Below are positions 1 through 58,959 of a DNA stretch of 58,959 nucleotides, in pieces. The stretch's first letter is position 1, and every line of letters starts with the position of its first letter. Source of the DNA: Longimicrobiales bacterium (GTDB lineage: Bacteria > Gemmatimonadota > Gemmatimonadetes > Longimicrobiales > RSA9); contig DATCLK010000025.1 in the NCBI GenBank assembly GCA_036563975.1, positions 1-58,959 on the forward strand, read 5' to 3'. Below the pieces are notes generated by a model. That model was not told the DNA's origin. It was given only the letters and a program-made list of their open reading frames with translations, and did no database searches. Both the position numbers and the translations under genes were made by a program.

Positions 1-123
1 ACTCCCACAGCGGCGCTCGCCTGATCATCCTTGCGGGCGCGCCGCCCAGGCGGCGCGCCTTCCCCGTGCCAGCAGACCCCGCTCCTTCGGGCGCGATCCC
101 GCCGAATCGGGGCTGGCTTCCCC

Positions 124-1851
124 TCACTCCGCCCGCGTGTCCAGCGCCTCGTACACGATCCTCCCGCCGACGATGGTGAGCAGGACCTTCAGGTCCTTGA
201 TCTCGGCGGGCGAGATACCGAACGGGTCGCGGTCGAGGACGACGATGTCGGCGAGCTTCCCTGGCTCGAGGGTCCCTTTGATCGCCTCCTCTCCCGCAGC
301 GTACGCGTTGTTCACCGTGTAGGCGCGGAGCGCGGTCTCGAGGCTGACGCGCTCCTCGGGGAACCAGCCGCCGGGCGGGTTGCCATCGAGCGTCTGTCGC
401 GTGACGGCGGCGTAGATGCCGAGCACGGGGCTGGCCGGATACCAGGACGCGTTGGTGCCGGGCCAGTCGCTGCCGAAGGAGAGCATGACGCCGGCGTCCT
501 CGAGGGTCTTGAAGGCGTAGGCCCAGCGCGCGCGCTCGCCGATGCGCTCTTCCATCCAGCGCATGTCGTCGATGGCGTGGTAGGGCTGGACCTCCGCGAT
601 GACGCCGAGCTCCGCCATGCGCCGGGCGACCTCGGGCCCGCGGATGACCTGCGTGTGGATCACGCGGAAGCGGCGAGGCTTCGGCCCGTTGGTCCGGATC
701 ACGTGCTCGTACATGTCGAGCAGCGTGTCGATCGCCTCGTCGCCGATGGCGTGGACCTGCGGCCAAAGGCCGGCGGAGTCGGCGCCGAGCAAGAGCGCCA
801 GCATGCCGGGCTCGTTCGCCACCATGTCGCGCCAGGAGCCGCGCACCCCGGTCGTGAGGTAGGGCTCGTAGAAGCGGGCGGAGGAGTTGCCCATGATCCC
901 ATCGACGAAGCCCTTGAGCCCGCCCACCTTGATCCACTCATCGCCAAAGCCGTGCGTGATGCCGACGGCGCGCAGCTCGTCCCACTTGTCGAGCGTGGGC
1001 CGTGCGTAGACGCGGACGGTCAGCTCGCCGCGGCGGCGTAGCTCTTCGTAGACCTGGAACTGCTCGGGCGGCGTGTTGTCGTGGATGGTGGTGACGCCGA
1101 ACTCGCGGAGCTGCGCGAGCGCCATGCGCGCTTCCGCGAGGCGCTGATCCAGGGACTTGGGAGGAATCGCGGCGCGGATGCGGGCCGCGGCCCGCGGCGA
1201 GAGCCGGCCGGTCGGGCGGCCGCCCTCGCACTCGACGCCATCCCACGTGCAGTCGGCGCCCGCGAGCTCGAGCGCGCGGCCGTTGGCGAGCCATACGGAG
1301 CGGTCCCACTTCGAGAGCAGCGCAGGCGTATTCGGCGTGATCGAGTCGATCATCGCGCGGTGCGGCCGGAAGGGCTCGGCCACGGTTCTCCGCTGCTCGC
1401 CTTCGCGGCCGGTCGCGCCCATGGCCCAATCCTCGTAGGCGCCCCAGTCGCCGCCGACGAGCCACGCGCCGGGGGGCATGCGGTCCCGCGCCTCGCGGAC
1501 GCGGCGGACGAGCCCGGCCTCGTCCGCGACGTCGAGCAGGTTCACGCCGAGCAGCAGCGCGCCGGCCTGCGCGAAGTGGGTGTGGTTGTCGATGAAGCCG
1601 GGCGCGATGAAGCGGCCGGGGAGCTCGATGACGCGGGTCGCGGGGCCGCGGTGCGCCGCCATCTGGGCGTCCGTGCCGACGGCGAGGATGCGCTCGCCGG
1701 CGATGGCGATGGCCGTGACCTCGCCCGTTGCGTTCGCGGCGCCGGTCCAGACCCTGGCCCCGGTGAGGATCAGGTCGGCGTGCTGGCCGTGGGCCGGGGC
1801 GGGGGCGAGGGCGAGGGCGAGGGCGGGCAGCAGCAGGGCTGCGGGGCGCAT
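124..1851 (-). CDS. secreted amidohydrolase-family metal-dependent hydrolase
   Basis: Protein-like 575-aa frame inside track ORF 124..2007. Signal peptide MRPAALLLPALALALAPAPAHG. Metal-binding-type motif IDNHTHF and C-terminal amidohydrolase-like segment (GSDWPG..., VVLDRDPF). Start placed at first ATG after the junk-like N-terminus. Confidence 0.8.
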   Translation of the reverse strand: MRPAALLLPALALALAPAPAHGQHADLILTGARVWTGAANATGEVTAIAIAGERILAVGTDAQMAAHRGPATRVIELPGRFIAPGFIDNHTHFAQAGALLLGVNLLDVADEAGLVRRVREARDRMPPGAWLVGGDWGAYEDWAMGATGREGEQRRTVAEPFRPHRAMIDSITPNTPALLSKWDRSVWLANGRALELAGADCTWDGVECEGGRPTGRLSPRAAARIRAAIPPKSLDQRLAEARMALAQLREFGVTTIHDNTPPEQFQVYEELRRRGELTVRVYARPTLDKWDELRAVGITHGFGDEWIKVGGLKGFVDGIMGNSSARFYEPYLTTGVRGSWRDMVANEPGMLALLLGADSAGLWPQVHAIGDEAIDTLLDMYEHVIRTNGPKPRRFRVIHTQVIRGPEVARRMAELGVIAEVQPYHAIDDMRWMEERIGERARWAYAFKTLEDAGVMLSFGSDWPGTNASWYPASPVLGIYAAVTRQTLDGNPPGGWFPEERVSLETALRAYTVNNAYAAGEEAIKGTLEPGKLADIVVLDRDPFGISPAEIKDLKVLLTIVGGRIVYEALDTRAE

Positions 1852-2003
1852 GGTCTGCCTCCCGGACGTGACAAGGCGCGTAAGTCGCGCGGGTGTCGCG
1901 TTGGTGGTGCGGCCGGCGGCGCGGATAGACCTCTCCCCCAGGAACCGCTGCCGGCTGTTGACGGTGGCCCCGTCGGAGCGGGCGGGCGCGGCCGGCGCGC
2001 GGA

Positions 2004-3218
2004 TCAACCTGTCCCGCCGGCGCGCCCCGGTGCAAGGGTACGGGCGATGCGGCGGATACCCTCGGCGAGCGTGTCCTCGCTGGCGGCGAAGGAGAGCCGG
2101 ACGAAGCGATCATCGCCGAAGGCGGAGCCGGGCACGAGCGCGACGCCGGCATCCTCGATCAGCTTGCGGCAGAGCGCGACGCTGCTGTCGACCTCACCCC
2201 CGAAAAAGCGGTCGACGCGGAAGAAGAGGTAGAAGGCGCCTTCCGGGTAGACGAACTCGGTGCCGGGCAGTAGCTCGCGGAAGAGCGTGACGACGCGGTC
2301 GCGGCGCCGTTGGAACGTGTCGCTCATGGCGCGGAGCTCGGCGGCGTGCTCGCCCTCGGCGCGGTAGGCGGCGAGCGCTGCGTACTGGGAGGGCGTCGCC
2401 GCCGCCGTGGTGATGTGGCTCTGGAGGGCGGCCATGTGGCGGGCGAGCTCGGGGCTCGAGTACGAGAACCCGATGCGCCAGCCGGTCATGGCGAAGGTCT
2501 TCGAGGCGCCGTCGATGATGACGCAGCGGTCGAGCGAGGCATCCGGCAGCTCGAGCAGGCTGGGCGCAGCGTCGGCGGTGAAGCAGATGCGGCTGTAGAT
2601 CTCGTCGCTGAGGATCCAGATGCCACGCTCGGCAGCCCAGCGGTCGATGGCCGCGAGCTCCTCACGCGTGTAGACCGCGCCCGTGGGGTTGCAGGGCGAG
2701 TTGAGGATGAGGCCGCGGGTGCGCTCGTCGGCGGCGGCGTCGAGATGCGCGGGCGTGACCTTGAAGCCGCGCGCGGGGTCGCCGTGGACCGGCACGGGCT
2801 CGGCGCGGGCGAGGCGCAGGATCTCGGGGTAGCTCGTCCAGTAGGGTGCAGGGAAGAGCACGCGGTCGCCCGGACCGAAGAGGACGAAGCAGGCGTTGAA
2901 GAGAGCCTGCTTGGCGCCGGCGCTGACGACGACCCCGGCGGGGTCGGCCTCGCGGCCCGTGCGCTGGGCGAGGTCGCGGGCGATGGCCTCGCGCAGGGGC
3001 TGGATGCCGGGCGCGGCGGCGTAGCGCGTGGCGCCCTGGTTGATGGCGTGGATGGCCGCGTCGCGGACGAACGCGGGAGTGTCGAAGTCGGGTTCGCCGG
3101 CGCTGAGGTCGATGATGTCCCGGCCGCGTGCGCGCAGCTCGCGCGCGAGCGCGGCGACGGCGACGGTGGCAGAGGGCTCGAGGCCCGCGATGTTCGGGCT
3201 GGTACGCAAGGTCGTCAT
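2004..3218 (-). CDS. class I/II PLP-dependent aminotransferase (aspartate aminotransferase-like)
   Basis: Start MTTLRTSPNIAGLEPSAT. Conserved aminotransferase blocks (NSPCNPTGAVY, SKTFAMTGWRIG with the PLP lysine, FVRLSFA). Convincing start is 22 codons inside the track ORF. Confidence 0.85.
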   Translation of the reverse strand: MTTLRTSPNIAGLEPSATVAVAALARELRARGRDIIDLSAGEPDFDTPAFVRDAAIHAINQGATRYAAAPGIQPLREAIARDLAQRTGREADPAGVVVSAGAKQALFNACFVLFGPGDRVLFPAPYWTSYPEILRLARAEPVPVHGDPARGFKVTPAHLDAAADERTRGLILNSPCNPTGAVYTREELAAIDRWAAERGIWILSDEIYSRICFTADAAPSLLELPDASLDRCVIIDGASKTFAMTGWRIGFSYSSPELARHMAALQSHITTAAATPSQYAALAAYRAEGEHAAELRAMSDTFQRRRDRVVTLFRELLPGTEFVYPEGAFYLFFRVDRFFGGEVDSSVALCRKLIEDAGVALVPGSAFGDDRFVRLSFAASEDTLAEGIRRIARTLAPGRAGGTG

Positions 3219-3394
3219 GCGCGATGTTCTCGTTTGGCGGTTTCGGAGCGGCGGGAATATGCCGGGGCGCGGGTGTAGCCACAAGACGGGCGGCTTGCCG
3301 GGGCGGGTGAGGCGGGTCAGATTGTGAGCGCTCGTGCAGACAGTGCCGATCGAGCAGGTGCCGCCGGAGCGGGCGGCTGGAGAGAACGGAGCCG

Positions 3395-3679
3395 ATGGCG
3401 GATTACGAACGGATCACGGCTGCAGCGGCGCGGGAGGCGCTGCGGCTCGCGGAAGAGGTGTTGACAGCGCGTTTGCCGCTGCGGAAGGTGAGCGAGGACA
3501 GGCATTCGATCACGTTGACGGGCGCGGACGGGTCGGTCACGATCCGCGTGCATCGTCACGGACCGGATACGCTGGTGCACGCATCCACGGACCAGCTCCG
3601 CACGTCACGACTGGACCTCGAGACGCAGTATTACCTGAACCGGCTGCCGTACCAGCCCGGGGACGTGCCGAAGCGCTGA
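3395..3679 (+). CDS. hypothetical small protein (94 aa)
   Basis: Balanced, non-Ala/Arg-rich composition. GGAG-type RBS a few nt upstream. No recognisable family. Confidence 0.4.
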   Translation: MADYERITAAAAREALRLAEEVLTARLPLRKVSEDRHSITLTGADGSVTIRVHRHGPDTLVHASTDQLRTSRLDLETQYYLNRLPYQPGDVPKR

Positions 3680-3901
3680 GCCGACGGGCGTCCAGCGGGG
3701 TGCGAGGCCGCGCGCCGCACGCCGGGTGGGCGGCTCGGTGCCGGCGTGGCGCCTTGTAGGTCGTCGGGGCCGGGCGGTCGTCGCGGCGACGGACGCGCGA
3801 CGGCCCGCGCCTGCGTTGCCGCGCGTTTCCGCGTGGCGCAGGCGCGGGCCGTTTTCTTGCGCGGGGGCCGGTTGGGTGCGCGGGGCCGGCCGCGGGCGGC
3901 C

Positions 3902-5341
3902 TCAGTCGATGCCGGCGCTCGGCTCGACCTCGGCCGGTGATGGCGCGGCGGCGCGCCGCTCCTCGAGCAGCGCGTTGGTTTCCCTGACAACGACGCCGGA
4001 GAGCAGGATGAGGCCGATCAGGTTGGGGATGGCCATGGCGCCGTTCATGATGTCGCTGAACGTCCAGACGAGCTGGAAGCCGGTGGTGTGCTCGAGCTCG
4101 AGGACCCAACAGCCGACGAAGGTCGCGATGACGAAGAGGACGCGGTAGGGGATGATGGCGCGGACGCCGAGCAGGTACTCGATGGCGCGCTCGCCGTAGT
4201 AAGCCCAGCCGAGGACGGTGGAGAAGGCGAAGAGGGCGAGGCCGATGGAGACGATGTGCTGGCCCCACTCGCCGGGGAGGCCGGTCTGGAAAGCGGCCAT
4301 GGTGAGCGGCGCGCCGGTGAGCGCCTGGCCGGTCAGGGGGTCGGTCCGAGTCCACGCGCCGGTGGCGATGATGGTCAAGCCGGTAATGGAGCAGACAATG
4401 ATCGTGTCGATGAAGGTCTGGGTCATCGAGACGAGGGCCTGGCTCGCAGGGTGACGGGTCTGGGCCGCTGCGGCGGCGATGCCGCCGGTGCCCAGGCCGG
4501 ATTCGTTGGAGAAGACGCCGCGGGCGAAGCCCCAGCGGACCGCGTCTCGCACGCTCGCGCCGAGGAAGCCGCCGATGGGCGCGGCCGGGGTGAAGGCCTC
4601 GCTGAGCACGTAGACGACCATCGAGGGGATGCCGCGCCAGTTGATGAGGAGGACGAGCAGGCCGCCGGCGATGTAGAACAAGATCATGAAGGGGACGAAG
4701 AAGCTCGTCACGCGGCCGATGCTCTTGATGCCGCCGAGGATGGTGAGTGCGGCGAAGGCGGCGAGAATGACGCCGGTCCAGAGTGGCGGCATGTTGAAGG
4801 AGCTGCGCAACGCGTCGGCCACGGAGTTGGCCTGGACCATGTTGCCGATGCCGAAGGCGGCGATGGCGGCAAAGAGTGCGAAGAGGAAGCCGAGGGTCTT
4901 GCCGAATGGTCCGCCGATGCCGCGGGAGAGGTAGTACATGGGTCCGCCGGCCATGTTGCCGAGGGCGTCGACGACGCGGTAGCGGACGCCGAGCACGGCC
5001 TCGGAGTACTTGGTGGCCATGCCGAAGAGGCCGGTGACCCACATCCAGAAGAGGGCGCCGGGTCCACCGGAGGCGATGGCGGTGGCGACGCCTGCGATGT
5101 TCCCGACGCCGACCGTCGCGGCGAGGGCGGTCATGAGGGCCTGGAAGTGGGAGATGTCGCCCTCAGCGCCCTCCTCCTTTCGCTTGATGAAGGCGAGCCA
5201 GAGCGAGTGCTTGAGCTCGCGGAACTGGAGGCCGCGCAGCAGGATGGTGAGGAAGACGCCGGTGCCCACCAGGAGCAGGATGGTGGGGAGGCCCCAGACG
5301 ATGTTGCTGATGCGGGCGAGGAAGAGCTGCGCGTTCTCCAT
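3902..5341 (-). CDS. sodium:alanine symporter family (AGCS) amino-acid carrier
   Basis: Start [30 protein letters not shown]. Multiple TM segments and AgcS-like blocks ([25 protein letters not shown]). ATG at 5339-5341. The track ORF has 35 extra upstream codons. Confidence 0.9.
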
Positions 5342-5464
5342 GATGCTCCCGTCGGCGGAGTTGTTTTTTGGCGAGAATGCCTCGAAGCTAAGCGCCTGGG
5401 CGCCAAGATCGCAAGCGTGTATATTTGCAGGAATCCTTGTCAGCACGTGTGATGTGAGCTGGAG

Positions 5465-6994
5465 ATGGCGGAGACGTTTGCCGACCTGGGGTTGAAGCCG
5501 GAGCTGGTGGAGGCGGTGCGGGCCGCGGGATACGAGGCGCCGGCGCCATTGCAGCGGAGCGCTGTGCCGGTGCTGCGGCGGGGAGGCAACGCGGTGCTCT
5601 ACGCCTCGCCCGGCGCCGGGGTGGTGGCGGCGTACGGGTTGGGGCTGCTGGACCGGCTGGTCGGGACGGAACGGGGACAGGGGCCGCGGGCGCTGGTGGT
5701 GACCGGGAGTGATGCTGCGGCGGGGCGGATCGCGCTGTCGCTCGCGCGGCTGGGGCGGAGGGCCGGGGTGACCGTCGCGGCGGTGGGTCCAGGCTGGGCG
5801 CCCGGGGTTCCGGCGGTGGTGGTGGCGGCGGTGGACTCGGCGTTGCGGGAGGTGGAGGCGTCGCGGCTGAAGCTGGAGTCGCTGGAGGTGTTCGTCCTGG
5901 ATTCAGCGGCGGCGGTCTTCGCGCTCGGGTTCCGTGACATGGTGGAGACGCTCATGGTCTCGGTGCCGCGGGACGCGCAGCGCGTGGTGGTGACGGCGGA
6001 GGCGACGCCGGATGTGGAGAGTTACATCGAGCGGCACGTGCGGCGGGCGCTGTGGATCCCGGGCCGGCCCGCTGTGGGTGTGGAGGCGACGCCGACCCGG
6101 GGGGTGCTGCGGTACGCCGTCGCGCCGGATGGCCGCGAAGCGGAAGTGCTCGCGGAGCTGATCGCGAGCGGCGCGGTGCGGCTGCCGGCGGCGGTGCACT
6201 GCCGGACGAGGGCGGGGGCGGAAGCAGCGGCGCAGGCACTCGAGCTGCGCGGCTTCGCGCCGGGCGTCGTGGAGGCGGGAGTCGGGGGTGCGGTGTTCGG
6301 GCTGGCGGCCGAGCCCGGCGCCGCGGAGGCGGCGGAGGGACAGACGGTGGTGAGCTACGACGTGCCGTTCGATGCGGCAACGCTGGCGGAACGGCACGGC
6401 GGTGGAGGTGTGGTCCTGGTGCTCGCGCGCGAGTTGCCTCACCTGAGGCAGCTCGCGGCCGAGGCGGGCTTCACGCTCGAGGCGGTGGGCGGAGAGGCCG
6501 CGCTCGGGCGCGGGGACCTGGACGCGTATCGCGCATTGGTGCGCCGCGCGGTGCGCGAGGAGGACCTGGCCGCTCAGATCCTCGTGCTCGAGCCATTGCT
6601 CTCGGAGCTCTCGGCGGTGGAGGTCGCGGCCGCGCTTAGCGCGCTGCTGCGGCGGCGGGCGCCCATTGCCGCGGCAGCGCCCACGGCGGCAGCGCCGGCC
6701 GGCCCGGGGCCGCGACCGTGGGTCAGGCTGTTCGTCAGCGCGGGTCAGCGCGACCACATTCGCCCGGGCGACCTCGTGGGCGCGATCACCGGAGAGGCGG
6801 GCATCACGGGGGAGGAGGTGGGACGGATCGACATCCGGGACACGTTCTCCATCGTGGAGGTCGCGGCGGAGTCCGCGGAGCGCGTGATCCAGGCGTTGAA
6901 CGGGGTGACGCTGAAGGGGCGGAGCCTGCGCGTGGATTACGACCGCAGGCCGGCGCAAGCGCCACGCCGACCGCGCGGGGCCGGCGGGAGCTGA
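5465..6994 (+). CDS. DEAD-box helicase-like protein with degenerate catalytic motifs and a C-terminal DbpA-type RNA-binding domain (probable pseudo-helicase)
   Basis: N-terminus aligns to the DEAD-box Q-motif region (FADLGL...GYEAPAPLQ...AVP). The Walker A position reads SPGAG instead of GSGKT. The DEAD position reads VLDSAA. The SAT position reads TAEAT. The C-terminus ([49 protein letters not shown]...LKGRSLRV) matches the DbpA/DeaD RRM-like RNA-binding domain. The 509-aa frame is intact. Confidence 0.75.
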
Positions 6995-7034
6995 GGGCGG
7001 AGAGGAGTCGTCGCGAGGGCAGGCCAGAACGCAC

Positions 7035-7067
7035 GAGAGCCACGTCGCCGGGAGGGACGTGGCTCTC
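7035..7067. terminator. GC-rich perfect hairpin between convergent genes (candidate bidirectional terminator)
   Basis: Stems gagagccacgtc / gacgtggctctc (12 bp) around a 9-nt loop. Sits 40 nt after the helicase-like gene stop and 40 nt after the HU stop on the other strand. On the minus strand it is followed by GUGCGUUCU. Confidence 0.5.
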
Positions 7068-7107
7068 GTCGTCGCTGCGCCGCGCGAAACCCCGCTTCGG
7101 CGCTCCT

Positions 7108-7395
7108 CTAGCGCTTGACGGCGTCCTTGAGGCCCTTGCCAGCGCGGAAGGAGGGACTCGTCGTCGGGCCGATCCGGATCTCCTTACCGGTGCGCGGATT
7201 GCGGCCGGTGCGCGCCTTGCGCTTCTTGGTCTCGAAGGTGCCGAAGCCCGTGATCTGCACGCGGTCGCCCTTGCGGAGAGCGGTGGCGATGATGCCGCCG
7301 CTCACGCCGAAGAGCGCCTCGACCGCGCGGGACGCATCGGCCTTGCTCAACTTGCCCTTGTTGGCCAGGGCTTGGATCAGCTCGGACTTGTTCAT
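7108..7395 (-). CDS. hup: HU-family nucleoid-associated DNA-binding protein
   Basis: MNKSELIQALANKGKLSKADASRAVEALF...RVQITGFGTFETKKRKARTGRNPRTGKEIRI is a canonical HU/IHF fold sequence. ATG at 7393-7395. Confidence 0.9.
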   Translation of the reverse strand: MNKSELIQALANKGKLSKADASRAVEALFGVSGGIIATALRKGDRVQITGFGTFETKKRKARTGRNPRTGKEIRIGPTTSPSFRAGKGLKDAVKR

Positions 7396-7696
7396 GACGT
7401 CGCTCCCCCCGAAGTGATGAAGTGTTGCGTGCGTCTCGCGCCCGCACTCGGCACGGGCGGCACCAGGTCCCCGCCCGGCATCCAGGGGACGGTGTGGAGT
7501 GCCTGCCCTTGCGCAGGCTCCGCCGCAATGGTCAATTCAGAGGTCCGGCACCACGCGGGTCACCGGACCGGACACGAACTGAAGCACCTGAGAAAATCGA
7601 AGATACAGTAGAGAGCGGTAGGAAGGCCGTCAAGAGAGTCGTTGCGGCGCTCGACGCTCGCGGTCGATCCGCTCGGGGCGGCTCGCCTTTCGAGGA

Positions 7697-9115
7697 TTGT
7701 TGAACTCACCACAACCAGGGCGTACCGAGGGAGAGGTGCGGCGCGACCCGGTCGGGGGACGGGGACAGCGCGAACTGGACATCGCGCGGGAGATCGCACA
7801 GGCGTTCCTGAATGCGACGCGCGCGGTCGAGGTGTACCGTCTCGCGCTGGCGCGTGTCACGCCGCTGGTGGGAGCGACCTTCAGCTCCGTGTTTCTGCGT
7901 GACCCCGCCGAGCCGCAGTTGCTCAAGCTGGCGTGTGCGCAGAACTGGCCGCAGTCCTCGGCCCGCTTCCTCGGCCAGCTCCGGATCCGGGTCGGCCGCG
8001 GGCCGACGGGCCGGGCGGTGGAGGAGGGGCGCCCGATCGCCGTCGAGGATGTGTTCGCGGATCCGGCGCTGCTGGAGTGGTGGGAGCCGGCGCGGGAGCT
8101 CGGGTTCACGTCGTTGATCTCGCTGCCATTGCGGGTGCGGAGCGAGACGGTCGGCGCACTGAGCTTCTACTTCGAGCGGCAGCACCGCTTCGGCGAGGCG
8201 GAGTACGAGCTCCTGGAGCTGGTCGCGAACCAGCTCGCGGCGGCGGCGGAACGGGCGCAGTTGCTGGAGGACCTGCAGCAGGCGAACGCACAGCTCCAGC
8301 GGCAGAACGTGGAGCTGGCGGCGCGCGTCGAGGAAGCGGAGCAGGCGCGGCGGCTGAAGGAAGAGTTCCTGGCCAACATGAGCCACGAGCTGCGGACGCC
8401 GCTCACCGCGATCATGGGGTACGCGTACCTGCTGGCCGAGGGTCATACCGGCCCGCTGACGGAGCAGCAGGTGCAGTGCGTCCGGAAGATCGAGCGTGCG
8501 GGGACGGCGCTGCTCCGGCTGATCAGCGACCTGCTGGATCTCTCGCAACTCAAGCTGGGCCGCGCGCGGCTCGAGATCGCAGTGCACGATGCGGCGGCGC
8601 TCGCACGTCGCGCGGTGGAGATGGCGGGCGAACCTGCGCCGGGCGTCGTCTTCCGGCTGGTCGAAGAGGAGCCGCCGTTGCCCGTGGAGACGGACGCCGA
8701 GAAGGTGGTCAAGATCCTCGAGAACCTGCTGACCAACGCGTTCAAGTTCACGGCGGCAGGCGAGGTGAAGCTGACCGTCCGGCGCGGGCCAGCGGGGAAG
8801 GCGGCGTGGCCCGAGGCGGCGAGCCGCGGCGGGCCGGCAGAGCCGGCGACGGGCGGGTGGGTGGAATGGGCGGTCCAGGATACGGGCATCGGGATCGATG
8901 CCAGGGACCTGCCCATCATTTTCGACGAGTTCCGGCAGGTGGACGGCTCCTCGACGCGCCTGTACGGCGGGACGGGTCTGGGTCTGGCGCTGTCGCAGCG
9001 GCTGGCGCGGCTGCTGGGCGGCGAGATCACGGTGGAGAGCGAGCCGGGCCGCGGCTCCACCTTCACGCTGAGGCTGCCGGCGGCGCCCGTAGCGGCGGGC
9101 ATGCCAACGGCGTGA
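7697..9115 (+). CDS. GAF-domain sensor histidine kinase (cytoplasmic)
   Basis: N-terminal GAF-like region. Coiled linker. H-box EFLANMSHELRTPL. N, G1 and G2 boxes (NLLTNAFKFT, QDTGIGID, GGTGLGLALSQRLARLLGG). Start uncertain: the track start is TTG at 7697, with an alternative GTG at 7736. Confidence 0.8.
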   Translation: MLNSPQPGRTEGEVRRDPVGGRGQRELDIAREIAQAFLNATRAVEVYRLALARVTPLVGATFSSVFLRDPAEPQLLKLACAQNWPQSSARFLGQLRIRVGRGPTGRAVEEGRPIAVEDVFADPALLEWWEPARELGFTSLISLPLRVRSETVGALSFYFERQHRFGEAEYELLELVANQLAAAAERAQLLEDLQQANAQLQRQNVELAARVEEAEQARRLKEEFLANMSHELRTPLTAIMGYAYLLAEGHTGPLTEQQVQCVRKIERAGTALLRLISDLLDLSQLKLGRARLEIAVHDAAALARRAVEMAGEPAPGVVFRLVEEEPPLPVETDAEKVVKILENLLTNAFKFTAAGEVKLTVRRGPAGKAAWPEAASRGGPAEPATGGWVEWAVQDTGIGIDARDLPIIFDEFRQVDGSSTRLYGGTGLGLALSQRLARLLGGEITVESEPGRGSTFTLRLPAAPVAAGMPTA

Positions 9116-9335
9116 TGCCGCGGCACGCCGGGGTGGCGTGCAGACCCGGCCCCGGGCCGCCGCTGTCCATTCATCGCGCAATACCAATCGCGCATGCCGA
9201 TCGAGTGATGCCGCAGCGCGGCGGCGCAGAGTGCAGACCCGGTCCAGTAGGCCGCCGACCGTTTAGCGCGCATGCCAACCGACTGACACCGCAGCCCGCC
9301 GGTGCGGAGCGGCGTCGCCGTCCGCGCCGGGCTTG
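9100..9335. repeat. three degenerate tandem direct repeats of about 80-93 bp
   Basis: Units begin CATGCC at 9100, 9193 and 9271. R1 and R2 share GTGCAGACCCGG and CCGCCG. All three share CATGCCRAYCGRSTGAYRCCGCRGC. The first unit overlaps the last codons of the histidine kinase. The overlapping junk ORF shows a 3x peptide periodicity (HANGVMPRHAGVACRPGPG / HADRVMPQRGGAECRPGPV / HANRLTPQPAGAERRRRP). Confidence 0.55.
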
Positions 9336-9530
9336 CGGTCCCACGCCCCCGCGGGCGCGCACGCCCCCCGATCCGTGATGGAACCAGCACAGCCACCAGG
9401 ACGCACGCGACGGGTCGCCGCGTCGGAATGTCGTCTCCGCCTCACCCGCTGCGCCACCGCGCCGACACGATCGGCACGCATACCGCGCTTCGCCGCGGCG
9501 GGGGGCCTGGTCAGGTCACGGGCTGCGGCT

Positions 9531-11441
9531 TCAGTGCGCCGTGGTGACCTCCTCCTGGCCGTCGAAGCGCGCGCGCAAGACGGGCATCGGGCGCGGGCGC
9601 GTCATCGCCTCGGGCGAGAGGATCTCATCCAGCTCTTCGCGAGTCAGCCAGCCCTTCTCCAGTACCAGCTCGTAGACGCCCCTGTCGGTTTCCAGCGCTT
9701 CCTTGGCGACGGCGCTCGCGCGGTCGTACCCGATGAACGGGACGAGCGCGGTGACGATGCCGATGCTGCGCTCGAGCAGGTACCGGATGCGCTCGCGGTT
9801 CGCGGTGATGCCGAGCACGCACCGCTCGCGCAGCACGATGCAGGCCTGCACGAGCATGTCGATGGACTGGAAGATGTTGAAGGCGATGACGGGCTCGAAG
9901 ACGTTGAGCTGGAGCTGGCCGGCCTCGGCGGCCATCGTCACCGTGAGGTCGTTGCCGACGACCTGGTAGCAGACCTGGTTGACCACCTCGGGGATGACCG
10001 GATTGACCTTGCCCGGCATGATGCTGGAGCCCGGCTGCATGGGCGGCAGCGAGATCTCGCCGAGGCCCGCGCGCGGGCCACTGGAGAGCAGGCGGAGATC
10101 GTTGCAGATCTTGGAGAGCTTCGTCGCCACGCGTTTGAGCACGCCCGAGAGCTGGACGAAGGCGCCGGTGTCTGGCGTCGCCTCGACGAGGTCCGGGCTG
10201 GTGACGAGGGGAAGGCCGGTGATCTCGGAGAGGCGCTCGCGGACGAGGGGTGCATAGCGGGGGTCGGTGTTGATCCCCGTGCCGATGGCGGTTGCACCCA
10301 TGTTGATCTCGAGCATGAGCTTCGCCGCGTCCTGCAGCCGCTCGATGTCCTTGCCCAGCGTGACGCCGAAGGCGTGGAACTCCTGGCCGAGGGTCATGGG
10401 CACGGCGTCCTGGAGCTGGGTACGGCCGATCTTGACGATGTCCGCGAACTCGTCGGCCTTTTGCAGGAATGCGTCACGCAGGGCGGCGAGCGCGTCCACG
10501 AGCTCGGCGAGCGCCCAGGTCGCTGCGATCTTGAGCGCCGTGGGATAGACGTCGTTGGTGGATTGCGAGAGGTTGACGTGGTTGTTGGGGTGGACGATGT
10601 GGTACTCGCCGCGGCGCCGGCCGAGCAGCTCGAGCGCGCGATTCGCGATGACTTCGTTGGCGTTCATGTTGGTGGACGTGCCGGCACCGCCCTGGATGAC
10701 GTCCACGACGAACTGATCGTGCAGCGCTCCGCTGCGGATCTCGCGACACGCGGCGATGATGGCGTCGGCGATGCGTTCGTCGAGCAGGCCGAGCTCGCGG
10801 TTGGCAAGGGCGGCGGCCTCCTTGACGGCGGCGAGAGCGTTGATGAGGTGCGGGTACTGCGCGATGGTGATGCCGGTGATGGGGAAGTTCTCGACGGCGC
10901 GCAGCGTCTGGATGCCGTAGTATTCGCGGTCGGGGACCTCGCGTTCTCCGAGCAGGTCCTTCTCGCGCCGCAGCTCGCCGGACAGGTAGACCTGCTCGCG
11001 GCCGGCCAAGCGGGCGTTGGCGGCGCGCAGGCGACTCGCGATGATCTGGGCCGCGGCGATGGCGAGCCGGGCGTAGAGCGCGGGCCGCTCCTCGGCGATG
11101 CGCGTGATCGCCGCGCGAGGAAGCTCGACGGCCTCTACGGGTTCGGTGACGTAAGCGGATGTCGAGTGCGGATAGTCGTCCAGCAGCGTGCCCTCGGCGT
11201 AGGAATCGCCGGGGCCGAGCACCGCGAGGACCCGGTCGTGGCCGCGGTGCCGCTTGCGGATCTCGACCCGGCCGCGGATCAGGATGCCGAATTCGCGGCG
11301 GGGTTGGTTCTCGCGAAAGATGTAAGCGCCGGGTAGGTAGCAGATGACGCGTGCGAGCGAAGCCAGGTACTCGCGGTCCTCGGGCTGCACCTGCCGGCTG
11401 ATCACGTGGTTGCGGAGGGTCTTGAGGATGACGTCCTGCAT
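9531..11441 (-). CDS. aspA: cyclic-nucleotide-binding domain fused to class II aspartate ammonia-lyase (aspartase)
   Basis: Residues 1-150 carry a CAP-family cNMP-binding fold (GILIRGRVEI...LGPGDSYAEGTLLDDYPHSTSAYV). The remainder is aspartase/fumarase class II with the signature GSSIMPGKVNPVIPEVVNQ, plus KDLLGEREVP...YYGIQTLRAVENFPI. ATG at 11439-11441. Confidence 0.85.
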   Translation of the reverse strand: MQDVILKTLRNHVISRQVQPEDREYLASLARVICYLPGAYIFRENQPRREFGILIRGRVEIRKRHRGHDRVLAVLGPGDSYAEGTLLDDYPHSTSAYVTEPVEAVELPRAAITRIAEERPALYARLAIAAAQIIASRLRAANARLAGREQVYLSGELRREKDLLGEREVPDREYYGIQTLRAVENFPITGITIAQYPHLINALAAVKEAAALANRELGLLDERIADAIIAACREIRSGALHDQFVVDVIQGGAGTSTNMNANEVIANRALELLGRRRGEYHIVHPNNHVNLSQSTNDVYPTALKIAATWALAELVDALAALRDAFLQKADEFADIVKIGRTQLQDAVPMTLGQEFHAFGVTLGKDIERLQDAAKLMLEINMGATAIGTGINTDPRYAPLVRERLSEITGLPLVTSPDLVEATPDTGAFVQLSGVLKRVATKLSKICNDLRLLSSGPRAGLGEISLPPMQPGSSIMPGKVNPVIPEVVNQVCYQVVGNDLTVTMAAEAGQLQLNVFEPVIAFNIFQSIDMLVQACIVLRERCVLGITANRERIRYLLERSIGIVTALVPFIGYDRASAVAKEALETDRGVYELVLEKGWLTREELDEILSPEAMTRPRPMPVLRARFDGQEEVTTAH

Positions 11442-11657
11442 GGGATCCTGTTCGTGCGGAAACGAGGGTGTCGTGGCAGACCGCCGGGGCGGGGAAACCG
11501 CCTGCTGCTTCGTGGAGGGAAATTAGCCGCAGCGCCATCGGCGCGCCACAACGGACAGGTGAAGCGCAAGGCGCGAGCGCGGAGCGTCAGCGCGCGAGCC
11601 GGGGCGGCGGGTTCGATCCGCGGCGGCGCAGACGCGGACGGGCGCGGCGCAGCGGGC

Positions 11658-12395
11658 TCACCGCGCGCCCGACATCCGCGGGCGGGGCGGGATCCGCTTG
11701 CGGACCGCCGGCTCGCTCGGCGCGCCATCGTGCGGGGCCGCGAGGCGGGCGCGGACGTGATCGAGCAGCTGCTCGGGGCGACGGAGGCCCAGGATGAGCT
11801 CGTCGTTGACGTAGATCGCGGGCACGTGTCCGGGGGCCAGATCGCGGGCGGCGAGCGCGTCCTCCTCGACCTCACGCGCGATGGCCGGGTCGGAGAGGCA
11901 GCGGGCGAAGCCGGCGGTGTCGAGGCCGAGCGCGGCAGCGTACACGATGAACTTCGGCTCGGGCGGCTCGCCCTGGCTCCATTCGGCGACGCGCTCCGCG
12001 AGGAGGCGATGCATGTCCCACTGCTTGCCGTCACGTGCTGCGCAGTAGGAGGCGCGCGCGGCGGCGGGCCCGCGGCGATGCGCGCGGAGCGGCGCGTGGA
12101 TGTGGACGTAGCGGAGCCGGCCTTCCGCCGCCCAGTGCCGTAGCCGGGCGCCGGCCTCTTCATCGAGCCAGCGGCACGCGGCGCACTGGAAGTCGCTGAA
12201 GATACGGACGACGACGGCGGCATCGGCGGGCCCGACCGCGACGCCGGCGTGGCGCGTCCGTTCGGCGATAGCCTGCCCGATACGCATCGTGCGGATGGAT
12301 GGCTCGCGGGTCACGGCGAACGTCGCTGCGAGCATCGCTGCTGCGCCGGCTGCGATGATGACGAGGATGGCGGTCGTGAACGCGCGGGTGCTCAT
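11658..12395 (-). CDS. membrane-anchored DsbA/thioredoxin-fold thiol:disulfide oxidoreductase
   Basis: Start MSTRAFTTAILVIIAAGAAAMLAATFAV, a TM anchor. CxxC active site in FSDFQCAACRWL. DsbA-like C-terminus. ATG at 12393-12395 chosen over the upstream extension. Confidence 0.75.
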   Translation of the reverse strand: MSTRAFTTAILVIIAAGAAAMLAATFAVTREPSIRTMRIGQAIAERTRHAGVAVGPADAAVVVRIFSDFQCAACRWLDEEAGARLRHWAAEGRLRYVHIHAPLRAHRRGPAAARASYCAARDGKQWDMHRLLAERVAEWSQGEPPEPKFIVYAAALGLDTAGFARCLSDPAIAREVEEDALAARDLAPGHVPAIYVNDELILGLRRPEQLLDHVRARLAAPHDGAPSEPAVRKRIPPRPRMSGAR

Positions 12396-12477
12396 GCGGG
12401 TGTCGCTCCTGGCAGCGAAGTGCGCGGCGCCTGCCGCTGTGGCAAGCCCAGCAGGGCCTGCCACAGCGGCTCACGGA

Positions 12478-12765
12478 TCACCCCAGCGACAGCGAGGAGC
12501 TGCACGCGACGTCGATTCGGTCGCCATTCGACCCGATATAGACGCCCACCTGCGTCGAGAGGGTCATCCGCACGGTCACGATCGAGGTGCCCACCCAGAC
12601 GGGAGCGTTGAACTGCTCCCGGACTTCGTAGCTCCCGACGAGCGTCCACGTCCCCCCGCCGCTGCCGAGCGAGACCTCCGACGGGCAGTCCGCACGAGCG
12701 CTGGTGGCGAGCGCGAGGACGAGCGCGAGGGCGGACACGGCGGCTGGCAATCTGGAACGGCGCAT
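12478..12765 (-). CDS. small secreted 2-Cys protein, paralog A (95 aa precursor)
   Basis: Signal peptide MRRSRLPAAVSALALVLALATSARA followed immediately by DC. The mature part is about 70 aa, Gly/Ser/Thr/Val-rich, with a second Cys near the C-terminus (DVACSSS). ATG at 12763-12765. Confidence 0.6.
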   Translation of the reverse strand: MRRSRLPAAVSALALVLALATSARADCPSEVSLGSGGGTWTLVGSYEVREQFNAPVWVGTSIVTVRMTLSTQVGVYIGSNGDRIDVACSSSLSLG

Positions 12766-12818
12766 GGGAAACCCCCCGGTATGGCCCGCAGGTGCGGGCA
12801 CGTGTAGGTCGCGCCCGC

Positions 12819-13002
12819 GAGCCGCACCGGGTACTGCACGGTTCAGGGCTCGATTCGCTGCCGGTGCGGCCGGTCCGGGGAGGTGCGGGAGCCGGCCGGG
12901 ATGCATCCGGTTCATCTGGTGGCCACGCGGTCCGGCGTCGTCGTCGAGCCGGGCCGGCGCGTCTCGCGGCGGCCGTGGAGGAGTCACGCGGCGTGCCGGG
13001 AA
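12819..13002 (-). promoter_or_regulatory. conserved non-coding leader, copy A (about 180 nt, hairpin with CCUCC-containing loop in mRNA sense)
   Basis: Near-identical to 14860..15041. About 90% identity by eye over the central 140 nt, with one indel and a short divergent patch. Same orientation and same gap of about 55 nt to the downstream start codon. Contains the stem CGGCCGG/CCGGCCG at 12867-12873 and 12892-12898 around an 18-nt loop. Confidence 0.5.
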
Positions 13003-13362
13003 GCGAGGGCGCCGCCGGTCGTCCGTAACTCGTTGTGGCGCTTGGACGCGAGCGCCGTCCTCGCCCGGTGGAGCCATGCGCTGTGGGGACAGGCGGCGCG
13101 CATTGGCCAGCCGGTTCCGGACACTTCCGGTCAACGCGACTTCGGCAGGCCGCCATGCGTCGTGGAAGTGGATCGAGGCGGTGAGCGAGCGCGGCTCCGC
13201 CGCGGGCGTGCGGCGTTGCCGGCGCAAGAAAGAACAGCGCCTGCACGCGCGGCGCTGCGCAGCGCGTGCAGGCATGATTGCGGCCCGATCAGCCACGCCG
13301 CAGCGGGGGCGGTGGCATTCGGCTCCTGAGCCGCTGTCGGCGCAGGAACGCGCGCGGCCGGC

Positions 13363-14403
13363 TCAGCCGCGCCGGGCTTCCTCGAGGGCGAAGGCGTGGA
13401 GCCCGTCGTTCGTCACGAAGTACAGGACGTTGTCGCGCACGGTCATACTGCTGGCCCGGTGCGCGGCGTCCCATGGCCCGCTCTCGGCAGGGACACGCAC
13501 CTCGCGCAGCGTGTAGGTTGCAGGATCGATCAGGACGGCGACGACGTCTCCCGAGCTCAGTGCGATGAGCAATTGGCCGTCTGCCGTGGTCGTGAAGTCC
13601 TTGACCAGCGGCGTGTGGAGGACCCTGGTCCCCTGGCGGGCAAAGGCCTGGATCGCTTCCTGATGGCGCTGACGGATCGGGTCCAGCAGCCGGTCGGGCA
13701 GGCGGGCGGTCCGGCGTACCTCGCCCGCCTGGTCGAGGCGGAAGAGCACGCCCTCCCGGCCGTCGAAGACGTGGAATGCGCCGTCGGGCGTACGGACGAC
13801 GAGGAACTCGTCGCGCAGGCTCGCCCGGCCGGCGTCGCCTGCCGCCTCCAGCTCGAGCGCCGGGGGACGAGGGCCCCAGGGATGGCGGTCGTCTTCGGGC
13901 GTGATGACGGTGAAGTAGGCATCCGGGGAGGCGTGGGCGACGTGATAGACGGAGCCATCGGGGCCGACGGCGAAGCTGCGCAGCAACTCGCGGAGCTGCA
14001 CCTCGCGCACCAGTTCGCCATCGGGGCGGAAGAAGGAGACGCGCTGATTCGTCAGGTCGCCGACGACGATGAGGCCGTTCCAGCTCACGAGGCCGAAGGG
14101 GGCCTGGAACTCTCCGGGCCCCGCGCCGCTGCGGCCGAAACGGTGCAGCAGGTCGAGCCGCGTGTCGAAGAGCGCGATGCGGTCGTCGTCGACGTCGGAG
14201 ACGACGAGGGTGTCGCCGAGCAGTCGGATGCGAAGCGGCCTGACGAGCGGGAACGAGTCGTCCTCGATGGCGGCGACGCGTCTGGCGAGGAGCTCGCGAA
14301 CGACGAGCGGCGGCCCGCCGATGCCGGTGGTGAGTTCGTCACGGGAGTCGAGTGCGCTGCAGGCCGCGAGGAGTGGCAGGGCGAGGAGGATGCGGGTGCG
14401 CAT
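13363..14403 (-). CDS. lipoprotein with NHL/beta-propeller-type repeats
   Basis: Start MRTRILLALPLLAACSALDS, with lipobox LAAC. Repeated motifs of the form DGxLxVxD / GxGPGEFxxPxGL typical of NHL/TolB-like propeller blades. This is the true gene inside the artefactual 1011-aa track ORF 13363..16398. Confidence 0.7.
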   Translation of the reverse strand: MRTRILLALPLLAACSALDSRDELTTGIGGPPLVVRELLARRVAAIEDDSFPLVRPLRIRLLGDTLVVSDVDDDRIALFDTRLDLLHRFGRSGAGPGEFQAPFGLVSWNGLIVVGDLTNQRVSFFRPDGELVREVQLRELLRSFAVGPDGSVYHVAHASPDAYFTVITPEDDRHPWGPRPPALELEAAGDAGRASLRDEFLVVRTPDGAFHVFDGREGVLFRLDQAGEVRRTARLPDRLLDPIRQRHQEAIQAFARQGTRVLHTPLVKDFTTTADGQLLIALSSGDVVAVLIDPATYTLREVRVPAESGPWDAAHRASSMTVRDNVLYFVTNDGLHAFALEEARRG

Positions 14404-14471
14404 GGTGCCTCGTCGGGTTGGGGTCTGATGCTGTCGGGCGGCCGGTCGAGCCGGCCGCCCGAGCCGCACGA

Positions 14472-14807
14472 TCAGCGCCGGCTGTAGTTCCTGCAGTCCA
14501 CCTCCCAGATCTCGCCGTTGCTCATCTGATAGTGGCCGATCTGATACGTGTACGTGATCGTGTTGGTCCGGGTGTACGAGCCGGAGCCCGAGGCGCCGGC
14601 CCCGCCCGGCCCGCTGACGCCTGCGCTGAAGGTCACCGTCTGGGTGACGGTCTCGGTCACCGTCGTGGTCCCGAGCAGGGTGCCGGTATTGGGCGAACTG
14701 TTGATGCCGGTGGAGATGTAGGGAGCGCAGTCCGCCCATGCCCGGGCGGCGACAGCGAGGACGAGGGCGAGGGCGGGCGCGACGGTGCGCAGAGTGGTGC
14801 GATTCAT
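14472..14807 (-). CDS. small secreted 2-Cys protein, paralog B (111 aa precursor)
   Basis: Signal peptide MNRTTLRTVAPALALVLAVAARAWA followed by DC. Thr/Gly/Ser-rich mature part (TTTVTETVTQTVTF...) with a C-terminal Cys (EVDCRNY). Same architecture as 12478..12765. ATG at 14805-14807. Confidence 0.6.
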   Translation of the reverse strand: MNRTTLRTVAPALALVLAVAARAWADCAPYISTGINSSPNTGTLLGTTTVTETVTQTVTFSAGVSGPGGAGASGSGSYTRTNTITYTYQIGHYQMSNGEIWEVDCRNYSRR

Positions 14808-14859
14808 GGGACGCCTCCCGATGGGGCCCGCGAGGCGGGCGTTGGTCGTTTCTGCCATC

Positions 14860-15041
14860 GAGCCGCACCGGGCAGAGGAGTCCGGGCTCGTGCGGCTGCC
14901 GGCTGCGGCCGGTCCGGGGAGGTGCGGGAGCCGGCCGGGATGCATCCGGTTCGTCTGGTGGCCACGCGGTCCGGCGTCGTCGTCGACCCGGGCCGGCGCG
15001 TCTCGCGGCGTGCGTGTCGAAGTCACGCGGCGTGCCGGGAG
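14860..15041 (-). promoter_or_regulatory. conserved non-coding leader, copy B
   Basis: See copy A. Lies between the sigma54 activator stop (15140) and the paralog B start (14807). The same hairpin is present at 14908-14914 / 14933-14939 (CGGCCGG / CCGGCCG). Confidence 0.5.
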
Positions 15042-15139
15042 GCCACACGGGCGCGCTGATTCGTGCAAGGGCCCATGACTCAAGGAATTGATGGCGGCTC
15101 GTGCGTTTTGGGGCCATAGCTCGACGGGACACGCGGTGG

Positions 15140-16309
15140 TCAGCGGCCGGCCGCTTCCGGCTGCTTGTGGGCATCGAGGCCGAGGTGCCGGAGCTTGAGG
15201 CGAAGCGTGTTGCGGGCCATGCCGAGGGCGGCGGCAGCGCGGGTCTTGTTGCCGCGGCAGAGGCGGAGTGCTTCCTCGATGCGGCGGCGCTCTTCGTCCG
15301 CAGAGCCGTAGAAGGAGTAGCGGACGCGGGGGAGTATGCGATGCGCGCGTGCGCCGTCGGTGTCCGGCAGGCCCGTGGCGGCGGTGCCGGGTGGCAGCGC
15401 GGCGTAGGGCGCGAGGTGCTGAGGTTGAGGCGCGAGGTGCTCGTGGATCGCGGGCGCGTGACCATGGGGCGGTGGCGGGCTGGTGAGGGTGGTGGGGAGG
15501 TGTGCGACGCCGATGGTGGCGGAGTCGCAAGCGAGGACGGCGGCCTCGACGGCGTGGGCGAGCTCGCGGATGTTGCCGGGCCAGGTGTAGGCGTGCATGC
15601 GTGCGAGTGCAGCAGGAGAGAAGGCGCGGGCGGGCCTCTGGTAGCGCGCGGCGTAGTGATCGAGGAAGTGACGCGCGAGGAACTCGAGGTCGCCGTCGCG
15701 GTCGCGGAGCGGGGGCAGGCGGTAGGAGAGCACGAGCAGGCGATGGTAGAGATCGCGGCGGAAGCGGCGTTCGGCGACGGCGCGCTCGAGGTCCACGCCG
15801 GCGGCGGCGATGATGCGGACGTCCACGCGCAGCGTCCGTTCGCCGCCGAGGCGGCGGATCTCTCCGTCCTCGAGCGCGGTGAGGAGCTTGGCCTGGAGCG
15901 AAAGCGGCAGCTCTCCGACCTCGTCCAGGAAGAGTGTGCCGGCGCTGGCCTGCTCGAAGAGGCCGCGGTGGGCCTGGTGGGCGCCGGTGAACGCGCCGCG
16001 GGTGTGGCCGAAGAACTCGCTTTCGAAGAGGGTTTCCGGCACCCCGGCGCAATTGATGGCGACGAAGGGTGCGCGGGCGCGGCGCGAGCATTCGTGGATG
16101 GCGCGGGCGAGGAGGCCCTTGCCGGTTCCGGTCTCGCCGGTGAGGAGGACGGGGGCGTCGACGGCCGCGGCGCGGCGGCCGAACTCACGGAGCGCGGCGG
16201 CGGCGGCGCTGCGTCCCAGGATGCGATCGAGGGCGTCCACGGGTCGGTTCGGGGAATCGGTTTGCGGGTGTCGCGGCGCAGGATGGCGTGGCGGGCTGGG
16301 CGAGGCCAT
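15140..16309 (-). CDS. sigma54-dependent transcriptional activator (AAA+ EBP with Fis-type HTH) lacking an N-terminal sensory domain
   Basis: Walker [15 protein letters not shown] motif ([12 protein letters not shown]). Arginine-finger region. C-terminal HTH ([26 protein letters not shown]). The AAA+ core begins about 25 aa after the chosen ATG (16307-16309). The further upstream in-frame sequence is Pro/Arg junk. Confidence 0.85.
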
Positions 16310-16668
16310 AGGTGGACGGGTCGGTGCGCCGCCCGGGGGCTCGTGGGTGCCGACGCGCGGTGCGGGACGTGCGAGCGGCTCGGGCCGTCGCGAACCACGG
16401 GCGGCCGAGCGCCGGGGAGAACGCCCGCGACGGCAGATCGGGCAAGGGTGGCGCTGTCCCCGCCTCAAGGTTAGGTTTGGGGCGAATCGTTTTCATTGAA
16501 TCTGGAGGTCGGACGGGCGCCCGGAGGGGTCGCCCGGCACGAAGATAGATCGGGGCGCCGTCGGCGCGCGTCGGCCTCGAGCGAGGCGATTCGCGCGGCG
16601 GGGCGGCGGGCCCATTGTTCCGGGCGGTGGGGGAGCTGCCCGGTGGCGCGAACCAGGAGATCGTCGAG

Positions 16669-18438
16669 ATGGCGAGAGAGACGAGCTCGGTGAGTGGTAG
16701 CGGGGCGCCGGTCACGGCGCCGAGCGCGGCAGCGGTTGCGCCGGCGGAGCGCACCTTCCTCGGTCATCCGCGCGGGTTGTCGACGCTGTTCTTCACGGAG
16801 ATGTGGGAGCGGTTCAGCTACTACGGGATGCGGGCGCTGCTGGCGCTGTTCATGACGACAGCGGCGGTGGGCGCCAACCCGGGGCTGGGCTTCAGCGAGG
16901 CGACGATGGGCGCGGTGTACGGGCTGTACACCTCGATGGTGTACCTGCTGACGCTGCCGGGCGGCTGGATTGCGGACAACCTGTGGGGCCAGCGCAAGGC
17001 GGTGTTCGTTGGGGGCTGCATCATCGCGCTGGGCCATTTCACGCTGGCGGCGCCGCTGGTGGGTGCGCCGGACGTGCCGTCGTTCTTCCTGGGGCTGCTG
17101 TTCGTGGCGGTCGGCACCGGGCTCCTGAAGGCGAACGTCTCGACCATGGTGGGCGATCTCTACCCGCCCCCGGGAGAAGCGGCGACGGAGAAAGAGCGGC
17201 AGGAGTGGGCGGCGAAGCGGGACTCGGCGTTCTCGATCTTCTACATGGGGATCAACATCGGGGCGATGCTGGGCCCGTTCATCTGCAGCACGTTGGGCGA
17301 GGGGTTCGACTGGGGGTTCCTGCGGTACGAGGGGAGCTGGCATCTGGGCTTCTCGCTGGCGGGTTTCGGGATGGTGCTGGGCCTGATCCAGTACAAGCGT
17401 GGTGACCGGTACCTCGGCAGTGCGGGCTACCTGAAGACGAACGATCCGGAGCACGTGTTGCGGCGGCGCGCCCGGAACTTCTACGTCACCACGGCTGCGG
17501 TGGTGGCGGCGGCCGCGCTGATGGTCTACCTGCTGGTCTCGGGCGCCCTGGGCATCACGCTCACGGACTTCGCGGCGTGGGTGGGGTACGGCATCCTGCT
17601 CGTCGCGCTCCTGTTCTTCACGTACCTGATCTTCGACGTGTGGTGGGCTGCCGGGCTGCTCGCGCTGTTCGGCGTGTCGACGTTCCTGGTCCCGGGTCAG
17701 GGGACGGCCGCCGGGCAGCAGGCGATCGGCGTGACGCTGGGCGCGTTCGTGCTGATGAACCTGGTGCTGCTGCTGGTGCGGCGGGGCGGGGTCAGCGTGG
17801 AGAAGAAGCGGCTGATGGTGGCCTTCTGGCTGTTCCTGCTGGCGGCGACGTTCTGGGCAGGGTTCGAGCAGGCCGGCTCGTCGATGAACCTGTTCGCGCG
17901 GGACCTCACGGACCGCACGCTGTTCGGCTGGGAGATCCCGGCGGGCTGGCTCCAGAACGTGAACCCGTTCTTCATCATCGTGCTGGCGCCCGTGTTCGGC
18001 GTGCTGTGGACGTGGCTGGCGCACCGTAACCGGAATCCGTCGATCCCGATGAAGTTCGCGCTCGGGGTGCTGGGCCTCGCCGCCGGCATGTTCGTGCTGG
18101 CATGGGGCGCGTCTTACGCCTCGGCGACGAACCGGGTGTCAATGGCGTGGCTGGTCACGACCTACTTCCTGTTCACGGTCGGCGAGCTGGCGCTCTCGCC
18201 GGTCGGGCTCTCCTCGATGACGAAGCTGGCGCCGCCGGGGCGGCTGGGGCAGATGATGGGCGTGTGGTTCATCGCGTCGGCGCTGGGCAACCTGTTCGCG
18301 GGTTTGGTGGCGGGCTCGCTCGAGACGCTGTCGCCGAGCGAGCTCTTCATGAGGATCGGGCTGGTCGCAGCCGCGGTGGGCGCGCTGGCGCTGGTGCTGA
18401 GCCCGGTGGTGAACCGGTTGACGGGAGGGATCCGCTGA
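16669..18438 (+). CDS. POT/PTR2-family proton-dependent di/tripeptide transporter
   Basis: Canonical POT signature FLGHPRGLSTLFFTEMWERFSYYGMRALL, with 12 or more TM segments. AGGAG RBS 10 nt upstream of the ATG at 16669. The alternative upstream ATG at 16615 lacks an RBS. Confidence 0.9.
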   Translation: MARETSSVSGSGAPVTAPSAAAVAPAERTFLGHPRGLSTLFFTEMWERFSYYGMRALLALFMTTAAVGANPGLGFSEATMGAVYGLYTSMVYLLTLPGGWIADNLWGQRKAVFVGGCIIALGHFTLAAPLVGAPDVPSFFLGLLFVAVGTGLLKANVSTMVGDLYPPPGEAATEKERQEWAAKRDSAFSIFYMGINIGAMLGPFICSTLGEGFDWGFLRYEGSWHLGFSLAGFGMVLGLIQYKRGDRYLGSAGYLKTNDPEHVLRRRARNFYVTTAAVVAAAALMVYLLVSGALGITLTDFAAWVGYGILLVALLFFTYLIFDVWWAAGLLALFGVSTFLVPGQGTAAGQQAIGVTLGAFVLMNLVLLLVRRGGVSVEKKRLMVAFWLFLLAATFWAGFEQAGSSMNLFARDLTDRTLFGWEIPAGWLQNVNPFFIIVLAPVFGVLWTWLAHRNRNPSIPMKFALGVLGLAAGMFVLAWGASYASATNRVSMAWLVTTYFLFTVGELALSPVGLSSMTKLAPPGRLGQMMGVWFIASALGNLFAGLVAGSLETLSPSELFMRIGLVAAAVGALALVLSPVVNRLTGGIR

Positions 18439-18492
18439 GGCGACGCCCGGCCGTGGACTGGCGCGCGGGGCTTCGCCGCCTGCCCTGAATCT

Positions 18493-18545
18493 CGCCCCCC
18501 GTTCCGTCGCGGGCGTCCCGTTGACGGGGCGGGGGGTGCTTTGCA
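18493..18545 (+). terminator. GC-rich hairpin followed by TGCTTTGC after the POT transporter gene
   Basis: CCCCCCG...CGGGGGG outer stem with an inner CCGTC/GACGG stem, then a short U-rich tract. Lies 55 nt downstream of the stop at 18438. Confidence 0.35.
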
Positions 18546-18600
18546 TGATTGCGCGGCCGCAGCGCGGATCGGCGGCCTGCAGGCGAGCCCAGGAGGTCTG

Positions 18601-18894
18601 ATGCTAGCGAACGGCCAGATCAAGGTCGTGGCGCAGGAGGTGGGGCGGGCGGCGGCCGAGCGGATCCGCAACGCCGGGGATCAGTACGATCGCGTGCAGT
18701 TGTGGGAGGTGGTGCGGTACGCATCGCGCGCGATCGAGGCAGTCGTAGAGATGGAGACGCAGGACCTGTCGGCATCGGACCGGTGCCGGCGGGCGCGCTA
18801 CCTGGTGAGCGAGCTCGAATGCGCGCTGGAGGCGGCGCGCAAGGCGAAGGCGGTGCTGGACTGGACGGCGCAGCGGCAGCGTGACGCTCCCTAG
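18601..18894 (+). CDS. hypothetical cytoplasmic protein (98 aa), first gene of a three-gene overlapping operon
   Basis: AGGAGG RBS 5 nt upstream of the ATG at 18601. Protein-like composition (MLANGQIKVVAQEVGRAAAERIRNAGDQYDRVQLWEVVRYASRAIEAVVEMETQDLSASDRCRRARYLVSELECALEAARKAKAVLDWTAQRQRDAP). The 3' end overlaps the next gene start. The track start at 18541 is TTG. Confidence 0.5.
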   Translation: MLANGQIKVVAQEVGRAAAERIRNAGDQYDRVQLWEVVRYASRAIEAVVEMETQDLSASDRCRRARYLVSELECALEAARKAKAVLDWTAQRQRDAP

Positions 18895-19624
18895 GACCGA
18901 CGAGTCAGACGCCGCTGATTCGCGACGGCGCCGGTACGCGACGCATCCGGCGGCGCTCGTCGCCTGGGTCCTGTTCGCGGCCGTCCTGCTCGTGAGCAGC
19001 CGGCTGCGGTTGGAGCAGGAGGCGGTGCGTGAGGCGCTTGCGGGCCTCGGGCCGGCAGCTCCGCTGGGGTTCGTGCTCGCGGAAGCGGCGCAGGTGGTGT
19101 TCTGGCCGATTCCGGGCCAGCCGCTGGAAATTCCGGGCGGCTGGCTTTTCGGTTTTGTTGCGGGAACGGCGCTGGGGACGGTGGGCGCGGTGGCGGGCTC
19201 GCTGGTGGCGTTCGAGCTGGGGCGGCGTTACGGCCGGCCGTGGGTGGAGCGGCACATCCCGGTGCGCGTCCGGGAGCGGTTCGCGGCGCGCCTGGGCCGC
19301 GGGCAGCGGGCCGGGTGGGTCGTCTTCTGGTTGATGATGGTGCCGGCGTTCCCACGGGACCCGCTGTGCTACCTGGCCGGATTGACGCGTCTTACACTTG
19401 CACGGTTCGGGCTGATCGCGCTCGTGGGGCGGCCGGTCGGCCTGGCGCCGTGGGTGGCGTTGGGCGGGGAGGGTGTGGAGTTGGGGCTGAGAATCCAGGT
19501 GATCGCGCTCGCGATCCCGGCTGTGGTGTGGGCCGGCCACCGGGCGTACACGCGCCTTCCCGGCCGGTTGGCGGGCAACGGAGGGGCACAGCAACGCGAT
19601 CCAACGGGGGAAGGGAATGCGTAA
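18881..19624 (+). CDS. DedA / TVP38-TMEM64 family membrane protein
   Basis: Family hallmark VVFWPIPGQPLEIPGGWLFG plus several TM helices. GTG start at 18881 is uncertain. Overlaps both neighbours. Confidence 0.75.
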   Translation: MTLPRTDESDAADSRRRRYATHPAALVAWVLFAAVLLVSSRLRLEQEAVREALAGLGPAAPLGFVLAEAAQVVFWPIPGQPLEIPGGWLFGFVAGTALGTVGAVAGSLVAFELGRRYGRPWVERHIPVRVRERFAARLGRGQRAGWVVFWLMMVPAFPRDPLCYLAGLTRLTLARFGLIALVGRPVGLAPWVALGGEGVELGLRIQVIALAIPAVVWAGHRAYTRLPGRLAGNGGAQQRDPTGEGNA

Positions 19625-20612
19625 GCTGGCGACGCTGAAGCGACTCTGGGACGACCGCGCGCTCTACTGCCAGCTCATCGTCACGCGGCGTTGCAACCTG
19701 GCCTGCGGCTACTGCAACGAGTTCGACCAGGTGTCGAAGCCCGTTCCGTACGAGGTGCTGGTCGAGCGGATGGACCACCTGGTCGATGTGTTGGGCGTGA
19801 CGATCATGGATTTCCTGGGTGGCGAGCCGCTGTTGCATCCGCGGATCGCGGATCTCGTCGCGTACGCGAAGCGCAAGGGTTGCTGGACGAACATCATCAC
19901 CAACGGCTTGCTGCTGAGCGCGGAGCTGGTCGAAGCGCTGAACCGCGCAGGCCTCGACTCGATGTGCGTCTCGATCGACCGCATCCATCCGACGGGCTTC
20001 ACGCACAAGGGGTTGAAGCCTCTGCGGCGGAAGCTCGCGGCGCTGCGCCGGAGCGCGCGGTTCCAGGTGGAGGTCAACACGGTGCTGTGCGAGGAGACGC
20101 TGGACGAGTTCGAGGAGCTGGTGACGGAACTGAAGCGCATGGGCTTCCCGGTGCGGTGCGGCGTGCGGCACTACGAGGGCCGGCTGGAGCTGACCGACCG
20201 GATCCGGGAGAAGCTGGAGTGGTTCCACGGGCATTTCCGGCACTGGCGGATCGCGCCGATGATGGACCTGCACCGGGCGCGCATGGAAGGGCGGGCGCCG
20301 GAGTGGAAGTGCACGGGCGGTTACAAGTTCCTGTACGTGGATGAGTTCGGCACGGTGAAGGCCTGCTCGCAGGTGCCGCTGGAGCAGCCGCGGAACGTGT
20401 TGCGGATGACGGTGGCGGACCTGAAGGCGAACGACCGACACAAGCCGTGCGAGAAGGACTGTGGCGTGAGCTGCGTGATCCAGACGTCGCTGGTGACGGC
20501 GAACCCGCTGCGCTACGCAGCGCGTTGCGTGCAGCATCTTCTCGCGACGCGCGGGACGGGCGTGGAGCTGGGCGGGTTCAAGCGCGCCTCCAAGGTAGAG
20601 GCGGCGGTGTAG
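19617..20612 (+). CDS. radical SAM enzyme with Cys-rich C-terminal (SPASM/twitch-like) region
   Basis: CxxxCxxC in IVTRRCNLACGYCNEFD. Glycine-rich SAM-binding segment (FLGGEPLL). C-terminal cysteines WKCTGG...VKACSQ...HKPCEKDCGVSCV. ATG at 19617 with a purine-rich RBS, overlapping the DedA 3' end by 8 nt. Confidence 0.85.
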   Translation: MRKLATLKRLWDDRALYCQLIVTRRCNLACGYCNEFDQVSKPVPYEVLVERMDHLVDVLGVTIMDFLGGEPLLHPRIADLVAYAKRKGCWTNIITNGLLLSAELVEALNRAGLDSMCVSIDRIHPTGFTHKGLKPLRRKLAALRRSARFQVEVNTVLCEETLDEFEELVTELKRMGFPVRCGVRHYEGRLELTDRIREKLEWFHGHFRHWRIAPMMDLHRARMEGRAPEWKCTGGYKFLYVDEFGTVKACSQVPLEQPRNVLRMTVADLKANDRHKPCEKDCGVSCVIQTSLVTANPLRYAARCVQHLLATRGTGVELGGFKRASKVEAAV

Positions 20613-20721
20613 TCTCGCGCGAGGGACTGCCGGGGGCCGGGCGCGGCCCCGATCATCCCGACGGGTTCGCATCCCCGCCCGGGGAGGCGCTCCGTACAGC
20701 GGACCGTCCGATCTTCCTGCC

Positions 20722-23001
20722 ATGGCGACCATGAGAACTCGAGGCCTGTTGTTGCTTCTGGGTGTGCTGGTGGGCGAGTGGTGGCCCCGAGGGGCGGCGT
20801 ACGCGCAGGGGGTGTCTGCCGTGGAGCCGCGTGAGCCGGCCGAGTACGCGGCGGCGCTGTCGAAGCTGGCGGCGGGGGACACGCTGGGGGCGCTGGAGGC
20901 GCTGAGGTCGCTGACCAAGGCGCGGCCGGATTTCGGGCCGGCCTTCCTGCGGCTGGGTGCGGTCCTGAGCGCGCGGGCGGGCGAGGCATCCGAGAACTAT
21001 CCGGAACGGATGGAGGCGGAGAAGGCGCTGGCGCGCGCGACGCAGCTCATGCCGAACGATCCCGTTGCACTCCTCGAGTACGGCCTGCTGCTAAAGCGGC
21101 AGTCGATGAAGACCGACGCGAAGCGGGTGCTGGAGCGGGCGTGGCGCGCGGCGGAGCGGCTGGGGGAGGGGTTGGCGGCGCGGGACCGGGCGCGTCTCCA
21201 CTTCGAGCTGGGGAAGGTATACGAGGCGTGGTGGGAGGATTGGCACAACCTGGTGCAGATCCCGCCGACCGCGCAGGGGCTGCTGCACTGCTCGGCGGCG
21301 ACGGCGGTAGGGGGAGGCGAGGGTGAGGTTCCCCTGCTTTCACACTGGATGGTGGCGGTGGCGTGCCCGCGGCAGTGGGCGGAGCAAGCGGAGCGCGTGG
21401 TGCCGCTGGAGGACCTGAAGTCGGAGGAGCGGGCGCGGATGATCGAGCACTTCCGGCTCGCGCTCGAGGCGGATCCGGGGCACGTGGAGGCGGCGATCCA
21501 CCTGCTCGGGCACCTGGCGGACGCGGAGGAGTGGGGGGAGTACGCACGCGTGGCGGAGCAGCTCGTGGCGGCGGCGCCGGACGACGCGCGCGCGCACCTG
21601 TTTCGCGGCCTGGGACTGCACGAGACGGGGCGGGACGAGGCGGCGGACAGCGCGTTCCGGAAGGCGCTGGCGCTGATGGAGCCGCGCGAGCGCGCGGTGT
21701 TCGACGACATCACGTTGCTGCTGCCGCGGCGGCTGCACGAGCGCTATGCGGCGCTGGACAGCGCGGGCCGTGAAGCGACGGCGCGGGTCTTCTTCGCGTC
21801 CACGGACCCGTTGTTGCTGACCGGGTCAGAGGAGCGGCGGCTGGAGCATTACGCGCGGCTGGCGTGGGCTGAGCTGAAGTATGGCGACCCCGAGCGTGGG
21901 CTGCGGGGCTGGCAGACGGAGCCGGGGCAGATCTGGGTCCGCTACGGCCGGCCGTGGAAGTGGTACCAGTGCTGTTACGGCGGGTCGGGGTTGGCGGCGG
22001 GCGGGTGGACCGGGGACAACTACCGGTACGTGTACTGGTCGTACGGCCTCGATGGCCCGGTGTTCGTGTTCCGGCGGCAACTGACCTACCGGCGCGCCCT
22101 GCTGGTGGAGCCGGCGAAGCAGCTCGCGGATGAGCTGGCGGCGCGGTCGCCGGAGCTGTACCGGCCGCGGACCGTGACGCGCGTGCACGGCCTTCCGCAC
22201 CAGGTGGTGCGTTTCCGCGGGAGCCAGCCGGAGATGACGCTGGTGGAGATCCACGCGCAGCCGGCGCTGGACTCGCTCGGCGCTCCGCCGGGGAGCCGGC
22301 TGGATGCGGGCATCTTCCTGTTCGGTCCTGAATACGAGCCGCTCTGGTCGCGGCGCCACGCGGTGGAGGTCGGGGAGCTGCCGGTGGTGCTCACGTACCG
22401 TGCCGAGGTGGGACCCGGCCGGTACCGCTACGGCATCGAGGCGCGGGTGGCGGGGCCGGACAGCGCGGCGCGGCCGGCGGCACGCGTGCGCGAGGTGCTG
22501 GAGGCGCCGGGGTTCGCCGTGGGTGGAGTGGCGCTCTCGGACCTGCTGCTGGCGGATGCGCTGGTGCCGCTGGCGGAGACGCCGTCGTCGCGCGCGGAGC
22601 TGCGCATCGTGCCGAGCCGGACGCTGGCGTTCGAGCAGGGCGCCCCGGTGCATCTGTACTTCGAGGTCTACGGCCTCCAGCCGGACGACGAAGGGTACGG
22701 GAGCTACCGCGCGGAGCTGGCGGTGGAGGACAGCACCCGCCGGAACCTGGTGCAGAGGCTCGCGCGTGGCGCGCGGGAGCTGTTTCGCCGCGGGGCAGGC
22801 GACCAGCGCGTGAGCTGGGAGCGGACGGCCCCGGTGCGCGACGGCATCGTGATCGATTACCTGACCATCCATCTGCCGGCGCTGGAGGCGGGCGAGTACG
22901 TGGTGCGGGTGCGGGTGCGGGAGGCCGGGTCGGGTGCGGAGGCGGAGGCGGTGCGCCGGTTCCGCGTCGTGGCGCCGCGGCCCCCGGACGGCGGAGGATG
23001 A
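20722..23001 (+). CDS. secreted TPR-repeat protein with GWxTD-like domain
   Basis: Signal peptide MATMRTRGLLLLLGVLVGEWWPRGAAYAQG. TPR-like helical repeats in the N-terminal half. A GWQTEPGQIWVRYGRPWKWY block resembling the GWxTD domain family. Confidence 0.7.
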   Translation: MATMRTRGLLLLLGVLVGEWWPRGAAYAQGVSAVEPREPAEYAAALSKLAAGDTLGALEALRSLTKARPDFGPAFLRLGAVLSARAGEASENYPERMEAEKALARATQLMPNDPVALLEYGLLLKRQSMKTDAKRVLERAWRAAERLGEGLAARDRARLHFELGKVYEAWWEDWHNLVQIPPTAQGLLHCSAATAVGGGEGEVPLLSHWMVAVACPRQWAEQAERVVPLEDLKSEERARMIEHFRLALEADPGHVEAAIHLLGHLADAEEWGEYARVAEQLVAAAPDDARAHLFRGLGLHETGRDEAADSAFRKALALMEPRERAVFDDITLLLPRRLHERYAALDSAGREATARVFFASTDPLLLTGSEERRLEHYARLAWAELKYGDPERGLRGWQTEPGQIWVRYGRPWKWYQCCYGGSGLAAGGWTGDNYRYVYWSYGLDGPVFVFRRQLTYRRALLVEPAKQLADELAARSPELYRPRTVTRVHGLPHQVVRFRGSQPEMTLVEIHAQPALDSLGAPPGSRLDAGIFLFGPEYEPLWSRRHAVEVGELPVVLTYRAEVGPGRYRYGIEARVAGPDSAARPAARVREVLEAPGFAVGGVALSDLLLADALVPLAETPSSRAELRIVPSRTLAFEQGAPVHLYFEVYGLQPDDEGYGSYRAELAVEDSTRRNLVQRLARGARELFRRGAGDQRVSWERTAPVRDGIVIDYLTIHLPALEAGEYVVRVRVREAGSGAEAEAVRRFRVVAPRPPDGGG

Positions 23002-23349
23002 CCGTGGGCGGAGGGAGGGCGCGGGGGCAGGCGGCCGCGCGCCGGCGCTGCGAGCAGGGAGGGCGCGGGGCAGGCGGCGCGCCGACGCTGCGGCCGGGCC
23101 TTCGTTCCGCCGGGACGCGAGCGCCCGGATCCGCCCGGCGACCGGGCGGCACCGGCGGCGGGCCGGGGCAGTCGCGGGCCCGGTCGGCCTGCCGGGCGTC
23201 AGGAGCGGCGCCACACGCTCGTTGTAGGGGTGGGCTGGGTCGTCCAGCCGTAGGGGCTGGGGCCGGCCCGCGCGTCATGGTAGTCTGGTGTGCCGCCGTG
23301 GTGGGGTGCGGTGCCGGGCGAGGCGGCAGAGCGTAACTGGGCGGTGAAC

Positions 23350-24753
23350 ATGCGTAGGGATCTCGTCTTGTTGTTGGCGGGGCTCGCGGCCGTATCCGGC
23401 TGCCGCGAGGCGGACCGCCCGGCGGGGCCGGTGTTCGGCGGGCGGGTGGCCGTGGATTCGGACCCGCAGGGCGCGGTGATTTACGTGGACACCACACGGC
23501 GGGCGGAGACCACGCCGGACACGCTGGATGACGTGCCGGTCGGGACGCGGATCATCGGGGCGTGGCGGGACAGCGCGGGCGTGCAGTACGGTTTCGCCAT
23601 GCGCGTGGAGGTGCCGCGGGAGGGGCTCGTGGAGGTTTCGGGGCCGCTGCTCGCGCGCTGCTTCGATACCGGCTGCTACGCCGACATCGTGCAGCAGTAC
23701 ACGGTCAACTCGATGCGCTTCGCGACGACGCCGACCGGCCGGTTGTTCTACGTGGACGGCTCCGACGGAGGCCTGTACTGGCCCTCCACGACGAATAGCT
23801 ATCTGGCGACTGGCACACCGATCTTTGCTGGCGTCTCGAGCGCGACCTCGAGGGAGGTCGCGATGGGCGCGTACGCGTACCAGATCGACGAAACCATCTA
23901 CGAATACCTGGCCGGACGGCCCGCGCCACAGGTCGAGCAGACGGCCGAGCAGTTCTCGCTGACGCAGACCAGCTGGGTCCTGCCGCCCGGCACCCTGGTG
24001 ATGGCGTCGACGGTGCGGGGCCTCGAGATCACACAGCAGGTGATCGGGCGAGCCGACCCGGACGGGGTGCTCCTGGTCCGGCTCACGTTCCGCAACATCA
24101 CGAACGACCCGCTGTACCGCCGCATGGACCCGGTGCCCGAGGGCGGCGTGACGTACGCGGACGCCTACATCGGGTTTGCGCTGGACCCGGATATCGGGGG
24201 CGCGGAGGACGACCTCGTCAGCTACGACCCGAGCCTCGGCCTGGCGTTCGCCTACGACAGCGACTTCAAGGAGCCCGGGTTCACGGCAGGCTGGGCCGAG
24301 CGGCCGGGCCTCGTCGGCCTGCGCCTGCTCGAGGCGCCGCCGGGCACGAGTCCGCTCCTGACGGCGTGGCCGAGGCCCGCGGACTGGTATTCCGGCGTGA
24401 TCGGCCCGGTCGACGAGGAGGATGGATGGTGGTGGCTCGCGGGGCGGCAGCACGAGATCAGCGGCGCGTACCCGGACCACCCGGACGGCCGGATCGGCTT
24501 TGCGCCGACAAGCGCAAACGATTACCGCATCGCGGTGTCCGCCGGGCCGCTGACCCTGGCGCCGGGCGACTCCGCCCGACTGACCGTGGCGGTGGTGATC
24601 GCGGAGCCGCGGGCGGGCACATTCACCCCGGGCCAGCCGATGTCGCCGGGCGACCCGCTGGACACGTCGCGGGCGATCTACCGCGTTGCGGAGGCCCTGC
24701 GGCAACGCGCGATCGCGGCGGCCGATCTGGTCGGCGCCTCGTTGCCGAGGTGA
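23350..24753 (+). CDS. lipoprotein, hypothetical (PEGA-like N-terminal region)
   Basis: Start MRRDLVLLLAGLAAVSGC, with lipobox VSGC. RVAVDSDPQGAVIYVDT...PVGTRIIG resembles a PEGA domain. The rest has protein-like composition. Confidence 0.65.
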   Translation: MRRDLVLLLAGLAAVSGCREADRPAGPVFGGRVAVDSDPQGAVIYVDTTRRAETTPDTLDDVPVGTRIIGAWRDSAGVQYGFAMRVEVPREGLVEVSGPLLARCFDTGCYADIVQQYTVNSMRFATTPTGRLFYVDGSDGGLYWPSTTNSYLATGTPIFAGVSSATSREVAMGAYAYQIDETIYEYLAGRPAPQVEQTAEQFSLTQTSWVLPPGTLVMASTVRGLEITQQVIGRADPDGVLLVRLTFRNITNDPLYRRMDPVPEGGVTYADAYIGFALDPDIGGAEDDLVSYDPSLGLAFAYDSDFKEPGFTAGWAERPGLVGLRLLEAPPGTSPLLTAWPRPADWYSGVIGPVDEEDGWWWLAGRQHEISGAYPDHPDGRIGFAPTSANDYRIAVSAGPLTLAPGDSARLTVAVVIAEPRAGTFTPGQPMSPGDPLDTSRAIYRVAEALRQRAIAAADLVGASLPR

Positions 24754-24999
24754 GCGGGCTCGGGGCCAGAAGCCGACCGGCCGTCGTCATTCGCGCGCAA
24801 CCCGGCCGGGTGCCCGGCCGTCGCCATGGGCGCGCGCCCCGGCAGGTGCCCGGCCCCGCCGTGCGGGCTCAGGCCGTGGGGCGCCCGATGGTGAGGTGAA
24901 TGAGCCCGGGAGCGGATGCCCGGGCGCGTCCCCGGCGGGACCGGGGCTCCAACGGAGTGGTTTGCATTGAGGCCGGGGCAGGTGGCCGGGGCCCCGGCC

Positions 25000-25584
25000 T
25001 CAGCGCATCCGGCGCTTGAGCTCTTCCAGCATCGCCTCGGCCCGACGCTCGCGCTCCTTGCGCTCGAGGCGTCGGAACTCGGCATCGGCGGCGTCGTCCA
25101 TCGCGATGCCGCCGCGGCTCGCATCGTGGCGGGCGCCGGCCGCGGCGCCGGCGCTCGCCGGCCCATCTCCGCTGGCGCCGGCCTCCCGTTTCCGTTCTTC
25201 CAGGATCCGCTCCATCTCGGCGAGCTCGCGGCGGAGCAGGTCGCGCTCGGCTTCGAGGACTGCCGCCTTCCGCTCGAGGATGGCGGCGCGCTCGGCGTGG
25301 CGTGCGGCGAAGCGCTCCGCGATGGCGGCGGTTTCCGTGTCGCCGATGTTGCGGGCCATGGCCTCGCGGCGGCGGCACACAGCCTCCTCCTCTCGCGCGG
25401 TGGCGGCCTCGCGGTGAGCGGCAGCGATGTCGCGCTCGATGCGCTCCAGCGCGGAAGCGGCGACGGAGAGATCCTCTTGCATGGCGCGGATCCGGTCGCG
25501 GGCGGGGGCGCCCGGGCCGCCTGCGAGCTCGCGGCGGAAATTCTCGACGGCCTCGCGCCAGGCGTCCTTCAACTCCTGGAACAT
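25000..25584 (-). CDS. hypothetical coiled-coil protein
   Basis: ATG at 25582-25584. Charged, heptad-like sequence (ERKAAVLEAERDLLRRELAEMERILEERKRE). No family recognised. Confidence 0.45.
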   Translation of the reverse strand: MFQELKDAWREAVENFRRELAGGPGAPARDRIRAMQEDLSVAASALERIERDIAAAHREAATAREEEAVCRRREAMARNIGDTETAAIAERFAARHAERAAILERKAAVLEAERDLLRRELAEMERILEERKREAGASGDGPASAGAAAGARHDASRGGIAMDDAADAEFRRLERKERERRAEAMLEELKRRMR

Positions 25585-25691
25585 GCAGACAAGGTAACGC
25601 GCAGGCGCGCCGTGGGGTAGCGCGGCCCGATCCTTGCGCGCACGGGGTGCCGCACAGGCCTCCCGGTGGCAATGCGAGCGGGGAAGGGAGC

Positions 25692-26582
25692 ATGAGCAAG
25701 CCGCCCGCCGGTTTCACGTACCCGGACCCTGGCTCGTTGACGCGCGAGGAGCTGAAGTCCTTCACGCACGGCGAGTTCTGGATTCCGGAAGCGGAGCGCG
25801 TCGTGTACCAGGCCGCGCTGCGGACGCTGAACCAGGCGGGCGTGCCATACGTGGTGAGCGGCCTGTACGCGATCTACGCCTACACGGGCATCTACCGGCA
25901 AACGAAGGACCTGGACCTATTGCTCGAGCCGAAGTACGTGGTCCAGGCCGCGCGGGTGCTGCGGGAGGCCGGGTTCCACACGCGCCTCGAGCAGGCGCAC
26001 TGGATCGGGAAGGCGTTCCGAGACGAGGCGATGATCGACCTCATCTTCGGGATGGGGAACGGCCTGGCCCTGATCGATTCGCGGTGGTACCGCCACTCGC
26101 GGCCCGGGATCCTGGCGGCGACGCCGGTGCGCGTCGCGCCGCCGGAGGAGTTGATCTGGCATCGGCTGTTCATCGCGGAGCGCCACCGCTCCGACGTGGC
26201 GGACGTGGTGCACCTGATCCTGGCGCGCGGGGACGAGCTGAACTGGGAGCGGCTCCTGGAGCGGGTGGGCGACCACTGGCGGCTGCTGCTGGGGCAGATC
26301 CATTTCTTCGACTACGTGTATCCGGGCTATCGCCGCCGGGTGCCGGACTGGGTGAGGGAGGACCTGTATGAGCGCGCGTTCGAGGAGATGAAGGAGGTCG
26401 GGGATCCGAACGCGTGTCTCGGGACGCTGGTCTCGCGCTTCTCGTTCGCGATCGACGTGAACGAGTGGGGCTTTCGGGATCTGCGCGCGGAGGCGATTGC
26501 TCGAATGCGGGCGCAACCCGTGATCCAGGAGATCCGGGAGAGCGATGTCTGGGACGACGAGGCGACAGGGGTCGAGGGCTGA
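25692..26582 (+). CDS. hypothetical protein with nucleotidyltransferase-fold-like N-terminus
   Basis: Start MSKPPAGFTYPDPG (ATG at 25692). VVSGLYAIYAYTGIYRQTKDLDLLL fits the hG[GS]...DhD pattern of Pol-beta-type nucleotidyltransferases. The remainder is globular-looking. Confidence 0.55.
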   Translation: MSKPPAGFTYPDPGSLTREELKSFTHGEFWIPEAERVVYQAALRTLNQAGVPYVVSGLYAIYAYTGIYRQTKDLDLLLEPKYVVQAARVLREAGFHTRLEQAHWIGKAFRDEAMIDLIFGMGNGLALIDSRWYRHSRPGILAATPVRVAPPEELIWHRLFIAERHRSDVADVVHLILARGDELNWERLLERVGDHWRLLLGQIHFFDYVYPGYRRRVPDWVREDLYERAFEEMKEVGDPNACLGTLVSRFSFAIDVNEWGFRDLRAEAIARMRAQPVIQEIRESDVWDDEATGVEG

Positions 26583-27387
26583 GGGTGGGGACGTAGAGCG
26601 CGGGAGTCGCCGCGTCCGCATTGCCGCGGTCGGGGACCTGCACTTCGACGCGACGCAGCAGGGCACGCTACTGGACCTTTTCTCGGCGGTCAACACGCAG
26701 GCGGACATCCTGGCGCTGTGCGGAGACCTGACGACGCACGGCGAGCCGGTCCACATGCGCGCGTTCGTGAAGGAGCTGGGAGGGGTGGAGATGCCGATCG
26801 TGGCGGTGCTCGGGAACCACGATCACGAGCACGACGCCGCGGCGGAGGTGAGCGCGATCCTGATGGAGCGCGGCGTGCACGTGCTGGACGGCGGGCAGGT
26901 GGTGATCCAGGGAATCGGGTTCGCGGGAGCGAAGGGGTTCGCGGGCGGGTACGGGCGGGGCGCGCTGGCGCCGTTCGGCGAGCGACTGATCAAGGACTTC
27001 GTCAGTGCGGCGATCGAGGAGGCGATCAAGCTGGAAACGGCGCTGCGCACGCTGACGACCGATGTGAAGGTCGTGCTGATGCACTATTCGCCGGTGGTGG
27101 ACACGCTCGTGGGCGAGCCCGAGTACGTCTACCCGTTCCTCGGCTCCTCGCGGCTGCTGGAGCCGCTGGAGACGCACGGTGCGACGGTGATCTTCCACGG
27201 CCACGCGCACAACGGCCGGCTGGAAGGGCGGACGCCCAGTGGCGTGCCGGTGTTCAACGTCGCGTTGCCGCTGCTGCGCAAGCACGGCATGCTGTTTCGC
27301 GTGTGGGAGACGCCCGCGCCGGAGCGGCGGCGAGCGCCCCAGCCGGCAGCGGCGGGCGGGGAGCGGGAGGAAGGCGCCGCAGCGTAG
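26545..27387 (+). CDS. calcineurin-like metallophosphoesterase
   Basis: Metallophosphatase motifs: GDLHFD, CGDLTTHG, GNHDHE, and GHAH near the C-terminus. The start overlaps the previous gene by 38 nt, so its position is less certain. Confidence 0.75.
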   Translation: MSGTTRRQGSRAEGGDVERGSRRVRIAAVGDLHFDATQQGTLLDLFSAVNTQADILALCGDLTTHGEPVHMRAFVKELGGVEMPIVAVLGNHDHEHDAAAEVSAILMERGVHVLDGGQVVIQGIGFAGAKGFAGGYGRGALAPFGERLIKDFVSAAIEEAIKLETALRTLTTDVKVVLMHYSPVVDTLVGEPEYVYPFLGSSRLLEPLETHGATVIFHGHAHNGRLEGRTPSGVPVFNVALPLLRKHGMLFRVWETPAPERRRAPQPAAAGGEREEGAAA

Positions 27388-27512
27388 GGAGGAGCGTCGC
27401 GGGCCCGGCCCGAGGCCTCGGCGGTGCCTCGGGCCTTGTCGCTGGTAACGTGTCCGCCGATGCGGCCGCGTCGCGTGTGGCAAGTGCCGCGACTCGAGCA
27501 CGGCCCACCTCC

Positions 27513-28715
27513 TCACCCGCTGTACAACCTGTGCGGAAACCAGAGCAGCGCGGCGGCGAGATGCTCGCGGATGCGGCGCGCCCGCGGCCGGCTCCGCCAC
27601 GCGTCGAGCGTGATCTCCGTCGCGTTCTCGAGATCGGCGAGGAACTGTCGCTCGAGCTGGCTCGCGATGCCGCGGTCCTGGATCTCCACATCCAGCTCGT
27701 AGGTGCCCAGCAAGCTGAACGGATTGAGGTTGGTCGAGCCGATGAGCGCCCACGTCCCGTCCGCGACGACGGTCTTGGCGTGGAGCATGGGGCCGTTCCA
27801 CTCGTAGATGCGGACGCCGGCGCGCAGCAGGGAGCCGTAACGCGCGCGGGCGGCCTCGTTGATGATGGGGACATCGGAGCGGCCGGGTGCGAGCAGGCGC
27901 ACGTCCACGCCGGCGCGCGCGGCGGATGCGAGCGCGCGGCGCAGCGGCGCGGGCGCGAGCGGGTACGACCCGGTGATGTAGATGGAGCGGCTGGCGAGCG
28001 CCGCAATGAGCTGGTACAGCCGGTAGGCGCGCGCGGCGGCGGGCGGGCCGTCCACGACGCGGGCGGGGATGCTGCCGGGCGTGCCGTGTTCCGTGGGGTT
28101 CAGGGGTGGGAGCGGGTGACCGCCGGCGCGTTGCCAAATGCGGGCGAAGGAGCGGTCGAGCTCGTGGGCGATCGGCCCCTCGATGAGGACGGCGGTGTCA
28201 CGCCAGGGAGGTCCGTCGCCGACGTCGTCCCACTCGTTCCCGATGCACAGGCCGCCGACGATGGCGACGCGTGCGTCCGCGAGCACGAGCTTGCGGTGGT
28301 CGCGGCGCAGCACGCGCAGCGGGTGGCGCAGCGAGGGTGGAGCGAAGCAGCGGACGTGGCAACCGGCGCGGCGCAGCTCCTGCCAGTACGCACGGCCAGT
28401 GGACCGGCAGCCGAGCCAGTCGTAGAGCACGAGGACCTCGACGCCGGACCGGGCGCGCTCGGCGAGCGCGCCGGCGAAGCGCCGCCCCACGTCGTCGTCC
28501 CGGATGATGTAGTTCTCGAAGATGATGCGACGCTGCGCGCGGGATATGACGTTCAGCATTGCGGGGAACGCGGCCGGCCCGTCCACCAGCAGGGTCGCCG
28601 CGTTGCCGAACGTGAGAGGCGCCTCGACCGTCCGGCGCAGCGCGCGCTGGAACAGGTCGCCGAGACGGCGCCGGAGGCCGCGGGCGGCAGGCGAGTCGCG
28701 TTGCGGTGTGGCCAT
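27513..28715 (-). CDS. phospholipase D-family protein (cardiolipin synthase-like, two HKD motifs)
   Basis: HRKLVLAD and HAKTVVADG...GSTNLN motifs. Start MATPQRD, ATG at 28713-28715. Confidence 0.85.
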   Translation of the reverse strand: MATPQRDSPAARGLRRRLGDLFQRALRRTVEAPLTFGNAATLLVDGPAAFPAMLNVISRAQRRIIFENYIIRDDDVGRRFAGALAERARSGVEVLVLYDWLGCRSTGRAYWQELRRAGCHVRCFAPPSLRHPLRVLRRDHRKLVLADARVAIVGGLCIGNEWDDVGDGPPWRDTAVLIEGPIAHELDRSFARIWQRAGGHPLPPLNPTEHGTPGSIPARVVDGPPAAARAYRLYQLIAALASRSIYITGSYPLAPAPLRRALASAARAGVDVRLLAPGRSDVPIINEAARARYGSLLRAGVRIYEWNGPMLHAKTVVADGTWALIGSTNLNPFSLLGTYELDVEIQDRGIASQLERQFLADLENATEITLDAWRSRPRARRIREHLAAALLWFPHRLYSG

Positions 28716-28769
28716 GGCGCGTGAGGATAGGCGCGGCACGGCGCGCCGGCAACGGATCGCGGAGGAGGG

Positions 28770-29825
28770 TCACGCCGCGGCATCCCGGGGCGTGCGGCGC
28801 GCCCCGCGCCGGTGCGCCCCGGCAGCGTGGCGCTCCAGGAAGCGGACGAGCGCGGCCTCCTCCGGGTAATACGCGCCCACCAGGGCGGCCGGGTCCGGCT
28901 GCCCGCCGTCTTGCAGGAGCGGCTGGATGGTGCGGCCGCGCCGGTACTCCTCCAGCACGGCGGGGTGGATGTAGGCGCTGCGGCAGATGGCCGGAGTGTT
29001 GCCGAGCTCGTGCGCGACGAGGCGGCAGCAGAGGGCGATGTGGCGCTGGGCCTCGCGCTGGGAGCGCGGGGGCCCCAGCTCGGCGAGCACGACCGCGGCG
29101 CGCACCGTGCCGCCGAACGTGCGCATGTCCTTGGAGGTGCAGCGTTCGCCGGCGACGGCGCGCAGGTAGCGGTTCACGGCGCGCGCGGTGACGTTGCGGA
29201 TCCGGTCGCCCTCGCGGTAACGGAACAGGCGGCTGCCCGGCAGCGCGAGCAGGTCGCGGATGATGGCGACGAGTGGCGTGTCCGCGATGACCTGGCGCTG
29301 GTCTTTCCGCCGCTTCCCGGGGTAGGTGAAGATCAGCGTGTTGCCCTGCACGCGGACGTGGCTCTTTCGCAGCGTGCAGATCCCGAACGTCCGGTTCTGC
29401 ACGGCGTAGCGCTCGCTGCCGATGCGGAAGAACCCGCGGCTGGTGAGCCGCACGACGGTCGCCAGCACCTTCAGCCGGTCCAGTTCGGGGCGGGCGAGGT
29501 GGCGGTCGGTCGCGGCGCGGATGCGTGGCAGCATGCGCGCGTAGCGCAGCACGCGGCCCCACTTGCGCGCCGCGCGCCACGCCACGTAGCGCGGATGGTA
29601 GATGTACTGCTTCCGGCCCGCCGCGTCGTAGCCCCACGCCTGGACCTTGTGATCGGGGTCAGGGGAGACGCGCACGCCGGTCCAGGCGGGCGGGATGGCC
29701 AGCGACCGGATCCTCCCTTCCACCTCACCGGCCGGCACGGGCCGGCCGTCCGCATCCACGAACCGGAAGCCCTCGGCCGGCGAGCCGACGCGGAGCCACC
29801 AGTCCCGCTCCCGCAGAGCTGCCAT
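28770..29825 (-). CDS. type IB DNA topoisomerase (bacterial/poxvirus-type TopIB)
   Basis: Start MAALRERDWWLRVGS. Blocks YIYHPRYVAWRAARKWGRV, RYREGDR, HIALCCRLVAHELGNTPAICRSAYIHP resembling TopIB. A catalytic Tyr is plausible in SAYIHP. The 71 upstream in-frame codons are junk. Confidence 0.75.
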   Translation of the reverse strand: MAALRERDWWLRVGSPAEGFRFVDADGRPVPAGEVEGRIRSLAIPPAWTGVRVSPDPDHKVQAWGYDAAGRKQYIYHPRYVAWRAARKWGRVLRYARMLPRIRAATDRHLARPELDRLKVLATVVRLTSRGFFRIGSERYAVQNRTFGICTLRKSHVRVQGNTLIFTYPGKRRKDQRQVIADTPLVAIIRDLLALPGSRLFRYREGDRIRNVTARAVNRYLRAVAGERCTSKDMRTFGGTVRAAVVLAELGPPRSQREAQRHIALCCRLVAHELGNTPAICRSAYIHPAVLEEYRRGRTIQPLLQDGGQPDPAALVGAYYPEEAALVRFLERHAAGAHRRGARRTPRDAAA

Positions 29826-30122
29826 CGGGGATGGGGGCGGTTCACGGATTGTGCCAGCCCCTGCCCTTCCGCCCTTGCCCCGGGCCGGGGCGCCCCGCCG
29901 CCGCGCACCCCGGCTCCGGGCGTGGGCGGGGGCGCACGCTGCAGCCCGGTTCGCGTGCGCCGACAGATTCGGCGCGGAGACGGACGGCGTTCTCGTGCCT
30001 TGCCGCTCCATCGACCTCGCAGGCCGCCGCGTGCGCAACGGCGGAGTGCTTGACAGCGCGCGGCTCGGGGCGACAACTACGAGGACGACGGCACGTCGAT
30101 CCCCCGCGAATGGGAGGCGCCC

Positions 30123-32537
30123 ATGATGCGAGACCTGCGTTTCGCCTTCCGTTCACTCGCGCGCCGGCCGGGGCTGCTCGCGACCGCGGTGCTCTCGCTC
30201 GCGTTCGGGATCGGCGTGAACGTCGTCCTGTACGGCGTCGTCGACGTGATCCTGTTCCGTGCGCCGCCGGGCGTGGTAGAGCCGGAGCGTGTGGTGCGGG
30301 TCGAGCCGGGCGCCGGCGCGGTGCCGGGTCTGCTCGCGCCCTCGGCGTCGCCCTCGGTGTCGTACCCGCAGTTCGAGGCGGCGCGCGCGGGCACGCGACT
30401 GTTCTCGGGCATCGCGGCGTACGCGCCCCTCAACGTGTCGGAGGGTGCGGGCGTCCAGGCGGACCGGCTGGACGCGATCCTCGCGAGCGAGGAGTACTTC
30501 GCGGTGCTGGGCGTGCGGCCGTTCGTGGGGCGGTTCTTCTCCGAGGAGGACGGGCGGGGCACGGCCGGCGCGCCGGTCGCGGTGATCAGCCACGAGTACT
30601 GGGAGCGGCGGTTCGGGCGCGACACGGGCGTGCTCGGCCGGACGCTGATGCTGAACGGCGTGGCCGTCACGATCGTGGGCGTCGCGCCGCCGGGGTTCAG
30701 GGGCGTGGACCTCGGGCGGCCGGACGTCTGGCTGCCGCTGTGGCTTGCGGGGACGGACGCGTTCGGCTCCCCATCCAGCTTCACCGGCCGCATGTTCTGG
30801 CTGCGCATGATCGGCCGGCTGCGGCCGGCTGTGCCAGCGGAGCGGCCGGAGGCGCTTTCCGAGCGCGTCGAGGCCCCGGGCGTGCCAGGCGGCGAGCTGG
30901 TGATCACAGCGCGCGAGCTGCGCACGCAGTTCGGCGCGGACCAGCGCGGCCGGAACCCGATCCCGCTCTGGCTGCTGGCAGTCAGCGCGACGGCGTTCCT
31001 CATTGCCTGCACGACCGTCGGCCATCTGCTCCTTGCCTCCGCCGTGGAGCGGGCGGGCGAGTTCGCGGTGCGCTTCGCGATGGGCGCGCGGACGCGCGAC
31101 ATCGTGCGGCTGCTCGTGGCGGAGGCCGCGATCGTTGCGGCGCTCGGCGCGGCGGTGGCGTTGCTGGCCGCGTTGTGGAGCACGCGCCTCCTGCGCGTGT
31201 TGCCGCTGCCGCCGATCGACGGGCTCGTTGACGGGCGCGTGGTCGTGCTTGCGGTGCTCGGGGCCGTGGCTGCGGTCGCGCTGTGCGTGGTTGGATCGGC
31301 GGTTTGGGTGCGCCGGCATGAGCTGGCGGACGCGTTGAAGGGCGCGCAGCGCTCGGCGAGCCGCGGCGGGCGGGTGCAGGCCGCGCTCGTCGCCGTGCAG
31401 GTCGCCGCGTGCGGCGCGCTGCTCATCTGCGGCGGGCTGTACGTGCGCAGCCTGCAGAAGGCGCTCGCGATCGATCCGGGGTTCGCCGTGGACGAGTTGC
31501 TCGTCGCGAGGGTGGACCGGCTGGGCGCGCTGGGTGGCGCATACGCGGCGGAGTTCCTCGCGCGGGGCGCCGAGCGCGTGCGGTCGCTGCCGGGCGCACG
31601 TGGTGCGGCACGGGCCAGCATTGTGCCGTTCTACTCGTTCACGACCTACGGCTACGAGGCGCAGGGCGGCGACGACCCGGATGCGGGCGGAGCGAGCGGC
31701 GTGACGGCGTTCGTCGACGCGGAGTACTTCCGCACGTTCGGCATCCCCCGGCGTGCGGGACGCGTGTTCGACGAGAACGACCGCGCGGGCGGCGAGCCGG
31801 TCGCGGTGTTGAGCCTCGCGATGGCGCGCGAGCTATGGCCGGGCGGCAACGCGCTGGGCCGCTGCATCGTGGTGTCCGTCGGGCCGGCGGCAGGCGAGTG
31901 CATCCGCGTCGTCGGCCTGGTGGACGACGTGCGGTTCCAGGACGTGACCGGCCCGAGCACGGCGGTCGTGTACCGGCCGATCGCGCAGCGGCCCGAGGGC
32001 ATGGCGCTGTCGCTCTTCATCCGGGGCGACGACGTGCGGCGTCTGGCTCCGGTGGTGCGCCGCGAGCTCCAGGCGCTGGATCCGGCCGCGCCGGCCGTGC
32101 ACGTCGAGCCGCTGGCGGCGCGGCTCCGGCCGCAGTTCCTGGAGTGGGAGGTCGCGGGCAAGGTGTTCGGCGCGCTGGGCGGCGTCACCGCGCTGCTCGC
32201 AGCGCTCGGGGTGTACATCGCGGTGTCCGGCATGGTCGGCCGGCAGACGCGCGAGCTGGGCGTGCGCGCGGCGCTGGGCGCAACGGCCGGCGCCATCCTG
32301 CGGCTCGTGCTCGCGCGCACGGCACGGCTTGCGGCGGCGGGCGTCATCGCGGGCGCCGTGCTCGCGTTCGCCGCGACGGGCGTGTTGCCGACGCCGCTGT
32401 TCGGGGTCGGGAGGCTGGATCCTCCCGCGTACGCCTTTGCGGGTGGCATGCTGCTGGCGTTCGCGCTGGCGGCGGCGTTGGCGTCGGCGACGAGGGCGGC
32501 GCGGGTGTCGCCGGCGGAGAGTCTGAGGGTGGAGTGA
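30123..32537 (+). CDS. ABC transporter permease of the duplicated FtsX/MacB-like orphan type (ADOP family)
   Basis: 804 aa. N-terminal TM helix, then a MacB-like periplasmic domain, then four TM helices, duplicated twice. No cognate ATPase is present in the window. Confidence 0.85.
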   Translation: MMRDLRFAFRSLARRPGLLATAVLSLAFGIGVNVVLYGVVDVILFRAPPGVVEPERVVRVEPGAGAVPGLLAPSASPSVSYPQFEAARAGTRLFSGIAAYAPLNVSEGAGVQADRLDAILASEEYFAVLGVRPFVGRFFSEEDGRGTAGAPVAVISHEYWERRFGRDTGVLGRTLMLNGVAVTIVGVAPPGFRGVDLGRPDVWLPLWLAGTDAFGSPSSFTGRMFWLRMIGRLRPAVPAERPEALSERVEAPGVPGGELVITARELRTQFGADQRGRNPIPLWLLAVSATAFLIACTTVGHLLLASAVERAGEFAVRFAMGARTRDIVRLLVAEAAIVAALGAAVALLAALWSTRLLRVLPLPPIDGLVDGRVVVLAVLGAVAAVALCVVGSAVWVRRHELADALKGAQRSASRGGRVQAALVAVQVAACGALLICGGLYVRSLQKALAIDPGFAVDELLVARVDRLGALGGAYAAEFLARGAERVRSLPGARGAARASIVPFYSFTTYGYEAQGGDDPDAGGASGVTAFVDAEYFRTFGIPRRAGRVFDENDRAGGEPVAVLSLAMARELWPGGNALGRCIVVSVGPAAGECIRVVGLVDDVRFQDVTGPSTAVVYRPIAQRPEGMALSLFIRGDDVRRLAPVVRRELQALDPAAPAVHVEPLAARLRPQFLEWEVAGKVFGALGGVTALLAALGVYIAVSGMVGRQTRELGVRAALGATAGAILRLVLARTARLAAAGVIAGAVLAFAATGVLPTPLFGVGRLDPPAYAFAGGMLLAFALAAALASATRAARVSPAESLRVE

Positions 32538-32722
32538 GGCGAAGCGCGGCGCCGCAGTGGAGCGGGAACTCCGAGGAGACGCATCGGACGTTTCCGGGCC
32601 GTCAAGAGTACGATGCGCTGGTCGCTGGCGGCACGGATGTCGCGCTCTGGTGAATCGAGGCGCCCCGGCGCGGAGCGGGACGGGGGGAGGATCGGCTTCG
32701 TGCGGCGAGACAGTAGGGCCTG

Positions 32723-33454
32723 ATGGACACGGCCGTAGCGCTGGTCGGCGCGTACCTGAGATTGAACGGGTACGTCGCGGTCCCGGAGGAGCCGATCCTG
32801 ATCGGCGAGGGCCGGCCGTACCGGTATCACACCGCGACGGACATCGACATCCTGGCGGTCCGCTTCCCGCGCGCGGCCGTGGTGGTGCCGCGGGACAGCG
32901 GGCGCGCGCCGGCGTGGGCAGACGAAGACCTCGAGCTGGGCACGGACCCGCGGCTCGAACTCGAGGACGGCGCGGTGGACGTCCTCGTCATCGAGGTGAA
33001 GGAGGGCCGGCCGCGGCTCAACCCGGCGCTGCGCGACCCGGCAGTCTTGCTCGCGGCGTTGCGCCGCCTGGACCCAGGGTTCGACGAGCCGCTCGAGCAC
33101 TGCATCCAGCGGTTGATCGCGAACGGGGAGGCGCGCTGCCGTGCGTCCGGCAAGCCGTGGCGGTTCCGCCTCGTGGCCTTCGGGGATGGCGAGCCGCAAC
33201 GCGAGGGTGGCCCCTTCACGGTGATCCCGCTGCGCCATGTCGCCGTGTTCCTGCTGAACGCGATGGTCTCGCACAGAAAGGTCTGGCAGGATGTGCAGTT
33301 CGGCGACCCGGTGCTCGACCTGCTGCACCTGCTGGACAAGCTGGGGCTGCTCGGGAAGGACGGGACGGTCGCTGTGCCGGAGCCGCAGGCAGGCGATGCG
33401 GCGGGCGCGGCCGGCCAGACGGTGACTGCCACGGACGCGGGCACCGAGGCGTGA
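32723..33454 (+). CDS. hypothetical protein with PD-(D/E)xK nuclease-like motif
   Basis: TDIDILAV ... VDVLVIEVKEG fits a D...ExK arrangement. Composition is protein-like. Confidence 0.5.
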   Translation: MDTAVALVGAYLRLNGYVAVPEEPILIGEGRPYRYHTATDIDILAVRFPRAAVVVPRDSGRAPAWADEDLELGTDPRLELEDGAVDVLVIEVKEGRPRLNPALRDPAVLLAALRRLDPGFDEPLEHCIQRLIANGEARCRASGKPWRFRLVAFGDGEPQREGGPFTVIPLRHVAVFLLNAMVSHRKVWQDVQFGDPVLDLLHLLDKLGLLGKDGTVAVPEPQAGDAAGAAGQTVTATDAGTEA

Positions 33455-33531
33455 TGCGGCGGCTTCTGGCCGACTAACCGGCTGTCCGGCGAGACTGGAC
33501 CGCGAGGGCGTACCTCTCCCGCACGATCGCG

Positions 33532-33852
33532 ATGGATCCGATGTACCCGGCTCTCACCCAGCTCCTGGGTGGCTACTTCCACGCGGACTGGTCGTCGGCG
33601 GCGGGCCGTTCGGACGCCGTCCTGGCGGCAATGGTGCGCGATGAGCCCATCGAGCGGCTGCGTGCCGGACTGGCAGAGCTGGACGCGCTTCTCGCACGCG
33701 GGCTCTGCGAGCCGCAGCTCAGGGATGTCGTTCTCTACGAGATCGGTTGCCACATCGCCCCGGAACGCGAGGGCCTCGACACATCGGCGTGGCTGGCGAA
33801 GGTTCGGGAATCGATTCGCCGGCGCGTTTTCACGAGAACGACAGGAGAATAG
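33532..33852 (+). CDS. hypothetical small protein (106 aa)
   Basis: Protein-like composition (MDPMYPALTQLLGGYFHADWSSAAG...). Sits between the PD-(D/E)xK-like gene and a lipoprotein gene. Confidence 0.45.
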   Translation: MDPMYPALTQLLGGYFHADWSSAAGRSDAVLAAMVRDEPIERLRAGLAELDALLARGLCEPQLRDVVLYEIGCHIAPEREGLDTSAWLAKVRESIRRRVFTRTTGE

Positions 33853-33857
33853 CACGC

Positions 33858-34664
33858 ATGCGCCTTCACCCGCTGTGGCCTGCGCCCATCCTCGCCGCGG
33901 CCGTCCTCGCCTGCTCGGCAGAGCCGGATGACAACGCCGCGAGGGAGCGCACCAGCGGCAGCGATTCGGCCGCAGCTTCCGGCGCCGCGGACAACGCCGC
34001 GGCGGCGCACGACACGGCCGCCGCTCCATCCGGTGGCGCCGAGCGGCCGGCCACCTTCCCGTTCCCGCTCCCCTACGTGGTGGACGCGGAGTGCGAGTAC
34101 TGCTGGAACCCGGTCGTCGTCTGTGCGCCGGTGCAGGTGCGCGCCGAGGTCCGCCCGGACGCCGATGTGGTCTTCACGCTCGAGCCGGGCGACTCGGTCA
34201 GCATGGTGACGGGCAGGTGGTACGTGGAAGTGCCCGACGTGGTCGTCTTCAACGATACGCTGCGGGTGCCAGACCTCCGGAACACGTACGGCTTCGGCTT
34301 CCCGCCGGAGATGGACTCGGTGGTGTTCCTGCCGGGCGACACCGCCTACGTGTTCACCTACGGCAGCGAAGGCGGGATGGGCGACTGGTGGTATCGGGGC
34401 GAGCTCCTGCAGACCGACAACGTGTGGCTTTCGCCGCCCAACATCCCATGGGCCGCCGACGGCGATCGACCCGTGGCCACGAGCCTGGGGACCCGTGTGG
34501 CGCAGTGGTGGATGAAGATCCGCACCGCGGATGGGCGGGAGGGCTGGATCCCGGACGACACCATGACCGTGCGGTACGCGAACCACTACGACCCGGAGAT
34601 CCGGCCTTGCCCGGCTGGGCGCAGCGCGGGGGCCGAGCCCGCCGCGGACCTGCCCCCGCGCTGA
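33858..34664 (+). CDS. lipoprotein, hypothetical (possible SH3-like C-terminal domain)
   Basis: AGGAGA RBS, then ATG at 33858. Start MRLHPLWPAPILAAAVLACSAEPDD, with lipobox LAC. The track ORF has 37 extra upstream codons. Confidence 0.6.
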   Translation: MRLHPLWPAPILAAAVLACSAEPDDNAARERTSGSDSAAASGAADNAAAAHDTAAAPSGGAERPATFPFPLPYVVDAECEYCWNPVVVCAPVQVRAEVRPDADVVFTLEPGDSVSMVTGRWYVEVPDVVVFNDTLRVPDLRNTYGFGFPPEMDSVVFLPGDTAYVFTYGSEGGMGDWWYRGELLQTDNVWLSPPNIPWAADGDRPVATSLGTRVAQWWMKIRTADGREGWIPDDTMTVRYANHYDPEIRPCPAGRSAGAEPAADLPPR

Positions 34665-34678
34665 ACGGCCGCGCCGCG

Positions 34679-36197
34679 TCAGCCCTTCTTCGAATCCGCC
34701 GCCGCTCCGTCTGCCGCTCTCGCCGGCACGCCCGGCGCGAGTCGGCGCACGAGCTGCTCGACGTCGATGCCCATCGCGCCGGCGACCTGCTCGAGCGCGG
34801 CGAACGCGGCGTTGACGCGCTGCGTCGCGGCGTTCGCAATGCCGTTGCCGCCGCCGGAGTCCACCACGGTCAGGCGGTCGATCTCGACGTTCTTCATGGC
34901 CTCGACCGTGATGGCGAGGAGCGCGGGCAGCTTCTCGGCGAGGAAGACCTGGAGCCCGGTGCTGCCGCCGCGTTCGATCTCGGCGTAGACCATGCGCAGC
35001 ACCTCGGCCTGCGCGCGGCCCTTCTCCAGGATCGGCGCGGCCTCGGCCTTGGCCTGCGCTTCCGCGGCGAGGCGTGCGGCCTCGGCGGGCTGCGCGACGT
35101 CCGCCTGGAGCCGCATGCGCTCGAGCTCGACGCGCTGCGCCTCGAGCTTCTGCCGCTCCTCGACTTCCGCGCGCTCGGCGGCGGCGCGAGCCACCCTCTC
35201 GGCGGTCTCGGCCTCGCGGTCGAGCTCGGCCTGACGGACGCGTAGCTGGTTGCGCGCCTCGGCGATGGCGACGTCGGCCTGCGCCTGCGCGACCTCCGCG
35301 AGCTTTCTGGCTGCTGCCTGCTGCTTGCGGATCTCGGCATCCGCCTCCGCCTCGGCGATCTGCGCGATGCGCCGGGCCTCCGCCTGCCGCTGCTTGACCG
35401 CGGCCTCCGCGTCGGCTCGGGCGACCTCGGCGAGCATCATCGCCTCGGCCTGCCGCTGCTTGGTCTGCGTCTCGTTCTCCGCGGCGGCGACCTCGGCGAT
35501 CCGCTTGGCTTCGGCCTGCTTCTGCCGCGCTTCCGCTTCGGCCGCGGCCTTGGCGATCTCTGCGTCGCGGATCGCTTCGGCCGTCGCCTTCTCGCCGATC
35601 GCCTGGAGGTAGCCGACCTTGTCGCTGACGTGCTGGATCTTCAGCACGTCGAGCTGGAGGCCGAGCTTCTTGAGGTCGTGGTCCGCCTCTTCGGACAGAT
35701 GGCGTGCGAAGCCGAGCCGGTCCTCGTTGACCTCCTCGGGCGTGAGCTTGGCCAGCACGCCGCGCAGGTTGCCGGTGAGCGTCTCCTCGGCGAGCGCCTC
35801 GATCTCGGCGGTGATCTTGCCCAGCAGCCGCTCGATCGCGTTGTTGAAGACCGTCTCGGGCGTCGAAGCGATCTTGACGTTCGCGATCGCCTGTACGGTC
35901 GGCGGGACGTTGCCCTTGGAGTTACGCCTCGGAGACCGAGACCTCGAGCGGGATGGTGCCGAGCGAGAGCCAATGCACCTGCTCGATGATCGGGATGCGG
36001 AGCGTGCGGCCGCCGGTGACGGTGCGGTAGCCGACCTCGAGGCCGTCAGCGAGCGTGCGGCGGCGGCCGGTGATGACGGCCGCCATGTTGGGCGGCATGA
36101 TGACGCTGAGCGCTTTGATCGTGAGGATCGCGACGAGCGCGACGGCGAGGAGCACCCCGCCGATGATGATTCCGAGCATGTCGAATGGCATGACCAT
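34679..36197 (-). pseudogene. flotillin-like SPFH/band-7 protein interrupted by a single-base frameshift near 35922-35925
   Basis: The N-terminal 91-aa frame (MVMPFDMLGIIIGGVLLAVALV...LEVSVSEA, then stop at 35922-35924) and the downstream frame (...NSKGNVPPTVQAIANVKIASTPE..., with long Ala/Glu/Gln/Arg-rich flotillin coiled-coil repeats) are contiguous apart from one extra base in GCG-T-AAC. Could be a real mutation, a sequencing error, or recoding. Confidence 0.7.
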
Positions 36198-36230
36198 CTC
36201 CGGGGCACGGGGTGTCGATAGCGGGGCTTG

Positions 36231-36785
36231 TCACCCCTCGATCAGCTCGCGGTACGGCGCGACGTAAGCGATGCCGTCCCTGATCTCTACGACGAGGACC
36301 GAGGTCCAGGTTTCGCTGTTCTCCGCGGCGCCGTCGAGCGGCCGGGCGAGCAGCTCGATCTCGCGGCCGCCGCGCTGCACGACGATCTTGCCGGCATCGC
36401 CGACGAGCGGGAGCACGACGTTGCCGACGAGGCCGACGAGCGAGCGGTCATCGGGCATCTGGCCGGACGCGGTCCTGCGGAGATAGCCGAAGGCGAGCGC
36501 GCTCACCGCGGCGCAGAGCAGCCCGGTCGCTGCGGCGATGGCGGCCGTGAGCGTGGACGGCGTTCCGGGCCGGAGCCAGCCGAGCAGCACGCCGACCGCG
36601 CCGAACCCCATGAGGAAGTAGGTGACGTTGCGGATCGTGAGGATGTGGAATGCGCCGGCGTCGTGGCTCGAGTCGAGGCCGTCGCCTGCCTCGACGTCGG
36701 CTTCGCCTCCGAAGATGTCGCCCGCGAGGGAGAACAGTGCGAGACCCGCGCCGAGCACGAGCGCGGCCCAGAAGAGCGTCGCCAT
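36231..36785 (-). CDS. NfeD-like membrane protein (flotillin partner)
   Basis: Start MATLFWAALVLGAGLALFSL. Several TM helices followed by a C-terminal soluble OB-like part (VVQRGGREIELLARPLDG). Classic position immediately downstream of the flotillin gene. ATG at 36783-36785. Confidence 0.75.
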   Translation of the reverse strand: MATLFWAALVLGAGLALFSLAGDIFGGEADVEAGDGLDSSHDAGAFHILTIRNVTYFLMGFGAVGVLLGWLRPGTPSTLTAAIAAATGLLCAAVSALAFGYLRRTASGQMPDDRSLVGLVGNVVLPLVGDAGKIVVQRGGREIELLARPLDGAAENSETWTSVLVVEIRDGIAYVAPYRELIEG

Positions 36786-37019
36786 GGGAAGCAAAATAGG
36801 GCGGATCCGGGCGATCGGGCCAGAGAGCGCGTGTCCTCGCCCCCGGCTCGCGGCCGGGGACACCAGGCAGATCACCACGCGAAACGAGTGCGGGGCCCGA
36901 CAACGGATCCGTTCTTGCCCGACAGACGCCAGGGCCGGACATGCCGAAGTTGCGGTTCAGCGGGCAGGTCGGGAAAGGGCGGAGGCGCTCGGCAGGCAAT
37001 CCGTTCGCGGGAGGGCGTC

Positions 37020-37907
37020 ATGGCCGGACTGGAGAAGGTGGTCGTGGGGATCGACTTCAGTGAGGCGTCGCTGGCGGCGGCGCGCTGGACAGCGCACTGG
37101 TTCGCGCCGCAGGCGGAGCTGATCCTGCTGCACGCGCTGGATGCCCCGCGGCCGCCCGCGTTCCTGCAGCCACTGTTGCCGGGGACGGAGGACGTCCTGC
37201 GCGCGGCGCGGGATGGCGCCCTGGGTCGCTTGCGCGAGCTGGCCAACACGTTTCCGTCGCCGCAGACGCGGGTCGAGGTGCGCGAGGGCCGGGCGACGGA
37301 CCAGATCGTGGATGTGGTCGAGGAGACGGGCGCCGACCTCGTCGTGGTGGGCGAGCACGGGCACCGGCGCGGGCTGCGGGATGTGCTGGGCAGCACGGCG
37401 GAGCAGCTCATGCACACCTCTCCCGTGCCGGTGTTGCTCGCGCGGGGCCAGGCGGATGCGGCGCCGCAGCGGGTGCTGGCGCCGGTGGACGAGTCGCCGG
37501 CGGGGGATCGGGTGCTGGAATGGGCGCGGCTGCTGCACGAGCGGTTCGGCGCGCGGGTCACGGCGCTCCACGTGTTGAACGTGCGGCTCTTCTGGCAACT
37601 GCGGCTCGTTTCCTCGGAGACGAAGTGGCAGGAGCTGGGCGAGGAGATGCAGCGCAGCGCGCAGGACTGGCTGCGCGAGCGCGTGCGGGCAGCGGGCTTG
37701 CCTACCGATGCGGTGGACGTGCGGGTCGTGTTCGGCGAGCCGAGCTATGAGATCCTGGCGGGGGCGGCGCGACACGGCTCGGATCTGATCGTGATGGCCA
37801 GCCACGGGGCGGGCGCACTGGGCCGGATCCTGATCGGCAGCGTCGCGCGCTCGGTGCTGCGCGGCGCATCGTGCCCCGTGCTCGTGGTGACGCGCGCGCG
37901 TGATTGA
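37020..37907 (+). CDS. universal stress protein, tandem UspA domains
   Basis: Two USP units (KVVVGIDFSEAS...VVVGEHGHRRG...; RVLAPVDESPAG...IVMASHGAGALGRILIGSVARSVLRGASCPVLVV). ATG at 37020. Confidence 0.85.
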   Translation: MAGLEKVVVGIDFSEASLAAARWTAHWFAPQAELILLHALDAPRPPAFLQPLLPGTEDVLRAARDGALGRLRELANTFPSPQTRVEVREGRATDQIVDVVEETGADLVVVGEHGHRRGLRDVLGSTAEQLMHTSPVPVLLARGQADAAPQRVLAPVDESPAGDRVLEWARLLHERFGARVTALHVLNVRLFWQLRLVSSETKWQELGEEMQRSAQDWLRERVRAAGLPTDAVDVRVVFGEPSYEILAGAARHGSDLIVMASHGAGALGRILIGSVARSVLRGASCPVLVVTRARD

Positions 37908-37977
37908 GCCGCGCGGCCGGGTACGGGCGTTGCGAGCCGGAGCGGCATGCGTTGCCGTGGTGAGGAGGGGATCCGAC

Positions 37978-38652
37978 GTGGACAGACGGTTTCGGGACAG
38001 GACGGAGGCGGGGCGGCAACTGGCCGAGCGGCTGGCGCAGCGGCCCGGACTCGAGGACGCGGTGGTGCTCGCGCTTCCGCGTGGCGGCGTGCCCGTGGGC
38101 TACGAGATCGCGAAGGCGTTGGGTGCAGAGCTGGATGTGATCGTGGTGCGCAAGCTCGGCGTCCCCGGCCAAGAGGAGCTGGCGATGGGGGCGATCGCGA
38201 GTGGCGGCGTGCGCATCATGAACGAGGACGTGGTCGAGATGCTCCACATCCCGGCGGCGGTGATCGAGCGGACCGCGGCGCGTGAGCAGGCGGAGCTGGA
38301 GCGGCGCGAGCGTGCCTACCGAGGCGGGCGGGAGGCACCGCGCGTGAGCGGGCGGCCGGTGATCCTGGTGGACGATGGAGCGGCGACCGGCTCGACGATC
38401 CGTGCGGCGATCCGCGCGGTCCGGCACCAGGGGCCGGAGCGCGTCCTGGTCGCGGTGCCGGTCGCGCCGCCGGAGGTTTGCGAGATGCTGGCGGGCGAGG
38501 CCGATGAAGTCGTGTGCCTGCTCACGCCCGAGCCCTTCATCGCGATCAGCGTGTGGTACGAGAGCTTTCCGCAGCTCGGGGACGATGAGGTCCGCGCGCT
38601 GCTGGCCGAGGCCGCGCGCCCGGCGCGGGAGCGGGGGCCCCGGCCGGCCTGA
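37978..38652 (+). CDS. phosphoribosyltransferase-family protein
   Basis: PRTase type I signature VILVDDGAATGSTIRAAI. GAGGAGGGG RBS 7 nt before the GTG at 37978. The track ORF begins earlier at 37900. Confidence 0.7.
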   Translation: MDRRFRDRTEAGRQLAERLAQRPGLEDAVVLALPRGGVPVGYEIAKALGAELDVIVVRKLGVPGQEELAMGAIASGGVRIMNEDVVEMLHIPAAVIERTAAREQAELERRERAYRGGREAPRVSGRPVILVDDGAATGSTIRAAIRAVRHQGPERVLVAVPVAPPEVCEMLAGEADEVVCLLTPEPFIAISVWYESFPQLGDDEVRALLAEAARPARERGPRPA

Positions 38653-38705
38653 GGGCGGACCGGGCGGGGAGCTCGCGCAGAGGCGCCGGGGCATCACGGG
38701 GAGCG

Positions 38706-38733
38706 GCGGCCTCGCCGGGCGCGGCGAGGCCGC
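38706..38733. terminator. GC hairpin between convergent PRTase and Hsp20 genes
   Basis: Stems gcggcctcgcc / ggcgaggccgc around the loop gggcgc. Only a weak U-tract follows. Confidence 0.3.
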
Positions 38734-38859
38734 TCTGTCTCATGGGGCAGGGGCGCCCAGCCCGGAGCCGGTCGCAGCGCATCTGCCGGGAGGCCGGCGG
38801 CCCCGCGCGTCTCCCTGGCCGCTCCCGCGCGAGACCTCTCTTCCGCGGCGAGAGTCTCT

Positions 38860-39321
38860 CTACTCTCCTTCCACCTCGATGCGCTGGCCTCTCGCCTGCT
38901 GGGACTTGGGCATCTCGACCGTGAGGACGCCTTCCTCGAAGCGCGCGCGGATGCCCTTCGGATCCACGGTGCGGGGCAAGGAGAACGAGCGCTCGAACGT
39001 GCCGTAGCGGCGCTCCCAGATGTGGTAGCGCTTCTCCTTCTCCTCGCGCTCCTCCTTCTTTTCGCCCCTGATGGTGAGGACGCCGTCATCGAGCGTGACC
39101 TGGATGTCCTTGCGCTTCATGCCGGGGAGCTCGGCGGTGAGGACGAGCTTGTCGTCCGTCTCGGTCAGCTCGACGGGGGGAGTCCAGCCGATCATCTCGG
39201 TGAGCGTGCCGGGCGGGACGAACTCGCCGAACGCCCAGCGGCGGAGCCGGTCGTGCAGCTCGTCGATGGCGCGCCACGGCGAGAGCTCGAGCGTCCGGGT
39301 CGGGGTCCGTTCCGTTGCCAT
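38860..39321 (-). CDS. Hsp20/alpha-crystallin family small heat-shock protein
   Basis: Start MATERTPTRTLELSPWRAIDEL. Alpha-crystallin domain (WTPPVELTETDDKLVLTAELPGMKRKDIQVTLDDGVLTIRGEKK...GTFERSFSLP...GVLTVEMPK). GGAGGA RBS. ATG at 39319-39321. Confidence 0.9.
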   Translation of the reverse strand: MATERTPTRTLELSPWRAIDELHDRLRRWAFGEFVPPGTLTEMIGWTPPVELTETDDKLVLTAELPGMKRKDIQVTLDDGVLTIRGEKKEEREEKEKRYHIWERRYGTFERSFSLPRTVDPKGIRARFEEGVLTVEMPKSQQARGQRIEVEGE

Positions 39322-39508
39322 GCGTCCTCCTTCCGTGATCGTGGGTGGATTTGCGCGTTCGCGCGGATGCGGATGCGCAAGGAGTACGCCCACCCGTGTT
39401 CCGGGTCTCCGACAGCAGGCGCGTCGGGGTGCGCGTGTGCGCCGCGCTGCGGGGCACGCGACGTGCGCCGTCGCGCCGTGGCGCATGGCGGACGGAGGTG
39501 ACAGGCCG

Positions 39509-40036
39509 ATGCTCAGGATCCGAGACATCATGACGAGAGGCGTCGTGGTCGTCGCCCCGGACGCGACGCTGCGCGAGGTGGCGGAGGTGCTGGCGGAGCG
39601 GCGGGTCTCCGGCGCGCCGGTGGTCGAGGATGGCAGGGTCGTGGGCGTGATCTCGGCGACGGACCTGATGCGCTTCGAGTCGCCGCTGCCAGGCGCCGGG
39701 TCGCGACGATTGCGCGGGGAGCGAGGCGGGGCGGAGGCGGCGCCCGAGCCGCCGGCGGGCTACTTCGTGGAGTTGTGGGCGGAGCCGGGCGCGGAGGTGC
39801 TCGAGCGGTTCCTCGAGGCCAGGAGCATGGAGGCGGATCCGCTGGACCGGCACACGGCGGGGGAGATCATGACGCGGGACATCGTGTCGTTGCCGCCGGA
39901 CGCGGACGTGCACACCGCCGCCGAGCACATGCTCCGCGAGGGCGTCCACCGGTTGCTGGTGATCGAGGACGGCCGGCTCGAAGGCGTGGTCAGCGCGACG
40001 GACGTGCTGCGTGCCGTGGCGGAGCGGCGAATCTGA
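39509..40036 (+). CDS. CBS-domain pair protein
   Basis: Two CBS motifs (IMTRGVVVVAPDATLREVAEVLAERRVSGAPVVEDGRVVGVISATDL and IMTRDIVSLPPDADVHTAAEHMLREGVHRLLVIEDGRLEGVVSATDV). GGAGGTG RBS. ATG at 39509. Confidence 0.8.
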   Translation: MLRIRDIMTRGVVVVAPDATLREVAEVLAERRVSGAPVVEDGRVVGVISATDLMRFESPLPGAGSRRLRGERGGAEAAPEPPAGYFVELWAEPGAEVLERFLEARSMEADPLDRHTAGEIMTRDIVSLPPDADVHTAAEHMLREGVHRLLVIEDGRLEGVVSATDVLRAVAERRI

Positions 40037-40768
40037 TCACGAGGGCCGGGGCGGAGGCGGGGTCGGCGGATACTGGTGGCGCGTGGAGCGTGCGGGCCCT
40101 GCGAGGTGCTCACCGAACCATTCCGCGGCGAGGCGCGCGACCTCTTCGAGCGCGCCGGGCTCCTCGAACAGGTGGGTCGCACCGGGCACGATCTCGAGCG
40201 CTTTCGGCCCGCGCAGCCGCGCGAGCGCCTGGCGGTTGAGCTCGAGGACGGCGGGATCGAGCTCGCCGACGATGAGCAGCGTGGGGGCGACCACGCGCTC
40301 GAGGGCATCACCGGCCAGGTCGGGGCGGCCGCCGCGGGAGACCACGGCGCGGACGGCTTCGGGACGTTCGGCTGCGGCGATCAGCGCTGCGGCCGCGCCG
40401 GTGCTGGCGCCGAAGGTGCCGATCGGCAGCTCGGCGGTCTCCGGTTGCTCGGCGAGCCAGTCGACGGCGGCGGTGAGTCGGCGGGCGAGCAATGGGATGT
40501 CGAAGCGTAGCTCGCGCGTCACTTCGTCCACGCGCTCTTCCTCTCGCGTGAGCAGGTCCATCAGCAGCGTGGCGAGACCTGCGGCCTGGAGACGCGCGGC
40601 GACGTGGCGGTTGCGCGGGCTGAAGCGGCTGCTGCCGGAGCCGTGCGCGAAGACGACGGCGCCGCGGGATCTTTCGCCCAGCGAGAGGTCGCCGTCGAGG
40701 ACGACTTCGCCCGCGGGGATCCGGACGGGCTGCTCGCCCGTCGTCGCGATGGTTTGGCGACGTTCCAT
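40037..40768 (-). CDS. alpha/beta-hydrolase fold protein (dienelactone-hydrolase-like)
   Basis: VVFAHGSGSSRFSPRN ... nucleophile-elbow-like GASTGAAAAL ... C-terminal His region (PGATHLFEEPG). Confidence 0.7.
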   Translation of the reverse strand: MERRQTIATTGEQPVRIPAGEVVLDGDLSLGERSRGAVVFAHGSGSSRFSPRNRHVAARLQAAGLATLLMDLLTREEERVDEVTRELRFDIPLLARRLTAAVDWLAEQPETAELPIGTFGASTGAAAALIAAAERPEAVRAVVSRGGRPDLAGDALERVVAPTLLIVGELDPAVLELNRQALARLRGPKALEIVPGATHLFEEPGALEEVARLAAEWFGEHLAGPARSTRHQYPPTPPPPRPS

Positions 40769-40769
40769 T

Positions 40770-41063
40770 TCAACGCTCCCGGCCCGGACGGCGTCCCCTG
40801 GCGCGGCCGCGCGCGCGCCGGTGGCCGCCGTGTCGCCTCACCTGCGCCTCCCGCTCCATCTCCCGCTCGCGGGCGCTCTCGGCCTCGGGCTCGGGCGCGG
40901 CGGACGGGATGGGCTGTCGGGTGGGGAGCGCCCCCTCCATCACCCGACTGTAGGTTTCGTCGCGTAGGTCGCCCTCGCGCGGCTCGTTGGGATAGAACTT
41001 GTAGTCCGTCGTCAGCGCTTCGTCCGGCGCGATCCGGTACTGGTCCGGCCGCTTGCCCCCCAT
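40770..41063 (-). CDS. hypothetical small protein
   Basis: The N-terminal 50 aa look protein-like ([51 protein letters not shown]). The C-terminus is Arg-rich. Abuts the hydrolase gene directly: its stop at 40770 lies 1 nt from the hydrolase start at 40768. Confidence 0.35.
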
Positions 41064-41270
41064 CGTCCCTCCTTGGTTGGTCCCCTGGATGCCGCGACGC
41101 CGACCCGGCGTCCCTACCGGACCGAAGCATCACGATCCGTACCGCGGCGGCGCGCGCGGCGTGGGCCGTGGCACGGGCACGCCGCGCGCCGGTGCCGGCG
41201 GGCGCGGGAGGCGCGGCGCAGCCGCTCCGTGGCCGCGGACGTGGAGCGTGCGCGCCGGCGGTCGCCGGTC

Positions 41271-42992
41271 TCAGTTCCTCTTGCTGGCCGCGACCTGCTC
41301 TGCCAGTCGCAGCGCGGCGTACGCGTTCACGATGCCGCCCGTGGTGGACATCTCGCCGAAGCGCGTCGTGGCCAGCATCTCGCCCGGCCGCGCGACGGTG
41401 ACGTCGGTGTACCGCGTCGCGGATTCGAGGATGATGCGCTTCACGTCCGCGGCGTCGAGCTCCGGGTAGTACGCCATGATCAGCGCCGCCAGGCCCGTCA
41501 CGACGGGCGCGGCCATGCTGGTTCCGGAGAACGGCCGGTACTGGTCGTCCGGCACCGTCGAGAGGATGTCCACGCCCGGCGCGAACACGTCCACGTGGCC
41601 TGAGCCGTAGTTGCTGAAGGGCGCCGCGAGCCGGTCGCGGCCCTGCCACGAAGAGGCGCCCACCTCGATCCAGAGACGGGCGGTGTCGCCATCCAGGTAG
41701 AAGCGATTGGGGAAGTTCGACGCCGAGCGCAGGTCCTCCCCATCGTTGCCGGCGCCGTGCACCAGCAGCACGCCCTTCTCCTCGGCGTAGCGCACGGCCG
41801 CGTCCACCGCCTCCTTGTGCGGCGAGAAGGACTTGCCGAAGCTCATGTTGATGATGTGCGCGCCGTTGTCGACGGCGTAGCGGATCGCGTTGGCAACGTC
41901 CTTGTCGCGCTCGTCGCCGTCCGGCACCGCGCGGATGACCATGATGCGGACCGCGGGTGCGATGCCGTCGACGCCGAGGCCGTTGCCGCGCACCGCGGCG
42001 ATGATGCCGGCCACGTGCGTGCCGTGCGTGGCGTCGGGTCCCCGCACGTCGCCATTACCGTAGGTGCGCTCGGCGAGATCGGTGGTGTCATCCCCGACGA
42101 GCGGGCGCGGGTTGAACGCGGGGTTGAGGCCGAACTTCTCCAGCGCCTCGAGCCGCTCGAGCTCCTCCTCGATGACCTCCGGCGTGATGCCGTTCTGCGC
42201 GAGCTGGAGGAACGCGGCACGCGCCTGCTGGATGTCCTGGCGCGGCGAAGAAATGGCAGCGACGCGCTCGACGGTGAGCGAATCGGTGCCCAGGTGCTGC
42301 CGGAGGAGGGCGGTGAACCGGTCCATCGCCGACGCCACTCGGCGCACCTGCTGGAGCATCTGCGCCGTTTCTTCGCGCTCGCGGATGTAGGCCGCGCGGA
42401 TCTCGCGGTAACGCTCGTAGGCAGCGCGGGCCTCCGGAGAGAGCGTGTCCGGGTCCGCGCCGGTGAAGCGGACGCTGTCCCGAGCGTAGAGGCGGGTCAC
42501 CTCGTAGGTGTCCTTGTCGACGTGCCGTCCATCCGGCGAACCGATGAAGTTCCAGCCGTGGACGTCGTCGGCGTAGCCGTTGCCGTCATCGTCCCGTCCG
42601 TTGCCGGGGATCTCGTCCTCGTTGACCCAGATGTTGGCCCGCAGGTCCTCGTGATCCGTGTCGATCCCGGAGTCGATGACGCCGACCACGACGGTCCGCC
42701 TCGGCTGCTTGCCGGCCAGCAGCTCGCGGTACGCCCGCTCGACGCTGGCGCCAAAGATGCCGTCAGTGTCGGGATCCTTCAGCCACCAGGCCTCGGGCGC
42801 TGTGGCCGGAGCGTCCGTCGCGCCGGCGGGCGGGGCCTCGCGTGCGGGCGGGGGCGCGGAGGTGGTGGGCTCGGCGGTGCGCGTGGGCCGTTCCGGCGCG
42901 ACGGTGGACGGGCCGTCCGCGGTCCGGGCGGGTGCGCAGGCGCCGATCCCGAGGAGAGCGGCGAGGAACAGAACGGGCAATGGCCTCATCAT
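41271..42992 (-). CDS. S8-family subtilisin-like serine peptidase, lipoprotein or secreted
   Basis: Start MMRPLPVLFLAALLGIGACA. Catalytic triad blocks VGVIDSGID (Asp), HGTHVAGII (His), GTSMAAPVVTG (Ser). Confidence 0.85.
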   Translation of the reverse strand: MMRPLPVLFLAALLGIGACAPARTADGPSTVAPERPTRTAEPTTSAPPPAREAPPAGATDAPATAPEAWWLKDPDTDGIFGASVERAYRELLAGKQPRRTVVVGVIDSGIDTDHEDLRANIWVNEDEIPGNGRDDDGNGYADDVHGWNFIGSPDGRHVDKDTYEVTRLYARDSVRFTGADPDTLSPEARAAYERYREIRAAYIREREETAQMLQQVRRVASAMDRFTALLRQHLGTDSLTVERVAAISSPRQDIQQARAAFLQLAQNGITPEVIEEELERLEALEKFGLNPAFNPRPLVGDDTTDLAERTYGNGDVRGPDATHGTHVAGIIAAVRGNGLGVDGIAPAVRIMVIRAVPDGDERDKDVANAIRYAVDNGAHIINMSFGKSFSPHKEAVDAAVRYAEEKGVLLVHGAGNDGEDLRSASNFPNRFYLDGDTARLWIEVGASSWQGRDRLAAPFSNYGSGHVDVFAPGVDILSTVPDDQYRPFSGTSMAAPVVTGLAALIMAYYPELDAADVKRIILESATRYTDVTVARPGEMLATTRFGEMSTTGGIVNAYAALRLAEQVAASKRN

Positions 42993-43255
42993 GAGGGTTT
43001 CCTCCAGGGGCAAGGTCAGGGCCGCACGAGCACCGCGCGTGCCGCACGCGGGGGCGGCAAGACTTGTACAAGGCAGGCCGGCTCGGGTGCCATCCCGGGC
43101 CGGCCGCACGCTGCGGGGGCCTCATGGCCCGTCGCGTCGACGGGTCGGGCACGGCGACGAGGCGGTCTCCACCGCAGCCCGGCTCCCCGCCCGGAACGGA
43201 GCTTGCGCGGCCGGAGCGCTGCGGCCCTGCCGGGGCTCGACGGGAACGGTGCCTG

Positions 43256-44260
43256 ATGAACGTCGCGTTCTTCGAGATCCAGGAGTCGTGGGAGCGGGAC
43301 CAGCTCATGCGCGAGCTCGGCGCGCACGACCTGGTGATCGAGGAGGCGCCGCTGTCGCCGGAGACCGCGGGACGAGCGCGCGACGCGGAAGCCGTGTCGG
43401 TGTTCATCCGCTCGCGCGTGGACCGCGCCGTGCTCGACCGGCTGCCGCGGCTGCAGTTCGTGACGACGCGGTCCACGGGGTTCGATCACATCGACCTCGA
43501 CGCGTGCCGCGCGCGCGGCATCGTCGTGAGCAACGTGCCGCGCTACGGCGAGAACACGGTGGCGGAGCACACGTTCGGTCTCATCCTCAACCTCTCGCGC
43601 AGGATCCATAAGGCGTACCTGCGTACACGTGCCGGCGACTTCACGCTGAACGGCCTGGAAGGGATGGACCTGCGCGGCAAGCTGCTCGGCGTGGTGGGGG
43701 CCGGCTCGATCGGGCTGCACGTGATTCGGATCGCGCGCGCGTTCGGCATGAACGTGGTGGCGTACGACATCGCGCCGCAGCCGCTCCTCGCGGAAGTGCT
43801 CGGCTTCCGCTACGTCCCTCTGCACGACCTGCTCGGAGCCGCGGATGTCCTGACGCTGCACGCGCCGCTCACGCCGGAGACGCGGCACCTGATGGACCGG
43901 TCACGCTTCGCGCTGATGCGACGCGGCGCGCTGTTCGTCAACACGGCGCGCGGCGCGCTCGTGGACACTGAAGCGTTGCTGTGGGCGCTGGACGAGGGGA
44001 TCGTGGCCGGTGCGGCGCTCGATGTGCTGGAAGGCGAGGAGTTCCTGGCGGAGGAGGAGCACCTGTTCCGCACCGCCGCGTCGGAGTCGCAGCTCAGGCA
44101 ACTGGTCAGCGGGCACCGGCTGCTGGAGCGCGAGAACGTGATCGTGACGCCCCACATGGCCTGGTTCAGCCGCGAGGCCCGGCAGCGCATCCTCATGACG
44201 ACCGTGGAGAACCTCCTCGCCTTCAGCGCCGGCAAACCGCGGAACGTGCTGGCGGCGTGA
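43256..44260 (+). CDS. D-isomer-specific 2-hydroxyacid dehydrogenase (NAD-binding)
   Basis: Rossmann motif GVVGAGSIGLHV. Catalytic region MRRGALFVNTARGALVD...VTPHMAWFS. ATG at 43256. Confidence 0.85.
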   Translation: MNVAFFEIQESWERDQLMRELGAHDLVIEEAPLSPETAGRARDAEAVSVFIRSRVDRAVLDRLPRLQFVTTRSTGFDHIDLDACRARGIVVSNVPRYGENTVAEHTFGLILNLSRRIHKAYLRTRAGDFTLNGLEGMDLRGKLLGVVGAGSIGLHVIRIARAFGMNVVAYDIAPQPLLAEVLGFRYVPLHDLLGAADVLTLHAPLTPETRHLMDRSRFALMRRGALFVNTARGALVDTEALLWALDEGIVAGAALDVLEGEEFLAEEEHLFRTAASESQLRQLVSGHRLLERENVIVTPHMAWFSREARQRILMTTVENLLAFSAGKPRNVLAA

Positions 44261-44378
44261 TCCCGCGCGCGGGCTCGCGTGCCGCGCCCGCGCCGCCGGC
44301 TGTGTCCGCGCTGGCAGCCGCGCCCGGGAGTCGCCGAGGTGGCGGGCGGCCGGTGTGGCGCGCGGGGCCGCGCGACGA

Positions 44379-44822
44379 TCAGGCCGGCCCGTGCGGCTCT
44401 TCCTGAGCGCCGAGCAGCCGCGCGACCTCGGCGTGCGCGAGCACGACGGCCGGGTCGCGCTGGAGCGCCTCGTAGTAGCGGCTCCCGAAGGGCGGCGCGC
44501 CTTGCTCGGGCTGCTTCTCCGTGGGCGTGAGCAGCGAGCGCGTGTGGTGGATGAGGGAGCGGAGGTCGCCCTCGACGGGCGGCTCGGCCTCGTCGAGCAT
44601 TTCGTCGATGCGGACGACCAGCTCCGAGAGCGGGTGCAGCCAGGCGAACCAGGGGTCGTGGATCAGGGCCTGGAGCAGCTCGCCCTTCGAGACGCGGCCG
44701 TGTACGCGCTCGTACTCGACACGCTCGAAATCCACGAGCACCTTGTGCAGGCGCACGAGCGCCCGGCGCAACTCGTGCAGCCGCGCGCGGTGATCTCCGG
44801 CCGCCGGCCGGGTAGAAGACAT
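44379..44822 (-). CDS. hypothetical protein (147 aa)
   Basis: Start MSSTRPAAGDHRARLHELRRALVRLHKVLVDFERVEYERVHG. Helical, protein-like composition. ATG at 44820-44822. Confidence 0.5.
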   Translation of the reverse strand: MSSTRPAAGDHRARLHELRRALVRLHKVLVDFERVEYERVHGRVSKGELLQALIHDPWFAWLHPLSELVVRIDEMLDEAEPPVEGDLRSLIHHTRSLLTPTEKQPEQGAPPFGSRYYEALQRDPAVVLAHAEVARLLGAQEEPHGPA

Positions 44823-45160
44823 GGACGGGCTCCGTTTCGCTAGACGAAGGATCCCGGAGCCGAGCCGTGATCGCGTGCTGCGGGCCCCGGCCCCGGACCG
44901 TGCGCATATTGGATCGGGAGGCGACGCCCGGCAACGTCCGCGCCGCCACGCCACACGCAACGGCGCGGGACGCGTCAGGGCGGGGAGGCACGGTGCCGGG
45001 CCGCAGGAATCCGGGCGATCGGCCCGGGCTACGCGCGGGCTGGCGGCGAGCCGCGCTCGCGGGGCCGGGTGGCACGGCTGCGTTCGGACCGGAACGGCGC
45101 CCGCGCCGCCCGCGGCGATGGCGAGTGCGGCCAGATGCTCGAACGGAGGGAGAGGAGACC

Positions 45161-45376
45161 ATGGCGATCGCGACGTTGAAGATCCAGGGAATGCACTGCG
45201 ACCACTGCGTGCGTGCGGTGACGGCGGCGCTGGAGCAGCTGGATGGCGTGCGTGAGGCGCGGGTGGACCTCAGCCAGGGTCGCGCGGTGGTCGAGTACGA
45301 CGAGGCCCGCGTGACGACGCGGCAGCTCGTGGGCGCCGTGATGGACGAGGGCTACACGGCCGAGGAGATGGCATGA
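45161..45376 (+). CDS. heavy-metal-associated (HMA) domain protein, CopZ-like metallochaperone
   Basis: MAIATLKIQGMHCDHCVRAVTAALEQLDGV, with the MxCxxC motif. GGAGGGAGAGGAG RBS. Confidence 0.8.
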   Translation: MAIATLKIQGMHCDHCVRAVTAALEQLDGVREARVDLSQGRAVVEYDEARVTTRQLVGAVMDEGYTAEEMA

Positions 45377-45648
45377 CGCAAGCATCGCGGACCACCGAGT
45401 CCATGAACCCGGACTATGCCGCGATGCGGGACATCATGCACCAGATCCGGGACCGGCTGACGGTGCCGGATCGGGCCAAGCTCGCGGTCGGCCTCGTCGG
45501 GCACCTCGCCACGATGATGAACCGGCACCAGATGGCGAAGCTGCTCGACCAGCTCCGGGACGAGGCGGAGCGCGTGCAGGACGTCCCGCCGCTCCGGCAC
45601 CGCCCTGACGTGGATCGCGAGATCGAGGAGCGGCTGTTCGGGGGGTGA
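45373..45648 (+). CDS. hypothetical small protein (91 aa)
   Basis: The start overlaps the CopZ stop (ATGA). Protein-like composition. Confidence 0.5.
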   Translation: MTQASRTTESMNPDYAAMRDIMHQIRDRLTVPDRAKLAVGLVGHLATMMNRHQMAKLLDQLRDEAERVQDVPPLRHRPDVDREIEERLFGG

Positions 45649-45843
45649 GCCCGGCCTTCGCCGCGGCGGCTCCAACCCCCGCGTGAGCCCGGCGCCCCGC
45701 GCGAGTCCGTGCTCTCGGGTGAGCCCCGGCCCTCGCGCCCGCCCCACCGAACCTGCGCGCCGTTCCGCGCACCCGGCCCGAGTCGTGCAGGGCGCCCTGG
45801 CGTCCGCGGCTGCGGAACCGGCGGAAGCGACCGGAGGGCGCGT

Positions 45844-48156
45844 ATGAGAGGGGTGCGGGGGCCGCGCGTCGCAGCACTGAGGCCGGACCGTCGTCCAGGC
45901 ATCGTGCCGGCTCCGGGCCACTGCCGGGCGCAGCGCCCGCTGCCGGCACCGGCGGCGGGCGCATTGCTGGCGCTGGCCGCGCTGCTGGCGCTGGCCGCGC
46001 CGCCGGCGCGCGCGCAGGAGCCCGGCCCGCCAGACGGCGAGCGCCGCGGCCCCGAGGTCGAGGACGTCGACTTCCCGGGCCGGAAGCGGCTGGACGAGCG
46101 GCTCCTCGAGGATGCGATCGTCACTCAGGAGACCGAGTGCCGCTCCGGCTGGCTCTGGGTGGTCTGCGAGCTCACGGACCTCGACTTCGCCGAGCGCAAG
46201 GCCTACCTGGACTCGGCGCAGCTCGAGCCGGACCGGAGGCGGTTGGAGGAGCTGTACCGCGCGTGGGGCTTCCCGGATGCACGCGTGGCCGTCCGGACCG
46301 TCCCGCGACCGGACGGGGACGTGGACGTCGAATTCCGCATCGAGGAAGGCGAGCCCATCCTCGTCCGGTCCGTGGAAGTCCTGGGTCTGGAAACGCTGAC
46401 GCCGCCGGTCCGGCTGCGCGAGCCGCTGCCGCTGCGGCCGGGCGACCCGTACGCCACGCCGTTGCTGGAGGCGTCCCAGCGCGTGCTCGCGGCAGCGTTC
46501 GCAGAGCGCGGCTACCCGTTCGCGCAGGTGGAGGTGGCAGGCGACGTGGACCAGGCGGCGCGCACGGCAGACGTCACGTTCCAGGTGACGCCGGGTCCGC
46601 CGGCGGTGTTCGGGCCGGTGACCGTCCGTGCCGAGCGGCCCATCCGCGAGGAGGACGTGCGCGCGCGGCTGACGTACCGGCCCGGCGAGCGGTTCCGCCT
46701 CTCGCGGCTCGAGGAGACGCGCGAGGCGCTGCTCGACCTCCCCGCGATCCGCACGGCGACCGTCGAGCCCGTCCAGGTACAGCTCCCGGACACCGCGATC
46801 CCCACCATCGTCACCGTCGCGCCGCCGGAGCGGCTCGAAGGGCTCTCGGTCGAGGGCAACATCTCGTCCGCGCGCTGCATCGAGGCGGCTGCGTACTGGC
46901 GCGACCTCTACTTCCGCGGCGAGCCGCGCGTCTTCTCGATCGGCGCCGGAGTCGGCAACCTGCTGGCCGGCACGCTCGGCGGCGACTTCCCGTGCGCGTC
47001 CGCGGGCGAGGGAGGCGAGGACTTCGACGACCCGAACTACTTCATCGAGGCAGAGCTCAGGCAGCCGTGGCGCGACGATCCCTGGACCTGGCTCACGTTC
47101 CGCGGATTCTTCGCTCGCGAGTCGGCGCCCCGCGCCTACGTGTGGCGCGGGTTCGGGGGAGAGGTCGTGGCCTCGCGGCGACTGCGGCGCGGGCTCGTCG
47201 CCTCGCTCGGCTACGCGCCCCAGCGCTTCGAGCTGGAGGGGAGCGGGCTGTACTTCTGCGGCAACTTCGGCGCGTGCACGCCCGCGGCCATCGAGCAGCT
47301 GGGCGACCCCTCATGGCTCGCACCCATCCGGGCAGACGTGCTGTGGACGCCCGAGGGGCCGCCCGGCCTGATCCTTCCGCCTGACCTGGACCAGACGTTC
47401 TTCGAGCGGCGCCTCCTCCGGCCGCGCTGGCGGCCATGGGCGCGCGCCGACTTCCGCACGGCGGGCGCGGTCACCGGCTCGGAGTTCGGCTTCGCACGCG
47501 GCCTCATCGAGGCGGCGACGACGCGCGCCATCGGCGTGCGCTTCGAGGTCGCCGGCCGCACCCGGCTCGGCCTGCTCGCGGCGGGCGACGACGACCTGCC
47601 GCCCCAGCTCCGCTTCTACAGCGGCGGCGGCAGCACGGTGCGCGGCGCATCGCACAACCTGCTCGGCCCCAAGTTCCTCATCACTTCGCCGGAGAACGCC
47701 GTCCTGCTCGGGTGCGCGCTCGAGACCGGCGGCTGTCCGGCGGGCCTGATCGTGGACCGGGACGACGTCGTTGCCCGGCCCACGGGCGGCGACCTGCTGT
47801 GGGAGGCGAACCTCGAGGGCCGCGCGTGGCTCACCGAGCGCGTGCAGCTCGCGGCGTTCGCGGATTACGGCGTGCTGGTGCGGCAGTGGCTCAGCGGCCC
47901 CGGCACGCCCGGAGACCCCTCTGAGAGCCAGTCGCTGCTCACGCCCGGCGTCGGCGTGCGCGTGCTCACGCCGCTGGGCGCGGTGCGGCTCGATGCGGCG
48001 TACAACCCCGAGGGCGCCCACGTCTACCCGCTCTTCACCGAGGACCCGGAGACGGGCGACATCATCTTCCTCGGCAACGTGGTCTACGACCGGTACCGGG
48101 GCGAGGGGTTCTTCGGGCGGGTGCGGCTGCACCTAAGTCTCGGGCAGGTCTTCTGA
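45844..48156 (+). CDS. Omp85/BamA-family outer-membrane protein (POTRA repeats plus D15 surface-antigen barrel)
   Basis: Signal peptide ...ALLALAALLALAAPPARAQE. POTRA-like repeats. C-terminal barrel with alternating hydrophobic pattern ending ...HLSLGQVF. ATG at 45844. Confidence 0.8.
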   Translation: MRGVRGPRVAALRPDRRPGIVPAPGHCRAQRPLPAPAAGALLALAALLALAAPPARAQEPGPPDGERRGPEVEDVDFPGRKRLDERLLEDAIVTQETECRSGWLWVVCELTDLDFAERKAYLDSAQLEPDRRRLEELYRAWGFPDARVAVRTVPRPDGDVDVEFRIEEGEPILVRSVEVLGLETLTPPVRLREPLPLRPGDPYATPLLEASQRVLAAAFAERGYPFAQVEVAGDVDQAARTADVTFQVTPGPPAVFGPVTVRAERPIREEDVRARLTYRPGERFRLSRLEETREALLDLPAIRTATVEPVQVQLPDTAIPTIVTVAPPERLEGLSVEGNISSARCIEAAAYWRDLYFRGEPRVFSIGAGVGNLLAGTLGGDFPCASAGEGGEDFDDPNYFIEAELRQPWRDDPWTWLTFRGFFARESAPRAYVWRGFGGEVVASRRLRRGLVASLGYAPQRFELEGSGLYFCGNFGACTPAAIEQLGDPSWLAPIRADVLWTPEGPPGLILPPDLDQTFFERRLLRPRWRPWARADFRTAGAVTGSEFGFARGLIEAATTRAIGVRFEVAGRTRLGLLAAGDDDLPPQLRFYSGGGSTVRGASHNLLGPKFLITSPENAVLLGCALETGGCPAGLIVDRDDVVARPTGGDLLWEANLEGRAWLTERVQLAAFADYGVLVRQWLSGPGTPGDPSESQSLLTPGVGVRVLTPLGAVRLDAAYNPEGAHVYPLFTEDPETGDIIFLGNVVYDRYRGEGFFGRVRLHLSLGQVF

Positions 48157-48160
48157 GGGG

Positions 48161-48221
48161 ACGAGTACGAGTTACGAGTACGAGTACGAGTACGAGTACG
48201 AGTACGAGTACGAGTACGACG
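48161..48221. repeat. hexanucleotide microsatellite, about 10 units of ACGAGT/GAGTAC with one 1-nt interruption
   Basis: Direct reading: acgagtacgagt t acgagt x7 acgacg. Begins 5 nt after the Omp85 stop codon. Confidence 0.9.
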
Positions 48222-48427
48222 AGCCGCGCCAACTGTTTGGTTCATCCATCCGCACATTAGATGACCGCTAGGCCGCATCCCGTCGGACTGGCCGGGGCGC
48301 GGCGCCAGTTGTTTCCTTGATCCATCGGTACGGCCTGCAACATTGTTGGTTAGGGCGCTCGGCGACGTGCCGGGGGCCGAGGCCGCGACGTTCTTCGTAG
48401 ACCGACCCACCGATCCGGAGGGCAGCC

Positions 48428-48949
48428 ATGCGACGCAGCTTTTGCCTCCTGTTGGGCGGGCTCTTCTTCGCGGCAGCGTGCGGGGGAGATGATCCGCTGT
48501 CACCGCGGGATCTGGCTGGCGTGTACGAGCTAGTCGCCGTGGACGGCTCCAGCCTGCCGTACACGCTCGAGACGGGCTTCGAATGCACGACGGGGACCGG
48601 CGCGGCCGGCGTCGGTGAAAGGGTGCTGATCAGCGGCTCGCTGTCGATTCGTCCGGACGGCTTTAACGTCTTCGAGCTCCATTTCAGGAGCAGCTGCACT
48701 CCGCCGGGGCACATCGGCGAAGTAGAGGAGTGGGGCCAGCTCTCGAACGGCCCGGTGAAGCTCTCCGGCAATCGCATCACGCTTCTTAGCCAGTTCCTCG
48801 ACCAGACGCCCCGGGAGGTGGGAGCCGGCACCGTTCGTGGTGACGAGATCACGGTCACCGTGACGGACGAGAATTGGGAGCCGTACACCTTCACGTACAC
48901 GTTCCGCAAGACGCAGGAAGAGGTGGAGCTGAGCCAGCAGCCGTGGTGA
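48428..48949 (+). CDS. lipoprotein, hypothetical
   Basis: Start MRRSFCLLLGGLFFAAACGG, with lipobox AAC. Protein-like, with four Cys. Preceded by a comparatively AT-rich region of about 200 bp. Confidence 0.6.
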   Translation: MRRSFCLLLGGLFFAAACGGDDPLSPRDLAGVYELVAVDGSSLPYTLETGFECTTGTGAAGVGERVLISGSLSIRPDGFNVFELHFRSSCTPPGHIGEVEEWGQLSNGPVKLSGNRITLLSQFLDQTPREVGAGTVRGDEITVTVTDENWEPYTFTYTFRKTQEEVELSQQPW

Positions 48950-48983
48950 CGACGCCCGCCTCGGTCCCGCCCGGGAACTGACG

Positions 48984-49889
48984 ATGCCGCGTAACCCCTG
49001 GCTCGCGGCACTGCTGAGTCTCCTGACTCCGGGGCTCGGCCAGGTCTACAACGGCCGGATGGCGAAGGGGCTCCTGCTGCACGGTACGCTCCTGGCGGCA
49101 TCGGCCGCCGCCGGGCTCTGGATGCTGCTCGTGCCCGGCGCGATCCCTGGCGTGCTGGCCCCGCTCGCCCTGCTTCTCCTCGTGTGGGGCTGCATCCTCG
49201 CCGACGCAGTCCGGGATGCACGGCGAACGGGCAGGAGCTTCCGGCCGAGGGCCTACAATCGCTGGTATGTCTACGCCGCGCTCGTGCTGCTGAGCGGTTT
49301 CGTCGTCGACCCGGTGCGGGCAGCGGCGTTCCGGCGGTTTATCTACGAAAGCTTCCGGATCACGGGCGCATCGATGGCTCCCACGCTCCTTCCGGGCGAT
49401 TTCGTCATGGTGGCGACGCGCGGTTTCGATGCGGGCGCCCTCTCCAGAGGGGACCTGATCGTCTTCCCCGGCCCGCACGAGCCGGGGAGGAAGCTCGTGA
49501 GCCGGGTGGTCGGCATTGCGGGGGACACGCTGCGCATGGAAAACAAGCGGCTCTACGTGAATGGGGTGACCCCCGAGGAGCCCTACATCCAGCACGTCGA
49601 TGCAGGGCGCGACGTCTTCGTGCCCGCGATGCTGTGGCAGCGAGGGCACGTGGCTGCGGGCGTGGACACGGCCGGTTACCGGCCGACCCGCGATGACTGG
49701 GGCCCGCTGATCGTTCCGCACGGCCACGTCTTCGTCCTGGGCGACAACCGCGACGCCGCGCTCGACTCGCGCGACTACGGGTTCATCCCTGCAGAGAGCG
49801 TCGTCGGACGGCCGAAGCGTCTTTATCTCTCGTGGGATGCGGAAGCACGCCGGATCCGGTGGGAGCGGATCGGCCAGGACATCCGTTGA
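48984..49889 (+). CDS. lepB: signal peptidase I with N-terminal extra TM region
   Basis: Catalytic Ser box GASMAPTL. Lys box in RGDLIVF. Conserved GDNRDAALDSRDYGFIP. Confidence 0.85.
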   Translation: MPRNPWLAALLSLLTPGLGQVYNGRMAKGLLLHGTLLAASAAAGLWMLLVPGAIPGVLAPLALLLLVWGCILADAVRDARRTGRSFRPRAYNRWYVYAALVLLSGFVVDPVRAAAFRRFIYESFRITGASMAPTLLPGDFVMVATRGFDAGALSRGDLIVFPGPHEPGRKLVSRVVGIAGDTLRMENKRLYVNGVTPEEPYIQHVDAGRDVFVPAMLWQRGHVAAGVDTAGYRPTRDDWGPLIVPHGHVFVLGDNRDAALDSRDYGFIPAESVVGRPKRLYLSWDAEARRIRWERIGQDIR

Positions 49890-49936
49890 TCGACGCGGCG
49901 CGCGTCGGAAGCCGCAGCCCGCCGCCGCTGCCGCGC

Positions 49937-50152
49937 CTACCCTCCCAGCCGCGCCTCGAACCCCTCGGCGCGCAGGATCGCGAGCAGCTCGTCCGTCGTG
50001 GTCTCGTCATCGTCGAAGTCGACCTCGGCGCAGGCTGCCTCGCGGCTGGCGACGGCGGCCAGGACGCCGCGCGCGCGGGTGAGGGCGCGCTCGACGCGCG
50101 CCTCGTCCTCCGGGCTGCGCAGCCCGCTCACGCACAGGAGGGCCGTCGGCAT
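49937..50152 (-). CDS. small ferredoxin-like/HMA-like protein lacking the CxxC metal site
   Basis: 71-aa start MPTALLCVSGLRSPEDEARVERAL...AEVDFD...ELLAILRAEGFEA has the HMA fold pattern but no MxCxxC. GGAGG RBS. ATG at 50150-50152. The upstream part of the track ORF is junk. Confidence 0.45.
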   Translation of the reverse strand: MPTALLCVSGLRSPEDEARVERALTRARGVLAAVASREAACAEVDFDDDETTTDELLAILRAEGFEARLGG

Positions 50153-50166
50153 GCCACCTCCCTGTC

Positions 50167-51219
50167 TCACCGGATCACATCCAGCCGGCCGCCCAGCCCG
50201 AGATAGACGTACGCGTCCGCCACATCCCGGAGGCGGTAGCCGCTCGGCAGGATCTCGAGGTTGATGCCCGGGCCGGTGCTCTCGTAGAACGGCTCGCGCA
50301 GGAAGTCGAAGCGTTCGTCCACGTGGAGCGCGAAGGGCGCCGGCACGCCGCTGAGGCGGGCGCGGAACAGGTCGAAGACGCGCGTCGCGCCGTAGGACTT
50401 GATCTCGCCGAACGCGGCTGCGAGCGGGGAGCCGTCCAGCAGGATCGTGTAGACGTCGGCGAGGCGGCGCTCCCTCAGCCGGGTCGCGAGCCACGTCACC
50501 TTCGCGGGTGGCCCGCCGCCGAAGTGCAGCTCCGCGCCGCCTGATTTGATGCCGTGGTAGCCTCCCATGAACAGGAGGACGCGCGCGTGCGGCCGGCGCG
50601 CGAAGACTTCGCGCTCGAGGCGCTCGGCCATGTAGGCGTCGCGGCGCGCGTAGAGGGCCGCGGAGGCGTGGGGCGGGAGCGGCCGGGGCGGCGGCCAGCC
50701 GGGCAGGTCCGCCGCCATCACGTGGATGTGGCGGCCGGGCCCCAGCACGCGATTCAGCCGCCAGACCGTGCGGTAGATCTCGAGGTAGTCCGTGGATGCG
50801 CCCCAGTGCTGGCGCAGCGTGCGCGGATTGGCGATGAGGATGGACGGGTCCTCCGGATCGCTGGCGAGATAGGCGTCGATGGCGTGCTGCTGGTCCGAGC
50901 TCACCTCGAGGACGACGAGGTCGAGGCCCGGGCCACGCGCCAGCTCACCGATCAGCTCGGCGGCGATGCGCTTGGGCTGCGCCGCGGGGTGCACGTCGCC
51001 CAGGAACAGCACGCGGTGCGTCCGCGCGGCCGCGAGCGCCAGGGCGATCGGGTCCGTCCGCGCAGTGCGCGCGTACTGGAGCAGCGCCTCGGCGGCCTCT
51101 CGGTCGCTCCGGCGCTGGATCAGCGCGGCTGTCCCGATGCAGGCGACGAGCACGAGCACGCCCGCGATCCCCCCGAAGCCCAGTCCGGCCGCGCGCTCCG
51201 CCTTCCAGGCCGACCCCAT
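50167..51219 (-). CDS. membrane-anchored ChaN-like protein (Tiki/TraB/ChaN superfamily, putative)
   Basis: Start MGSAWKAERAAGLGFGGIAGVLVLVACIGTAAL, a TM anchor. The block HRVLFLGDVHPAAQ...LVVLEVSSDQQHAIDAY resembles the ChaN haem-binding family GExH...E..Q pattern. Confidence 0.5.
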   Translation of the reverse strand: MGSAWKAERAAGLGFGGIAGVLVLVACIGTAALIQRRSDREAAEALLQYARTARTDPIALALAAARTHRVLFLGDVHPAAQPKRIAAELIGELARGPGLDLVVLEVSSDQQHAIDAYLASDPEDPSILIANPRTLRQHWGASTDYLEIYRTVWRLNRVLGPGRHIHVMAADLPGWPPPRPLPPHASAALYARRDAYMAERLEREVFARRPHARVLLFMGGYHGIKSGGAELHFGGGPPAKVTWLATRLRERRLADVYTILLDGSPLAAAFGEIKSYGATRVFDLFRARLSGVPAPFALHVDERFDFLREPFYESTGPGINLEILPSGYRLRDVADAYVYLGLGGRLDVIR

Positions 51220-51363
51220 GCGCCCTCCCGGTCCCGGTGGCCCCGCTCGCCTGCAGGGCGTTGCAACCACCGGACCGGGGCGCGGCGCTTGCCAGCCCTG
51301 TCTCCGGCGCAGAACATTGGTCCCCTCGCCGGTCCAGCCCGTTTGCCGACCCCCGGAGGCCCC

Positions 51364-52494
51364 ATGCTCGCCAGCCCCGCCACGCGATCCCTGATCCCCG
51401 CCCTCGGCGCCCTGCTCGTGCTGGCGCCCTCGAGCGCCGCGCAAGCGCAGGGCGGCGCAGGCGAGGCCGATGCGCGGACGCGCATGGGCACCGCGCCGCT
51501 GCTGCGGATCGAGACCACCGGCGGCGAGCTGGTCCGCGGCCGGCCGGTCGGCTGGGCGGCTGATTGGCTCCTGCTCCGGGACGGCCGTCGCATCGCGTTC
51601 AACGAGATCGCGCGCGCCGAGGCCCTGCGGCCGCGCACCGGCGAGGGCGCGCGCTGGGGGGCGGTGATCGGCGCAGCGGTCGGCACGGGCCTGCTGCTCG
51701 CGTCGGGCGGGGAAGAAGGCGTCAGCGCAGCCGAGGGCGTGCTGTACGTGAGCGGCGGGACGCTCCTGGGCGTGGCGGCCGGCGCGCTGTTGGGCTCGCG
51801 GCTGCACCGCCGGGAGCTGATCTATACGGCATCACCCGCCGGTGCACCCGCGCAACAGGCGGGGCTGATCGAACACCGGCTGGGTGGCAGCCCGGGCGCC
51901 GTACGGACCACCCTCGCCGTCACGCCGTTCGTGGGCATCGGCAGCCACGGGACCCGCACCACCACGGCCGAGGGCGGCGAGGTCGGGATCAGCAGCTCGC
52001 AGGAAATGGGGGTCCAGGTCCAGTACGCCCTGGGGCCCCGTTCGGCGGTCCGCCTGGGCGGCTCCGCGATCCGCACCGCCGTGGAGCTGGGGTCCGGCAG
52101 CAATCGCACCATCCTGAACGACAGGATGTGGCTCGCCCGCGCCGAGCTCGGCCTCGAGCTCCGCATGCGCTCCAACGTGCCGGGCTACCTCGTGCTGGCC
52201 GTCGATGCGTTCTACAACCCGCACGGGTACATCCCGGTGCTGGACGTCGAGAGCGGCCGTCTCGAGCCGGACGGCATCGACGCCGGCGTCATGCCCCGCA
52301 TCGGCGCCGGGCTGGGCTTCGATCTCTTCATGGCCGGCGACCGCCGGATCCGCTTCGAGGGGATCTACCGCGTAGGGCGCTACTCCGCCCCGGAGGTCGA
52401 AGCCAGGGGCTTCGATCCGACGCGCATCACCCGGGACGCCACGATCACCGTGGGCGTCCACTTCCCGCTCGTGCGTCCGGCGCCGCAGCGGTGA
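51364..52494 (+). CDS. secreted hypothetical protein, possible outer-membrane beta-barrel
   Basis: Signal peptide MLASPATRSLIPALGALLVLAPSSAAQAQG. Gly/Thr/Ser-rich with alternating hydrophobic patterns. ATG at 51364. Confidence 0.55.
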   Translation: MLASPATRSLIPALGALLVLAPSSAAQAQGGAGEADARTRMGTAPLLRIETTGGELVRGRPVGWAADWLLLRDGRRIAFNEIARAEALRPRTGEGARWGAVIGAAVGTGLLLASGGEEGVSAAEGVLYVSGGTLLGVAAGALLGSRLHRRELIYTASPAGAPAQQAGLIEHRLGGSPGAVRTTLAVTPFVGIGSHGTRTTTAEGGEVGISSSQEMGVQVQYALGPRSAVRLGGSAIRTAVELGSGSNRTILNDRMWLARAELGLELRMRSNVPGYLVLAVDAFYNPHGYIPVLDVESGRLEPDGIDAGVMPRIGAGLGFDLFMAGDRRIRFEGIYRVGRYSAPEVEARGFDPTRITRDATITVGVHFPLVRPAPQR

Positions 52495-52625
52495 GCTTTG
52501 GCGCAGGGGCGGCGCGCCGTCCGGCGCGCCGCGGAGTCAGGCCGGGGCCCGCACGCGCCCGAGCGGTCAGGCTCCGCCGCAGCCCGGGGGCGGCGCGGCC
52601 CGGTCGGGCCGTCGCCCGCGCGGCC

Positions 52626-53015
52626 TCAATGCTCCGAAGCGGGAGCAGCCGCCATGCGGCCGAGCGCCTCGAGGACCCTGGCTCGTAGATCGTCCAGGGC
52701 GAACGGCTTCTGGAGAAAGACGGTCGTCGGCGAGACGTCTTCATCCAGATCCGATTCGAGCGCGCCGGTGATCGCGACGAAGGCGGCCGGCGGCTTGATG
52801 TTACAGCAGATGCGCTCGAGCGTGAGGCCGGAGCCGTCTCCCAGCATCACGTCCGAGACGACGACATCGAACCTGCGGCTGAGGAGCTGATCGGCTGCCT
52901 CGGCGTAAGACTTTGCCTCGACAACGGTCGCGCCCTGGCGGCGCAGGTACATGGTCAGGGCGCGCCGGACGGCGTCCTCGTCGTCCACCATTAGGACGGA
53001 GACGCCGGAGAGCAT
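52626..53015 (-). CDS. stand-alone response-regulator receiver domain (CheY-like)
   Basis: Start MLSGVSVLMVDDEDAVRRAL. A phospho-acceptor Asp is plausible in FDVVVSDVMLGDGSG. 129 aa. Confidence 0.75.
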   Translation of the reverse strand: MLSGVSVLMVDDEDAVRRALTMYLRRQGATVVEAKSYAEAADQLLSRRFDVVVSDVMLGDGSGLTLERICCNIKPPAAFVAITGALESDLDEDVSPTTVFLQKPFALDDLRARVLEALGRMAAAPASEH

Positions 53016-53428
53016 ACGCGGACCGGCGGGACTCACGGCCGGCCCGGGCTCGGGGTCGAGGTGCACGCAGCGTCGCGGAGCACCGAAACCTCTCCCGTCA
53101 GGAATACGATTTGTTGTGCCGTAGGGGCACGTTTTTTCTCCCTTGTATACGAACTCGTGTCCCGTGTCAAGAGCCACCGGCGAGGCCGCGCGCCCCGGCG
53201 CCCGCCCTGCCCGCCCCCACCCGGCCGCCCCGATCGCCGGTCGGGGCCGGCGGGCCGGGGCGGCGGGCAACTGGAATCCATAAACGAAGGCGCCGGGACG
53301 CCCCCGGCCAGGCGGCCGGGCGACCCGGGACGCCGGCGGCCACCCGGGGCGGGACGTGCCCGGACCGTTGCCGCAGGCGCCTCCCGGATTTACATTTGAT
53401 CGCTGCAAACCCACACCAAGGAGGACCG

Positions 53429-53626
53429 GTGGACGATAGTGTGGCCAGGGACGCCAAGCGGCTGCTCCTGCGCTATGGCGCGCCCATCGCGGTCGTGGAC
53501 CAGCTCACGGACGATGAGCGCATTTCCGTGGCGCGTGACATGATCCGCACGTCTGTCGCAGATCGCCCCGCTCGGCTGCGAGAGCTGCTCAGCGAGGGCG
53601 GCTGGATGGATAGCCAGGGCCGGTAG
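53429..53626 (+). CDS. hypothetical small protein (65 aa)
   Basis: AAGGAGG RBS 7 nt upstream of the GTG at 53429. Protein-like composition. Canonical terminator 30 nt downstream. Confidence 0.5.
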   Translation: MDDSVARDAKRLLLRYGAPIAVVDQLTDDERISVARDMIRTSVADRPARLRELLSEGGWMDSQGR

Positions 53627-53656
53627 GCCCCCCACCACCTCCGACCTGCTACGGAT

Positions 53657-53690
53657 CCGCCCCGGCTGTGGCCGGGGCGGATTTCTTTTC
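53657..53690 (+). terminator. rho-independent terminator
   Basis: Stems ccgccccggc / gccggggcgg around the loop tgtg, followed by ATTTCTTTTCC. Confidence 0.65.
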
Positions 53691-53818
53691 CGTCGGGGGG
53701 ACCGTCGCAGCCGTGGCCGCCCCGCCCCGGAGCGCGGCGCCCGGAGCGACATCAGTCGGCGCAGCTCCGGACCGCGACGTGGCAGCCCTGGCCGCGCCCC
53801 GGCCGAGGGCCGGCGCCC

Positions 53819-55411
53819 TCAGGCGAAGGCGGCCAGCAGCGTGTACAGCACGACGCTGATCCCCGCCGCGGCGCTGGCCAGGGGGAGCTGCGTCGTCACG
53901 TGGTCCATCAGGTCCGATCCGGTCGCGACCGCGCTGAGGATGGTGGTGTCGGAGATCGGCGAGCACTGGTCGCCCCAGACGCTGCCGCCGACCACGGCGC
54001 CGAAGCAGAGCGTCAGGAAAAAGGGATCGTTCGGCTGCACGGCCCACGCGAGCGGCATCGCGATGGGGAAGAAGACGGCGTAGGTGCCGAACGAGGTCCC
54101 GGTGGAGAACGAGATGGCCATGGTGATGAGCATGAACAACGCCGGCAGCACCACGGGGCTGAGCGCCTCGGCGGTCAGCTCCACGATGTAGGCGGCGGTG
54201 CCCAGGGAGCGGGAGACCTCGCCGAGCGTGACCGCGAGGCCGAGGATGATCGCGCCGATGGTCACGCCCTTGGCGCCGTCGATGAAGCCGTCCACCGCGT
54301 CCTGGAGGCTCATGCCCTTGAGCAGCGCGAGGACGATGGCGCTGAGCACGGAGAGGCCGAACGCCTCCGCGATCGGGACGCTGATGCGCGAGATGTCGCC
54401 GGCCAGCAGCGCCGGGACCACGCCTGTCGCGGCGACGCCGATCAGGATGCCCAGCGGGAGCACGAAGTCCGCGAGGCCGGTGGGGTAGCCCCGTGGAACG
54501 CGGAGCGTGGTCAGCTCTTCGGAGCTGAGCGGGCGCGCGCCCGGCGCGTTCAGCTCGCCCGTCGCGCGCGAGCGCAGCCGCGCCATGCGCATCTTCCGAC
54601 CCTCCCACGGCAGCAGGTCGAGCGCGAAGAGCAGCGTGCTGAACACCGCGAGGATCGAGTAGAAGTTGAACGGCACGGCGCGGAAGAAGAAGCTGATGGC
54701 GTCCTGCTCGGTGGCGAACAGGGGCGTCGTGCCCACCACGAGCCCGGCGACGTAGATCGGCCACGCGTTGAGCGGGATGATGCTCGCGACGGGCGAGGCG
54801 GTCGAGTCCACGATGTACGAGAGCTCCTCGTGGCTGACGCGCTCGCGGTCGGTCACGGGGCGCACGGTCGTGCCGGCGAGGATGGTGGAGATCGTGCCGC
54901 CCTGGTGGAAGACGATGCCCATGAACCATGCGAAGAACGCGGCGCTGCGCGGCCCACGCACCATGCGCTGGCCGGCCCACTCGGCGAAGTACTTCGCGCC
55001 GCCGGTCCGCGTCCAAAGGCCGATCAGCCCGCCCAGGCACCAGAGGTAGACGAGCAGGATGATCGCGTAGGATTGGCTGCCGATCGCGGGCAGCAGGTAC
55101 GCGTCGATGATGTTGTAGTTGGCACTGACCAGCCCGCCGATGACGATTCCGAGGAATAGCGAGCTCACGACTTCGCGGGTGACGAACACCAGCGTGAGCG
55201 TGACCAGGGCCGGCAGCACGGAGCCGAAGCCGTAGTGCGCGGCGCCTTCTGGCCGCTCGCCGCCGAGCGTGAGCGCGAGCACGATGGCAGCGGCGGTGAT
55301 CACCACGCCGAGCGCCTTTCGACGGCGGCCGGACGCAGGCGATACCGGTGCGGGCTGGCCCTCGACGCCGAGGGTCTCAGACAGCGTCGTCGTCGGGGTC
55401 GTATTCGACAT
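53819..55411 (-). CDS. nhaC: NhaC-family Na+/H+ antiporter
   Basis: Start MSNTTPTTTLSETLG. Twelve-plus TM helices with NhaC-like blocks (GAKGVTIGAIILGLAV, SPISDTTILSAVATGSDLMDHV). ATG at 55409-55411. Confidence 0.9.
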   Translation of the reverse strand: MSNTTPTTTLSETLGVEGQPAPVSPASGRRRKALGVVITAAAIVLALTLGGERPEGAAHYGFGSVLPALVTLTLVFVTREVVSSLFLGIVIGGLVSANYNIIDAYLLPAIGSQSYAIILLVYLWCLGGLIGLWTRTGGAKYFAEWAGQRMVRGPRSAAFFAWFMGIVFHQGGTISTILAGTTVRPVTDRERVSHEELSYIVDSTASPVASIIPLNAWPIYVAGLVVGTTPLFATEQDAISFFFRAVPFNFYSILAVFSTLLFALDLLPWEGRKMRMARLRSRATGELNAPGARPLSSEELTTLRVPRGYPTGLADFVLPLGILIGVAATGVVPALLAGDISRISVPIAEAFGLSVLSAIVLALLKGMSLQDAVDGFIDGAKGVTIGAIILGLAVTLGEVSRSLGTAAYIVELTAEALSPVVLPALFMLITMAISFSTGTSFGTYAVFFPIAMPLAWAVQPNDPFFLTLCFGAVVGGSVWGDQCSPISDTTILSAVATGSDLMDHVTTQLPLASAAAGISVVLYTLLAAFA

Positions 55412-56477
55412 ACACTTCCAGACTCCGCTCGTGGTCAAGGACGAGCTGGATGGGAACGAGGAGCCGCTCGCCGGCGGGCCGCGCGTCCAGGCGCGCGTCC
55501 CGGCCATCCACGCGGGCGTTGGCGAGGCGGCGGGCGGGGAGCAGTGGCTCGAGCACGAGCCGGAGCGGCACGGCGCCGCGCGTCTGCTCGACGCAGAGCG
55601 TGTGGCGCGCGCCCTCCCGGCAGTAGCGGAGCGAAACCTCGGCATCCCCCACGCGCAGGCGCTCGACGTGGAGCCGGTCCCACGCAGCGGGCGGCTGGAG
55701 CCGCAGCCGCAGCCGATGTCGCAGTGCGTCCGGCTCCACGCCCAGCAGCCCGTACACGAGTGGGACGACGATGTTCGCCGCGGCCACTTCCGGCGGGGAG
55801 CCAGCGGTGATGCGGTCCGCGTGCGCATCCTCTCGCGGCTGCGCTCCGTCTGCGACGAGGCGCTGGACGCAGCGCCACCAGTGCCCGAACGCGGCCTCCG
55901 ACCGGCCGGCTGCGTAGGCGGCGAGACTTTCTCTCGCGGACGCGAGCAGCGGATCCGGTGGCGACCCGGCGTCGGGCAGGAGTGCGGTTGGCTCGTGCAC
56001 GCCGTCGTCGAATGCCTCGCCGCCGAGCGCCGCGAGGTCTGCTGTCCAGGCGGCGTACGCCGCCGCGAGCAGCGGGTACGGCGCCGTCGAGCTCTCCGCA
56101 AAGCGGGCGGGGGGCTCACCCCGGGCCGCGCACGCGGCGTCGGTGTCCCGTCGGCGGGAGAGGGAACGCAGCAGGTCCGCGACGAGCTCGGCCTGGCCGG
56201 TTGCGAGGCAGGCGAGCGCGACCCAGGCCGCGTCGTGCTCGCCTCGTGCGGTATCCGCGGCGGCTCCGCCGCGCGGCTCGTCGGCGGGCCCTCCGCGTAC
56301 GCCGGCCAGGCGGAGTTTCGCCTGTTCCAGCGCCTCGCCGGCGAGCGGGTCGGGCGCCTCGAGCGAGAGCGTGGTCGCGCGCAGGCGGGCGAGCACGGTC
56401 ATGCTCGCCGCACTGGCGTGCGGCAGAGCGTGGGCGCGGGCGCCGAGGTCGCCGGGCGTGACGCGTTGGCTCTGCAC
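55377..56477 (-). CDS. hypothetical protein, C-terminal region reminiscent of the beta-sandwich of (alpha/alpha)6 glycoside-hydrolase-like enzymes
   Basis: GTG start overlapping the histidine kinase stop (GTGCACTAC). Its 3' end overlaps the nhaC start by 35 nt. Composition is moderately protein-like, so the call is weak. Confidence 0.4.
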   Translation of the reverse strand: MQSQRVTPGDLGARAHALPHASAASMTVLARLRATTLSLEAPDPLAGEALEQAKLRLAGVRGGPADEPRGGAAADTARGEHDAAWVALACLATGQAELVADLLRSLSRRRDTDAACAARGEPPARFAESSTAPYPLLAAAYAAWTADLAALGGEAFDDGVHEPTALLPDAGSPPDPLLASARESLAAYAAGRSEAAFGHWWRCVQRLVADGAQPREDAHADRITAGSPPEVAAANIVVPLVYGLLGVEPDALRHRLRLRLQPPAAWDRLHVERLRVGDAEVSLRYCREGARHTLCVEQTRGAVPLRLVLEPLLPARRLANARVDGRDARLDARPAGERLLVPIQLVLDHERSLEVYVEYDPDDDAV

Positions 56478-58267
56478 TACGCGGTCTCCACGCCCATCCT
56501 GCGCAGGAACGCAGCGAGCTGTTCGCGGCCGAACGGCTTGGCCAGGGTGGGGCGGCCGGTCGCCTTGAGGAACACGCGGATCTCGTCGGAGATGGTGTCG
56601 CCGGTCATGAACGCGAGCCGGCGGGCAGCGGCCGGCGCTTCTCTCTCGAGCCGGTCGTACAGTTCGCGACCATCCAGGTCCGGCATGCGGATGTCGCAGA
56701 GGATGATGTCATACTCGCCGCTGGCCGCCAACGCCAGGCCGTCTTCTCCGGTGGACGATGTCGTGACCTCGCAACCAAAATACTCGAGCACGCGGCGGAT
56801 CGCGCGGTGGAGGCCGGGCTCGTCGTCGATCACGAGCACGCGCACGCCGGCGCGAGCCACGGCCAGCTCTCCGACCCCGGCGCCGCCCGGGCGAGCAGCG
56901 GGCGCGCCCGCGCCGGCGGACACGCGCGTACGCGGGCGGGGCTCGGCCGGGCGTGCGACGTCGGCGGCACGGGCCTGCGCTGGCGGCTCCGGCGCGGCCG
57001 GGACATCCGCCGCCGTGGCGATGGGCAATGCGACGCGGAAGATGGCGCCGCCGGCAGGCCCGTTCCCGGCCACGACCTCGCCGCCGTGCTCGTCCACGAT
57101 CTCCTTCACGATGGCGAGCCCCATCCCCGTCCCCTCGCCCGCCGGCTTGGTGGTGAAGAACGGCTCGAAGATGTGCGGCAGGGCGTCCGCGCTGATCCCG
57201 GGGCCGGTGTCCGCCACCGCGAGGATGACCCGCTCGGGCGGAGCGCCGTCAGCCGGCGAGCCGTCGCCCTCGCCGCGCGCGACGTGCGCGCGGATCGTGA
57301 GCCGCCGCTCGCCGGCGTCGTGCTTCTCCATCGCCTGGAGCGCGTTCACGATCAGGTTCGAGAGGATGTGGCGCAAGCCCCGCCGGTCGGCGCGCACGGC
57401 GGGCAGGTCCGCGGGCAGATCCAGCGCGATGCGCACGCCGGCCGCGACGAGCTCGCGGCCGTGGTCCGCGACGACCTCGCGCACGACCTCGGCGAGCGGC
57501 ACGGCCGCGAGCTTCGGGTTGCGCTTGCGAGCGAGCAGCAGCAGGTCGGCGACGATGGCGCTCGCGCGCTCCATCTCGCGGGCGATGGCCCGGACTTGCT
57601 CCAGCGCGGCCGGCGGCAGCCCATCCGCCTCCAGCATCTCCGCGATCAGCCGGACGGTGGTGAGGGGCTTGTTCAGTTCGTGCGCGACGCGCGCGATGAG
57701 CCGGCCGAGGGCGGAGAGCTTCTCGGACTGCTGGAGCTGCTCGCTCGACCGCCGCGCCTCGCCCCGGAGTTGCGCCGTCCGCACCGCCACGGCCATGTGG
57801 TCCGCCAGCGCGGTCAAGAGCGCCGGATCCAGCGGCCAGCGCTCCGGCAGCTCGCGGTAGGCCAGGCTCATTGCGCCGATGAGCTCCTGCTCCGCCCGGA
57901 GCGGGACGACGACGATGTCCCGCACGAGCTGCTGCTTGCGGATCTCCTCCGGCACGAGCGGCGAGTCCTGGATGCCGAGGATGACCAGCGGGTCGCGCCG
58001 GCGATCGAGGGCCGCGAGCACTTCCGGACGCACCGGGAAACGGTAGCCCAGCCGCATGCGGGGCCCGCCGGCGCTGCGCTCGTGGGCGACGAGCTCGGCC
58101 TCGCCACCGCGGCGCAGCAGCACGCTCACCCCGTCCGCACGGCTCAGCGCGAGCACCGTCGAAGCGATCCGGTGCAGCACCTCGGGCAGCTCGAGGGATT
58201 CCGCCAGCGCGCTCGCGACATCGGCGAACGCGGCGACCGCGTCCTGTGCGGGGCGGGCCCGGCTCAA
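56477..58267 (-). CDS. hybrid sensor histidine kinase (GAF - HisKA - HATPase - C-terminal receiver)
   Basis: GAF-like N-terminus. H-box ARVAHELNKPL. ATPase boxes (NLIVNALQAM, DTGPGIS, GTGMGLAIVKEIVDEHGG). Ala/Pro linker. Receiver domain (RVLVIDDEPG...DIILCDIRMPDLDG...AFMTGD). The track start is TTG, so the start is uncertain. Confidence 0.85.
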   Translation of the reverse strand: MSRARPAQDAVAAFADVASALAESLELPEVLHRIASTVLALSRADGVSVLLRRGGEAELVAHERSAGGPRMRLGYRFPVRPEVLAALDRRRDPLVILGIQDSPLVPEEIRKQQLVRDIVVVPLRAEQELIGAMSLAYRELPERWPLDPALLTALADHMAVAVRTAQLRGEARRSSEQLQQSEKLSALGRLIARVAHELNKPLTTVRLIAEMLEADGLPPAALEQVRAIAREMERASAIVADLLLLARKRNPKLAAVPLAEVVREVVADHGRELVAAGVRIALDLPADLPAVRADRRGLRHILSNLIVNALQAMEKHDAGERRLTIRAHVARGEGDGSPADGAPPERVILAVADTGPGISADALPHIFEPFFTTKPAGEGTGMGLAIVKEIVDEHGGEVVAGNGPAGGAIFRVALPIATAADVPAAPEPPAQARAADVARPAEPRPRTRVSAGAGAPAARPGGAGVGELAVARAGVRVLVIDDEPGLHRAIRRVLEYFGCEVTTSSTGEDGLALAASGEYDIILCDIRMPDLDGRELYDRLEREAPAAARRLAFMTGDTISDEIRVFLKATGRPTLAKPFGREQLAAFLRRMGVETA

Positions 58268-58767
58268 GGGCAGACCTCCAGTCTGCCAGCCGGCGTGCGC
58301 GTGCCAGCAACGACGAGAGGCGGCCGTTGGGGCAATCGAGTTTGAGATGGTCTTTCGCGGAATCGTACCATCTGGACTCGTACTCGTAGGCGGGGAAGCC
58401 CGTGCGACGGCGGCCGGCGGGGACGCGAGTCGGCTGGCCCGGACCCGAGGCGCAAGTTACGGAGCGCCCAGCAATCTGTCCAGCGGAGCGGCCCTCGATT
58501 CCGAGACGGTTCGTTGCCCGCCGGGCCGGGCAGACCGTGCGGAAGGCGCTTGACAGACGCGACGGCCGGCCGGTATCCTCGCCGCATCCGAGCAGAGCGT
58601 CCCGATGTGCTCCGGCGCACCGTAGACGACTGACCGGCAACGGAGCACGCGCATGTCGAGAATCGAACGGATCCGCCGGGGGGCCAGCCGGCCCCGCGCT
58701 CGGTCCGCGGAGCCGCGCGGCGCGCCCGGCAGGCCGGGCCCGTCATCCTCCTGCGGTGCCGTGGCGA

Positions 58768-58959
58768 TGCTCCGCGGCACTGTTTTGTCCCGGCGTTCCC
58801 GGCTCCGACCGGGAACGACGCTGCACGCCGCGATCGGGGGCCTCGCCGCGGCGCTGCTGCTCTCGCCCGGCATCGCCGCGGCCCAGTCGCGCGGTGGGAG
58901 CACGCCTGCCCGGGGCGAAGCCACCGCGGCCCCACGCGAGCCGCGATTGTTCCCCGGCG
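58768..58959 (+). CDS. possible 5' partial CDS of a secreted protein running off the window end
   Basis: MLRGTVLSRRSRLRPGTTLHAAIGGLAAALLLSPGIAAAQS looks like a Sec or Tat-type signal peptide. There is no stop before the window end. Confidence 0.25.

Follow-up and report, generated by a model that had tools for sequence, protein, structure and literature searches.

The locus and the architecture of its product

The stretch of DNA analyzed here, a contig of 58,959 nucleotides from a Longimicrobiales bacterium (in the following, the window), carries a complete gene for a homologue of DEAD-box RNA helicases, which faces a convergent HU gene (Table 1). In agreement with the initial annotation, the open reading frame list and the translation show an intact frame that starts with ATG and encodes 509 amino acids. 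Pfam searches with the window protein returned a highly significant match to the DbpA-type RNA-binding domain (RBD; PF03880, E=3.6e-27, amino acids 421-490, 70 of 72 profile positions), which had been described as well preserved. The DEAD domain (PF00270) scored just 28.6 bits with a cut-off of 26 (amino acids 28-181), and Helicase_C (PF00271) was not detected in this protein even at E<=1. Within the family, PF03880 was found in 70/70 members and PF00271 in 0/70.

Table 1. Features of the locus, with positions in the window and residue numbers of the encoded protein
Feature	Position	Strand	Amino acids	Description and basis
Complete pseudohelicase gene	5465..6994	+	1-509	509 codons and stop; ORF list, translation check, same-length, 94% identical orthologue P0001
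RecA1-like domain	5465..6064	+	1-200	Fold kept, catalytic motifs lost; PF00270, phmmer against Hera/DbpA RecA_N
Retained Q-motif region	5474..5554	+		F5 and GYEAPAPLQ ending at Q30; conservation in 121 relatives, both also in canonical sisters
Degenerate motif I (Walker A)	5603..5626	+	47-54	ASPGAGVV versus AxTGxGKT; alignments
Degenerate motif Ia	5705..5722	+		GSDAAA versus PTRELA; phmmer, MAFFT columns
Degenerate motif II	5894..5911	+	146-149 (DSAA)	VLDSAA versus VxDEAD; phmmer, MAFFT columns
Degenerate motif III	5993..6007	+	177-179 (TAE)	TAE(AT) versus SAT; phmmer, MAFFT columns
Shrunken RecA2-like domain	6065..6499	+	201-345	CshA 5ivl profile alignment, canonical-sister alignment
Putative DeaD/CshA-type dimerization domain	6500..6664	+	346-400	Three helices; PF25399, CshA alignment, model helices
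DbpA-type RRM-like RNA-binding domain	6716..6949	+	418-495	PF03880; includes conserved SLRVDYDR(K/R) end
Hairpin	7034..7068			Perfect stem of 13 bp, located where the stop codons of the pseudohelicase and HU genes converge; sequence

The DeaD dimerization domain (PF25399) reached 17.7 bits in the window protein, below the cut-off of 23 bits, and was found at E<0.01 in 32 of 70 family members with a best value of 2.8e-6. The family profile aligns across the dimerization domain of CshA (5ivl), and the AF2 model places helices at amino acids 351-397 of this region. When searched against the PDB, the profile matched CshA (3e-45), DbpA (1e-42) and Hera (7e-37), and the best structures in Foldseek were likewise DbpA (7pli first), CshA and Hera, with a probability of 1.00. 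The AF2 model has an overall pLDDT of 86, with values above 90 for RecA1 and of ~96 for the RBD. Considering these profile E-values and the hundreds of orthologues described below, the similarity to DEAD-box proteins is far beyond chance, and the two RecA-like domains are homologous to DEAD-box cores. The end-to-end alignment with DbpA/DeaD-like helicases noted earlier is thus supported by the CshA, DbpA and Hera matches, but the predicted order of RecA1, RecA2, dimerization domain and RBD assigns the protein to the DeaD/CshA/Hera type and not to DbpA proper.

The gene is found in a conserved setting, as synteny with the convergent HU gene and an upstream aminotransferase or symporter gene is kept across the phylum, down to 36-40% identity. 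An operon partner can be rejected, since in every locus the gene is flanked by a divergent gene on one side and a convergent gene on the other. The hairpin beyond its stop codon has an RNA folding energy of -38.4 kcal/mol (z = -5.3 compared to shuffled sequences) and is probably a shared bidirectional terminator, a role that we infer since it lacks a U-tract. No RNA families were found in the window with Rfam, and a promoter scan of the window gave nothing usable. Conserved blocks are visible in an alignment of the region upstream of the gene. Eight related loci contain genes of canonical RhlE-like helicases at a distance of 3-4 kb, and these helicases possess neither an RBD nor a dimerization domain. 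Among the matches listed, there was no canonical RBD-bearing helicase from Gemmatimonadota.

State of the helicase motifs

The helicase motifs were read from residue alignments to Hera 2gxq and DbpA 7pli obtained with phmmer, from the mapping of MAFFT columns and from the alignment of the profile with CshA. These approaches reject the possibility that the motifs are intact and merely shifted. In motif I, both the Lys and the Thr of the P-loop are replaced by Val in the window protein (GAGVV versus GSGKT). The counts at the Lys position among 121 close relatives are 86 for Val, 17 for Thr, 11 for Leu and 2 for Lys. Motif Ia commonly reads PTxExA across the family, with loss of the RNA-contacting Arg, and motif Ib of the window protein reads AVDS instead of TPGR. 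The D-E dyad of motif II is present in none of about 205 family members, DG being the most frequent reading.

The second RecA domain is about 24-31 residues shorter than in canonical relatives. A deletion of 16 amino acids with respect to the canonical sisters takes out the QxxR helix, the sequence AAEPGAAEA has replaced motif V (TDVAARGLD), and a deletion of eight amino acids cuts motif VI from HRIGRxGRxG to ERHG, whereby the arginine fingers are lost. The domain still contains a motif IV-like AVHCRT and the strand SYDVPFDA; in the stump formed by amino acids 266-295, identity within the family amounts to just 13%.

The nucleotide pocket has been partly retained. Q30, G50 and G52 are found in 121/121 and F5 in 102/121 close relatives, and 13/29 genome representatives and about 10/96 cluster representatives keep both GxGKT and the first Asp of motif II. 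GxGKT is the form of the Longimicrobium-type orthologues. The most divergent members lack even the Q motif and GxG. The initial annotation, which regarded all motifs as degenerated, therefore holds for motifs I, Ia, Ib, II, III, V and VI, but the Q motif and both glycines of the P-loop are retained. Its changed motif Ia and lost DEAD motif were both recovered in the alignments, the latter as DSAA. It was also right about the loss of the Walker A and SAT motifs, although the aligned residues are GAGVV rather than SPGAG in the former and TAE rather than EAT in the latter.

Hydrolysis of ATP would no longer be feasible, since the motif II Glu, motif V and the motif VI arginine fingers are missing and, in this lineage, the P-loop Lys and Thr are missing as well. 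Likewise, a canonical closed RNA clamp is not to be expected, because the protein has lost the QxxR helix, motif V and the GG loop as well as the Arg residues of motifs Ia and Ib.

Distribution, origin and selective constraint of the family

The degeneration is common to about 210 clusters at 50% identity, and all named ones belong to the Gemmatimonadota. Neither the Glu of the DEAD motif nor motifs V and VI occur in any of the 29 full-length Gemmatimonadota genome loci or in about 205 metagenomic relatives, and orthologues ranging from 94% down to about 35% identity share the same motif losses. In contrast, 11/11 non-Gemmatimonadota matches checked, with identities of at most 33%, are fully canonical. 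The nearest canonical relatives, from Solirubrobacter, Planctomycetales and Thermomicrobiales, combine the domains DEAD, Helicase_C, DeaD_dimer and DbpA.

In a neighbor-joining tree computed from BLOSUM distances, an approach that can suffer from long-branch attraction, the 96 degenerate representatives form a single clade apart from 11 canonical helicases, their nearest relatives. The domains have diverged to different extents. While the RBD is 41-57% identical to that of the canonical sisters, which share 40-64% among themselves, RecA1 is 30-36% identical (52-69% among the sisters) and RecA2 19-24% (47-65%). We propose that the degenerate family arose once, early in the Gemmatimonadota, and that it has been kept by selection; this proposal forms part of the explanation favored below and shares its strength.

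Purifying selection acts on every domain of the protein. The dN/dS ratios amount to 0.15 and 0.21 for the whole gene, to 0.15-0.21 for RecA1, 0.18-0.27 for RecA2 and 0.12-0.20 for the dimerization domain, and to 0.05 and 0.03 for the RBD. The values for the whole gene are comparable to those of the neighboring genes for HU (0.06-0.11), a histidine kinase (0.19-0.20) and aspartase (0.14). The median identity in the family is 71% for the RBD and 58% for the dimerization domain. The constraint is strongest on these two domains, followed by a remodelled RecA1 that has acquired family-specific basic and aromatic residues. Conserved residues of the family that are absent from the canonical sisters include R39 in 93/96, R173 in 82/96 (with Lys in another nine), W111 in 76/96 and, in RecA2, H326 in 88/96 sequences. 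R38 is also among the family-specific conserved residues of RecA1, and K136 is a further gained, invariant basic residue. R39, K136 and R173 are predicted to lie on that side of RecA1 which points away from the ATP site, since all of them precede beta-strands in the AF2 secondary structure; this placement follows from strand topology rather than from measured coordinates.

Our results show that catalytic residues have been lost with the fold kept and that the protein is maintained by selection, which are two of the criteria for pseudoenzymes given in PMC9539457. The earlier proposal of a maintained pseudoenzyme instead of a decaying pseudogene is supported by these dN/dS values and by the phylum-wide orthologues, none of which carries normal motifs in the 29 genome loci.

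Putative function and comparison with known systems

We consider it reasonably probable, though far from certain, that the protein is a catalytically dead descendant of a DeaD/CshA/Hera-type helicase, with a single early origin in the Gemmatimonadota, which now acts as an ATP-independent, probably dimeric RNA-binding protein anchored by its RBD. The finding that the constraint is strongest on the RBD and the dimerization domain, and then on RecA1, makes an ATP-independent dimeric RNA binder the likeliest mechanism. The two RBDs of a dimer would anchor the protein to structured RNA; by analogy with its helicase relatives, rRNA or pre-ribosomal RNA would be the most plausible target. The dead core may serve as a scaffold or offer a new binding surface. 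The protein could thus function as a tether, a placeholder or a chaperone, and unwinding would be left to coexisting canonical helicases, for example those of the RhlE-like type. The roles suggested in the initial annotation, an RNA chaperone or a competitor of active helicases, are likewise putative. A protein of this kind would not necessarily be toxic, since other helicase-dead DbpA mutants had no phenotype in Escherichia coli (PMC8536315).

The retained Q-motif Gln and Phe, the P-loop glycines and the GxGKT of 13/29 genome representatives hint at a nucleotide-binding role, which a pure scaffold model leaves unexplained. By analogy with ATP-binding pseudokinases, the protein could be a switch that binds but does not hydrolyze nucleotides, with an adenine pocket holding ATP, ADP or AMP and its occupancy gating the binding of RNA or of a partner. 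The invariance of Q30, G50 and G52 and the frequent F5 would fit such a switch, as would the first Asp of motif II that accompanies GxGKT. We nevertheless regard it as unlikely, as the P-loop Lys and the Mg-coordinating Thr have become hydrophobic in the window protein and most relatives, the most divergent members have lost the Q motif and GxG, and the pocket residues could serve folding alone.

Alternatively, the protein might antagonize or regulate an active RBD-bearing helicase, either by occupying the same RNA site via its near-normal RBD or by forming heterodimers via its dimerization domain, thereby dampening ribosome assembly or RNA decay or controlling their timing. The divergence of its RBD is no greater than that between orthologous canonical helicases, canonical DEAD-box genes coexist in related genomes, and the helicase-dead DbpA variant R331A acts on 50S assembly of E. 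coli in a dominant-negative manner (PMC4911913, PMC8536315). However, the coexisting canonical helicases that were found are RhlE-like and have neither an RBD nor a dimerization domain, the matches listed contain no canonical RBD-bearing helicase of the phylum, and the toxicity of R331A needs a long-lived closed state (PMC8536315) which the family protein cannot form. An antagonist of this kind is accordingly a doubtful candidate.

More speculatively, and in our opinion improbable, the helicase may have lost its motor and been rebuilt as an assembly factor for ribosomes or RNA that is gated by nucleotides or independent of ATP. Here the adenine pocket would act as a sensor of ATP, ADP or AMP that does not hydrolyze its ligand, the new RecA1 surface (R38/R39, W111, K136, R173) would engage RNA or a partner by a mode known for no DEAD-box protein, and the dimer would bridge two RNA sites selected by the RBDs.

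It is very hard to envisage that the protein remains an ATPase or helicase through non-canonical residues, for instance a relocated lysine such as K136. The new conserved basic residues R39, K136 and R173 could be taken in this sense, but fold topology suggests that they face away from the nucleotide site, and no member of the family retains the Glu of motif II, motif V or either arginine of motif VI. Finally, the view that we are dealing with a pseudogene in decay or a misassembly in one genome, for which nothing speaks beyond the motif losses themselves, is excluded by purifying selection on every domain at the level of neighboring genes (0.15-0.21 for the whole gene), together with the intact 509-codon frame, the confident AF2 model (pLDDT 86) and the same losses in orthologues from 94% to about 35% identity.

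DEAD-box proteins constitute the largest family of RNA helicases, and their ATP-independent activities, such as tethering, annealing and chaperoning via accessory domains, are hard to tell from catalysis. The family described here represents a natural experiment in which a phylum has long kept the targeting and putative dimerization modules and two RecA folds while the motor was deleted. It could reveal what an RBD-tethered dimeric DEAD-box scaffold does alone, whether sensing nucleotides can be the sole task of the Q-motif pocket, and in which way the Gemmatimonadota handle steps of ribosome assembly or RNA decay that are carried out elsewhere by DeaD/CsdA-type enzymes. In databases, family proteins are labelled 'DEAD/DEAH box helicase' or 'ATP-dependent RNA helicase DeaD', which as a statement of activity is almost certainly wrong. 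Our search of the literature on bacterial DEAD-box pseudoenzymes or pseudohelicases and on DEAD-box proteins of Gemmatimonadetes yielded just Utp25, Deinococcus radiodurans PriA and general surveys, so that no earlier family of bacterial DEAD-box pseudohelicases appears to have been described. Surveys in which DEAD-box proteins are defined by their DEAD and Helicase_C domains (PMC3093544) miss the family by construction.

The helicases DeaD/CsdA, CshA and Hera share the predicted domain order and the domain lengths of the family, and the profile can be aligned with CshA 5ivl over its full length. In contrast to them, the family lacks the ATP-hydrolysis motifs and most RNA-clamp motifs, and it has a shorter RecA2, no detectable Helicase_C and conserved residues of its own.

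DbpA of E. coli and YxiN of Bacillus subtilis are 23S rRNA helicases specific for hairpin 92. The nearest solved RBDs are those of DbpA (7bbb/7pli) and YxiN (2g0c), with E values of about 1e-7, and DbpA is the best match in both NCBIfam (NF008744) and Foldseek. However, DbpA has no dimerization domain, and the family protein is predicted to be catalytically dead. In DbpA, the basic patch R92/R96/K102 of RecA_N contacts hairpin 92 (PMC8536315); among the 121 relatives, the R92 position is Ala in 98, and the R96 and K102 positions are basic in 51 and 69, respectively. Since this patch is not conserved, specificity for hairpin 92 cannot be assumed. A strict DbpA orthologue targeting hairpin 92 is not supported either, considering the unconserved patch, the predicted dimerization domain and the NCBIfam score of 127 bits as compared to the equivalog cut-off of 524. 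The engineered DbpA R331A resembles the family as an RBD-bearing DEAD-box protein without turnover, and illustrates the effect of an inactive tethered core on 50S assembly (PMC8536315, PMC4911913). R331A still binds ATP and RNA and locks in the closed state, whereas the natural family lacks the motifs needed for closing.

Two natural proteins are comparable in their loss of catalysis. As cited in PMC9539457, PriA of D. radiodurans is a bacterial SF2 helicase homologue that has lost ATPase and unwinding activity and kept nucleic-acid binding, but it is a DNA replication-restart protein of unrelated architecture, is not a DEAD-box protein and is confined to a single lineage. Utp25/Def, the eukaryotic pseudohelicase of the SSU processome, combines a DEAD-box fold and vestigial motifs with maintenance by selection and a presumed non-catalytic role related to RNA or ribosomes (PMC9539457). 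Utp25/Def is of independent, eukaryotic origin, has neither a DbpA-type RBD nor a DeaD-type dimerization domain, and is backed by mutational evidence (PMC9539457), while the family of the Gemmatimonadota is known from its sequences and predicted structure.

Domain content and degeneration of the helicase core

Since the G+C content of the window is ~72%, long spurious ORFs are common in it; despite this, the ORF encoding the pseudohelicase is a genuine gene, with the intact reading frame described in the initial annotation. Pfam searches of its product returned the DbpA-type RNA-binding domain (RBD; PF03880, E=3.6e-27, aa 421-490) and, weakly, the DEAD domain (PF00270, 28.6 bits with a cut-off of 26, aa 28-181). 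The DeaD dimerization domain (PF25399, aa 346-400) was sub-threshold, and Helicase_C (PF00271) was absent even at E<=1. When each of the 70 family members of our alignment A1 was scanned in the same way, DbpA was found in 70/70, DEAD in 70/70, DeaD_dimer in 32/70 and Helicase_C in 0/70. The top NCBIfam match of the protein is DbpA, at 127 bits versus a cut-off of 524, and the protein fails the DbpA equivalog test.

The core motifs were read from residue-level alignments to Thermus thermophilus Hera and Escherichia coli DbpA, with columns mapped in a 122-sequence MAFFT alignment. Motif I reads ASPGAGVV (canonical AxTGxGKT), motif Ia GSDAAA (PTRELA), motif Ib AVDS (TPGR), motif II DSAA (DEAD) and motif III TAE (SAT), while the Q motif is kept (F5 and GYEAPAPLQ, ending in Q30). 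The earlier description of degenerate motifs, including the changed motif Ia, is thus borne out in substance, but its registers for Walker A (SPGAG) and for SAT (EAT) needed small corrections, and its statement that all motifs had degenerated does not extend to the Q motif and the P-loop glycines, which survive.

The A1 profile aligned end to end with Geobacillus kaustophilus CshA (5ivl; 3e-45, positions 3-393 to residues 2-424), a match spanning the CshA dimerization domain, and also matched DbpA (1e-42) and the Hera core (7e-37). Aligned to CshA and, directly, to the four nearest canonical helicases, RecA2 has lost the helix bearing the QxxR motif through a 16-residue deletion, carries AAEPGAAEA in place of motif V (TDVAARGLD), and retains only ERHG of motif VI (HRIGRxGRxG), the second half of which was removed by an 8-residue deletion. 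AVHCRT (the motif IV strand), the strand with 'YDVP' and, past motif VI, the 'PRE' segment are kept. A confident AlphaFold2 model built from A1 (mean pLDDT 86.2; at least 90 at 310 residues) predicts two alpha/beta domains, three helices at aa 351-397 and an RRM-like domain at the C terminus, and its top Foldseek matches in the PDB are DbpA, CshA and Hera. The nearest canonical relatives combine DEAD, Helicase_C, DeaD_dimer and DbpA domains; together with the fold matches, this architecture identifies the protein as a derivative of the DeaD/CsdA-CshA-Hera type, and not of DbpA proper.

Conservation of the degenerate core and selection

A word-indexed search yielded 775 relatives, of which the best 120 are full-length, 45-94% identical, without any precomputed PF00271 match and, where a source is named, from Gemmatimonadota or Longimicrobiales MAGs. 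An exhaustive HMMER scan of 50%-identity representatives gave 210 clusters at E<=1e-30, and the first canonical helicase among the matches listed was a Thermomicrobiales protein (P0243) at 32% identity. A position-specific tabulation of ~205 full-length members found the D-E dyad at motif II in none, DG being the commonest reading, and the Walker A Lys in only ~11. In species-representative genomes, DEAD, motif V and motif VI were missing from 29/29 full-length Gemmatimonadota loci among the matches listed, including Longimicrobiales, Longimicrobium spp. and Candidatus Kutchimonas. The 11 matches checked outside the phylum (Actinomycetota, Planctomycetales, Acidobacteriota, Desulfovibrio; all <=33% identity) were canonical at every motif. 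The initial annotation had proposed looking for the same losses in orthologues; they are shared, and the degeneration of the core is conserved phylum-wide.

In a BLOSUM-distance NJ tree, the 96 degenerate representatives group in a single clade apart from 11 canonical helicases; the method is crude and open to long-branch attraction. GxGKT is kept in scattered lineages (13/29 genome loci, including the Longimicrobium group, and ~10/96 representatives), and the most divergent branch has neither GxG nor the Q motif. Most simply, the catalytic Glu and RecA2 motifs V/VI would have been lost once, long ago, and the P-loop Lys repeatedly thereafter. In a deeply divergent branch of the family (P0245, P0247, P0249, P0252 and P0254, with P0240, P0244, P0250 and P0255 also named), the Q-motif Gln and P-loop glycines are gone and the RBD is strong; the adjoining branch has GSGKE as P-loop. 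This suggests that the nucleotide pocket eroded progressively, at rates differing by lineage.

Nei-Gojobori dN/dS was calculated against orthologues at loci L084 (94% identical) and L085 (75%). Respectively, the whole gene and RecA1 each gave 0.15 and 0.21, RecA2 gave 0.18 and 0.27, the dimerization domain 0.12 and 0.20, and the RBD 0.05 and 0.03. As these are on par with neighbouring genes (HU 0.06-0.11, histidine kinase 0.19-0.20, aspartase 0.14) and lowest in the RBD, purifying selection on the dead core is of ordinary strength and that on the RBD very strong, in agreement with the earlier view of a maintained protein with a well-preserved C-terminal domain. A decaying pseudogene is refuted by these values and by the phylum-wide orthologues.

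Median identity within the family falls from 71% in the RBD to 58% in the dimerization domain, 51% in RecA1 and 37% in RecA2, whose deletion stump (aa 266-295; 13%) is essentially free to vary. Compared with the canonical sisters, the nearest fully canonical helicases, the RBD is 41-57% identical (sisters inter se, across phyla, 40-64%), RecA1 30-36% (52-69%) and RecA2 19-24% (47-65%), so that both RecA domains have diverged much beyond the RBD. Several residues are conserved in the family and different in all canonical sisters: R38 (76/96 representatives), R39 (93/96), N42 (canonically Asp), W111 (76/96, at the site of the former GG RNA-binding loop), K136 (68/96; 121/121 among closer relatives), R173 (82/96, with Lys in 9; canonically Thr), H326 (88/96), P199, P377 and R396. 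By the secondary structure of the model, R38/R39, K136 and R173 lie just ahead of or at the start of the P-loop, motif II and motif III strands, three central beta-strands. In the ASCE P-loop fold, these strands start on the opposite side from the nucleotide site, and from this topology these residues would form a new basic patch on that side of RecA1. The selection-protected parts are the RNA-binding RRM, the dimerization module and the remodelled RecA1.

Genomic neighbourhood

The pseudohelicase gene stands alone, with a divergent neighbour on one side and a convergent one on the other. Close relatives share the order Na/Ala symporter (-), pseudohelicase (+), HU (-), GAF-histidine kinase (+), cNMP-aspartase (-). 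HU is convergent and immediately downstream in nearly every sufficiently long Gemmatimonadota locus, down to 36-40% pseudohelicase identity; the pairing may be functional or may be old synteny. A strong hairpin separates the two stop codons; although it lacks a U-tract, it resembles bidirectional terminators of the high-GC type.

Features of the window and RhlE-like genes at genome loci of relatives (L numbers)
Feature	Position	Strand	Remarks
94-aa ORF	window 3395..3679	+	no Pfam match
Conserved block	window 5419..5425		upstream intergenic; GTATATT
Conserved block	window 5437..5452		upstream intergenic; TTG(A/T)CA(A/G)CACGTGTGA; palindrome CACGTG ~12-28 nt before ATG
Pseudohelicase gene	window 5465..6994	+	ATG start, 509 aa
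Hairpin	window 7034-7068		between converging stops of pseudohelicase and HU; perfect 13-bp stem (CGAGAGCCACGTC ... GACGTGGCTCTCG); dG -38.4 kcal/mol; z = -5.3
HU-family gene (PF00216)	window 7108..7395	-	convergent to pseudohelicase; same pairing in nearly all sufficiently long loci of L001-L035
cNMP-binding domain fused to class II aspartase/fumarase	window 9531..11441	-	636 aa; N-terminal cyclic-nucleotide-binding, Lyase_1, FumaraseC_C
tRNA-Glu(CTC) call	window 30301..30392	+	ARAGORN, 92 nt
RhlE-like gene	L015:933-2561	-	DEAD-box motifs
RhlE-like gene	L022:1446-3056	-	DEAD-box motifs
RhlE-like gene	L027:983-2260	-	DEAD-box motifs
RhlE-like gene	L030:1807-3714	-	DEAD-box motifs
RhlE-like genes	L018, L023, L024, L032		DEAD-box motifs

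The 122-bp intergenic region 5' of the gene contains blocks conserved across orthologues, which could be promoter or operator elements of the divergent gene pair; a sigma-70 consensus scan gave no match. The unusual cNMP-aspartase fusion, 76-95% identical in related loci, suggests cNMP-regulated aspartate or fumarate metabolism. The 94-aa ORF has unannotated counterparts of 94-96 aa in the same position adjoining the symporter in L001, L002, L003 and L084. Just past the symporter, the 5.4-Mb relative carries a KaiB and KaiC-like ATPase gene pair (L001:6439-8285, -) that is absent from the matching position in the window. Rfam at the gathering threshold found no tRNA or other RNA family anywhere in the window, and the tRNA-Glu(CTC) call is doubtful, or the tRNA atypical.

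Putative function and comparison with known DEAD-box proteins

By established DEAD-box enzymology, ATP hydrolysis would not be credible, because the motif II Glu, motif V and the arginines of motif VI are missing and, in the window protein, the P-loop Lys and Thr as well; likewise, the bipartite RNA clamp of the closed state should be unable to form without the Ia/Ib Arg residues, the GG loop, QxxR and motif V. The best-supported reading, which we consider reasonably probable, is an ATP-independent, probably dimeric RNA-binding protein. Its RBDs would anchor it to structured RNA, by analogy with helicase relatives most plausibly rRNA or pre-ribosomal RNA, where it may act as a tether, placeholder or chaperone. 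The DbpA RecA_N patch contacting hairpin 92 is not conserved in the family, and hairpin 92 specificity should therefore not be assumed.

A nucleotide-binding switch would account for the invariant Q30, the P-loop glycines, the conserved F5 and the lineages retaining GxGKT, but given the Val/Val replacement in the window protein and the complete loss of pocket motifs in the most divergent branch, we regard it as unlikely. It is equally doubtful that the protein antagonizes a canonical RBD-bearing helicase, as no such helicase from Gemmatimonadota was present among the matches listed. Canonical RhlE-like helicase genes do occur 3-4 kb from the pseudohelicase in eight more distant Gemmatimonadota loci, upstream and on the opposite strand, with GTGKT, DEAD, SAT and HRIGRTGRAG all canonical and no RBD, so that at least those eight genomes encode active DEAD-box enzymes alongside it; the window has no gene of that kind. 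In E. coli, DbpA R331A is dominant-negative because it stays locked for long in the closed state on pre-50S particles; DbpA mutants that are helicase-dead in other ways show no phenotype (PMC8536315). These data put limits on the idea of a competitor: the family appears unable to close, and simple RBD-mediated occupancy need not be toxic. A cryptic ATPase, with hydrolysis persisting despite the motif losses, is very unlikely.

By homology and fold, the window protein is a member of the DEAD-box superfamily; the catalytic features that define a DEAD-box helicase are lacking. Relatives with a named source carry the labels 'DEAD/DEAH box helicase', 'ATP-dependent RNA helicase DeaD' or 'DbpA RNA binding domain-containing protein', and the current annotation of the family as an ATP-dependent helicase is almost certainly wrong. 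In the main phylogenetic survey of DEAD-box proteins in bacteria, both DEAD and Helicase_C domains were demanded (PMC3093544), which would have left the family out for want of the latter. Neither a bacterial DEAD-box pseudohelicase nor this Gemmatimonadota family came up in full-text literature searches. According to the paper describing Utp25, the pseudohelicases proposed up to 2022 numbered only two, Deinococcus radiodurans PriA and Utp25 itself (PMC9539457). While pseudoenzymes per se are unsurprising, this is an ancient, phylum-wide, well-conserved, motor-less DEAD-box protein with targeting and dimerization modules kept, and a clean, testable system for ATP-independent functions of the DEAD-box family. 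It has its architecture in common with DeaD, CshA and Hera, and conceptually it comes closest to Utp25, the DEAD-box pseudohelicase of eukaryotes.

Follow-up and report, generated by a model that had tools for sequence, protein, structure and literature searches.

Why does one stretch of non-coding DNA stand almost unchanged ahead of two small genes whose protein products have little sequence in common, and what does it do there? The question is raised by the window analyzed here (the whole stretch of DNA, 59 kb), a 72%-GC contig from a Longimicrobiales (Gemmatimonadota) MAG. On its minus strand, read 5′ to 3′, the locus consists of a sigma-54 activator gene, element B, gene B, an NHL-like lipoprotein gene, ~360 nt of non-coding DNA, element A, gene A, and a DsbA-like gene.

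15140..16240, minus strand: sigma-54 enhancer-binding protein gene (366-aa gene call; PF00158, E 4e-64; PF02954)
14808..15048, minus strand: element copy B, comprising block 1 and the leader and ending immediately 5′ of the ATG of B (nhmmer match 15048-14811 and alignments)
14472..14807, minus strand: small gene B, encoding a secreted protein of 111 aa that has two invariant Cys
14436..14460, minus strand: hairpin after small gene B, GGGCGGCCGG-N5-CCGGCCGCCC, preceding the NHL-like lipoprotein gene
13363-14403, minus strand: NHL-like lipoprotein gene, following small gene B
12766..13006, minus strand: element copy A, comprising block 1 and the leader and ending immediately 5′ of the ATG of A (nhmmer match 13006-12769 and alignments)
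12478..12765, minus strand: small gene A, 95-aa paralogue of B
12433..12470, minus strand: long hairpin after small gene A, preceding the DsbA-like gene, with compensatory differences between the window and the syntenic contig L003
11658-12395, minus strand: DsbA-like gene, following small gene A

The repeated element and its genes

The intervals first described, 12819-13002 and 14860-15041, align with 165/186 identities (88.7%). Identity reaches 94.3% (132/140, ungapped) between 12865-13004 and 14904-15043, and it is highest in an inner core, where the copies agree at 105 of 107 positions.

14904..15010, minus strand: core (gene-conversion tract), copy B
12865..12971, minus strand: core (gene-conversion tract), copy A

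The preliminary description had taken ~180 nt to be nearly identical; the repeat is real, but its nearly identical part covers ~140 nt, and the 3′ ~45 nt of the earlier interval are ~68% identical between A and B. The same description had the two copies in the same orientation, with a gap of ~55 nt to each start codon, and this agrees with our measurements: the window contains two copies, each on the minus strand, and the 3′ end of each interval is 53 nt from the start codon (ATG at 12765 for A and at 14807 for B). Counted from block 1 up to the ATG, the whole element comprises ~240 bases per copy. It is the largest repeat family in the window, the other two-copy families being at most 57 nt long and at most 80% identical. 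In a public metagenome assembly of the same organism the contig breaks inside the repeat, which is typical assembler behavior at true repeats.

The activator gene lies directly upstream of element B in the same orientation. It encodes an AAA+ protein with the GAFTGA loop (encoded at 15980-15997) and a Fis-type helix-turn-helix (HTH) but without a sensory domain, and it is the sole sigma-54 activator in the 59-kb window, in which tblastn found no second copy. The paralogy of small proteins A and B is plain in the relatives, where both contain a common LIGTE...VGTY.M.DGSR..V.C pattern and two invariant cysteines. Within the window their resemblance is confined to the signal peptide (17/34 identities, E 0.12), so the earlier statement that the two proteins are similar in layout and share little sequence is borne out. 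The Sec-type signal peptide starts at the annotated Met, and the mature proteins are ~70 to 85 aa long. Searches of the small proteins against Pfam and NCBIfam gave no match; an AlphaFold model (pLDDT 72) is mostly one long beta-hairpin and has no PDB match with an E value below 0.7. The dN/dS values of the small proteins are 0.74 to 0.99 between the window and L003, indicating that they evolve almost neutrally (dN/dS 0.7 to 1.0). The hairpin 3′ of gene B has a stem longer by one T-A pair in a second group of genomes.

Neither copy of the element has a stop codon in frame with the gene downstream of it, and long open reading frames (ORFs) cover the region on both strands, though this is expected at 72% GC. 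Such open frames would suit translation of the element, as part of small proteins lengthened at the N terminus or as an upstream ORF of its own on one strand or the other, a reading to which we assign hardly any probability. Orthologous copies of the element differ by many 1- and 2-nt indels, which occur in all of its parts and disrupt every frame, and the element is therefore non-coding. Further, neither translation of the element matches a Pfam family, codon periodicity is absent 5′ of block 1, and gene callers place both starts at the ATG that follows a conserved Shine-Dalgarno (SD) sequence, GGGAGG, with the signal peptide beginning at that Met. The original judgment that the region is in frame and nonetheless non-coding is thus upheld.

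Distribution, constraint, and gene conversion

Copies of the element were gathered from the contigs of protein homologues and by DNA-pattern scans, which yielded 19 distinct copies from ~12 genomes or metagenome contigs, all from one narrow Longimicrobiales clade and hence of shallow comparative depth. A cluster search of 5.8 billion found 20 homologue clusters for the small proteins and 9 for the NHL protein, all in the narrow clade, and no distant relatives of either. The genome-collection scan for the element returned one species representative, while the metagenome scan returned 24 loci, 7 of them true copies (2 re-found known loci) and the remainder chance matches. Gene order is identical in every related genome found, and the element occurs only 5′ of the A and B orthologues, in constant orientation and at two copies per genome. 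The preliminary description had proposed that absence of the element upstream of orthologues would point to a recent local duplication only; it is present upstream of both orthologues in every genome found. A dispersed repeat of the REP/MITE type is ruled out by the same pattern: each genome has two copies, which keep to these two genes and to a single orientation. Though of a familiar kind, the element is not represented in the databases, and it does not extend beyond one small clade.

Two forms of the element can be distinguished. The long form (~230 nt from block 1 to the ATG) comprises every B copy and, in the genome group to which the window belongs, the A copy as well. The short form (~137 nt) is the A copy of the six genomes of the second group; it is missing the central ~100 nt with its hairpin and retains block 1, the blocks that follow, the SD-proximal hairpin, and the SD.

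Constraint on the element is apparent from the comparison of the window with L003, a syntenic MAG contig. The element is 91 to 92% identical between the two (~0.085 substitutions per site), compared with 90.5% for the NHL gene (third positions, 85%), 78% for the small genes, and 63% for the non-coding DNA 5′ of element A. With a dS of 0.22 to 0.33 for this pair, the divergence of the element is about one-third of the synonymous rate. In the comparison with the more distant L042, the core is still 77 to 80% identical, versus 60% for NHL third codon positions. The four copies of the window and L003 also carry a signature of conversion. Within the ~105-nt core, 4 sites are concerted between A and B inside a genome and 0 follow orthology; outside the core, 0 sites are concerted and 25 are orthologous (Fisher's test, ~4e-5, with boundaries picked after the data had been seen). 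Group-specific states common to A and B were found in both genome groups. Selection on the element and gene conversion had been offered as alternatives. Both act, because the core evolves concertedly and the flanks orthologously: purifying selection and recurrent gene conversion keep the two leaders alike.

The relatives also bear on how the repeat arose. In the second group, the region upstream of A around a motif that we call box 0 is homologous to the end of the activator gene and its downstream spacer at 4 of 5 loci (E 1e-8 to 1e-16), and the last codons and the stop codon of the activator are still recognizable there. Given these matches, the ancestral duplication took in the 3′ end of the activator gene, and the comparison shows a tandem duplication with its origin inside that end. 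The same homology is not found in L042, and BLAST detects no activator relic 5′ of A in the window or L003; in the window, judging from the relatives, it would have decayed to box 0 alone.

The conversion signature in the core, together with the presence of just two copies, would also fit an element with no function of its own, left behind passively by a recent local duplication or by gene conversion between the upstream regions of the paralogues. We consider this very improbable. The duplication is older than the split of all sampled genomes, and the element has been kept at both sites in every one of them. Its divergence is about a third of that at synonymous sites, and it is 91% identical where the adjacent decaying region is 63% identical. 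Conversion, which homogenizes paralogues within a genome, leaves the conservation between species unexplained.

Candidate promoter, upstream motif, and leader

In our estimate there is about an even chance that the element is a lineage-specific promoter and structured 5′ leader, switched on by the neighboring sigma-54 activator. It would serve two paralogous operons, one of small gene B and the NHL-like lipoprotein and the other of small gene A and the DsbA-like protein, as the core of a ~330-bp cis-regulatory module that is present twice. The candidate promoter is block 1.

15022..15036, minus strand: block 1, copy B, GGCACGCCGCGTGAC, candidate sigma-54-type -24/-12 box with TGA for TGC
12983..12997, minus strand: block 1, copy A, candidate sigma-54-type box

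Block 1 reads GGCAC(G/A)CCGC(G/A)TGAC, and all but its two R positions are invariant in 19/19 distinct copies; the GGCAC..CCGC..TGAC pattern has no other occurrence in the window or the related loci. The variable positions are the weak ones in the sigma-54 consensus. In the genome group of the window, similarity between A and B begins sharply a few bases 5′ of block 1. On its 3′ side ~11 variable bases are followed by a return of conservation, a pattern that would be expected around a start site. The GG, the CAC that follows it, and the T and G of the -12 element are correctly spaced, and the base after them is A instead of C in 19/19 copies. Block 1 departs from TGGCACGNNNNTTGCW at 4 of 12 specified positions, and its CCGC spacer is invariant, for which a sigma-54 box has no requirement. 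TGC at -12 is regarded as essential for sigma-54 promoters. Among sites that are functional or bound by sigma-54, a -12 element other than GC is found in STM0649.S (TGGCACGCCTTTTGATTA; TTGA), pspA (TTGT), hydN (GTGT), and glnH (TTTC) (PMC3844500, Table 3).

No canonical GG-N10-GC box proved to be conserved when the window, the elements, and all of the syntenic locus were scanned, except TGGCCCGCAACACGCT, which is coding constrained and sits in the HTH coding region of the activator gene, and a scan of the elements for sigma-70 promoters found none. A second GGCAC-like box, 33 nt 5′ of the ATG, was rejected: its GG is lost in L038, its spacing varies, and its -12 would be CA. Elsewhere, a sigma-54-like candidate, CGGCACGCGCGGTGCT, precedes a subtilase gene; considered as a genome-specific reference, it is no more than a lead.

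The upstream motif, box 0, is found near both elements and, in a similar form, at the activator gene itself.

16305..16319, minus strand: box 0-like motif at the activator, CCGTCCACCTATGGC, 65 nt 5′ of the GTG start
15113..15131, minus strand: box 0 upstream of B, TGTCCC-N7-CTATGGC, 95 nt before block 1 and just past the activator stop; candidate activator-binding site
13073..13091, minus strand: box 0 upstream of A, TGTCCC-N7-GCATGGC, 94 nt before block 1

The consensus TGTCCC-N6-7-YATGGC has 2 matches in the window (0.05 expected). At the activator gene the motif is better in L034, L038, L022, and L016, where GTGTCCC-N7-CTATGGC occupies the corresponding position. Box 0 lacks dyad symmetry and is degenerate 5′ of A in L003 and L042. 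Its position relative to block 1 (94/95 nt for A and B) is the same in the relatives, and the spacer contains 0 indels in 11 B and 6 A copies, with pairwise differences of 25 to 37%. Because the spacer is free of indels yet freely substituted, and lacks codon periodicity (two of the A copies contain stop codons), the fixed distance points to a constraint on DNA spacing, such as would hold an enhancer in place relative to a sigma-54 promoter. Enhancers are typically located 70 to 150 bp upstream of such promoters (PMC3844500). A small upstream ORF starting from an ATG inside box 0 was considered and discarded, given the missing codon periodicity and the stop codons in two A copies. The B spacer also contains ATCAATTCCTTGA (15080-15092), which we take to resemble an IHF site.

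Downstream of block 1, two hairpins are predicted in the leader.

14907..14936, minus strand: central GC-rich hairpin, copy B, GGCCGG-C-UCC ... GGA-CCGGCC (RNAalifold and pair counts)
14826..14840, minus strand: SD-proximal hairpin, copy B, GCCCGC-CUC-GCGGGC, followed by the SD GGGAGG at 14814-14819
12868..12897, minus strand: central GC-rich hairpin, copy A (RNAalifold and pair counts)
12784..12799, minus strand: SD-proximal hairpin, copy A, GCCCGC-ACCU-GCGGGC, followed by the SD-like GGGGGG at 12772-12777

The stem CGGCCGG/CCGGCCG with the loop CUCCCGCACCUCCCCGGA, which had been noticed at the outset, is found in both copies and is lengthened by three pairs past a one-base bulge (GGCCGG-C-NCC...GGN-CCGGCC). 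The N:N pair covaries (UA 6, GC 3, AU 2, GU 1, 0 broken), and since the extended pairing includes this covarying pair, the central hairpin is probably real. The covariation check gave a divided result for the leader as a whole: of the 58 pairs predicted by RNAalifold, 2 have double changes, 1 of them clean, while the other 56, in copies that are very similar to each other, are invariant or changed on one side. The SD-proximal hairpin lies 8 to 14 nt 5′ of the SD; its stem is invariant in 19/19 copies, and its loop is 3 or 4 nt long and of variable sequence.

The remaining proposals for the leader RNA fared less well. The Rfam covariance models (4,227 families) gave no match at gathering thresholds, and at E values up to 10 there were two chance-level hits, neither on the conserved blocks of the element. 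The sense strand is no more stable than its shuffles (z = -0.62; antisense, z = +0.09). An anti-Shine-Dalgarno switch had been suggested from CCUCC in the loop of the central hairpin, but this sequence is not conserved (CUGCUC in L042), and 7-mers complementary to the SD are at background frequency (1.5 per kb per strand in the genome) and at positions that differ among the copies. The suggested attenuator lacks a U-run, the hairpin being followed by GCAGCCGG, and a scan for intrinsic terminators found no terminator-like site in either copy. Moreover, the central domain with its hairpin is absent from the A copy of six related genomes and is not essential there.

We infer the binding partners, the start site, and the role of the leader as follows. 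The sensor-less activator would bind box 0 at the two operons and a third box 0 at its own gene. Acting over the fixed 94/95-bp spacer, it would activate RNA polymerase-sigma-54 on block 1, in which GGCAC-N6-TGA would form a -24/-12 box with A replacing C at -12. Transcription would start ~12 nt 3′ of block 1, where conservation returns, and the transcript would carry a GC-rich 5′ leader of ~200 nt, or ~105 nt in the six relatives whose A copies lack the central domain. The likely role of the two hairpins of this leader, the central one and the invariant one ahead of the RBS, would be in mRNA stability or translation and not in an anti-SD switch. The central domain would be optional and swapped between the operons by gene conversion. 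Selection and recurrent conversion over the ~105-nt core would keep the operons under the same control, and the secreted proteins would be free to diverge.

The main rival of this promoter-leader reading holds that the element works as RNA only. Transcription would begin further upstream, at box 0 or by read-through, and block 1 and the leader would together form a structured cis-regulatory RNA, for example, a ligand- or protein-sensing leader or a processing or stability element. We regard this as unlikely. It would account for the covarying pair, which includes a G-U state (A-C on the opposite strand), for the invariant SD-proximal stem with its loop of variable length, and, in the six short copies, for the potential of the 10 nt directly after block 1 to pair with the SD region. 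The short form also retains blocks 2 and 7, the closing helix according to RNAalifold, and box 0 with an upstream CTGACC loosely resembles a -35/-10 pair, box 0 being present 65 nt before the activator as well. Weighing on the other side are the lack of an Rfam match at E values up to 10, the z scores of -0.62 (sense) and +0.09 (antisense), the 56 of 58 predicted pairs without a double change, several of them broken in single copies, and the background frequency and inconsistent positions of the anti-SD matches. The G/A variation in block 1 breaks its small hairpin without compensation. The free substitution in an indel-free 95-nt spacer is hard to account for by RNA, the sigma-70-type scan was empty, and the sigma-54 activator would be left without a target promoter. 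A more far-reaching proposal keeps the promoter and regards the ~200-nt leader as structured regulatory RNA of a new class, either a sensor or a platform for protein binding, transcribed from a non-canonical TGA sigma-54 promoter, with the central domain as a portable module copied by gene conversion between paralogous operons. The central domain is indeed present 5′ of A in one genome group and missing in the other; we hold this proposal to be quite unlikely.

The core could also be read as DNA, an enhancer array whose palindromes GTGGCCAC, GGATGCATCC, and CCGGCCGG bind the activator, with the promoter between the core and the start codon; for this we see a small chance. These three perfect palindromes, 8 to 10 bp long, show no change in 12 of the 13 long copies, although by our own estimate about one 8-bp palindrome per 100 nt arises by chance at this GC content, which makes three of them weakly unusual. 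CCGGCCGG occurs twice in the control region of B against 0.27 per kb in the window, and sigma-54 enhancers can be downstream of or distant from their promoters (PMC3844500). Among the A copies, those of group 2 have a good box 0 and lack the core, and those of group 1 have the core and a weaker box 0 region. Against the array, the core is dispensable 5′ of A in six genomes, the covarying pair preserves a complementarity that a protein site does not need, and no GG-N10-GC is conserved 3′ of the core, the GGCAC-like box 33 nt from the ATG having lost its GG in L038.

Significance and comparison with known systems

To our knowledge, almost nothing is known about gene regulation in the Gemmatimonadota, and in the Longimicrobiales especially. 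The scope of the present case is narrow, one small clade with two sites per genome, and within it the locus offers what appears to be a compact, testable circuit composed of a sensor-less sigma-54 activator, an upstream motif repeated at three transcription units, a -24/-12 box that deviates from the canonical form, and a long conserved leader. It also illustrates cleanly how selection and conversion can hold a regulatory region constant while the secreted proteins that it presumably controls evolve near-neutrally. If block 1 is a true promoter, TGA at -12 can be the fixed state of a sigma-54 promoter throughout a clade.

Among catalogued RNAs, the entries that Rfam classifies as "Cis-reg; leader" likewise are conserved non-coding blocks right upstream of a gene, in fixed orientation and with GC-rich hairpins. 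Unlike them, the element matches 0 of 4,227 families, has one covarying pair, and is restricted to one narrow clade with two sites per genome. Concerted evolution through gene conversion is known from tufA/tufB and the rRNA operons, which are likewise mosaic, with paralogues more alike than orthologues inside the tract and flanks that follow orthology; unlike in those cases, the converted tract here is a ~105-nt non-coding regulatory core.

In the pln regulon of Lactobacillus plantarum, a conserved promoter/leader is repeated before each bacteriocin operon. As in the present locus, the operons of one locus encode small, fast-diverging secreted proteins with a common regulatory sequence and export signal, and a dedicated regulator is encoded nearby. 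The pln sequences, unlike those described here, are direct repeats for a response regulator 5′ of sigma-70 promoters, and the pln products are double-glycine-leader peptides, whereas the proteins of this locus are of the Sec type and without a fold match.

Sensor-less sigma-54 activators are known from pspA/PspF in enterobacteria and hrpL/HrpRS in Pseudomonas. In common with the candidate system described here, they have an AAA+ protein encoded alongside, which bears GAFTGA, ends in an HTH, and is devoid of a sensory domain; they likewise have a box of the form GG...TG(N) and, ~95 bp away at fixed spacing, a conserved upstream motif. A further shared trait is a copy of the motif at the activator's own gene, suggestive of autoregulation. 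The departure of the -12 element from GC also has counterparts in pspA (TTGT) and STM0649.S (TTGA) (PMC3844500). In contrast to pspA/PspF and hrpL/HrpRS, the candidate promoter described here has TGA at -12 in all copies and an invariant spacer inside the box, the putative enhancer motif is not a dyad, and the operons would be headed by an unusually long and strongly conserved leader of ~200 nt.

The small secreted proteins and the repeated element upstream

The paralogous small genes A and B, each of which is preceded by a copy of the repeated non-coding element, encode signal-peptide-bearing proteins with two invariant cysteines, for which no match was found in Pfam, NCBIfam or among PDB folds.

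Window 12478-12765 and 14472-14807, minus strand: small secreted proteins A and B, with homologues in the related loci L003, L034, L036, L038, and L042

The dN/dS ratio was 0.74 for protein A, 0.87 for protein B (0.99 in its mature part), and 0.27 for the NHL-like lipoprotein gene that neighbors the small genes. Judged by these ratios, the small secreted proteins are evolving near-neutrally or under diversifying selection. The family is tiny, comprising 20 clusters, all of them found in this clade.

The same organism is represented in a public metagenome (ENA assembly ERZ4232226), in which one contig (L001) ends and another (L002) starts within the repeated element.

L001 4310-4387 and L002 1-64: contig ends lying in the repeated element

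The break within the element is an independent sign of near-identity between copies A and B in the population.

Hairpins and an inverted repeat 3′ of the genes

Stem-loop sequences follow both small genes and, in the second group of genomes (those with a short A element), the NHL-like gene.

Window 14436-14460, minus strand: strong GC-rich hairpin after gene B
Window 12433-12470, minus strand: strong GC-rich hairpin after gene A
L034, about 5060-5130: conserved inverted repeat CCGCGCCGGG...CCCGGCGCGG, between the stop of the NHL-like gene and box 0 (candidate activator-binding motif) of A

The stems of the two hairpins carry compensatory changes between genomes, and no U-run follows either. 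Each looks like a 3′ stabilizer or a partial terminator, and could raise the expression of the small gene relative to that of its partner gene. The inverted repeat, with a loop of ∼20 to 27 nt, lies directly past the NHL-like gene and is conserved in the equivalent region of L035, L038, L042, L044, and L016; in L042, its outer pairs show compensatory differences. Its role may be that of a terminator between the B and A transcription units.

Features elsewhere in the window

Window 9531-11441, minus strand: aspartate ammonia-lyase/fumarase-type enzyme with an N-terminal cyclic-nucleotide-binding domain
Window 9096-9323: imperfect direct repeat in three copies, each about 57 nt long, in the gap downstream of this gene
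Window 16380-16400, minus strand: invariant stretch CCCAAACCTAAC, then GCCACC, upstream of the activator gene
Window 43029-43044, minus strand: CGGCACGCGCGGTGCT (GG-N10-GC), intergenic

The enzyme fusion, whose domains are taken from the Pfam families given for the identical gene in L002, is syntenic in all relatives. The adjoining repeats are 68 to 77% identical and are spaced by 93 and 78 nt.

The ∼400-nt region between the sigma-54 activator gene and the divergent POT-family peptide transporter gene contains CCCAAACCTAAC and GCCACC; the stretch is kept in both genome groups (L003, L034, L038, and L042), and the neighboring sequence is not conserved.

Located 37 nt upstream of the start codon of a subtilase-family lipoprotein gene (41271-42992; ATG at 42990-42992), CGGCACGCGCGGTGCT resembles block 1, the candidate −24/−12 promoter at the 5′ edge of the element, except at −12, and may represent, for this genome, a sigma-54 promoter of the canonical type.
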